From Tannockella kyphosi (GTDB taxonomy: Bacteria > Bacillota_I > Bacilli_A > Erysipelotrichales > Coprobacillaceae): a DNA stretch of 32,000 nucleotides. The notes under the pieces are model-generated. The model made no database searches. It worked only from the letters and a program-made list of their open reading frames with translations, and had not been told where the DNA came from. Below, piece after piece: positions 1 through 32,000 of the stretch. The stretch is from contig NZ_CP088239.1 in assembly GCF_021054785.1 (NCBI RefSeq), positions 180,001 to 212,000 on the forward strand. The letters are read 5' to 3'. Every line of letters begins with the position of its first letter. The first letter of the stretch is position 1. Made by a program: the position numbers and the translations under genes.

Positions 1-702
1 TTACATCAAACAGTACGTTATTTAGTAAAAGAAGGGGATCGTATAGAAGTTATTTTTCCTAAAGAACAACATACGATGTCTTTCTATCCAATGGATTTAA
101 CAATATGTTATGAAGATGATCATTATCTTATTATTTATAAACCAACTAATTTACCTTGTATTCCTACTAAAAGATATCCTCATCATACACTAGCAAATGC
201 ATTAGTATCTTATTATCATCAAAATAATATTCAAGCTACTGCTCATTTTGTAAATCGTTTAGATAAGGATACGCAGGGATTATTACTAGTTAGTAAAACA
301 AGACAAGGACATGCTCTTTTATCAAAAGATATTAAACAAGTAAAAAGAGTCTATTATTGTATGGTAGAAGGTATTCTAGAAGGTACAGGTATCATTGATA
401 CAAAGATTATAAAAAAAGAAGACAGTTATCAAAGAATAGTTTCTAGTCATGGCAAACAAGCTATTACACACTATCAAGTAATAAAACAATATAAAGATAA
501 AACATTAGTAGAATGTGTTCTAGAAACAGGAAGAACACATCAAATAAGGGTCCATATGGCACATATTGGACATCCATTATGTTTTGATACAATATATGGA
601 GCAAGCCAAGAAGGAACCTATTATTTAGAGAGTATTTATATACAATTTATCCATCCTTTTACAAATCAAGTTGTTTGTATAGATAATCGAAAAGTAATAT
701 AA
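1..702 (+). CDS. RluA-family 23S rRNA/tRNA pseudouridine synthase (RluD-like), 5' end outside window
   Basis: Frame 1 is open from base 1 and is in frame with the ORF-track ATG at 76. The upstream residues (LHQTVRYLVKEGDRIEVIFPK) look like the end of an S4 module, so the gene probably starts before the window. Family motifs present: NRLDKDTQGLLLV (catalytic Asp loop) and ETGRTHQIRVH. Confidence 0.85.
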   Translation, partial: LHQTVRYLVKEGDRIEVIFPKEQHTMSFYPMDLTICYEDDHYLIIYKPTNLPCIPTKRYPHHTLANALVSYYHQNNIQATAHFVNRLDKDTQGLLLVSKTRQGHALLSKDIKQVKRVYYCMVEGILEGTGIIDTKIIKKEDSYQRIVSSHGKQAITHYQVIKQYKDKTLVECVLETGRTHQIRVHMAHIGHPLCFDTIYGASQEGTYYLESIYIQFIHPFTNQVVCIDNRKVI

Positions 703-725
703 ATTATTATTTTTAATCCTTATAT

Positions 726-754
726 TTGAGAAGAAAAATAAAATATGATAAAAT
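726..754 (+). promoter_or_regulatory. sigma-A type promoter for the first CAP-domain gene
   Basis: TTGAGA (726-731), 17-nt spacer, TAAAAT (749-754), preceded by TGa (extended -10). Confidence 0.5.
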
Positions 755-790
755 TATAAAAACGGGAAAATAATGGAAGTAGGAGAGGTT

Positions 791-2299
791 ATGGGGAAAA
801 AGAAAAAAAGTATCTTAATAGTAATATTGGTTGTACTAGTGGCAGCAGGAGCTTGTGCTGGCTATGTGTACTGGAAAACACCAACATTACATGCATTAGA
901 AGACACAGTGTATGTAGAATATGGACAAGAGGTTTCTATTGAATTAGAAGATTATATAGACTTGGCTTATGTAAGTGATGCAACTTACCAAGACATGAAA
1001 GAAAATTGTGTTATTTCACATAACTTTAGTGATATTACAAATCCAACAACTGGTGTATATGCATTATACTTTGCGTATGACAGTGAATTGTTACATATTA
1101 ATATTGTAGTTAGTGATACTACTGCACCAACATTTGATGATGTGCTAGCGTATGTCGAAATATTTGGGAAAGTAGATATTGAAGAAGATATCTTAGCAAA
1201 CTTCTCATGTACAGACCAAAGTCAAGTATCTCTTTCATTAGATGATAGTGAAGTAGACTACTCACAAATTGGGGAACAAACAGCATCTATTATTGCAACA
1301 GATAGTGCAGGGAATCATGCTAGTTATGAAATTACATTAAATATAACCAAAGAGATAACTTCTATTACCTATGAAAGTGAAGCTATGTATGTAGGTGATA
1401 CGTTCACTTTTTCACCTACTATAGGCCAAGATGTAACCTATCAATCAAGCGATCAAGATATAGTTGTGATTGATTCTAAAGGACTAGTGACAGCAGTTAC
1501 TTCTGGTAAAGCAACAGTTACTGTTTCTACAGGTGATATTACTGCAAAATGTGAAATAGAAGTAGTTTCTTCTTTGTCACCAGATGAGGCAGCATACGAT
1601 AGTACAAATAGCGATTTTGAAGAGGAAGAAGTAGAAGAGGAAGAAGAACAAGAAGTAGAAGAAGAACAAGAAGAGGAAAGCGAAGATAGCAGTGAGTCAT
1701 CAGATAGTTCATCAAGTAACTCAAGTTCATCTAGCAGTTCGAGTTCATCAAGCAGTTCAAGTTCATCAAGTAACTCTAGTTCATCAAATAGTTCAAGTTC
1801 ATCAAGTGATTCAAGTTCATCAAGTGATTCAAGTTCATCAAGCGACTCAAGTTCATCTAGCAGTTCGAGTTCATCAAGTGATTCAAGTTCATCAAGTGAC
1901 TCAAACTTAACAGATGGTACAGGGGCAGTTATTTCTTCAGACACACTAGCTTTAGTTAACGAAGAACGTGCAGCGCTTGGGTTGAGTGCATTAACATATA
2001 AAGCAGCTTTAGGTGAAGCAGCAAAAATTCGTGCCAAAGAAGCAAGCTCTACTTGGAGTCATACTCGTCCAGATGGGTCGAAAGCAAGTACGGTTTATCC
2101 AGCATCTTCTTCAGGGGGATATTTTGGAGAGTGTCTAGCAAGAGGGCAAACTAGTGCTTCACAAGTAGTAGTAAGTTGGTCTAATTCAGAAACGCATTGG
2201 GATGCGTTAATGAGTGATAAATATACTTATTGTGCAATTGCGTATTATATAGGTGCTGATGGATTATATTATTGGTCAGCCATTTTATCAAATTATTAA
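791..2299 (+). CDS. membrane-anchored surface protein: Ig-like (DUF5011-like) modules, Big_2 domain, Glu-rich/Ser-rich linker, C-terminal CAP/SCP (YkwD-like) domain
   Basis: The ORF track starts at 773, but GGAGAGG lies just upstream of the ATG at 791 (MGKKKKSILIVILVVLVAAGA is an N-terminal TM anchor). Ig-like signature: DTTAPTF...VDYSQIGEQTASIIATDSAGN. Big_2-like: VGDTFTFSPTIGQDVTYQSSDQDIVVIDSKGLVTAVTSGKATVTV. CAP-like C-terminus: LVNEERAALGLSALTY...AKIRAKE...SHTRPDG...GECLARGQTSASQVVVSWSNSETHWDALM. Confidence 0.8.
   Translation: MGKKKKSILIVILVVLVAAGACAGYVYWKTPTLHALEDTVYVEYGQEVSIELEDYIDLAYVSDATYQDMKENCVISHNFSDITNPTTGVYALYFAYDSELLHINIVVSDTTAPTFDDVLAYVEIFGKVDIEEDILANFSCTDQSQVSLSLDDSEVDYSQIGEQTASIIATDSAGNHASYEITLNITKEITSITYESEAMYVGDTFTFSPTIGQDVTYQSSDQDIVVIDSKGLVTAVTSGKATVTVSTGDITAKCEIEVVSSLSPDEAAYDSTNSDFEEEEVEEEEEQEVEEEQEEESEDSSESSDSSSSNSSSSSSSSSSSSSSSSSNSSSSNSSSSSSDSSSSSDSSSSSDSSSSSSSSSSSDSSSSSDSNLTDGTGAVISSDTLALVNEERAALGLSALTYKAALGEAAKIRAKEASSTWSHTRPDGSKASTVYPASSSGGYFGECLARGQTSASQVVVSWSNSETHWDALMSDKYTYCAIAYYIGADGLYYWSAILSNY
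1793..1900 (+). repeat. in-frame 18-nt tandem repeat (about 6 units, TCAAGTTCATCAAGTGAT = SSSSSD) inside the Ser-rich linker
   Basis: Units 1793-1810 and 1811-1828 are identical. Units 1829-1846 and 1883-1900 differ by 1-3 nt, and 1847-1882 is a degenerate double unit. A ~47-nt block at about 1706-1752 recurs at about 1831-1878. A GAA/GAG-rich acidic tract starts near 1613. Confidence 0.85.
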
Positions 2300-2304
2300 A
2301 ATAG

Positions 2305-2336
2305 AATAGGTAGATAGTATCTACCTATTTTCTTAT
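2305..2336 (+). terminator. rho-independent terminator after first CAP gene
   Basis: AATAGGTAGAT (2305-2315), loop AGT, ATCTACCTATT (2319-2329), followed by TTCTTAT. Confidence 0.7.
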
Positions 2337-2349
2337 GTGAGGACAAACA

Positions 2350-3549
2350 ATGAAAAATAGATTTTTAGTGATTATTATTTTTTTGTGTTTATTAGTAGCT
2401 ATTGGGACAATAGAATACTTTGTAACACCAGTAGTAGAAGCAAAAGAAGTTGTTTATGAATATGGTGATAGTGTTAGTTTAGATCCGATGAATTATCTAG
2501 ATTTAAGTGAGTTATCTGATGTTAAACAACAACAAATTATAAATAAAATAAAGATTATAGAATATAATTTTGATAATTTAGATTGTCCTAGTGTTGGAGA
2601 ATATTATTTGATTATTGATTATGATGGACAAAATATCGAGATTAAAGTAGAAGTAAAGGAAACAGAAGATTTTGAATTTATAGAATTTAAGGATTCATTA
2701 GAAGTGATAGAAGGTTGCTTTTCAAAACAAGAAGTGATAGAAAACTATGCTTGTGATAATGAAGTTCTATTTGATTTAGAAGATGATAATGTAGATTATC
2801 AAACAGCAGGTAGTTATCTAGCAAATATTGTTGCAACAAATGAACTAGGTAAAATTCTTAAAAAAGAAATAGAAATTGTTGTTATCAAACCTACCATTGA
2901 ATTAGATGTATCTAAAAAAAGCTTAGAAATAGGTGATAGTTTTTCCTTAGACCCAACAGTAACGGGAAATCAAGATATTATATATACCAGTAGTAACAGT
3001 ACAGTTGCTAGCGTTAGTTCATCAGGACAAGTTAAAGCATTAACAGCTGGTAGTGCTACTATTTATGTGGAAGCCAATGGTATTACTGAAGAATGTGCAA
3101 TAACAGTATCAAGTACTACAGCTTCTACGAATACAACAAACAACTCTAGTAGTTCTTCCTCTATAAGTGCAACTCCTTATGTTAGTAGTAGTGCTTTGGA
3201 ACTAATAAACCAAGAAAGGGTAAAACTAGGAATAACAGAGTTGACTTATAGTACAACAGCAAAGAATGTTTCTTTTGTAAGGATAAAAGAATTAGTTGAA
3301 AGCTTTTCTCATTTGCGTCCTAACGGGCAGTATGTAAGTAGTGCTTATAATGAATTAGGATATTCTATTGGTGCAACAGGAGAATGCATAGGCGTTGGTC
3401 AAACTTCAGCTAGCCAAATAGTGGCAAGATGGCAAGTATCTTCTAGTCATTGGGAAGCGTTGATGAATCCAAAATATCAATATGGAGTAGTGTCGTATTA
3501 TCAATACGACGGGAAAACATATTGGATAGCAGAATTATATGCAAATTAA
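2350..3549 (+). CDS. paralogous membrane-anchored Ig-like/Big_2/CAP-domain surface protein
   Basis: SD GTGAGGA upstream of the ATG. N-terminal TM helix (FLVIIIFLCLLVAIGTI). Big_2-like segment IGDSFSLDPTVTGNQDIIYTSSNSTVASVSSSGQVKALTAGSATIYV. Ser/Thr/Asn linker. The CAP-like C-terminus aligns with the upstream paralog (LINQERVKLGITELTY...SHLRPNG...GECIGVGQTSASQIVARWQVSSSHWEALM). Confidence 0.8.
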   Translation: MKNRFLVIIIFLCLLVAIGTIEYFVTPVVEAKEVVYEYGDSVSLDPMNYLDLSELSDVKQQQIINKIKIIEYNFDNLDCPSVGEYYLIIDYDGQNIEIKVEVKETEDFEFIEFKDSLEVIEGCFSKQEVIENYACDNEVLFDLEDDNVDYQTAGSYLANIVATNELGKILKKEIEIVVIKPTIELDVSKKSLEIGDSFSLDPTVTGNQDIIYTSSNSTVASVSSSGQVKALTAGSATIYVEANGITEECAITVSSTTASTNTTNNSSSSSSISATPYVSSSALELINQERVKLGITELTYSTTAKNVSFVRIKELVESFSHLRPNGQYVSSAYNELGYSIGATGECIGVGQTSASQIVARWQVSSSHWEALMNPKYQYGVVSYYQYDGKTYWIAELYAN

Positions 3550-3573
3550 AAGTCACTTTTATAAGTGACTTTT
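3549..3573. terminator. bidirectional terminator between convergent CAP gene and SEDS gene
   Basis: AAAGTCACTT (3549-3558), loop TTAT, AAGTGACTTT (3563-3572). The stem is flanked by A/T runs on both sides and lies directly between the two stop codons. Confidence 0.7.
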
Positions 3574-4768
3574 AATATCTCTTTTTACGATTTTGAATTC
3601 TAGTTTGTCTTTCAATATCAAACAACAAACCAATAGCTATCATATAGGAAATCAAAGAAGATCCACCATAGGATATAAAAGGCAATGTAATTCCGGTTAT
3701 TGGAACAATTCCTAAAACCATCCCAATATTCCATATTTGTTGGAATAACAACATCCCCATTAAACCAGCTATAAAATATTTATCCTCTTCATGATAAGAA
3801 CGTAATCCAATCACTATTACAACAACATCAAAAGCTACAATAGCAAAAATAGTAACAAAAGCACCTACTAAACCAAACCCTTGTGCAATTACTGCAAAAA
3901 TAAAGTCTGTTTGAGCTTCTGGAAAAGACATAATAGCACTTTGGAAACCATATCCCAATAATCCACTACCACCATAAGATAACAATGCATTAAACAACTG
4001 ATAGCCCTCATTTCCATACGTTCCTTCAGGATCTAACCAACCATATATACGACTAATCTTATGGTCTCCACCTAAAATGGAAACAAATAAATCATGATTA
4101 TAAATAAATAAATAAGTAGCGATACCTAATATACAAGCTATCAAAATAGCACCAAATAAAAACCACCTTGACTGCATTCCACTAGCAAACAACAAAAAGA
4201 TAACAGAAGCAAAAATAATTAATACAACCCCAGTATCATTCCCTAAATAAATTAATAAACAAGGAGGGAAAGAAACAAGCAATACTCGACCAAGTAGAAT
4301 AATATCAGTAGAAAAACAATGAGTATCATAACGATGATTATGTTCTTTTGTTACTTTTGCAAGCATTAATATAATCGCTATCTTCATAAATTCAGAAGGT
4401 TGAATATCAAAACCAGGAAATTCATACCAAGAAGTAGCTCCATTTGTATTTTTTGCAAAAGGAATGATTGAAATATCAAAGTAGTTAATAGCATAATGTT
4501 CCACAACTAATAAAGCTAATAGAACCATTAAAATACCATAAATAACATTAATAGAACTATAAATACGATCATTTTTATAATTATAGACAACTGTAATAAC
4601 AACAAAAGAAATCAAGTAAAAAACAGCTTGTTTTATCCAATACCCTTCAGGATTGTTATAATATATTAAAGGAGTTGCACTTGCAATAGCAATACAACTA
4701 ATTATCATTAAGGCAATAATAGCAAGAAACAATGGCTTACTAATTAAATTAAAGTGTGATTTGAACAT
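3572..4768 (-). CDS. SEDS-family peptidoglycan glycosyltransferase (RodA/FtsW/SpoVE family)
   Basis: Polytopic membrane protein. Family C-terminal signature GIVPITGITLPFISYGGSSLISYMIAIGLLFDI. The ORF-track start (TTG at 4783) is replaced by the ATG at 4768 (MFKSHF...), which follows GAAAGGAG with a 5-nt spacer. Confidence 0.85.
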   Translation of the reverse strand: MFKSHFNLISKPLFLAIIALMIISCIAIASATPLIYYNNPEGYWIKQAVFYLISFVVITVVYNYKNDRIYSSINVIYGILMVLLALLVVEHYAINYFDISIIPFAKNTNGATSWYEFPGFDIQPSEFMKIAIILMLAKVTKEHNHRYDTHCFSTDIILLGRVLLVSFPPCLLIYLGNDTGVVLIIFASVIFLLFASGMQSRWFLFGAILIACILGIATYLFIYNHDLFVSILGGDHKISRIYGWLDPEGTYGNEGYQLFNALLSYGGSGLLGYGFQSAIMSFPEAQTDFIFAVIAQGFGLVGAFVTIFAIVAFDVVVIVIGLRSYHEEDKYFIAGLMGMLLFQQIWNIGMVLGIVPITGITLPFISYGGSSLISYMIAIGLLFDIERQTRIQNRKKRY

Positions 4769-4805
4769 GATTGCTCCTTTCAAATAGGTGTAGTTTTTAA
4801 AGTTC

Positions 4806-4825
4806 AGTTATAGTATACTATAACT
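4806..4825. promoter_or_regulatory. 20-bp perfect palindrome in the divergent SEDS / EIIB-like intergenic region (candidate operator overlapping -10-like hexamers)
   Basis: AGTTATAGTATACTATAACT is its own reverse complement. It contains TATACT reading on both strands. Confidence 0.5.
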
Positions 4826-4859
4826 AGAAAAGAAATAAAGAAGTTTAGGAGGAAAATGA

Positions 4860-5216
4860 ATGGAATTTGAAATGATTTTAATAGCTATCGTATTCGTAAT
4901 AGCTTTGTTTATTGGTTTGAAAGTTTTTAAAAATGGAGTATCAAATAAAAAAACAACAGAAATATCTTTTCAAGATTTCAACTTTGATATGGATACTTTC
5001 TTAAATGCTTTAGGTTCATTAAATAATATTACTGGATGTGAGGCAACTAATTCAAAGGTGTCTATTATTTTAAAAGATGAAACAGATGTTGATATAGAAA
5101 AATTAAAAAGTGTAGGAGCTTCTGGAATTGTTTGTACAGGAAATAAAGTAATGATTATTTTAGGGCAAGTTTCTAAAACAGTTGCTACTTATATAAATGA
5201 GAGACTAAGCAGATAA
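4860..5216 (+). CDS. single-pass membrane protein with a degenerate PTS EIIB (glucose-family) domain
   Basis: AGGAGG lies 7 nt upstream of the ATG. N-terminal TM helix (ILIAIVFVIALFIGL) followed by basic residues. The segment LNALGSLNNITGCEATNSKVSIILKDETDVDIEKLKSVGASGIVCTGNKVMIILGQVSKTVATYI follows the EIIB pattern (ALGG..NI....HC.TRLR....D...VD...LK..G..GV...G...Q.I.G). The His and both Arg residues of the active-site motif are absent. Confidence 0.6.
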   Translation: MEFEMILIAIVFVIALFIGLKVFKNGVSNKKTTEISFQDFNFDMDTFLNALGSLNNITGCEATNSKVSIILKDETDVDIEKLKSVGASGIVCTGNKVMIILGQVSKTVATYINERLSR

Positions 5217-5230
5217 TCTGCTTAGTTTTT
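5205..5230 (+). terminator. rho-independent terminator with the EIIB-like stop codon as its loop
   Basis: CTAAGCAGA (5205-5213), loop TAA (the stop codon, 5214-5216), TCTGCTTAG (5217-5225), TTTTT (5226-5230). It ends 18 nt before the next start codon. Confidence 0.7.
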
Positions 5231-5247
5231 AGAAAGAGAGGTGTTCT

Positions 5248-7422
5248 ATGGATAGATATAATAGAGCAAAGGATTATGAACCTTTATTTGATCAATGGTA
5301 TATAGATGGATTAATAGAAACTGGTCATACACAATCTGTGTTTTCATTAAAGAATGGATATACAGATTCAATTATGTATCTTCGTATTGTTACTTTTCAT
5401 GATGATGATATTGAGTTTTTAGAAGATTCTGTAGAAAGAGTGTTATCATTGATTAATATGGATGGTGGTAAATTTTTTGGGCAAGATATTAGTGATTTTG
5501 AACAGTATATTATTGAAGTAGATGGTGCTGTAACAGGAATAGATGTATGTATGTTAATGGAAGAATATGATGAAACAGAGCAAGATATCACTTTAATAGA
5601 TGGTCATACGCTTCATGCAATGGGATTGCATTATGTAGAACAAAAAGAATTTCAACATGCAGTGGAGTGTTTTAGAGAAGGTAGAAATCAAGGTTATAGA
5701 GAATGTATTGGTGCATTGGGTGGTATGTACGATGAGGGGTATGGAATAGAACAAAATTATACAGAGGCAGCTAAGTTATATCTTGAAGCAAGTGAGATGG
5801 GAGATGTATTATCGACTTGTAATTTAGGGATTTTATATGAAGAAGGTCTAGGTGTAGAAAAGGATGAGTATCATGCATTTGAATTATACAAAAGAGTTGA
5901 GTTAGAAGGATTTCCAAAAACAAATTATCGATTAGGATATTGTTATGAACTTGGGATTGGAACACCTATTGATTTGAAACTAGCAGTAGAAAATTATAAA
6001 ATAGCTAGTGAAGGTGGTTATATAGATGCCTTCTACTTTTATGCAATGTGCTTAGAATATGGAGAAGGTGTTGAGAAAGATTATGTAAAAGCGGCTTTTT
6101 GGTATGGACAAGGTGTTGAGGTAAAAGATGAACGTTGTATGTATCGTTTAGGGGTTTTATATGAGCATGGATTTGGGTTTGATATGGACTATTTCCAGGC
6201 TGCTAATCTTTATCAAGCAAGTGCTGATTTAGGATATCTACCGGCAATTGCATCGTTGGCAAATTGTTATGAATTTGGTAACGGAGTAGAAATGGATAGT
6301 CAAAAGGCAAGAGAATTGTTTTTAATGGCAGCTAGATCTGGTTATGAAAGAGCACAGGTATTTTTAGGATTCTATTATGAGGAACATCTTGAAATACGAC
6401 ATGCTCTATTTCGTGCCAAGTATTGGTATAAACAAGCAGTCAAAAGTGGTGATCCTCAAGCAATGTGCGGTTTAGGTTTTTTGTATGAAATAGAATGGGG
6501 ACAACCAGAAAAAGCATTTGAATATTATATGCAAGCAGTAGAATTAGAGTATTCACCAGCAATATGCAATGTAGCTTATTGTTATGAAATAGGTGTAGGA
6601 GTAGAAGAAGATATTAATAAAGCTATTGAATATTATCAAAGAGCGTCAGCGCTTGGATTTCCTAGAGCAATGTGTAATCTTGCAAATATTTACTTAAAAA
6701 TAGGAACACCAGAAAACTTAGAATTATCTTTTGATTTAAATATGGAAGCTGCTAGAAGAGGTTATTCAAGTGGGTATTTTAATGTTGGAGCTGCTTATCA
6801 ATTTGGAAATCATGTAGAAAAAGACAATGAAAAAGCAAAAGAATATTATCGTTTAGCAGCAAACCAAGGTCATACAACAGCACTTTATAATTTAGCTAGT
6901 GTTTATGAAGAAGAAGAAAATAGTATCGAATCTTTAAAGATACTTTATGAATTACATGATGCTAAATATCCTGAGGCAGGATATCGTATTTTCTTTGCAT
7001 TGTATGAGTTAAAAGATGATAGATGTTGGGATTATTTGAAAGAATCAGCGAATTTAGGATATGTTCCATCTATTTATGAGATGGCAGATTATTATATAGA
7101 TAATGAAAATAAAGAAGAAGCACTAAGGTGTTTTGACACGGCAGCAAAAGCTGGTTATGAGGATGCAATAGCTAAATTAGGATGGTGTTATTTAGTTGGC
7201 TTTGAAGTAAAAACAGATAAAAGAAAAGCAGTAGAATTGTTAAAAGAAGCAGATACTGGGTATTCTAATTATTTGTTAGGGTGTATGTATTTATATGGTG
7301 ATGGACGTAAACAAAATAATCGTTTAGCTCAAAAGTATTTAGATAAAGCGGTTAATCAAGGATATGAGGATGCAGATGAAGAATTAATAGAATTATATAG
7401 GAGAAAGTTGGATGAACTTTAA
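5248..7422 (+). CDS. cytoplasmic Sel1-like repeat (SLR/TPR-like) protein, about 15-16 repeats, with an unrecognised ~120-aa N-terminal domain
   Basis: SD GAGAGGTG upstream. Repeated ~36-aa units of the type A.KLY..ASE.G...A..NLG.LYE.G.GVEKD...A. run from about aa 125 to the C-terminus. No signal peptide or TM helix. Confidence 0.85.
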   Translation: MDRYNRAKDYEPLFDQWYIDGLIETGHTQSVFSLKNGYTDSIMYLRIVTFHDDDIEFLEDSVERVLSLINMDGGKFFGQDISDFEQYIIEVDGAVTGIDVCMLMEEYDETEQDITLIDGHTLHAMGLHYVEQKEFQHAVECFREGRNQGYRECIGALGGMYDEGYGIEQNYTEAAKLYLEASEMGDVLSTCNLGILYEEGLGVEKDEYHAFELYKRVELEGFPKTNYRLGYCYELGIGTPIDLKLAVENYKIASEGGYIDAFYFYAMCLEYGEGVEKDYVKAAFWYGQGVEVKDERCMYRLGVLYEHGFGFDMDYFQAANLYQASADLGYLPAIASLANCYEFGNGVEMDSQKARELFLMAARSGYERAQVFLGFYYEEHLEIRHALFRAKYWYKQAVKSGDPQAMCGLGFLYEIEWGQPEKAFEYYMQAVELEYSPAICNVAYCYEIGVGVEEDINKAIEYYQRASALGFPRAMCNLANIYLKIGTPENLELSFDLNMEAARRGYSSGYFNVGAAYQFGNHVEKDNEKAKEYYRLAANQGHTTALYNLASVYEEEENSIESLKILYELHDAKYPEAGYRIFFALYELKDDRCWDYLKESANLGYVPSIYEMADYYIDNENKEEALRCFDTAAKAGYEDAIAKLGWCYLVGFEVKTDKRKAVELLKEADTGYSNYLLGCMYLYGDGRKQNNRLAQKYLDKAVNQGYEDADEELIELYRRKLDEL

Positions 7423-8644
7423 TAAATACTTAGAAAATTATGCAAATCTAATCGTAGTATCGGGCTTAAATGTCCAAAAACAACAAACGGTAGTAATAGA
7501 GGCAGAGGTAGAATCAGTCGAACTAGTGCGTTTAGTTACGAAATATGCTTATCGTCAAGGTGCAAAGGAAGTAGTAGTACGATATAGTGATGAAGTAGTT
7601 ACTCGTTTAAAATATGAAAACTGTGAACAGTCTGTTTTTGAAACAGTACCTACATGGTTATCTAACTTCAAAAATGATTATGCAGCTATGAATGCTTGTT
7701 TTCTATCTATTATTAGCGATGATCCAGAAGCATTTAAAGGGGTAGACCCAACAAAAATGGCATCATGGTCAAAAAGTGTGAATAAAGAATGTCGAGTATT
7801 TAGAGATTTACTGGAAAACAGTACCAATGCATGGTGTATTGTAGGGGCGAGTAGTGTGAAGTGGGCTAATCGGGTATTTCCTGATATGTCTGATAAAGAA
7901 GCTTATGATGCATTGTGGAGTGCTATTTTTAAGGCAACAAAAGCAGATCAAGAAGATCCGAATGCTGCATGGATAGAACATCGTGCAAGTTTTGAAAGAA
8001 GAGTAAAATATTTGAATGAATTAAATATTGATACACTTACTTATACAAATAATTTAGGAACGAATGTGAAGGTATCTTTGATGGAAGGATATTTATTTGC
8101 TGGAGGTGGGAACTATTTACAAAATGGTTTATATAACATTCCAAATATTCCTACTGAAGAAATATTTGCTAGTCCTATTTTTGATAAAACAGAAGGTATT
8201 GTTTATAGTTCGTTACCTTTAAATTATAATGGAAATATTATTGATGAATTCTATATGGAATTTAAAGATGGAAGAGTTGTGAATTATGGAGCAAAAAAAG
8301 GTTATGATGTTTTAAAGGAAATGATTGAATTTGATGAAGGTAGTCATTATTTAGGGGAAATAGCATTAGTTCCTTATGATTCACCAATTTCAAATATGAA
8401 TATTACTTTTTTAAATACTTTATTTGATGAAAATGCTGTTTGTCATTTTGCTATTGGTAAAGGATTTAGTGAATGTATCGTAGGTGGCTATGAGATGACA
8501 AAAGAAGAGTTACAAGAAAAAGGGATTAATGATTCTTTATTACATGTTGACTTTATGATAGGAACAAATGATTTACATATTGTAGCTTCATCAAAAGATG
8601 GTCAAGAGATAGAAGTGTTTAAAGAAGGAAATTTTGTTTTTTAG
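7412..8644 (+). CDS. pepS: M29-family aminopeptidase (PepS/AmpS type)
   Basis: N-terminus LENYANLIVVSGLNVQKQQTVVI...LVRLVTKYAYRQGAKEVVVRY. Core segments NIPTEEIFASP, DEGSHYLGEIALVPYDSPIS and FLNTLFDENAVCHFAIGKGF. The ATG overlaps the Sel1 gene by 11 nt, and AGGAGA lies upstream. Confidence 0.9.
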   Translation: MNFNKYLENYANLIVVSGLNVQKQQTVVIEAEVESVELVRLVTKYAYRQGAKEVVVRYSDEVVTRLKYENCEQSVFETVPTWLSNFKNDYAAMNACFLSIISDDPEAFKGVDPTKMASWSKSVNKECRVFRDLLENSTNAWCIVGASSVKWANRVFPDMSDKEAYDALWSAIFKATKADQEDPNAAWIEHRASFERRVKYLNELNIDTLTYTNNLGTNVKVSLMEGYLFAGGGNYLQNGLYNIPNIPTEEIFASPIFDKTEGIVYSSLPLNYNGNIIDEFYMEFKDGRVVNYGAKKGYDVLKEMIEFDEGSHYLGEIALVPYDSPISNMNITFLNTLFDENAVCHFAIGKGFSECIVGGYEMTKEELQEKGINDSLLHVDFMIGTNDLHIVASSKDGQEIEVFKEGNFVF

Positions 8645-8668
8645 TTGATAAATGTAGGAAAATTAAAT

Positions 8669-8697
8669 TTGACAAGTAAGAATAAACAAGATAATAT
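8669..8697 (+). promoter_or_regulatory. sigma-A type promoter for prfC
   Basis: TTGACA (8669-8674), 17-nt spacer, TAATAT (8692-8697). Confidence 0.6.
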
Positions 8698-8720
8698 AAG
8701 TTCTTGCAAGGAGATTAAAA

Positions 8721-10304
8721 ATGAGTGAATATATACAACAAGTACAAAAAAGAAGAACTTTCGCTATCATCTCACATCCCGATGCTGGTAAAACAACATT
8801 AACAGAAAAGTTCTTATTATATGGTGGAGCAATCCAACAAGCTGGGACTGTAAAAGGGAAAAAGAATAGCAAACATGCAACTAGTGACTGGATGGAGATT
8901 GAAAAACAAAGAGGAATCTCTGTAACATCTTCAGTTTTACAATTTGATTACAATGATTTTTGTATTAATATCTTAGATACTCCAGGACATCAAGATTTCT
9001 CAGAAGATACTTATCGTACGCTAATGGCTGCAGATTGTGCCGTAATGGTCATTGATGCTTCTAAAGGGGTAGAGGAACAAACAAGAAAACTATTTAAAGT
9101 TTGTACCATGAGACAAATCCCAATCTTTACCTTTGTTAATAAAATGGATCGTGAAGCCAAAGACCCATATTCTTTAATGGAAGAAATTGAACAAGAATTA
9201 GGAATTGAAACTTGTGCCGTTAATTGGCCAATTGGTTCAGGTAAAGAGTTTAAAGGGGTTTATGAAAGAAATGACCAAAGTGTTATTCGTTTTATCCCAG
9301 TTGATGGTGGAAAAAGAGAAGTAGAAACAAAAGTAATGGATGGACATGATCCATTATTACAAGAAGAATTAGCACAAGATTTATATAATAAATTACAAGA
9401 AGATATTGAATTATTAGATATTGCAGGTAATGATTTTGATTTAGAAAGAGTTCGTCAAGGAAAATTATCTCCAGTATGCTTTGGTTCCGCATTAACAAAC
9501 TTCGGGATTGAACCATTTTTACGTCATTTCTTAGAAATGACTACATCTCCATTACCAAGATTAGCAGGAGAAAAATTAGTAGATCCATTAAACGAAGACT
9601 TTAGTGCTTTTGTATTTAAAATACAAGCAAATATGAATAAGTCTCATCGAGATCGTATGGCTTTTATGCGTATATGTTCAGGTAAGTTTACTAAAGGAAT
9701 GGAAGTATATCATTTCCAAGGAGCTAAAAAAATTAAGTTAAATCAATCAAAACAACTAATGGCAGATGAAAGACAAGAAGTAGAAGAAGCATTTGCAGGG
9801 GATATTATTGGTGTTTTCGATTCAGGTATTTTCTCTATTGGAGATACGATTACTACCGGAAAAGAGCGTTTTGCATTTGATGGGATACCAACCTTTGCAC
9901 CAGAACATTTTGCTTTGATTCGTAATAAAGATACGATGAAAAGAAAACAATTTGTAAAAGGTGTAGAACAAATTGCAAAAGAAGGAGCAATCCAAATCTT
10001 TACAGATATTGGTGGAGGTATGGAAGAAATTATTGTAGGAGTAGTAGGTGTCTTACAGTTTGAGGTATTAGAACATCGATTAGCGAATGAATATAATGTA
10101 GAAATCATAAGAAGTGGTTTACCTTATCAATATATTCGCTGGATGAATCAAGATGTCGATGTTAAAAAATTAAATCTTTCAAGTGATACAAAACAAGTAC
10201 AAGATTTAAAAGGACAACCATTATTATTATTCACAAATGATTGGGGAGTACGTTGGGCAACTGATAAAAATCCGGAATTAAAATTAGCTTCATTTAGTAA
10301 ATAG
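8721..10304 (+). CDS. prfC: peptide chain release factor 3 (translational GTPase)
   Basis: RRTFAIISHPDAGKTTLTEKFLLYGGAIQQAGTVKGKK (G1 motif and RF3 N-terminus), ILDTPGHQDF, and FVNKMDRE (NKxD). The length of 527 aa is typical. Confidence 0.95.
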   Translation: MSEYIQQVQKRRTFAIISHPDAGKTTLTEKFLLYGGAIQQAGTVKGKKNSKHATSDWMEIEKQRGISVTSSVLQFDYNDFCINILDTPGHQDFSEDTYRTLMAADCAVMVIDASKGVEEQTRKLFKVCTMRQIPIFTFVNKMDREAKDPYSLMEEIEQELGIETCAVNWPIGSGKEFKGVYERNDQSVIRFIPVDGGKREVETKVMDGHDPLLQEELAQDLYNKLQEDIELLDIAGNDFDLERVRQGKLSPVCFGSALTNFGIEPFLRHFLEMTTSPLPRLAGEKLVDPLNEDFSAFVFKIQANMNKSHRDRMAFMRICSGKFTKGMEVYHFQGAKKIKLNQSKQLMADERQEVEEAFAGDIIGVFDSGIFSIGDTITTGKERFAFDGIPTFAPEHFALIRNKDTMKRKQFVKGVEQIAKEGAIQIFTDIGGGMEEIIVGVVGVLQFEVLEHRLANEYNVEIIRSGLPYQYIRWMNQDVDVKKLNLSSDTKQVQDLKGQPLLLFTNDWGVRWATDKNPELKLASFSK

Positions 10305-10332
10305 AAGACATATCGTAAGATAATTTGTTATA

Positions 10333-10361
10333 TTGACAAGTTTCGCATTCTTGATTATACT
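10333..10361 (+). promoter_or_regulatory. sigma-A type promoter for the small membrane-peptide gene
   Basis: TTGACA (10333-10338), 17-nt spacer, TATACT (10356-10361). It occupies the 5' extension of the ORF-track ORF, which argues for the downstream start. Confidence 0.6.
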
Positions 10362-10401
10362 ATTAGACATACAAAATAAATGTTGTTGGGGGATAATAAG
10401 A

Positions 10402-10590
10402 ATGAAAAGAATAACAGCCATATTTATATGTGCGATGATTTTTATGATAAATGCAAAAACTGTATTTGCAGCAGAGATGCAAGCTGTTTTTGAAGTCACA
10501 CCAAATGCACCTATTTATATGTGTTTTACAATGGTAATGGCTATTGTTACAGGAATTGTAGTATATGATCGAAAGGAAAAGGATAGCTAA
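10402..10590 (+). CDS. 62-aa secreted/bitopic mini-protein (signal peptide plus C-terminal TM anchor)
   Basis: GGGGGA SD upstream of the ATG at 10402. MKRITAIFICAMIFMINAKTVFA|AE has the form of a signal peptide with an AxA-like site. It is followed by about 14 residues, a hydrophobic helix IYMCFTMVMAIVTGIVVY and a charged tail DRKEKDS. Confidence 0.55.
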   Translation: MKRITAIFICAMIFMINAKTVFAAEMQAVFEVTPNAPIYMCFTMVMAIVTGIVVYDRKEKDS

Positions 10591-10610
10591 ATTTAGCTAA
10601 GCCTTTTTTT
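10585..10610 (+). terminator. weak terminator after the mini-protein gene
   Basis: AGCTAAATTTAGCT palindrome (10585-10598) followed by AAGCC and a run of 7 T. The stem is short and AT-rich. Confidence 0.4.
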
Positions 10611-10723
10611 ATGGTGTAAATGAGTATCGTTAAATCAGAATATGTGTTATTGTAGAGCTAGAAAAGGAGCTGATTTCTATCGCTAACACAGGGAAAAGAA
10701 GAAAATGTCGATGCATACAAACA

Positions 10724-10903
10724 ATGGATATTTACATAAAAAAAGATCGTCAAATATTGTTTGAAAAAGCAATGATCTATGACTGTGTTATTCGTGAAGA
10801 TGCTAAACAATCTACATATTATAAAATATATGGAATAGAATATGATTTATCTTGTACAGAAAATGAATTTAATGAACATTTTGTACTCATTTTAAAGCTG
10901 TAA
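10724..10903 (+). CDS. hypothetical 59-aa soluble protein (below the ORF-track cutoff)
   Basis: My own translation: MDIYIKKDRQILFEKAMIYDCVIREDAKQSTYYKIYGIEYDLSCTENEFNEHFVLILKL. A good terminator follows. There is no convincing SD before the ATG at 10724. An alternative ATG at 10705 is in the +1 frame and meets an A7 run at 10737-10743. Confidence 0.35.
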   Translation: MDIYIKKDRQILFEKAMIYDCVIREDAKQSTYYKIYGIEYDLSCTENEFNEHFVLILKL

Positions 10904-10921
10904 CTTGGTTACGCTTTTTTT
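10896..10921 (+). terminator. rho-independent terminator
   Basis: AGC-t-GTAAC (10896-10904), loop TTG, GTTAC-GCT (10908-10915), then a run of 7 T. Confidence 0.65.
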
Positions 10922-10933
10922 ATTGAGAGGAGT

Positions 10934-10962
10934 TTGTTATTTTTGGATAGCTATGTTATAAT
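10934..10962 (+). promoter_or_regulatory. extended -10 sigma-A promoter for the degenerate P-type ATPase gene
   Basis: TTGTTA (10934-10939), 17-nt spacer, TGt-TATAAT (10954-10962). It overlaps the ORF-track TTG start, so the real start is downstream. Confidence 0.6.
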
Positions 10963-10990
10963 GTCGCATATGGCAAAAGAGGAGAAATGT

Positions 10991-12928
10991 ATGAATAAAG
11001 ATTTCTATATTGGAGATATCAAATCAGATGAAGATATCAATAACTTATCAATTGCTCTTGTAGAGTTAGAAGAGGTTTCACGTATGAAAATACATGGATC
11101 AGCTATCTCTTTTACGTGTGCTGATTTAACACATGTTCAAGCAGTAGTTTGTTCTATTGATAGTGAATTAATTTTACATGAAATAATAAATGAAAAAAGA
11201 AGAGTTTATAAAAATAATGGGGAAGAAAAGGAAATGATTTTCCTTTTTAAGAATCTTTCTAATATAAATGAAGCAACAGAGATAGAGGATATTTTATCAA
11301 AGTATGCTATGTATCAAGATGTTACAGTTGATTTTCCTAATAAATTATTAACACTTACTACAAGTGATAAAATAGCTTTAACTAGATTAAATCGTATTGT
11401 TGATAAAGTAAATCCTGATATTGATGTCGAAGAATGGAAAAAGCCTTTCCGTTCCCAAGATATTTTTCAAGAAAAATACATGGGAAGATATTTAAAAATA
11501 AGTGTCTTATTAGTTTGTGCTTCTTTAGGGGTTGTAACAACATATCAAAGTTCTTTGATACCAATGATTGGGTGGTTGGTTGCTATTCTTATTTGTTTAG
11601 AAGGTATTTTGAAGAATGCAAAAAGAGATTTATCTTTAAAGAATTATATGACTGAAAATACATTAATTATATTGGCTTGTTTTTTTGGATGGGCATATGG
11701 AGCTTATGCAGAAACGTTACTTGTTGGTTTGATTTATCAATATGGAGACAAATTATATGTACATTTTGTTTCTATATTCCTTGCTAAAATAGATGCTACA
11801 GTTAGTGTTCCTAAATTTGGTAAAAAGTATGATAAAGAAAAGGGTTATGTTTTAACACCTTTAGAAGAATTTGATATTGGTGATATGTTGGTTGTTGAAA
11901 ATGGAGATGTTGTTTTATTAGGTGGAAGTATTCATGTAGGAACAAGTTCGATTGATACATTTGCAATTGATGGTAGTGAAGTAGTAACGGAAGTTAGTAT
12001 TGGAGATGCGATAAGTAGTGGTTCTTTAAACAAAGGTGATACACTTATTGTTTGGGTTAGTGCTTTAGCTTCACAAAATGTATTCTCTAAGTTATTAGAT
12101 ATTGCTGCTTCTTCACCAACTTATGAATCAAAAACACAAAGAATGATGGAAAAAGTAGCAAAGTATACAATGATTACTTTTGTGATACTTGCTTTAGTTA
12201 CAGGAATTGTTTTCCCAATAGTTGATTTTGAATTATACCATGAATACTTATATGTTGCAGCGATTGTATTGACGGTAGCTAGTACATATGCATATAAACA
12301 AGTAGCGTCTTTAGGTGTTTTAGCCGGTGTGGCTAAATCATTTAAAGAGGGAATTATTATTAAAGAAAATAGTGGATTAGATTCTTTACGTTCTTGTGCG
12401 ACTATTGTATATGATCGTTTTGATGGGGTGGAAGTAACAGAAGAAGAATTACTATTATTTGATCAATTGAAACAATCAGGGAAAGATATTATTATCTTTA
12501 ATGATGGTCCCGTTGATTTAATTAATGATCAACATGTTATTTATAATGATTTAACAGTTGTTCAAAAGAAATCAGTAATGGATGAAGCAATGGCACCAAT
12601 AGCTTATATTGGTGATACTGCCAAAGATGTAGAATTACTTCAAAAAGCATATGTAGGTATTGCTAGAGGTGGTTTACATGATCCAATAGTGACTAAAAAT
12701 AGTGATATTTTAATTGCAAAAAGTGAACTTTCTACAATTTATCAAATGTTAAAAATTGCTAAAAAACAAAAAGCAATTCAATATGAAAATACAATTATTA
12801 GTATTTGTAGTAATCTTTTATTAGTGTTATCAGCATTCTCTTTAACAATGCCTTGGATTGTGGCGGCGTTAGTTTATATGTTAACAATTGTAGTGTTCTT
12901 ATTAAATACAACTAGAATATTAAAATAG
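10991..12928 (+). CDS. P1B-type (heavy-metal) ATPase homolog with all catalytic/ion-binding motifs degenerate and no N domain (putative pseudo-enzyme)
   Basis: AGAGGAG lies 7 nt before the ATG at 10991. The protein is collinear with CopA/ZntA-type pumps: two HMA-like modules without CxxC, 8 predicted TM helices, and an actuator segment (GDMLVVENGDVVLLGGSIHVGTSSIDTFAIDGSEVVTEV). TM6 through the P domain reads IVLTVASTYAYKQVASLGVLAGVAKSFKEGIIIKENSGLDSLRSCATIVYDRFDGV, and the hinge reads IAYIGDTAKDVELLQKAYVGIA. Motif replacements: TGES to DGSE, CPC to AST, DKTGT to DRFDG, GDGxND to GDTAKD. Confidence 0.75.
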   Translation: MNKDFYIGDIKSDEDINNLSIALVELEEVSRMKIHGSAISFTCADLTHVQAVVCSIDSELILHEIINEKRRVYKNNGEEKEMIFLFKNLSNINEATEIEDILSKYAMYQDVTVDFPNKLLTLTTSDKIALTRLNRIVDKVNPDIDVEEWKKPFRSQDIFQEKYMGRYLKISVLLVCASLGVVTTYQSSLIPMIGWLVAILICLEGILKNAKRDLSLKNYMTENTLIILACFFGWAYGAYAETLLVGLIYQYGDKLYVHFVSIFLAKIDATVSVPKFGKKYDKEKGYVLTPLEEFDIGDMLVVENGDVVLLGGSIHVGTSSIDTFAIDGSEVVTEVSIGDAISSGSLNKGDTLIVWVSALASQNVFSKLLDIAASSPTYESKTQRMMEKVAKYTMITFVILALVTGIVFPIVDFELYHEYLYVAAIVLTVASTYAYKQVASLGVLAGVAKSFKEGIIIKENSGLDSLRSCATIVYDRFDGVEVTEEELLLFDQLKQSGKDIIIFNDGPVDLINDQHVIYNDLTVVQKKSVMDEAMAPIAYIGDTAKDVELLQKAYVGIARGGLHDPIVTKNSDILIAKSELSTIYQMLKIAKKQKAIQYENTIISICSNLLLVLSAFSLTMPWIVAALVYMLTIVVFLLNTTRILK

Positions 12929-12952
12929 CTCACGATGGTGAGCTATTTATAT
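12926..12952 (+). terminator. hairpin overlapping the stop codon (weak terminator or processing/stability element) between the ATPase-like gene and rluA-like gene
   Basis: TAGCTCAC (12926-12933, includes the TAG stop), loop GATG, GTGAGCTA (12938-12945), then TTTATAT. The U tract is poor. Confidence 0.4.
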
Positions 12953-12964
12953 AAGGAGGAAAAA

Positions 12965-13792
12965 ATGAAATATAATGTAAAACAAGAAATGTTATTGCTT
13001 GATTTTTTAATGATTCATATGTCTCGTAAACAAGCAAAACTATATTTAAAGTATAAACAAGTTTATTGTAATCAAATGGCCAATATAACCCATGATTATG
13101 TGGTGAAGCCTGGGGATGTAGTAGAAATAAAAAAAGAACAAGCTAGCCCATTAGATATTCTATATGAAGATAATGATTGTGTTATTATTAATAAGCCTAG
13201 TGGCTTATTAAGTATGTCTGGTGGTGGAGAAAAAGAAAAGACTGCTTATCATTTAGTTAGTACTTACTTAAAAACAAAAGACAAGAATGCAAGAAACTTT
13301 ATTGTGCATCGTTTAGATAGAGATACATCAGGTATTTTATTGTTTGCTAAAAATGAAAAAATGAAAAACTTATTACAAAATGATTGGAATAACTTAGTTA
13401 TTCAAAGAGGATATATTGCAATTGTTGAAGGTAAATTAAAACAAGACAAAGGAACCATAAAAAACTATTTAGATGAATCTAAAACACAACAAGTTTACAT
13501 TACCAAAAAAGGTGGTAAATTAGCAGTAACACATTATCGTGTTTTAAAAACAAACAACAAACAAAGTATGGTAGAAGTATACTTAGATACAGGACGTAAA
13601 AACCAAATTCGTGTCCATATGCAATCTTTAGGTAACAGTATTGTTGGTGATAAGAAATATGGAGCAAACACAAACCCAATCCAAAGATTAGGTTTACATT
13701 GCCATGATTTTTTATTCACGCATCCTATTACAAAAAAGAAAATTCATATTCAATGCGATAGTCCAAAAAACTTTACTGATTTATTCAAATAA
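12965..13792 (+). CDS. RluA-family pseudouridine synthase with N-terminal S4-like module
   Basis: TAAGGAGGA upstream of the ATG at 12965 (MKYNVKQ...). Family motifs: IINKPSGLLS, HRLDRDTSGILLFAKN (catalytic Asp), DTGRKNQIRVH. Confidence 0.9.
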   Translation: MKYNVKQEMLLLDFLMIHMSRKQAKLYLKYKQVYCNQMANITHDYVVKPGDVVEIKKEQASPLDILYEDNDCVIINKPSGLLSMSGGGEKEKTAYHLVSTYLKTKDKNARNFIVHRLDRDTSGILLFAKNEKMKNLLQNDWNNLVIQRGYIAIVEGKLKQDKGTIKNYLDESKTQQVYITKKGGKLAVTHYRVLKTNNKQSMVEVYLDTGRKNQIRVHMQSLGNSIVGDKKYGANTNPIQRLGLHCHDFLFTHPITKKKIHIQCDSPKNFTDLFK

Positions 13793-13886
13793 GCCTAACG
13801 TAAGGAAGGATTAGAATGATACAATAAAACTGGATTTAATATGTAATGGTTTCACAAAACTTCGAAGCTTAAAATAATTAAAAAAC

Positions 13887-13917
13887 TGATACACAAAGTT
13901 CGATACTTTGTGTATCA
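13887..13917 (-). terminator. strong hairpin terminator oriented for the minus strand
   Basis: 13-bp perfect stem TGATACACAAAGT (13887-13899) / ACTTTGTGTATCA (13905-13917) with a 5-nt loop. On the minus strand it is followed by GTTTTTT. On the plus strand an A run precedes it and no T run follows. Confidence 0.65.
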
Positions 13918-14002
13918 TTGATTGTTCATAGTAACTCCTTTCTATGTTGTTTAGCAAGGCATCTATGAACTTTTTTATAAGTTTACATTCAATGAATTAG
14001 AA

Positions 14003-14030
14003 TTGACTATGGATGAAAAAGTAGTATAAT
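14003..14030 (+). promoter_or_regulatory. near-consensus sigma-A promoter for the first ABC operon
   Basis: TTGACT (14003-14008), 16-nt spacer, TATAAT (14025-14030). This implies a 5' leader of about 115 nt before the ATG at 14154. Confidence 0.65.
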
Positions 14031-14153
14031 TACATCGAACAGTTAGCTGATACTAACTATAAAGAATGCATTTTAATATTTGTTAAGTTTTTGGTAAGCT
14101 ATACTTTGTATAGTGGGTATCGAATAATTTGATTAGGAAAGTGGAGAGCGTTT

Positions 14154-14855
14154 ATGAAGATTGTAGAATTTGATCATGTAAGTCGTGTTTATGAAAATGG
14201 AAGTCAAATATTTAAGGCTTTAGATGAAGTGAGTTTCACGCTAGAAGAAGGTAAGTTTATTGTAGTTCTTGGTCCTTCTGGAGCAGGTAAGTCAACATTA
14301 TTAAATCTTTTAGGTGGGATTGACAGTCCAACTTCTGGACATATATTAGTGGATGGGGAAGATATAGCGGGCCTTAGTTCCGATGAACTTGCTGATTATA
14401 GAGCAAGTAAAGTTGGTTTTATTTTTCAGTTCTATAATTTAATTCCAGCATTAACGGTACATGAAAATGTAAAACTTGTTCATGAAAATACGAAAAATGC
14501 AATTTCTGCTACTAAAATATTAGAAGAAGTAGGACTAAAAGAACATTTAAAAAAATTCCCACATGAACTTTCAGGTGGAGAGCAACAACGTGTTTCTATT
14601 GCAAGAGCGATCGCAAAGAATCCTAAAATATTACTTTGTGATGAACCAACAGGGGCATTGGATTCCTCAACAGGAGTACTTATATTAAAACTATTATTAA
14701 ATATGACTAGAGAACATAATAAAACAATTGTAATTGTGACTCATAATCAAAAAATAGCTGAAATGGCGGATGTACTAATACGTGTAAAAAATGGTAAGAT
14801 TAATGACTATATTGAACAAGCTAATCCTATCTCTGTAGATGATATTGAGTGGTAG
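14154..14855 (+). CDS. ABC transporter ATP-binding protein, MacB/LolD/FtsE-like subfamily
   Basis: Walker [11 protein letters not shown]-loop FIFQFYNL, signature [14 protein letters not shown], Walker [14 protein letters not shown]-loop VTHN. Confidence 0.95.
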
Positions 14856-14867
14856 GAGGACGAATAC

Positions 14868-17150
14868 ATGTTAATGAAAAAATTGTTTCGAACAATGTGG
14901 ATATATAAAGCACAATTTATATCTATGATTGTCATGTTGAGTCTTGGTATGGGAATATTTGTTGGGTTTAATGTAGAATGGTATTCTATTGAACAAAACA
15001 CGTCACTGTTTATGGAAGAGACAGGATATGCAGACTATCGCATTATTTCTACGACTGGATATTTAGAAGAGGATGTTAAAAAAATAGAAGATCTGTATGG
15101 CGAAGAATATGTAAGTAGATATGTTGACTTCAATGCAACAATAGAGAGTACATCACTAACTAATAAGGATACACTTACTGTGACAGTAACTGAAAATGAG
15201 AATGTTTCAGGTTTTATACTTAGTCAAGGGGAACCTTATGATGCATCTGATGATGAGGGGATTTGGATTGGAGAGAAGTATGCATCAGAAAATAATATAG
15301 AATTAGGTGACACTATTTTATTTACTTATAATGGATTAGAAATAGAAGGTATTGTAAAAGGTCTTGTACAGTCTGGTGAATTTATGATTAGTCTACAAGA
15401 TGATACACAAATTATGCCAGATTATACAAAACATGGATATGCGTATATTTCTCCAGTGTTGTTAGAATCAACATTTGGAGTGACTTATTATCCCCAAATT
15501 CATGTTATTAGTAGTCAAGAAAAAGAGGAGTTTAACCTAGCGGTTGACAAAGCACTTGGGGAAACTTCTATGATATTAACAAAAGATGAAAGTGCTTCTT
15601 ATGCGGGAAGTCAAGGTGAGGTAGAAGAAGGGAAGATAATGGGAACAATTCTACCAGCAATATTTTTGTTGATTGCTACATTGACAATGGTGACAACGAT
15701 GGTTCGAATCACAGATAAAGAAAAAACTCAAATAGGAACACTGAAAGCACTTGGATTTAAAAATAGAAAAATAGTCATACATTATATTTTATATGCTGTT
15801 ATTATTGGAGTAATTGGAGCAATTCTAGGATTGTTATTAGGTTATGCAGTAGGTTATTTTATATTTAATCCACAAGGTTCTATGAGTACTTATTTAGAAA
15901 TGCCATATTGGGACTTATATACTCCTGGATTTGTTCTTGTTGTTATGGTTGGTGTTATTGTATTATTGATGTTGATTGCATTCTTATCGGTAAATAAGAT
16001 ATTGAAAAAATCTGCATCAGAAATTCTAATAGTTACTTCAAGTAAAACAGTAAAACCAACAAAATTAGAACAAGGTAAATTATTTCATAAATGCTCTTTT
16101 GGTGTCAGATGGAATTTGCGAGATATGATTCATAATAAAGCACGTACTGGAATGAGTATCCTTGGAGTTATAGGATGTATGGTGATAGTACTTGCATCCC
16201 TTGGTATGCAAGATACGATGGAATATTTTGTTTCGAATTATTATGAAGGTGCTATGAATTATGCATCTAGAATCTATTTATCAGATGATGCAACAGAGCA
16301 AGATATTACGGATTTAATGGATACTTATCAGACAGATACAAGTGCTAGTGTATCAGTTAAAATTGAAGATGAAGCAGTGTCGTTAGATATTTATCATATT
16401 GAAAATGATTTTGTTAAATTCTTATCGAATGAGGCTGATTATCTTGAATTAAAAGATGATGGGGCATATATTTGTACAAGAATTGCAAATGAGTATGAAC
16501 TAGAAATTGGTGATGAAATAACAGTATCACCATATGGTGATACGCAAGAATATACAATGATAGTTTCAGGTATTTTGAGTTCAGTATCAAAAAATATTGT
16601 TATCTGTGATGAATATGCAAAACAAATAGGTATATCTTATCAAATAGATTCTTTGTATACAGACATTGACGATATTTCGTTACAATCAGGTATTAAATCA
16701 ATACAAACAAAAGAAGATATTATTTCTTCATTTGATGTATTTATGGAAATTATGGATACAATGATTATTCTATTAGTAGGTGTAGGAGTTATCTTAAGTA
16801 TTGTTGTTTTATATAATTTAGGAGTCATGAGTTATACAGAACGTTACCGAGAAATGGCTACATTAAAAGTGTTAGGATTCAAAGATAAAAAAATATCGGC
16901 CTTACTGATTGGCCAAAACCTTTGGTTATCTTTTGTAGGGATTATAATAGGAGTCCCTTTAGGTTATTTTGTCCTTGATTATCTAATGGATGCCATGGCA
17001 GATGAATACGAAACAGTTGTATATATTGCAGGTAGTACGTATGCAATCAGTATATTATTAAGTATTGGTGTTACTCTTTTCATTGCACTGATGATATCAA
17101 GAAAAAATAAAAAGATAGATATGGTAGAAGCACTAAAAAATTCAGAATAA
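14868..17150 (+). CDS. ABC transporter permease with two FtsX domains (MacB/YbbP-like)
   Basis: TAGGAGGA SD upstream. The pattern TM1, large extracytoplasmic domain, three TM helices occurs twice. Each FtsX-domain junction has a matching motif (KEKTQIGTLKALGFKNRKI and YREMATLKVLGFKDKKI). Confidence 0.9.
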   Translation: MLMKKLFRTMWIYKAQFISMIVMLSLGMGIFVGFNVEWYSIEQNTSLFMEETGYADYRIISTTGYLEEDVKKIEDLYGEEYVSRYVDFNATIESTSLTNKDTLTVTVTENENVSGFILSQGEPYDASDDEGIWIGEKYASENNIELGDTILFTYNGLEIEGIVKGLVQSGEFMISLQDDTQIMPDYTKHGYAYISPVLLESTFGVTYYPQIHVISSQEKEEFNLAVDKALGETSMILTKDESASYAGSQGEVEEGKIMGTILPAIFLLIATLTMVTTMVRITDKEKTQIGTLKALGFKNRKIVIHYILYAVIIGVIGAILGLLLGYAVGYFIFNPQGSMSTYLEMPYWDLYTPGFVLVVMVGVIVLLMLIAFLSVNKILKKSASEILIVTSSKTVKPTKLEQGKLFHKCSFGVRWNLRDMIHNKARTGMSILGVIGCMVIVLASLGMQDTMEYFVSNYYEGAMNYASRIYLSDDATEQDITDLMDTYQTDTSASVSVKIEDEAVSLDIYHIENDFVKFLSNEADYLELKDDGAYICTRIANEYELEIGDEITVSPYGDTQEYTMIVSGILSSVSKNIVICDEYAKQIGISYQIDSLYTDIDDISLQSGIKSIQTKEDIISSFDVFMEIMDTMIILLVGVGVILSIVVLYNLGVMSYTERYREMATLKVLGFKDKKISALLIGQNLWLSFVGIIIGVPLGYFVLDYLMDAMADEYETVVYIAGSTYAISILLSIGVTLFIALMISRKNKKIDMVEALKNSE

Positions 17151-17201
17151 TGACATAGTATTTTAACATTTTCATTTCAGATCAAAAAAATAAAAAATAG
17201 T

Positions 17202-17230
17202 TTGACATAGGTATATTAGAATGGTATACT
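17202..17230 (+). promoter_or_regulatory. consensus extended -10 promoter of the infC-rpmI-rplT operon
   Basis: TTGACA (17202-17207), 17-nt spacer, TGg-TATACT (17222-17230). Confidence 0.7.
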
Positions 17231-17384
17231 TGGCTAGTAAATAAAAAGTAGTGGAAAGAAGAAGTGCCTACTTCTCGCCCGATTGAAAATATCGATGGGC
17301 TAATGTCGCTAAGATAAATAAACTATCTTAATGTCAATTTGTGGGTACTACGTACTCACTTTTTATTTTAACTACTAACAGGAG
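17231..17384 (+). promoter_or_regulatory. structured 5' leader of infC operon, consistent with the Firmicute L20 leader (transcription attenuator)
   Basis: Several hairpins are visible: AGAAGT-GCCT-ACTTCT, GCCCGAT...ATCGATGGGC and TAAGATA-aataaac-TATCTTA. A terminal hairpin GTGGGTAC-tac-GTACTCAC (17341-17359) is followed by TTTTTATTTT and lies just before the infC SD. Confidence 0.6.
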
Positions 17385-17393
17385 GTGGCTTTT

Positions 17394-17933
17394 ATTAGCA
17401 GATATTCAAATCAAAAACCAGTAAAACAAGAAGAATTAGTAAATGAAAAAATTCGTTTCAAAGAAGTATTAGTTATTGGTGACGACGGTGAACAAATAGG
17501 TGTATTACCAACAAGACAAGCAATCGAACTTGCTTACAGTAAAGAGTTGGACTTAGTGTGTGTGGCTCCAAATGGTAAACCACCAGTATGTAAAATTATC
17601 GATTTCGGTAAACATCGTTTTGAACAACAAAAGAAAGTTCGTGAAATGAAAAAGAATTCTAAAGTTGTAAGCTTAAAAGAAACACAATTATCAGTGACTA
17701 TTGATACACATGATAAAAACGTGAAACTTAAAAGAACTTTAAAATGGTTAGAAGAGGGTGACAAAGTTAAAATCGCTATTCGTTTTAAAGGAAGACAGTT
17801 AGCTCACATCGATCTTGGGGAAAAGATTTTGAATGACTTCGTGGCTGAATGTCAAGAGTTTTGTACAGTTGAGAAACCTGCCAAAATGGAAGGTCGTACA
17901 TTAACTGCGATACTAGCACCAAAAAAGAAATAA
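17394..17933 (+). CDS. infC: translation initiation factor IF-3, probable AUU start
   Basis: VNEKIRFKEVLVIGDDGEQIGVLPTRQAIELAYSKELDLVCVAPNGKPPVCKIIDFGKHRFEQQKK is classic IF-3. The ORF-track GTG at 17385 lies inside the SD AGGAGGT (17380-17386). The first plausible in-frame initiator is ATT at 17394, 7 nt after the SD. Confidence 0.9.
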   Translation: MSRYSNQKPVKQEELVNEKIRFKEVLVIGDDGEQIGVLPTRQAIELAYSKELDLVCVAPNGKPPVCKIIDFGKHRFEQQKKVREMKKNSKVVSLKETQLSVTIDTHDKNVKLKRTLKWLEEGDKVKIAIRFKGRQLAHIDLGEKILNDFVAECQEFCTVEKPAKMEGRTLTAILAPKKK

Positions 17934-17951
17934 TTTAGGAGGAAATCAGTT

Positions 17952-18146
17952 ATGCCAAAAATGAAAACACATAGCGGGTTAAAAAAACGCGTTAAAAGAA
18001 CAGGTAGTGGGAAATTAAAACGTGGTCATGCTTACACATCTCACTTATCACACAACAAGTCTCATAAACAAAAGAAACATTTAGCGAAAGCTACATTAAT
18101 CAGCAAATCAGATTACAAACGTATTAAAACTAGATTACCTAAATAG
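17952..18146 (+). CDS. rpmI: 50S ribosomal protein L35
   Basis: [40 protein letters not shown] upstream. Confidence 0.97.
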
Positions 18147-18173
18147 TAAAGAATATTGACGGAGGAATAAAAT

Positions 18174-18533
18174 ATGGCAAGAGTTAAAGGCGGATTTACT
18201 ACAAGACGTAGAAGAAAAAAAATATTAAAATTAGCCAAAGGATACTATGGTTCAAAACACACTTTATATAAAACAGCTAACGAACAAGTAATGCATTCAT
18301 TAGCATATTCATATAGAGATAGAAGACAAGTAAAAAGAGATATGAGAAAATTATGGATTGCTCGTATCAACGCTGCTGCAAGAATGAATGATATTTCATA
18401 TTCAAAATTAATGCACGGATGTAAAGTTGCTGGTATTGAAATTAACAGAAAAATGTTATCAGAAATCGCAATTCATGATCCTAAAGGATTTAGTGCAATT
18501 GTAGAACAAGCAAAAGCTGCATTAGCAAAATAA
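18174..18533 (+). CDS. rplT: 50S ribosomal protein L20
   Basis: [40 protein letters not shown]...[15 protein letters not shown]. Confidence 0.97.
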
Positions 18534-18534
18534 T

Positions 18535-18558
18535 AACCTGTTTATACAGGTTTTTTTT
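18535..18558 (+). terminator. rho-independent terminator of the infC operon
   Basis: AACCTGT (18535-18541), loop TTAT, ACAGGTT (18546-18552), then a T run through 18558. Confidence 0.8.
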
Positions 18559-18594
18559 ATTGTCAATTATACTAGAAGAGGCATTTTCAGAAAA

Positions 18595-18620
18595 TAAAAA
18601 AGTTCCTAGGAACTTTTTTT
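18595..18620. terminator. bidirectional terminator (serves the minus-strand phosphoesterase gene)
   Basis: Perfect palindrome AGTTCCTAGGAACT (18601-14) flanked by an A run and a T run. It ends 1 nt before the minus-strand stop codon at 18622-18624. Confidence 0.75.
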
Positions 18621-18621
18621 G

Positions 18622-19140
18622 TTAGAAAAATGAGAATCGATGCTTTTCAACTTCTTGGAATGGATCACATGCTTCACCAGTTTCAACACTATAGAACGTA
18701 ACATTGAATGTTTCTGTATCCATAATAGCGTAGGTCTTTACTCGAAAAGCTCCTCTAGGTAAACTAACTGATCCAGGATTAATACATAATACACCATTTA
18801 TTTCTTCTTTGAATGCAACATGAGTATGTCCAAAGAAACAAATACTAGCACCCATTTGTTTTGCTTTATTCGCTAATTCTTCTTTCGAGTATTCTACATA
18901 ATAATAATGTCCATGAGTTGCATATATTGTAAGTCCATCAATAGTAGTAACTATTTCTTGAGGGCTGTCAGTATAGTCGTTATTTCCTCGAACTACATAA
19001 CAAGAGGAAAGTGGTAAAGGTGTATAAGGCATATAAATATCTCCACAATGGAAGTAACAATCTACTTGTTTTGATTGCATTATTGATAGTAATTCATTTT
19101 TACTTAAGTAGTGTGAGTCAGAAACAATCATTATTTTCAT
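18622..19140 (-). CDS. YfcE/YsnB-family metallophosphoesterase (MJ0936-type phosphodiesterase)
   Basis: Calcineurin-like motifs in order: MIVSDSHY, HCGDI, VRGNND, THGH, FGHTH. Confidence 0.85.
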   Translation of the reverse strand: MKIMIVSDSHYLSKNELLSIMQSKQVDCYFHCGDIYMPYTPLPLSSCYVVRGNNDYTDSPQEIVTTIDGLTIYATHGHYYYVEYSKEELANKAKQMGASICFFGHTHVAFKEEINGVLCINPGSVSLPRGAFRVKTYAIMDTETFNVTFYSVETGEACDPFQEVEKHRFSFF

Positions 19141-19149
19141 TTTATATCA

Positions 19150-19199
19150 TCCTTTCCTTTAATATGCTATAATACTAGCATATAATTGGTAGGAAAGGA
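19150..19199. promoter_or_regulatory. nested inverted repeats across the divergent promoter region (mirror-image SD sequences plus inner palindrome over the -10 boxes)
   Basis: Outer repeat: TCCTTTCCT (19150-58) / AGGAAAGGA (19191-99), which are the SDs of the two divergent genes. Inner repeat: TATGCTA (19163-69) / TAGCATA (19176-82). It overlaps TATAAT at 19168-73 and 19181-86. Confidence 0.5.
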
Positions 19200-19208
19200 A
19201 GTGATTAG

Positions 19209-19913
19209 ATGAAAGGATTTATATCTTTTGAAGATGTGAAAAAGACTTATATTGTAGGGGATATTGAGATAAAGGCAGTAGATGGAATCAACTTCAATAT
19301 TGCTAAAGGAGAGTTTGTAGTAGTGATAGGGCCTTCAGGTGCTGGGAAGTCTACTGTTTTAAATATTTTAGGTGGAATGGATCTAGCAACAAGTGGGACA
19401 ATCATGGTAGATGAACAAGATATTACCAACTATGATGAAAAGGAATTAACTCAGTATCGAAGAGATGATATCGGGTTTGTTTTTCAATTCTATAATTTAG
19501 TTCAAAATCTTACAGCTTTAGAAAATGTAGAACTAGCTAATCAAATATCGAAAGATCCTTTAGATGCACGAAATGTCATGGAAAAAGTTGGTTTAAAAGA
19601 TCGTATGAATAATTTTCCGGCACAACTTTCAGGTGGAGAACAACAACGTGTGGCGATAGCCAGAGCAATTGCTAAAAATCCAAAACTATTGTTATGTGAT
19701 GAACCAACAGGAGCATTAGATTATCAAACAGGTAAACAAATTTTATCTTTATTACGTGAAATGTGCGATAACTATGGTATGACAGTGGTGGTAATTACGC
19801 ATAATGGGGCTTTAGCTCCAATGGCTGATCGTGTTATTCAAATAAAAAATGGTCAAGTTAGTAAGAAGTATAAAAATAAAAATATTCAATCTATTGAAGA
19901 GATAGAGTGGTAG
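19209..19913 (+). CDS. ABC transporter ATP-binding protein, MacB/FtsE-like (paralog of 14154-14855)
   Basis: Walker [48 protein letters not shown]. It has the same C-terminal ...IEW ending as the first ATPase. Confidence 0.95.
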
Positions 19914-19914
19914 T

Positions 19915-22900
19915 ATGAAAAAAAGAGCGTACATAAAAAACCAAATAATAGGTATTAAGAAGACAAAAGCTAGATTTTTATCTATTTTTGTTATTGTCTT
20001 TTTAGGTTCGGCTTTTTATGCAGGGCTGAGACATGCACCGACTATTATGGAAAATTCTATTGAAGAATATTTGATAGATTATGGTTTTGAAGATATTGAT
20101 ATAATTGCAACACTAGGGTTTAGTCAAAAAGATATTAGTTATTTAGATGATATTGAAGAGATAGATGAATATCAAGTAGGTTTGCGTTATGATGCTTTGT
20201 TATCGTTTCAAGGAACTGATTTTGGGGTTATCGTATATACACAAGATGATTTTTCAAGCAGTGTGAATCAGGCTGTATTGTTATCAGGAGATTATCCTGA
20301 AAGTGATAATGAATGTTTAATTGATAATGAATTTGCAGTAGATCAAGGACTAGGGGTTGGTGATGTTATTTCTTTAACCTCAGCTTATGATGATAAGATA
20401 TATGTTATATCAGGAATAGCACAAGATACTCGTTATATGTCGATTGTAGAACGTGGAACAAATAGCTTAGGTGATGGGTCTAATTCGGCTTATGTAATGA
20501 TGTATACGGTTGGTAATGAGAGTATGGCATTGCCTGATGATTTATATGAATTAAGAGAAGAAGAAGTTTTATATAATGATATTCGTATTACTTTAAAGAA
20601 TGAAGAAGGATATTCTTTGTTTAGTGAAGAGTATGATACTTATGTACGAAGTGTTAGTTATGAGATAAACAATATTTATCATCAGTTATTTGATGATTTA
20701 TATAGTGAAATGATGGATGAGTATACTACTTTGTATGAAGAAGGGTATCAAGAATACTTAGAAGGATATGAAGAGTATGTAGTAGGATATGCTACTTTTG
20801 AAACAGAGATGGCTAGTGCTAAATTACAAATTATTGAAGCTAAAAAAGAATTAATTGAAAATGAACAATTATTATTAGAAGCACAAATATCAATGCAGGA
20901 TTCTTTAGAAGAGATACCTGATGAAATAGCTAAGTTACAAGAAAATCTTGCTATCTTACAAGATGAATTAAATATTACGAGAGAGCAGTTAGAACAACAA
21001 GATTATCAAGATGTTGATTTAGAGAGTTACTTAAGTACACTTGATGAACAGTTAACAGATATTCAAGTTGAATTGGGTACTTTAGAAGGTACAACTAGTG
21101 ATTTATTAGCTTATAATGAAGCAAGTTTATTATTAGAAGAGGCATCTTTGGATATTCAAATAGCAGAGAATGAATTATTAATACAAGAAATTGAGTTGGA
21201 ACAAGAGTTTACGGAAGCAAAAACTGCTTTAGAAGAGGCGAATGTTCAATTAGAAGAAGCAAAAGAAGAGTTAGATTCTATACCGGAAGGAACGATTATT
21301 ACTCTTACTAATAATGAGAATGGTGGTTTTGTTACTTTTGAGGCAAATGCAGCATCGATAGAATCCATTTCTTTTATCTTTCCACTATTGTTCTTTTTAG
21401 TAGCAGCACTTGTTAGTTTGACTACTATGACAAGAATGATAGAAGAACAAAGATTACAAAGTGGTACTTTGTTGGCATTAGGTTATTCGAAACAAGATGT
21501 TTTAATGCAATATGTTGGTTATGCTTTATTAGCAACACTTTTTGCTAGTGTTTTAGGTATTTTATTTGGGGTTGCTTTTTTTCCTTGGATTATTTATTTC
21601 TTATATACTAGTATTTTGTATGGGGTACAAGCACCAATACAAATAAGTTTTGATGCTATTGTTTGTATGCAAACTATTTTTATAGCTGTTATTATTACAT
21701 TAGTAGTTACTGTATATGTTTGTTATGGAGAATTAATGGATTTACCAGCTACATTATTAAGACCAAAAGCACCTAAATCAGGGAAAAGAATTTTATTAGA
21801 AAGAATTCCATTTATTTGGAAACGTTTATCTTTTAATCGTAAGGTTACGATGAGAAATATTTTCCGATATAAAAAGCGTTTTATTATGTCTGTAATTGGG
21901 ATAGCTGGGTGTAGTGCATTGATTGTTACTGGATTTGGGTTACGTGATTCTATTGCCCAAGTAGTTACTGTGCAATTTGGTGATATATGGCATTTTGATG
22001 CGACAATATCTTATAGTGAGTCAGTGGGGCAACAAGATGTTGATGAGTTAGAAGAATTATTGATAGAACAAGGATCAATTAGTGCAATCAATAGTGTTTA
22101 TAGTCAAACTACTCTTTTTGCTGGAGAAACAAAAGATTATGCAGGATATGTGGTGGTACCAGAAAATAGTACAGATTTTTCAGACTTTGTTTCTGTTATT
22201 GATAAAGATAGTGAGGAAGAGTTACTGTTAGAAGATGATGGAGTTATTATTAATGAAAAATTAGCAGAGCTATTGGATGTAGAAGTAAATGATACAATTA
22301 GTGTAACGTTTGATAATAGTACTTATGTAGTCAAAGTATCTGGTATTTGCCAACATCATTTTATGCATTATATGTATATGTCTAAAACATATTATGAAAG
22401 CTTAACAAGTAGTGATGTAAAATATAACAATGCTTATGTTATGACGACAAGTACGACTCAATCAACACTAGATAGTCTAGGAGAAAGGTTGATGGAACTT
22501 GATGAAGTATCTGGAACTACCTTTATGTCAACAACTTCTGAAACATTCCAAACACAATTACAAAGTGTGAATAGTGTAGTTGTTATTTTAGTAGTATGTG
22601 CTGGGTGTTTAGCGTTTGTAGTACTTTATAATTTAACGAATATTAATATACAAGAACGAAAGAGTGAGATAGCAACTATCAAAGTGTTGGGGTTCTATAA
22701 AAAAGAAGTCGATGATTATGTATTTAGAGAAAATATGTTGTTATCATTTATAGGGGCTATCGTAGGCTGTGTTCTAGGGAAGTTGATACATATGTATTTA
22801 ATGCCAACTATTGAAATAGAGATGACTATGTTTGTTCGAGAAATATCATATTCTACCTATTTAGTAGCCATTGCATTAACAATGATCTTTACTTTTATCA

Positions 22901-22968
22901 TTAATCATAAAATGAGTAAGGTAATTAAGAAGATTGATATGGTTGAGTCTTTAAAGAGCGTAGAATAG
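19915..22968 (+). CDS. 1017-aa double-FtsX ABC permease with a ~200-aa coiled-coil insertion in the first extracytoplasmic domain
   Basis: The ATG is 1 nt after the ATPase stop. Two FtsX junction motifs are present (EEQRLQSGTLLALGYSKQDV and ERKSEIATIKVLGFYKKEV). A heptad-like, E/L/Q-rich stretch from about aa 256-460 (nt ~20680-21290) precedes the second TM helix. Confidence 0.9.
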   Translation: MKKRAYIKNQIIGIKKTKARFLSIFVIVFLGSAFYAGLRHAPTIMENSIEEYLIDYGFEDIDIIATLGFSQKDISYLDDIEEIDEYQVGLRYDALLSFQGTDFGVIVYTQDDFSSSVNQAVLLSGDYPESDNECLIDNEFAVDQGLGVGDVISLTSAYDDKIYVISGIAQDTRYMSIVERGTNSLGDGSNSAYVMMYTVGNESMALPDDLYELREEEVLYNDIRITLKNEEGYSLFSEEYDTYVRSVSYEINNIYHQLFDDLYSEMMDEYTTLYEEGYQEYLEGYEEYVVGYATFETEMASAKLQIIEAKKELIENEQLLLEAQISMQDSLEEIPDEIAKLQENLAILQDELNITREQLEQQDYQDVDLESYLSTLDEQLTDIQVELGTLEGTTSDLLAYNEASLLLEEASLDIQIAENELLIQEIELEQEFTEAKTALEEANVQLEEAKEELDSIPEGTIITLTNNENGGFVTFEANAASIESISFIFPLLFFLVAALVSLTTMTRMIEEQRLQSGTLLALGYSKQDVLMQYVGYALLATLFASVLGILFGVAFFPWIIYFLYTSILYGVQAPIQISFDAIVCMQTIFIAVIITLVVTVYVCYGELMDLPATLLRPKAPKSGKRILLERIPFIWKRLSFNRKVTMRNIFRYKKRFIMSVIGIAGCSALIVTGFGLRDSIAQVVTVQFGDIWHFDATISYSESVGQQDVDELEELLIEQGSISAINSVYSQTTLFAGETKDYAGYVVVPENSTDFSDFVSVIDKDSEEELLLEDDGVIINEKLAELLDVEVNDTISVTFDNSTYVVKVSGICQHHFMHYMYMSKTYYESLTSSDVKYNNAYVMTTSTTQSTLDSLGERLMELDEVSGTTFMSTTSETFQTQLQSVNSVVVILVVCAGCLAFVVLYNLTNINIQERKSEIATIKVLGFYKKEVDDYVFRENMLLSFIGAIVGCVLGKLIHMYLMPTIEIEMTMFVREISYSTYLVAIALTMIFTFIINHKMSKVIKKIDMVESLKSVE

Positions 22969-23060
22969 GGTTACTAATATGCTAAATATAGTGAATATAT
23001 TTAGGATTATATAAAATGTGATAAAAATATGAAATTTTATCAAATAAAGATAAAATCATA

Positions 23061-23086
23061 AAAACCCTTATAAAATAAGGGTTTTT
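23061..23086 (+). terminator. rho-independent terminator after the second ABC operon
   Basis: AAAACCCTTA (23061-70), loop TAAAA, TAAGGGTTTT (23076-85), then T. Confidence 0.75.
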
Positions 23087-23183
23087 ATTGTATATAGTGA
23101 ATTTTATAATAGAAAAAACATGGAAAAGCACCTAAAAAAAGTGTATAATTACAAGTGGATATATTATTGAAAGGAGGCAACAA

Positions 23184-24629
23184 ATGGAAAGAAATATTAG
23201 TTCGAGACTATCGAGTTTTCTAAAGGAAAATATTGTGGAAAGAAAAGCGATGTTTTTACCTTTTTTATGTGTGGTTACTTTTATGTTAGTTGGTTATGCA
23301 GCTGTTGATAAAGAAGCCCCTGTAATAGAAACTTCTCGTATTGAATTACCATACGGAGAAGAATTTGATGCAAGTGCATTATATATTACCGATAATCAAA
23401 CAAGCCGAGAATTATTAGAAGTGACTGTAAATACAGATTCATTAGATGTGAATCAAATAGGTGTGTATACAATCACAGTAGAAGCAATTGATCAATTTTC
23501 AAATGTAGCAACAAAAGTTGTCACAGTATCAGTTGTGGATAATAAAGGTCCAGAATTCAATGTATTGGGTTCGAATGAAGGATATACAATAGTGGTACCT
23601 GTAATGGGTAGTGAAGATATTACTAGTTATATGGAAGCAGTTGATAATGTAGAGGGGGATGTAACTCCATTTATTGAAACAAGTGCAGATTTAGATACTA
23701 GTGCGATTGGTTTCCAAACAATTACTTTAACAGTAAGTGATAGTGCTGGAAATGTTACGGAAGAAACTTATGAGTTTGCTATTTCTGATGATGAAGCTCC
23801 AGTTATTGAATTATTAAGTGGTAGCAGTTATACATTAAATTATGGTGATAAGTTTGATATTTATGATATTGTAGATATTTATGATAATTTTGATGAATCA
23901 TTAGATATTGTTGTAAATGGAGAAGTGGATGAAGAATTATTAGGAGATAGCCAAGAAATTGAAATTACTGCTACAGATGGTTCTGGTAATGAAACGAGTC
24001 AAGTTGTGACAGTAACAGTAAAAGATATTGAATCACCTAGTTTATCATTATCTAAATCTTATGTAGAAGTAAAAGAAGGAGCTACATTTACTGCTCTTAA
24101 TTATGTAAGTTCTGCATCTGATAATTATGATGGAAATTTAACTTCAAGTGTAACAGCTTCAAGTATTTCTACATCTTCAACAGGAACGAAAACAGTTACT
24201 TATACAGTAACGGATAGTTCAGGTAATACAACAACAAAAACATTAAAAGTATATGTTTATGATTCAAGCATTAGTGCTGGTGCACAATCAGCTGTAACTT
24301 ATGCAAAAACAAAAATAGGTTCTCCTTATGTTTATGGAGCAACTGGATCTTATAGTTTTGACTGTTCAGGATTTACACAATGGTGCTTTAAACAAGCCGG
24401 TGTATCAATTCCTCGTACAGCAGCATCACAAGCTAGTAGTGGAACATATGTATCACGTAGTAATTTACAAGTAGGAGATTTAGTTTTCTATTCTGCTTAT
24501 TCAGGTGGTAGTGTCACACACGTTGGTATTTATGTAGGTAATGGTATGATTATTCATTGCAGTAGTTCAAAAGGTGTATGTTATGCATCATTAGACGTAA
24601 TGAATTATGTAACAGCTAGAAGATATTAA
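23184..24629 (+). CDS. membrane-anchored cell-wall hydrolase: 4 Ig-like (DUF5011-like) repeats plus C-terminal NlpC/P60 (C40) peptidase
   Basis: AAAGGAGG SD upstream. TM anchor FLPFLCVVTFMLVGYAA. Four modules of about 80 aa each start with (E/G/S)AP/GP/SP and end in ...TDxSGN...V.V.D. The catalytic domain reads YVYGATGSYSFDCSGFTQWCFKQAGVSIPRTAASQ...GDLVFY...THVGIYVGNGMIIH. Confidence 0.9.
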   Translation: MERNISSRLSSFLKENIVERKAMFLPFLCVVTFMLVGYAAVDKEAPVIETSRIELPYGEEFDASALYITDNQTSRELLEVTVNTDSLDVNQIGVYTITVEAIDQFSNVATKVVTVSVVDNKGPEFNVLGSNEGYTIVVPVMGSEDITSYMEAVDNVEGDVTPFIETSADLDTSAIGFQTITLTVSDSAGNVTEETYEFAISDDEAPVIELLSGSSYTLNYGDKFDIYDIVDIYDNFDESLDIVVNGEVDEELLGDSQEIEITATDGSGNETSQVVTVTVKDIESPSLSLSKSYVEVKEGATFTALNYVSSASDNYDGNLTSSVTASSISTSSTGTKTVTYTVTDSSGNTTTKTLKVYVYDSSISAGAQSAVTYAKTKIGSPYVYGATGSYSFDCSGFTQWCFKQAGVSIPRTAASQASSGTYVSRSNLQVGDLVFYSAYSGGSVTHVGIYVGNGMIIHCSSSKGVCYASLDVMNYVTARRY

Positions 24630-24641
24630 TAAAATAATAAG

Positions 24642-24669
24642 AAAGTACTTCATAAGAAGTACTTTTTTT
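24642..24669 (+). terminator. rho-independent terminator
   Basis: AAAGTACTTC (24642-51), loop ATAA, GAAGTACTTT (24656-65), then TTTT. Confidence 0.8.
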
Positions 24670-24696
24670 GTATAATAGAGGAAAGGGGATGATATT

Positions 24697-26118
24697 ATGC
24701 AAGTAGGATCACAAAAAGAATTTCAATTATATGATGAAGCACTATTAGAAAAAGGATATACAATGAATCAATTAATTGGTTTTGCAGCGATAGGGTTATC
24801 AAAACAACCAATACAAGCAAATAAAATAGGGATCGTGTGTGGAAATGGAAATAATGGAGCTGATGGATTAGCGTTAGCTTTAATGTTACAAGAAAAACAC
24901 CAGGTAACTGTTTATTTAACAAGTGTAACGGGTAGTTTATCAGTTAGTCACTATTTGGGGAAAGTAGTAGAATCAGGGATAGTGGTTCATGATGGAATTA
25001 GTTTAATTGATCAAGAGGATTTAATCATTGATGCTATTTTTGGTAGTGGATTGAATAGGGATGTAAGTGGAAAATATTATGATATTATTGAAAAAATCAA
25101 TACATTAGATAAACCAGTTATCGCTATTGATATACCTAGTGGGTTAGATTGTAATAGTGGGTTACCTAAAAATATTTCGATTAAAGCAACGCAAACAAGG
25201 ACTATTTGTGCTTATAAACAAGGTTTTTTATTACCTCATAGTAAAGAATATACAGGAGATATTATGCTTTGTCCGTTAGTAGAGAAAGAAGTTCCTTTTT
25301 CTACGGTGGTAGATAATAGGATAATTCAATCAATTATAAAGAAAAGGAAATATGATGATTATAAAGGTAAATATGGAAAAGTAATCCATATTACAGGAAG
25401 TAATGAATATATTGGGGCAGCTACTTTGGCAGCTAAATCATCGGTTTATAGTGGTAGTGGATTAGTTTGTTGTTATTCATCAAGTGAGGTACTAACAAGT
25501 GTTACTATTAATGTACCGGAGTGTATTGTTAAAAAAAGAATCAATACATTAGATCCTATTATTTATCAACACTATGATGCATTACTTATTGGAAGTGGAC
25601 TAGGATTGGATTTTTCTAGTGAAAAATATGTTGAAGATGTATTAGAAAAGTCAACGATACCAATGGTTATTGATGGAGATGGATTAACTTATGTTGCTAT
25701 GCATTTAGAAAGTCTGAAAAAGGCTCATGCCCCAGTGATACTAACACCGCATATAGGTGAGTTTAAAAGGTTACATCCTTTTTATAATGAAACAGATTAT
25801 GTTCTTTTAGCTAAAGAGTTTGCTTTAAAGTGGGGTGTTATTTTAGTTTTAAAAGGACCAAATACAATAGTAACAAATGGTAATGATACTTATCGTAATA
25901 CGACAGGGAATAGTGCTATGGCATCAGCAGGTAGTGGAGATGTTTTAGCAGGGATGATTGTTAGTTTCTTAGGACAAGGATATGGACCTATTGAAGCTAG
26001 TATACAAGCTGTTTATTTACATGGGTTATGTGGAGATATTGTTGCTAATGACAATTATACTGCAGTTGCTAGTAAAGTAATTGAATTGATTCCTAAAGCA
26101 ATGAAAAGAATAATATAA
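24697..26118 (+). CDS. nnr: bifunctional NAD(P)H-hydrate repair enzyme (epimerase / ADP-dependent dehydratase), YjeF family
   Basis: N-terminal domain VCGNGNNGADGLALALML. C-terminal carbohydrate-kinase-like domain KGKYGKVIHITGS...GAATLAAKSSVYSGSGLV, LKGPNTIV and GNSAMASAGSGDVLAGMI. Confidence 0.9.
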   Translation: MQVGSQKEFQLYDEALLEKGYTMNQLIGFAAIGLSKQPIQANKIGIVCGNGNNGADGLALALMLQEKHQVTVYLTSVTGSLSVSHYLGKVVESGIVVHDGISLIDQEDLIIDAIFGSGLNRDVSGKYYDIIEKINTLDKPVIAIDIPSGLDCNSGLPKNISIKATQTRTICAYKQGFLLPHSKEYTGDIMLCPLVEKEVPFSTVVDNRIIQSIIKKRKYDDYKGKYGKVIHITGSNEYIGAATLAAKSSVYSGSGLVCCYSSSEVLTSVTINVPECIVKKRINTLDPIIYQHYDALLIGSGLGLDFSSEKYVEDVLEKSTIPMVIDGDGLTYVAMHLESLKKAHAPVILTPHIGEFKRLHPFYNETDYVLLAKEFALKWGVILVLKGPNTIVTNGNDTYRNTTGNSAMASAGSGDVLAGMIVSFLGQGYGPIEASIQAVYLHGLCGDIVANDNYTAVASKVIELIPKAMKRII

Positions 26119-26148
26119 AAACAAGGAAATTATTCCTTGTTTCTTTTT
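26119..26148. terminator. bidirectional terminator shared by convergent nnr and pgeF
   Basis: 10-bp stem AAACAAGGAA (26119-28) / TTCCTTGTTT (26133-42) with loop ATTA. The loop contains most of the pgeF stop codon (26130-32). T runs follow on both strands. Confidence 0.75.
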
Positions 26149-26876
26149 ATAATGGTAATACTTCTACCTGTTTCTTTACATCGATGACTATAAAATAGAT
26201 CATTATTTTTAATAGTACATAAATCATTGACAGTAATATTTTCTTCTAATAAACCACTTAATAATAGTTGTTGTTTGTTTAAGCTCTTATTATCTACTAG
26301 ATAGTGTATTTCATCTGTTGGATGATAGAAAGGGGTTGTATCAAAACTCATAGCATTGATTTTATCAATCACATCTTGTTGAACTTCTAATTTTTCATAA
26401 GAAATACAAGGACCTATATAGGCTAACATTTCCTTAGGAATACATCCTTCTTTTTCAATTAGATGGGTTACTACTTTTTTAGTAATTTCACGAGTTGTTC
26501 CTAACCAACCTGCATGTATACATGCAACTATTTTTTGATTAGGACAATACAATAAAATAGGTGTGCAATCTGCATGAAAAGTCATTAAAAATAAATTTTC
26601 TGCTCTGGTATACATTGCATCACTTTCTTCAATTGCATCCTCTCTTGAAAATGCACCTAATCCAGCATCCTCACTAGTAACTTCTACAAAGTTACTAGAA
26701 TGAATTTGTTTTAATGCAACAAAGTTCTCTAATGATGTTTCCAAATAGTTAGCCAAATCAAGACGATTATTTAAAATCAGTTCTTGGTCCGGATTTTGAA
26801 AAGACATATCACCAAAGTCTTTGGTAATTGTATATGCTTCTATTTCCTTAGAGGGATTCCATGATATTAATCGCAT
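26130..26876 (-). CDS. pgeF: YfiH/PgeF family (DUF152, laccase-domain) purine nucleoside phosphorylase / peptidoglycan editing factor
   Basis: LKQIHSSNFVEV, FHADCTPILLY, ACIHAGWLGT, and the C-terminal FYSHRC...GR signature. The start is moved to the ATG at 26876 (MRLISWN), preceded by AAAGGAG with a 7-nt spacer. Confidence 0.85.
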   Translation of the reverse strand: MRLISWNPSKEIEAYTITKDFGDMSFQNPDQELILNNRLDLANYLETSLENFVALKQIHSSNFVEVTSEDAGLGAFSREDAIEESDAMYTRAENLFLMTFHADCTPILLYCPNQKIVACIHAGWLGTTREITKKVVTHLIEKEGCIPKEMLAYIGPCISYEKLEVQQDVIDKINAMSFDTTPFYHPTDEIHYLVDNKSLNKQQLLLSGLLEENITVNDLCTIKNNDLFYSHRCKETGRSITIIKRNKE

Positions 26877-26953
26877 TCTTTTTCTCCTTTTTGTACATAT
26901 GTCCAATGTAATTATTAATTAATACATATACTAACCTAGAGGAGGGGGATTCT

Positions 26954-27184
26954 ATGTATCAACGAAACTGTAATTGCCAACAAAACAATGATATGACACC
27001 AGAACCAATCATGGCACCTAAAAAAGTATGTTACACACAAAGCTGTCGTTATGTCGAACAACCAGTTATTTGTCCAATTGAATGTTGTCATGTGGAAAAT
27101 GTTGTCTATTATCCAAAATACTATCCACAATATAGTCAAAGCTATATTGTGCAAGATAATAATGGATGTAATTGTCAAGAATAG
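26954..27184 (+). CDS. 76-aa Cys/Tyr/Gln-rich protein, tentatively CotD-like spore coat protein
   Basis: Very strong SD (GAGGAGGGGG) and its own terminator. It resembles B. subtilis CotD as I recall it in size (~75 aa), in paired Cys at both ends, and in the MAP....V.P....H..N.....YYP....S.S pattern. This comes from memory only. Confidence 0.45.
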   Translation: MYQRNCNCQQNNDMTPEPIMAPKKVCYTQSCRYVEQPVICPIECCHVENVVYYPKYYPQYSQSYIVQDNNGCNCQE

Positions 27185-27210
27185 ATATGGGAAACCATAT
27201 CTATTTTTTT
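27181..27210 (+). terminator. rho-independent terminator of the CotD-like gene, overlapping the 3' end of rqcH on the other strand
   Basis: ATAGATATGG (27181-90), loop GAAA, CCATATCTAT (27195-204), T run through 27210. The T run is the antisense of the rqcH Lys codons. Confidence 0.75.
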
Positions 27211-28838
27211 GTTAGTTCTTTTATCCAAGAATCATCCGGATCAATATAAATAGTTTTATATGCCTCCACAATCACTTTCCCAGGTTTAGCACCACTAGGT
27301 TTCTTAAGGTTTTTTACAAGAGTATAACTAACAGGAACAGAACTACTTACTTTTCCTTTTGAGAAATAAGCAGCAATAGTACTTGCAAGACGAATAGTAT
27401 ACTCATCTAAATCTTGTCCTTTTACAACGACATGACTACCAGGCATACCTTGAGCATGGAACCAAGTATCGTAACGATTCGCACTTTTAAAAGTTAAATA
27501 ATCATTTTGTAAGTTGTTTTTACCAATTAATATTTCTATATTATCTTTCGTAAAATAAGTTTCTACTCTTGGTTTTGTTGGTTTCTTAGCTTTTTTAGTT
27601 TTCTTTTTTAAGTAACCTAAACTTTCTAACTCATCTTTTATTTCTAAGGCATCATAATAGTTAGCGTTATTTAACAAAGAAATTAAACCATCAAAGTATT
27701 CTATTTCTATCTTTGTTTTTTCAATTTGTTCATTTAAAACAGTAATTGAGTTTTTTGCTTTTTGATACTTATTATAATACTTTTTAGCGTTCTCTTTGCC
27801 ATCTAGTTTAGGATCTAATTCAATCATTATATTCGTATTATCATAGTAGTTAAATACTTCTACTTGCCACATTCCTTTTTGAACCATTCCTAAATAAGAA
27901 AACAATAAATCACCATAAATACGATACTCTTCTCGATTAGAAGAAATATGTAATGTATCTTCTAGTTTTTCTAATTTTAGAACATTCTTTTGATATTCAT
28001 TATTTATGAATCTAGAAAGATTAGAAGTTTGTTGTTTGATACGTTCTTTTTGGTCTATCGCAAAAAAGAATGTATCAAAACCATCAAAGATAGATAATTG
28101 AGTTGGTTCTACTTGAAGATGTGTTAAAGGAAGAATATGAAAATACTCTTTATCATCTACTTTACTAATGTAAATAGAACGAGAATCTTTTATTTCTTTG
28201 ATAATATCTTCAAAATATTGACCTTGGTCAATACGATACAATACTTCTTTAGAAAGTAGTGGAGAAAATCCTAAATAAACTTTTGTTAGATTGTTATGTT
28301 CTTGATAAGAACTAGTATAAGGATTCAATTTTGTATCATCCATAGGAGGATATTGATACATCGCACCAGGTTGTAAAAAACGAGTCGTATTCATACTAGG
28401 ACTAATTCTTTTAATACAATCAATAATCTTTTTATCTTCATTACATAAAATAATATTAGAATGTTTCCCCATTATTTCAATATACATATGATAATGGACT
28501 ATATCCCCTAACTCATTATGACATAAGAATGTTAGATGACAAATACGATCAGTTAGTACTTGTTCTATCTTTTGAATGTATCCACCTTCTAAATATTTAC
28601 GAAATAACATTGTTAATGTATTTGGTTGTTCAGGAGTTGGATATTGCATATTTGTAAGATGTAATCTAGCATGCATAGGATGACTAGATAAAAGTAATTT
28701 AAAATTTTCACGATTAGAACGTACGTGAATAAGTAATTCATATTTTGATATTTGATAGATTTTATTAATTCTACCAGTTTCTATTTTTTCTTTTAATGCA
28801 TCGATTGTTTGATGCATTACAATTCCATCATTTGCCAT
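27201..28838 (-). CDS. rqcH: ribosome quality control factor RqcH (NFACT / fibronectin-binding protein A family)
   Basis: N-terminus MANDGIVMHQTIDALKEKIETGRINKIYQISKYELLIHVRS matches the FbpA/YloA-type N-terminus. A central coiled coil is present, and the C-terminal segment reads WFHAQGMPGSHVVVKG. The start is moved from 28991 to the ATG at 28838, preceded by GAGGTG with a 6-nt spacer. Confidence 0.85.
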   Translation of the reverse strand: MANDGIVMHQTIDALKEKIETGRINKIYQISKYELLIHVRSNRENFKLLLSSHPMHARLHLTNMQYPTPEQPNTLTMLFRKYLEGGYIQKIEQVLTDRICHLTFLCHNELGDIVHYHMYIEIMGKHSNIILCNEDKKIIDCIKRISPSMNTTRFLQPGAMYQYPPMDDTKLNPYTSSYQEHNNLTKVYLGFSPLLSKEVLYRIDQGQYFEDIIKEIKDSRSIYISKVDDKEYFHILPLTHLQVEPTQLSIFDGFDTFFFAIDQKERIKQQTSNLSRFINNEYQKNVLKLEKLEDTLHISSNREEYRIYGDLLFSYLGMVQKGMWQVEVFNYYDNTNIMIELDPKLDGKENAKKYYNKYQKAKNSITVLNEQIEKTKIEIEYFDGLISLLNNANYYDALEIKDELESLGYLKKKTKKAKKPTKPRVETYFTKDNIEILIGKNNLQNDYLTFKSANRYDTWFHAQGMPGSHVVVKGQDLDEYTIRLASTIAAYFSKGKVSSSVPVSYTLVKNLKKPSGAKPGKVIVEAYKTIYIDPDDSWIKELTKK

Positions 28839-28869
28839 TTTTATCACCTCTAGCATTATAACATAATAA

Positions 28870-29562
28870 CTACCAATATTTATATTTGATTGTATTAAAA
28901 TCAAAATAACAAGAATATCCTTCCAATGTACCAGTATTCGTATATTGATAAATAAGATAGTCATCTTCCAAAATATAGGATGAATCATCATATAATGCTA
29001 TCCACTTTAAATAAGGTAGTTGTTCTTTATCTAAAATATGATTCCACCAATAATAAGAAGCATAAATACCCGCATTATAATGGTTGTATTCTATTTCTTG
29101 ACAAAAAGCATTACATATATCATTTAATAATTGATCATCATAATCTAGTAATGTACTATCTTCTATATCAAAAAAGACTCCTAAAGGAATATCATAATCT
29201 GCAATTAAATCTAAAACAAATTGTGCTTCATTGGTTGCATCTTGTATTGTTGTAGCCATAGTATAATAATAAACTCCTACTGGGATATTTTGTTCATTGC
29301 ATAAATCGAGATAATCCTTAAACAAAGGATCTTCATTTAGTGTATTTGAATCACTACTAGTATAGCCACAACGAATAATCACAAATTTTACATCTTGAGG
29401 AATAGTATGAATCTCACCATTCCATTTCGAAAGATCAATACCAAATAAACTATCTTGTTGACTAGGCAATAAAAGACATAAAACAAAAATAAAGATAAGA
29501 ATAACAGGAAATAATAGTAATTTATATGTTTTTGTATAGAAATTATTGTTTACTTTTTTCAT
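28870..29562 (-). CDS. membrane-anchored GH25 muramidase (lysozyme)
   Basis: AAGGGGGT SD upstream. N-terminal anchor LLLFPVILIFIFVLCLLL. GH25 pattern: GIDLSKWNGEI, FVIIRCGY, PVGVYYY, FFDIED, IYASYYWW, LIYQYT. The stop codon is 31 nt upstream of the rqcH start, and I saw no terminator between them. Confidence 0.8.
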   Translation of the reverse strand: MKKVNNNFYTKTYKLLLFPVILIFIFVLCLLLPSQQDSLFGIDLSKWNGEIHTIPQDVKFVIIRCGYTSSDSNTLNEDPLFKDYLDLCNEQNIPVGVYYYTMATTIQDATNEAQFVLDLIADYDIPLGVFFDIEDSTLLDYDDQLLNDICNAFCQEIEYNHYNAGIYASYYWWNHILDKEQLPYLKWIALYDDSSYILEDDYLIYQYTNTGTLEGYSCYFDFNTIKYKYW

Positions 29563-29628
29563 CTTTTACCCCCTTTTTCTAAATATACCACATCTTCTTT
29601 AATTTCCTATATTTTTTATAGTAAACAA

Positions 29629-29657
29629 TTGACATTCTTGGCTTTTATTATTATGAT
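29629..29657 (+). promoter_or_regulatory. sigma-A promoter for gmk
   Basis: TTGACA (29629-34), 17-nt spacer, TATGAT (29652-57). Confidence 0.6.
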
Positions 29658-29685
29658 ATTCCTAATATAAAAAGGAGTGACAATT

Positions 29686-30255
29686 GTGAAAAAAGGCGTA
29701 CTAATTATCTTAAGTGGTCCTAGTGGTGTAGGTAAAGGGACAGTAAGAGAAGAGTTATTTAAAGATGAGAGTTTGAATCTAGCATATTCAATTTCTATGA
29801 CAACAAGAAGTCCAAGACCAACAGAACATGATGGTGTAGATTATTTCTTTGTTTCAAAAGAAGAATTTGAACAAAAAGAAGCGAAGGGATTGTTATTAGA
29901 ATCAGCACAATTCGTAGGGAATTATTATGGAACTCCTGCTGAAAATGTAGAAAAATTATTAAATGAAGGTAAAAATGTGGTTTTAGAGATTGAAGTACAA
30001 GGAGCATTACAGGTTATGAAGAAAAGACCAGATGCACTTACTATCTTTTTAGTACCACCTTCAATGGAAGAATTAGAAAGAAGAATTCGTGGTAGACGTA
30101 CGGAAGAAGATACAATTGTCCAAGAACGTTTAGGAAAAGCACGTGCTGAAATAGCAACAAAAGATCAATATAAACATGTTGTAGTAAACGATAATGTTTT
30201 CAAAGCAAAAAATAGTATTGCACTCATTATAAAAGAACATCAAGAGCACGCCTAA
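29686..30255 (+). CDS. gmk: guanylate kinase
   Basis: (V)KKGVLIILSGPSGVGKGTV, SISMTTRSPRPTEHDGVDYFFVS, GNYYGTP. GTG at 29686 lies 8 nt after AAAGGAG, whereas the ORF-track GTG at 29677 is inside the SD. Confidence 0.93.
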   Translation: MKKGVLIILSGPSGVGKGTVREELFKDESLNLAYSISMTTRSPRPTEHDGVDYFFVSKEEFEQKEAKGLLLESAQFVGNYYGTPAENVEKLLNEGKNVVLEIEVQGALQVMKKRPDALTIFLVPPSMEELERRIRGRRTEEDTIVQERLGKARAEIATKDQYKHVVVNDNVFKAKNSIALIIKEHQEHA

Positions 30256-30272
30256 GTGCTCTTGTTTGTTTT
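30241..30272 (+). terminator. rho-independent terminator of gmk with the stop codon in the loop
   Basis: CAAGAGCAC (30241-49), loop GCCTAA, GTGCTCTTG (30256-64), then TTTGTTTT. Confidence 0.8.
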
Positions 30273-30318
30273 ATAAATAGTTTAATTGTGGTAAAATAGA
30301 ACGAAAGGTGGTGGAAAC

Positions 30319-32000
30319 ATGTATATTATATCAGTTTTAATCGAACATCCAGTTCAATCATTAGATATGACTTTTGATTACTTATCTGATTATGTTATCG
30401 GGTTACATCATCGTGTTTCTATTATGTTTCATCATCAAAAGATTATTGGTTATGTGATGGATGTCCAGTATACAAATAAAACAAGAGAAGAACTAGAACT
30501 TGAAAATGGTTTTCATTATCAAATGATTTTAGATGTATTAGATGATATGCCAGTGCTAAATGAAGAACTACGTAGTTTATCTATTACCTTATCAAAACTA
30601 TCATTAGCCACTAGAATGGCATGTATTCAGGCGATGTTACCAAGTCAATTAAAACCTAAAAAAGGGAAACATACTGGAATTCAATATGAACGTATTGTTA
30701 TTGGAAATCTAGGTTTTGCTTTAAAAACAACAAAACAACAAGAAGCATATCAATATATCCTAGATCATCCAAGTAGTCTAATAAAAAATATTCCGTATAG
30801 TAAAGCATTATTAGATAATATGGTAAAACAAGGAGCTATTGAATATCATCAAATAGAAAAATATCGCATACCACAAAATACAGCATTTATAAAAAAAGTT
30901 CATACTTTGTCTAAAGAACAACAGTATATTGTAGAAGATATAAGTAAAAAAGATACTTATGGTGTTAATCTTTTACATGGAGTAACAGGTGCTGGTAAGA
31001 GTGAAGTATATGTTCAAATAGCTAAAAATATTGTAAAAAAAGGAAAAACAGTGATTGTATTAGTGCCAGAAATAGCACTAACACCGATGATGATTGCTTT
31101 ATTTAAGAGTCATTTTGATCAAAATGTTGCAATATTACACTCTAAATTATCTAGTGGAGAAAGGTATGATGAATATCGTCGTATTCAAAACAAAGAAGTA
31201 TCGATTGTAGTAGGGGCTAGAAGTGCTATTTTTGCTCCTTTAGAAAATATTGGACTTATTGTAATGGATGAAGAGCATGATAGCAGTTATAAACAAACAA
31301 CGACTCCTCGTTATCACTGTTTAGAAATAGCAAAAATACGTGCCAAGACACATCAATGTCCTATCTTACTAGCAAGTGCCACACCATCCTTAGAATCTTA
31401 TTATCGAGCATTGGAAGGATTTTATGATTTATACACATTAGAAAACAGAATCAACCAACAACCTCTACCACCAATAGAATTTGTTTCCATGGAAAAAGAA
31501 ATGCGAGATGGCAATTATAGTTTACTATCTAGAAAATTAGTTAACCAATTACAAGCTTGCATTGATTCAGGGAATCAAGCAATCTTATTATTAAACCAGA
31601 GAGGTTACGCAAATCATATTCGTTGCTTAGATTGCAATACAGTTGTAAAGTGTCCACATTGTGATATTAGCTTAACCTATCATCACGATACCAAACAATT
31701 ACATTGTCATTATTGTGACTATCGTCAACCTTATACAAACACTTGTCCAACTTGTCAATCTAGCAATATGAAGTTAGTTGGAACGGGAACTCAAAAAATG
31801 GAAGAAATACTAGCACAAGAATTAGAAAATGCAACAATTATTCGTTATGACTATGATTCTACAAGAAACAAACAAGGACATCAAAAATTATTAGATCGAT
31901 TTAAAAACAAAGAAGCAAATATTTTATTAGGGACACAAATGATTGCCAAAGGATTAGATTTTCCAGATGTAACACTAGTAGGTGTTATTAATGCGGATAT
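30319..32000 (+). CDS. priA: primosomal replication-restart helicase PriA, 3' end outside window (not in ORF track because no stop codon is reached)
   Basis: My own translation starts at the ATG at 30319, after GAAAGGTGGTGG. Motifs: Walker A LLHGVTGAGKSEVY, DEAH-like VMDEEHDSSYKQ, and Zn-binding Cys clusters CLDCNTVVKCPHCD...CHYCDY...CPTCQS. The frame stays open to the end of the window. Confidence 0.92.
   Translation, partial: MYIISVLIEHPVQSLDMTFDYLSDYVIGLHHRVSIMFHHQKIIGYVMDVQYTNKTREELELENGFHYQMILDVLDDMPVLNEELRSLSITLSKLSLATRMACIQAMLPSQLKPKKGKHTGIQYERIVIGNLGFALKTTKQQEAYQYILDHPSSLIKNIPYSKALLDNMVKQGAIEYHQIEKYRIPQNTAFIKKVHTLSKEQQYIVEDISKKDTYGVNLLHGVTGAGKSEVYVQIAKNIVKKGKTVIVLVPEIALTPMMIALFKSHFDQNVAILHSKLSSGERYDEYRRIQNKEVSIVVGARSAIFAPLENIGLIVMDEEHDSSYKQTTTPRYHCLEIAKIRAKTHQCPILLASATPSLESYYRALEGFYDLYTLENRINQQPLPPIEFVSMEKEMRDGNYSLLSRKLVNQLQACIDSGNQAILLLNQRGYANHIRCLDCNTVVKCPHCDISLTYHHDTKQLHCHYCDYRQPYTNTCPTCQSSNMKLVGTGTQKMEEILAQELENATIIRYDYDSTRNKQGHQKLLDRFKNKEANILLGTQMIAKGLDFPDVTLVGVINAD

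Follow-up and report, generated by a model that had tools for sequence, protein, structure and literature searches.

Can the fold of a heavy-metal pump persist in a bacterial lineage once the domain that binds ATP has gone, and, if so, which part of it is kept? The question is raised by a gene of Tannockella kyphosi in the window (the whole stretch of DNA analysed, 32,000 nt), which the initial annotation described as a full-length P1B-ATPase homologue with every catalytic and ion-binding motif replaced and the nucleotide-binding (N) domain missing. P-type ATPases are members of the HAD superfamily whose N domain is a cap insertion. A 2023 survey of open questions on these enzymes sets out their catalytic machinery as three domains in the cytosol, namely A, P and N, and inactive or N-domain-less members go unmentioned in it (PMC10654040). 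Our search of the literature on P-type ATPases that are pseudo-enzymes, inactive or without an N domain, on FUPA families and on acetyl phosphate phosphorylation, mostly in non-subscription sources, found no such family described. The open reading frame at 10934-12928 of the forward strand counted 664 codons from a TTG and 645 from the ATG at 10991, giving the following coding sequence:

10991-12928, forward strand: pump-like coding sequence, an N-domain-less P1B-ATPase derivative of 645 aa plus stop (WP_249029672.1, Tannockella kyphosi)

Database labels for proteins of this family read "P-type ATPase" or "hypothetical protein".

Profile searches returned significant homology to P-type ATPases. 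The Pfam model E1-E2_ATPase (PF00122) matched the pump-like protein at 9.1e-20, exceeding the model cut-off, NCBIfam ATPase-IB_hvy matched it at 2e-41, and ZntA (4umv) at 1.1e-16. Scores against TIGR01525 (142.5 bits, cut-off 346) and TIGR01512 (141 bits, cut-off 313.5) fell below both cut-offs, and the Cu-type model TIGR01511 reached 79 bits compared to 141-142 for the Cd/heavy-metal models. The best sequence and profile matches were of the ZntA/CadA type (PDB 4UMV/4UMW, 7QBZ; TIGR01525/TIGR01512), with residues 190-479 of the query aligned to ZntA 151-440 and residues 534-644 to ZntA 620-729. An AlphaFold2 model (pLDDT 81) comprised two beta-alpha-beta-beta-alpha-beta N-terminal domains, eight transmembrane (TM) helices, an actuator (A) domain and a Rossmann-like P domain, laid out along the gene as follows:

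10991-11206, forward strand: N-terminal domain 1 (aa 1-72, end at 11206), ferredoxin-like beta-alpha-beta-beta-alpha-beta, without CxxC (AlphaFold2 secondary structure)
11228-11434, forward strand: N-terminal domain 2 (aa 80-148), degenerate HMA domain with SNIN at the CxxC position (hhalign, AlphaFold2 topology)
11453-11800, forward strand: TM helices MA, MB, M1 and M2 (aa 155-270), preceded by a conserved linker, KPF(R/K)SQDxF (AlphaFold2)
11801-12106, forward strand: A domain (aa 271-372) with DGSE at the TGES position (Pfam, alignment)
12122-12346, forward strand: TM helices M3 and M4 (aa 378-452), M4 kinked at AST (AlphaFold2, alignment)
12347-12730, forward strand: remodelled, cap-less P domain (aa 453-580), the most conserved region (alignment)
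12731-12925, forward strand: TM helices M5 and M6 (aa 581-645), without the Lys and Asp metal ligands of Zn/Cd pumps (AlphaFold2, alignment)

Foldseek placed this model closest to ATP7B, ZntA, CopA and CadA, with the best E-values to ATP7B and a TM-score of 0.55 to CopA 7r0g. Structural similarity was therefore highest to Cu-type pumps (CopA 7R0G/3RFU, ATP7B 7SI3/7SI6), to which sequence similarity was lower than to the Cd/Zn type. Pfam, the ZntA alignment, AlphaFold2 and Foldseek agree in supporting the original proposal that the protein is collinear with Cu/Zn/Cd-type P1B pumps, with eight TM helices and both A and P domains. The proposal of two HMA-like modules lacking CxxC stood in part. 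CxxC was absent from both, and an HMA origin was supported for domain 2, which matched the HMA domains of Cd-type pumps in hhalign with a probability of 96.7% (E 3.2e-10); domain 1 gave no sequence-level HMA signal with Pfam, a profile against PDB or hhalign, and is HMA-like by predicted topology only. The Pfam HMA model had no match on the pump-like protein, and a profile of the N-terminal 150 aa searched against PDB sequences returned nothing relevant, domain 2 being recovered by profile-profile comparison only. Within this domain FKNLSNINEATEIEDIL begins at aa 86, the CxxC position reads NLSNIN, and a Cys pair was found in no orthologue.

The order of HMA domain, eight TM helices, A domain and P domain, together with the predicted fold, is common to ZntA/CadA and the window protein. 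Both also keep Glu241 (Glu202 in ZntA, invariant in the family and located in the block of M helices at aa 155-270), the nucleophile Asp, the motif III Lys, the two motif IV Asp and an AADIVL-type Asp. What the window protein lacks, relative both to ZntA/CadA and to the Cu-type pumps, is the N domain, TGES, CPC, the M5 Lys, the M6 Asp and CxxC. From Asp475 to Asp542 there were 67 residues (first estimated at about 60) compared to 192 in ZntA, so that approximately 125 residues, the N domain, are missing, and a VEVTEEE linker stands at the former insertion point. The four replaced motifs all translated at the positions first assigned to them. TGES is DGSE (11969-11980, aa 327), with TGKE, DGNA, NGSK, NTSEY and others in orthologues; CPC is AST (12278-12286, aa 430), with AGT, SGT, ACS and SGA in orthologues; DKTGT is DRFDG (12413-12427, aa 475-479), in which four of five residues have changed and the Asp alone is kept; and GDGxND is GDTAKD (12611-12628, aa 541). 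Variable residues have also replaced the Lys of M5 and the Asp of M6 that are typical of the Zn/Cd class, and every known ligand position (CPC, M5 Lys, M6 Asp) now carries a variable small or hydrophobic residue. These comparisons demonstrate that the gene is a descendant of a Cd/Zn-type P1B pump that retains a degenerate HMA domain, eight TM helices, the A-fold and the P-fold, and from which the N domain was cleanly excised and all metal ligands and the conserved TGES loop were lost. With these losses the protein is no ATP-driven metal pump, and it almost certainly does something other than metal pumping.

Orthologues were found in 46 species-level genomes of Coprobacillaceae, covering all sampled genera, and in one relative with a GC content of 54%. 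The locus was constant (prfC ... X ... RluA-type synthase, infC, where X marks the orthologue), and synteny held from 30% to 54% genome GC. All 66 protein clusters and all 46 genome loci shared the N-domain deletion together with the substituted motifs, and no close relative with an intact DKTGT, CPC or N domain occurred among them. Complete copies were intact in 43 of 44 cases, and two further copies were cut by contig ends. The one broken orthologue (L026) was rejected as a sign of decay because every gene in that assembly was fragmented. The closest canonical pumps (P0069 and P0070) were considered as an in-situ ancestor and rejected. They adjoin ArsR/HMA genes in operons away from the prfC-RluA locus, whereas the window gene is not in a metal-resistance operon, and an ancestral intact pump was thus not found in situ. 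No canonical P1B pump was present elsewhere in the 32-kb window.

Unsaturated pairs of orthologues had dN/dS values of 0.03-0.16; only pairs with dS below 0.8 were used, since in distant pairs dS reaches saturation near 1. RluA (0.04-0.13) and the M29 peptidase (0.06-0.12), compared in these same genome pairs, gave values like those of the pump-like gene. Compared to its closest relative the window gene had a dN of 0.20 and a dS of 0.98, and dN/dS for the window lineage was at most 0.2. With dN/dS far from 1 and 43 of 44 copies intact, the view of the initial annotation that this is a maintained gene and no decaying pseudogene is upheld, and comparison of the sequences shows it to be vertically inherited and kept by purifying selection throughout the Coprobacillaceae (Erysipelotrichales).

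Conservation within the protein was concentrated in the P domain, where 29-32% of columns were at least 95% conserved compared to 2-8% in the TM and A regions; the TM regions were the least conserved part. Its motifs are YDRFDG (Asp475), the VEVTEEE linker, FNDGP (aa 503-507), Lys526, GDTAKD, RGG (aa 559-561) and SD (aa 571-572). DRFDG, FNDGP and GDxxKD were present in 64-66 of the 66 clusters at a constant spacing of 66-68 aa, so the substituted P-domain motifs are themselves conserved, while the TGES, CPC, M5-Lys and M6-Asp positions drift freely across the family. The HAD motif I nucleophile, Asp475, follows model strand 471-475 and is invariant, also in the most divergent members. The second residue of motif I is Phe477 at +2 (neither the Thr of pumps nor the Asp of phosphatases), with an invariant Asp478 at +3. 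At the place of motif II (the Thr of TGD) stands Asn504 of FNDGP, which is invariant and in the most divergent member is replaced by Ser (ISDTQ). Lys526 (motif III) and Asp542/Asp546 (motif IV) are invariant in all members and common to canonical pumps. Asp475, Arg476, Lys526, Asp542, Asp546, RGG and Asp572 were retained even in the syntenic orthologue of approximately 20% identity in the 54%-GC genome. The Pfam Hydrolase/HAD models (PF00702) had no match on the pump-like protein at E<=1, and motif IV alone was weakly picked up by the TIGR01494 and serB models. The claim that every catalytic and ion-binding motif had been replaced is correct for the motif strings and overstated for the residues, as Asp475, Lys526, Asp542 and Asp546 are kept. 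Its corollary, a pseudo-enzyme, holds as far as a maintained, non-canonical derivative is meant; a lack of chemistry is not established because the HAD catalytic quartet does not vary and conservation is highest in the P domain.

Two neighbouring genes, the first of which the initial annotation had missed, accompany the pump-like gene across the family:

10679-10903, forward strand: small83, an orphan small gene of about 75 aa, with a homologue directly upstream of the pump-like gene in 46 of 51 loci
12965-13792, forward strand: RluA-family pseudouridine synthase gene (Pfam PF00849, 7.8e-35; TIGR00005, 196.9 bits, above cut-off)

The product of small83 is all-beta and SH3-like, with four conserved Cys (CRC...C...C; AlphaFold2 pLDDT 84). 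It belongs to no Pfam or NCBIfam family, and a Foldseek search of its model against PDB found no significant fold (best E 0.11, SH3-like). The 149 clusters of its family are confined to the same lineage as the pump-like gene, their dN/dS is 0.055-0.21, and adjacency, sometimes with overlap, holds also where the farther context differs. It is missing from one lineage, which still keeps the HAD residues of the pump-like protein. An 85-aa signal-peptide-like ORF at 10333-10590 was ruled out as a conserved upstream neighbour by comparing loci. On the downstream side, in 46 loci and likewise in the most divergent lineages, the RluA-family gene was adjacent to or overlapped the pump-like gene. Co-transcription of the two, suggested previously, is plausible because their adjacency is universal and often overlapping, though the link may simply reflect conserved gene order among housekeeping genes. 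GNAT, YbjQ and glycerate kinase genes were variable accessories at these loci and gave no coherent functional hint.

We propose, with a probability of roughly 50%, that the protein is a cap-less, ATP-independent module for phosphoryl and Mg2+ binding carried on a pump chassis. The part under selection would be the P domain, now a HAD-type pocket made of Asp475, Lys526 and the Mg2+ ligands Asp542 and Asp546 and framed by the new invariant residues Arg476, Phe477, Asp478, Asn504, Lys545 and Arg559. This open pocket would bind Mg2+ and a phosphoryl group. The P domain of P-type pumps can take phosphate from Pi or acetyl phosphate, and macromolecular substrates are typical for cap-less HAD enzymes; the protein might accordingly work as a switch whose aspartyl phosphate comes from a small phosphodonor or from Pi, or else as a phosphatase whose substrate is bulky. 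Its membrane chassis would hold it in place and transmit conformational changes, the four-Cys small83 protein is a probable functional partner, and the gene may be expressed in one operon with the RluA-type synthase. A more specific version, in which Asp475 of an ATP-free P-type device (a switch or a phosphatase) receives its phosphate from a small donor, Pi or a phosphorylated macromolecule, the A domain and TM helices relay its state and small83 acts as regulatory or substrate partner, seems rather doubtful to us.

Cap-less (C0) HAD phosphatases, such as the FCP/SCP CTD phosphatases, the phosphatase domain of polynucleotide kinase and MDP-1, offer a parallel for such a pocket. Like the window P domain they have a Rossmann-like core in which no cap separates motif I from motif II, leaving the pocket open, and they carry a nucleophile Asp and a Lys as well as an acidic motif IV. 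They differ in motif I, which is DxDx(T/V) in the phosphatases and DRFDG in the window protein, and the latter sits in a pump chassis with an A domain and eight TM helices. Sequence kinship is limited to the superfamily, the likeness following from general classification.

The invariant pocket residues could equally serve folding or a protein-protein interface, and it is here that the best-surviving alternative enters. The protein may be a true pseudoenzyme or scaffold with no pocket chemistry, a membrane anchor, regulator or sensor that uses the face of the P domain and the degenerate HMA domains as interfaces, perhaps with the small83 protein. We regard this as possible, if tentatively so. 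It would account for the change of four of the five DKTGT residues, the unconserved TGES, the lack of a HAD/Hydrolase profile match, the co-conservation of a partner gene (small83) and the poor conservation of the TM segments, as expected of an anchor. However, conservation falls on exactly those four loops from which the HAD active site is built, and the nucleophile Asp and the Lys, together with the two Asp that bind Mg2+, are kept at 20% identity and in a lineage without small83; a pure interface would need no such set of residues.

It is improbable that the protein is still a transporter, with a TM core that moves its substrate passively or is energised in trans by a nucleotide-binding partner such as a kinase-like neighbour. 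The structural model predicts all eight helices of a P1B membrane core, M4 kink included, and Glu241, aligned with the entry-site Glu202 of ZntA, is invariant, but CPC, the M5 Lys and the M6 Asp are replaced in the least conserved regions of the protein. A glycerate-kinase-family gene overlaps the pump-like gene in approximately 18 loci, yet it is absent from the window clade and Thomasclavelia, and no conserved N-domain-like gene lies nearby. A recently inactivated pump (pseudogene), or an assembly or sequencing deletion of the N domain, can be dismissed: decay would indeed strip a pump of all its signature motifs and sporadic N-domain-less pumps exist, but the same deletion and motifs recur across many projects, in 46 independent genomes and 66 protein clusters, with intact ORFs, dN/dS of 0.03-0.16 and synteny from 30% to 54% GC. 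The sporadic copies, P0156 and P0266, were found on one to three metagenome contigs in ordinary ArsR- or HMA-linked pump operons. Like that of the window protein, their P domain has no N domain inserted and closes directly. Both keep CPC; P0156 also keeps CxxC and has EKNST, while P0266 keeps DKTGT and TGES. They have the appearance of recent lesions rather than of a conserved family.

A precedent for a P-type chassis used beyond classical ion pumping is the P4-ATPase-like module fused in the apicomplexan guanylyl cyclase GC-alpha, where activity of the ATPase domain is reported to be essential (PMC7858053). This module is of the eukaryotic P4 type and unrelated to the window protein in sequence and context. 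It presumably keeps its N domain. In the Coprobacillaceae, a pump derivative has been retained for long enough to diverge to approximately 20% identity across genomes of 30% to 54% GC, which provides a natural experiment on the P/A/TM core without nucleotide binding. It is also a candidate for a new HAD-type activity or switch anchored in the membrane of abundant gut commensals such as Thomasclavelia, Faecalibacillus, Massilimicrobiota and Coprobacillus. Should the more specific version, the ATP-free aspartyl-phosphate device, prove true, no other N-domain-less member of the superfamily would have been known to be under selection before it, and bacteria would have put the pump fold to a new use in signalling or enzymology. 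Family proteins, labelled as noted above, should be left out of the capacity count in genome-based metal-efflux predictions.

Four candidate expression signals were located around the gene:

10900-10921, forward strand: weak hairpin GTAAC-TTG-GTTAC followed by GCTTTTTTT, 3' of small83 (read from the sequence; below the threshold of the terminator scan)
10934-10962, forward strand: promoter-like site of TTGTTA, a 17-nt spacer and TATAAT, with TG (extended -10) (pattern match only)
10979-10984, forward strand: Shine-Dalgarno sequence GAGGAG, 6 nt 5' of the ATG at 10991
12928-12943, forward strand: short hairpin GCTCAC-GATG-GTGAGC without a T-run, between the pump-like gene and the RluA-family gene

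Both sites of the expression unit first ascribed to the gene, an extended -10 promoter of its own and a strong Shine-Dalgarno sequence, are present, the promoter as a pattern match of a kind that is not enriched in the AT-rich DNA of the window. The same promoter-like arrangement was found in L051, the closest relative of the window. As originally described, the ORF has no stops and is followed by a weak hairpin and then the RluA-family gene. The terminator scan detected no terminator from the pump-like ORF to that gene, hairpin 12928-12943 not being scored as one, and Rfam returned no RNA family in the whole window. The RluA-family gene has its own Shine-Dalgarno sequence, AAGGAGG, at 12953-12959. 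Translation of small83 probably begins at a non-AUG codon, ATC at 10679, with an SD-like AAAAGGAG at 10662-10669 and a first ATG only at 10724; in a start-codon survey of its homologues, an AUC or AUU start was inferred in over half of the species.

The pump-like protein WP_249029672.1 of Tannockella kyphosi, a bacterium of the fish gut in the family Coprobacillaceae (order Erysipelotrichales), carries the annotation "P-type ATPase" or "hypothetical protein". Its reading frame, and the motifs assigned to it in the initial annotation, all translated as described there:

10934-12928, + strand, pump-like ORF, uninterrupted (664 codons counted from the first TTG, 645 from the ATG at 10991)
6 nt upstream of the ATG at 10991, + strand, Shine-Dalgarno (SD) sequence GAGGAG, read from the sequence
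11969-11980, + strand, DGSE, by translation
12278-12286, + strand, AST, by translation
12413-12427, + strand, DRFDG, by translation
12611-12628, + strand, GDTAKD, by translation

Homology to the heavy-metal P1B class of P-type pumps, as first proposed, was significant by Pfam, NCBIfam and comparison with ZntA. Pfam E1-E2_ATPase matched above the model cut-off (9.1e-20), and HMA and Hydrolase domains were not found in the same scan. NCBIfam matched ATPase-IB_hvy (2e-41) and ATPase-IB2_Cd (4.8e-41), both far under the curated cut-offs (~142 bits vs 346 and 314), and the Cu model scored lower than either (79 bits). ZntA (4umv) aligned at 1.1e-16, with CopA and CadA also matched. The ZntA alignment fell into two blocks (query 190-479 to ZntA 151-440; query 534-644 to ZntA 620-729), and Asp475 and Asp542 lay 67 residues apart vs 192 in ZntA. 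This leaves a gap of about 125 residues, which fits the nucleotide-binding (N) domain already reported as missing. In P-type pumps, the N domain is the cap insertion between HAD motifs I and II. Because it is absent, binding of ATP in the P-type fashion would, judging from the sequence, be impossible.

An AlphaFold2 model (23 family sequences in the alignment; mean pLDDT 81) comprised two beta-alpha-beta-beta-alpha-beta domains (aa 3-72 and aa 80-148), eight transmembrane (TM) helices with M4 interrupted where AST stands, an A domain (aa 276-372) and a Rossmann-like P domain (aa 453-580), whose first strand ended at Asp475 with the next helix joined directly. Its best Foldseek matches in the PDB were ATP7B, ZntA, CopA (TM-score 0.55) and CadA. 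Of the two HMA-like modules originally described, the second (aa 80-148) showed homology, by profile-profile comparison, with the HMA domain found in Cd-type pumps (probability 96.7%, E 3.2e-10), its CxxC being substituted; the first shared only the predicted topology, its sequence signal being undetectable by profile searches.

Searching 5.8 billion proteins yielded 67 further clusters with 35-71% identity to the pump-like protein, all with E1-E2_ATPase as their sole domain and 645-661 aa long, bar four shorter sequences (441-607 aa). A sharp E-value gap (1e-113 to 1e-25) separated them from canonical pumps with HMA and Hydrolase domains. In an exhaustive HMM search covering 1.84 billion representatives at 50% identity, only ~9 full-length family representatives rose above the canonical background, and the family is therefore narrow. 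When one genome per GTDB species was scanned, the gene was present in 46 species, which belong to the genera Thomasclavelia, Faecalibacillus, Longibaculum, Massilimicrobiota, Stoquefichus, Coprobacillus and Erysipelatoclostridium; 43 copies were full-length and intact, two were truncated by contig ends and one was broken. DRFDG, FNDGP and GDxxKD occurred in essentially all members at a constant spacing of 66-68 residues.

The P domain was by far the most constrained region among 47 orthologues, with 29-32% of columns at least 95% conserved, compared to 14% and 8% in the N-terminal domains, 7% in the A domain and 2-7% in TM segments. Invariant residues coincided with the four HAD active-site loops: Y-D475-R-F-D-G in motif I, F-N504-D-G-P in motif II, K526 in motif III and G-D542-x-x-K-D546 in motif IV, with R559-G-G and S-D572 also invariant. 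No member, not even the most divergent syntenic orthologue, P0129, had lost Asp475, Arg476, Lys526, Asp542, Asp546, RGG or Asp572. We take Asp475, Lys526, Asp542 and Asp546 to be the HAD nucleophile, phosphate-binding Lys and Mg2+ ligands. The motif strings therefore bear out the claim that every catalytic motif had been replaced; the catalytic core does not.

Clustering of all ORFs identified a gene of ~75-83 aa directly upstream of the pump-like gene in 46 of 51 loci, including loci without prfC as upstream neighbour, separated from it by -17 to ~+90 nt or by a GNAT gene:

10679-10903, + strand, small gene, from ORF clustering of 51 loci
10679, + strand, candidate non-AUG start (ATC) of the small gene, from SD spacing and reading-frame comparison

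Its family (149 clusters) was restricted to the same lineage as the pump-like family, had dN/dS of 0.055-0.21 and matched none of the Pfam and NCBIfam models searched. Invariant residues included four Cys (CRC...C...SC), and the AlphaFold2 model (pLDDT 84) was an all-beta, SH3-like barrel for which a significant match was not found in the PDB. The codon before the conserved N-terminus (AN.GKR..CRC) was ATG in 17, GTG in 5, ATC in 17 and ATT in 9 of 48 loci, always with a conserved GGAGGTG-type SD 6-9 nt upstream; the GTG start called by gene finders in many genomes is part of this SD. In the window the SD-like sequence is at 10662-10669. In the window (ATC 10679), its closest relative (L051) and two further loci (L054 and L005), an in-frame ATG, GTG or TTG start was absent altogether. 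Of the 16 codons preceding the first ATG, 8 differed between the window and L051, six synonymously and two conservatively, and the region is therefore translated. From these comparisons, more than half of the species thus appear to start the small gene at a non-AUG codon. An 85-aa ORF at 10333-10590 (+) was rejected as the small gene, since it does not belong to the genes conserved across the family. That ORF (62 aa from MKRITAIF...) had a signal-peptide-like N-terminus, a hydrophobic C-terminal helix, a strong promoter-like TTGACA-17-TATACT at 10333-10361 and a similar ORF in L051; a Pfam scan gave no match.

We give roughly even odds to the following reading as a whole. The P-domain pocket would still bind Mg2+ and a phosphoryl group and would serve, independently of ATP, either as an aspartyl-phosphate switch or as a phosphatase for a bulky substrate; anchoring and transduction would fall to the pump chassis, with the small four-Cys protein as a partner. 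Pi or acetyl phosphate can phosphorylate P-type pumps at the P domain, and in cap-less HAD enzymes the pocket is open and can take macromolecular substrates. Against an active pocket stand the Phe at +2 and the motif II Asn, both atypical of HAD chemistry, and a HAD profile search that left the protein unmatched. A chemically silent scaffold, with the conserved pocket face as an interface, is the main alternative, quite possible but less likely, set beside a core of Asp, Lys, Asp and Asp that never varies. A transporter, passive or energised in trans, we consider unlikely. Eight TM helices are retained in the model, and the CPC position read AST, SGT, AGT, ACS or SGA across the family, with the positions of the Zn/Cd-pump M5-Lys and M6-Asp also variable; a recognisable metal site was, on sequence grounds, absent from the HMA domains and membrane part. 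TGES was likewise evidently not conserved (DGSE, TGKE, DGNA, NGSK or NTSEY).

The gene had been proposed to be maintained rather than decaying, and this was upheld by the 43 intact copies of 46 and by dN/dS of 0.03-0.16 (Nei-Gojobori, pairs with unsaturated dS of 0.16-0.8), similar to RluA (0.04-0.13) and M29 peptidase (0.06-0.12) in the same genome pairs, where prfC gave 0.02-0.03. The window and its closest relative (71% identity) differed by dN 0.20 and dS 0.98 (omega <= ~0.2). The protein is under strong selection, chiefly in the remodelled P-domain pocket. The 46-species spread, intact copies and low dN/dS therefore refute a pseudogene or assembly artefact, which we regard as having next to no chance of being correct. 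The single broken copy (locus L026) was discounted as decay, since neighbouring genes in that assembly were all fragmented too. L026 lies in CP139560.1 (Coprobacillaceae bacterium CR2/5/TPMF4, labelled "complete"), where nearly every gene of a 14-kb stretch (M29, prfC, pump-like gene, PfkB, infC, FtsX) was split, which suggests uncorrected indel errors of assembly, not biology.

The family locus order was M29 peptidase, prfC, small ORF, (GNAT), pump-like gene, (YbjQ or glycerate kinase), RluA-family pseudouridine synthase and infC-rpmI-rplT. Two very divergent proteins held the same slot, both overlapping the RluA start: P0124 (DRIDD motif; 45%-GC contig) and P0129 (L052:5001-6923; ~20% identity; 54%-GC metagenome contig), the latter in the order prfC, P0129 gene, RluA with an 8-nt overlap. 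P0129 had no match in a Pfam scan and read DRTHQ in place of DRFDG and CDYETD in place of GDxxKD; this 54%-GC lineage lacked the small gene and had also lost the side residues of RFDG, FNDGP and GDxxKD. Synteny extending to P0124 and P0129 indicates that the pump-like gene is old and has been passed on vertically. The closest canonical pumps belonged to ordinary ArsR/HMA operons at other loci.

Among known families, P1B pumps of the Zn/Cd (ZntA/CadA) and Cu (CopA/ATP7B) types come closest, sharing fold and ancestry, but the protein failed on DKTGT, N domain, TGE, CPC, CxxC and curated cut-offs alike, and we therefore class it as a P1B-ATPase derivative, not a P1B-ATPase. Independent N-domain-less P1B-like proteins occurred in other lineages: P0266 (L059:2702-4282 and L060) keeps DKTGT, TGES and CPC, and P0156 (L058:4001-5776) keeps CxxC and CPC with EKNST in place of DKTGT. 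Found on 1-3 metagenome contigs, within ordinary pump operons linked to ArsR or HMA genes, they have the appearance of recent lesions, in contrast to the conserved family, and N-domain loss may recur sporadically. Searches of the full-text literature, incompletely covered and possibly containing an earlier description, brought up no account of a bacterial P-type ATPase family that is inactive or lacks the N domain. Such a family, restricted to one lineage, would surprise P-type ATPase specialists and is directly testable.

Flanking features of the pump-like gene were as follows:

10934-10962, + strand, promoter-like TTGTTA-17-TATAAT with TG, a pattern match that recurs in the closest relative
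12965-13792, + strand, RluA-family gene downstream of the pump-like gene

The promoter-like site ascribed to the pump-like gene as an extended -10 promoter is present and recurs in L051, but such matches were not enriched in this AT-rich DNA. A terminator scan between the pump-like and RluA-family genes detected none. Among loci L001-L050, Thomasclavelia-like genomes carried the GNAT acetyltransferase gene between the small and pump-like genes, and clade-specific insertions downstream of the pump-like gene comprised YbjQ_1 in 9 loci or a glycerate-kinase-family gene in 18 loci, where stop and start codons frequently overlapped; none of the three occurred in the window's clade. The window held a second PseudoU_synth_2 (RluA-family) gene at 76-702 (+), encoding 208 aa without the N-terminal extension of the product of 12965-13792 (+), and, at 773-3549 (+), a tandem pair of paralogous genes for secreted-type proteins with Big_2 Ig-like and CAP (cysteine-rich secretory protein) domains.
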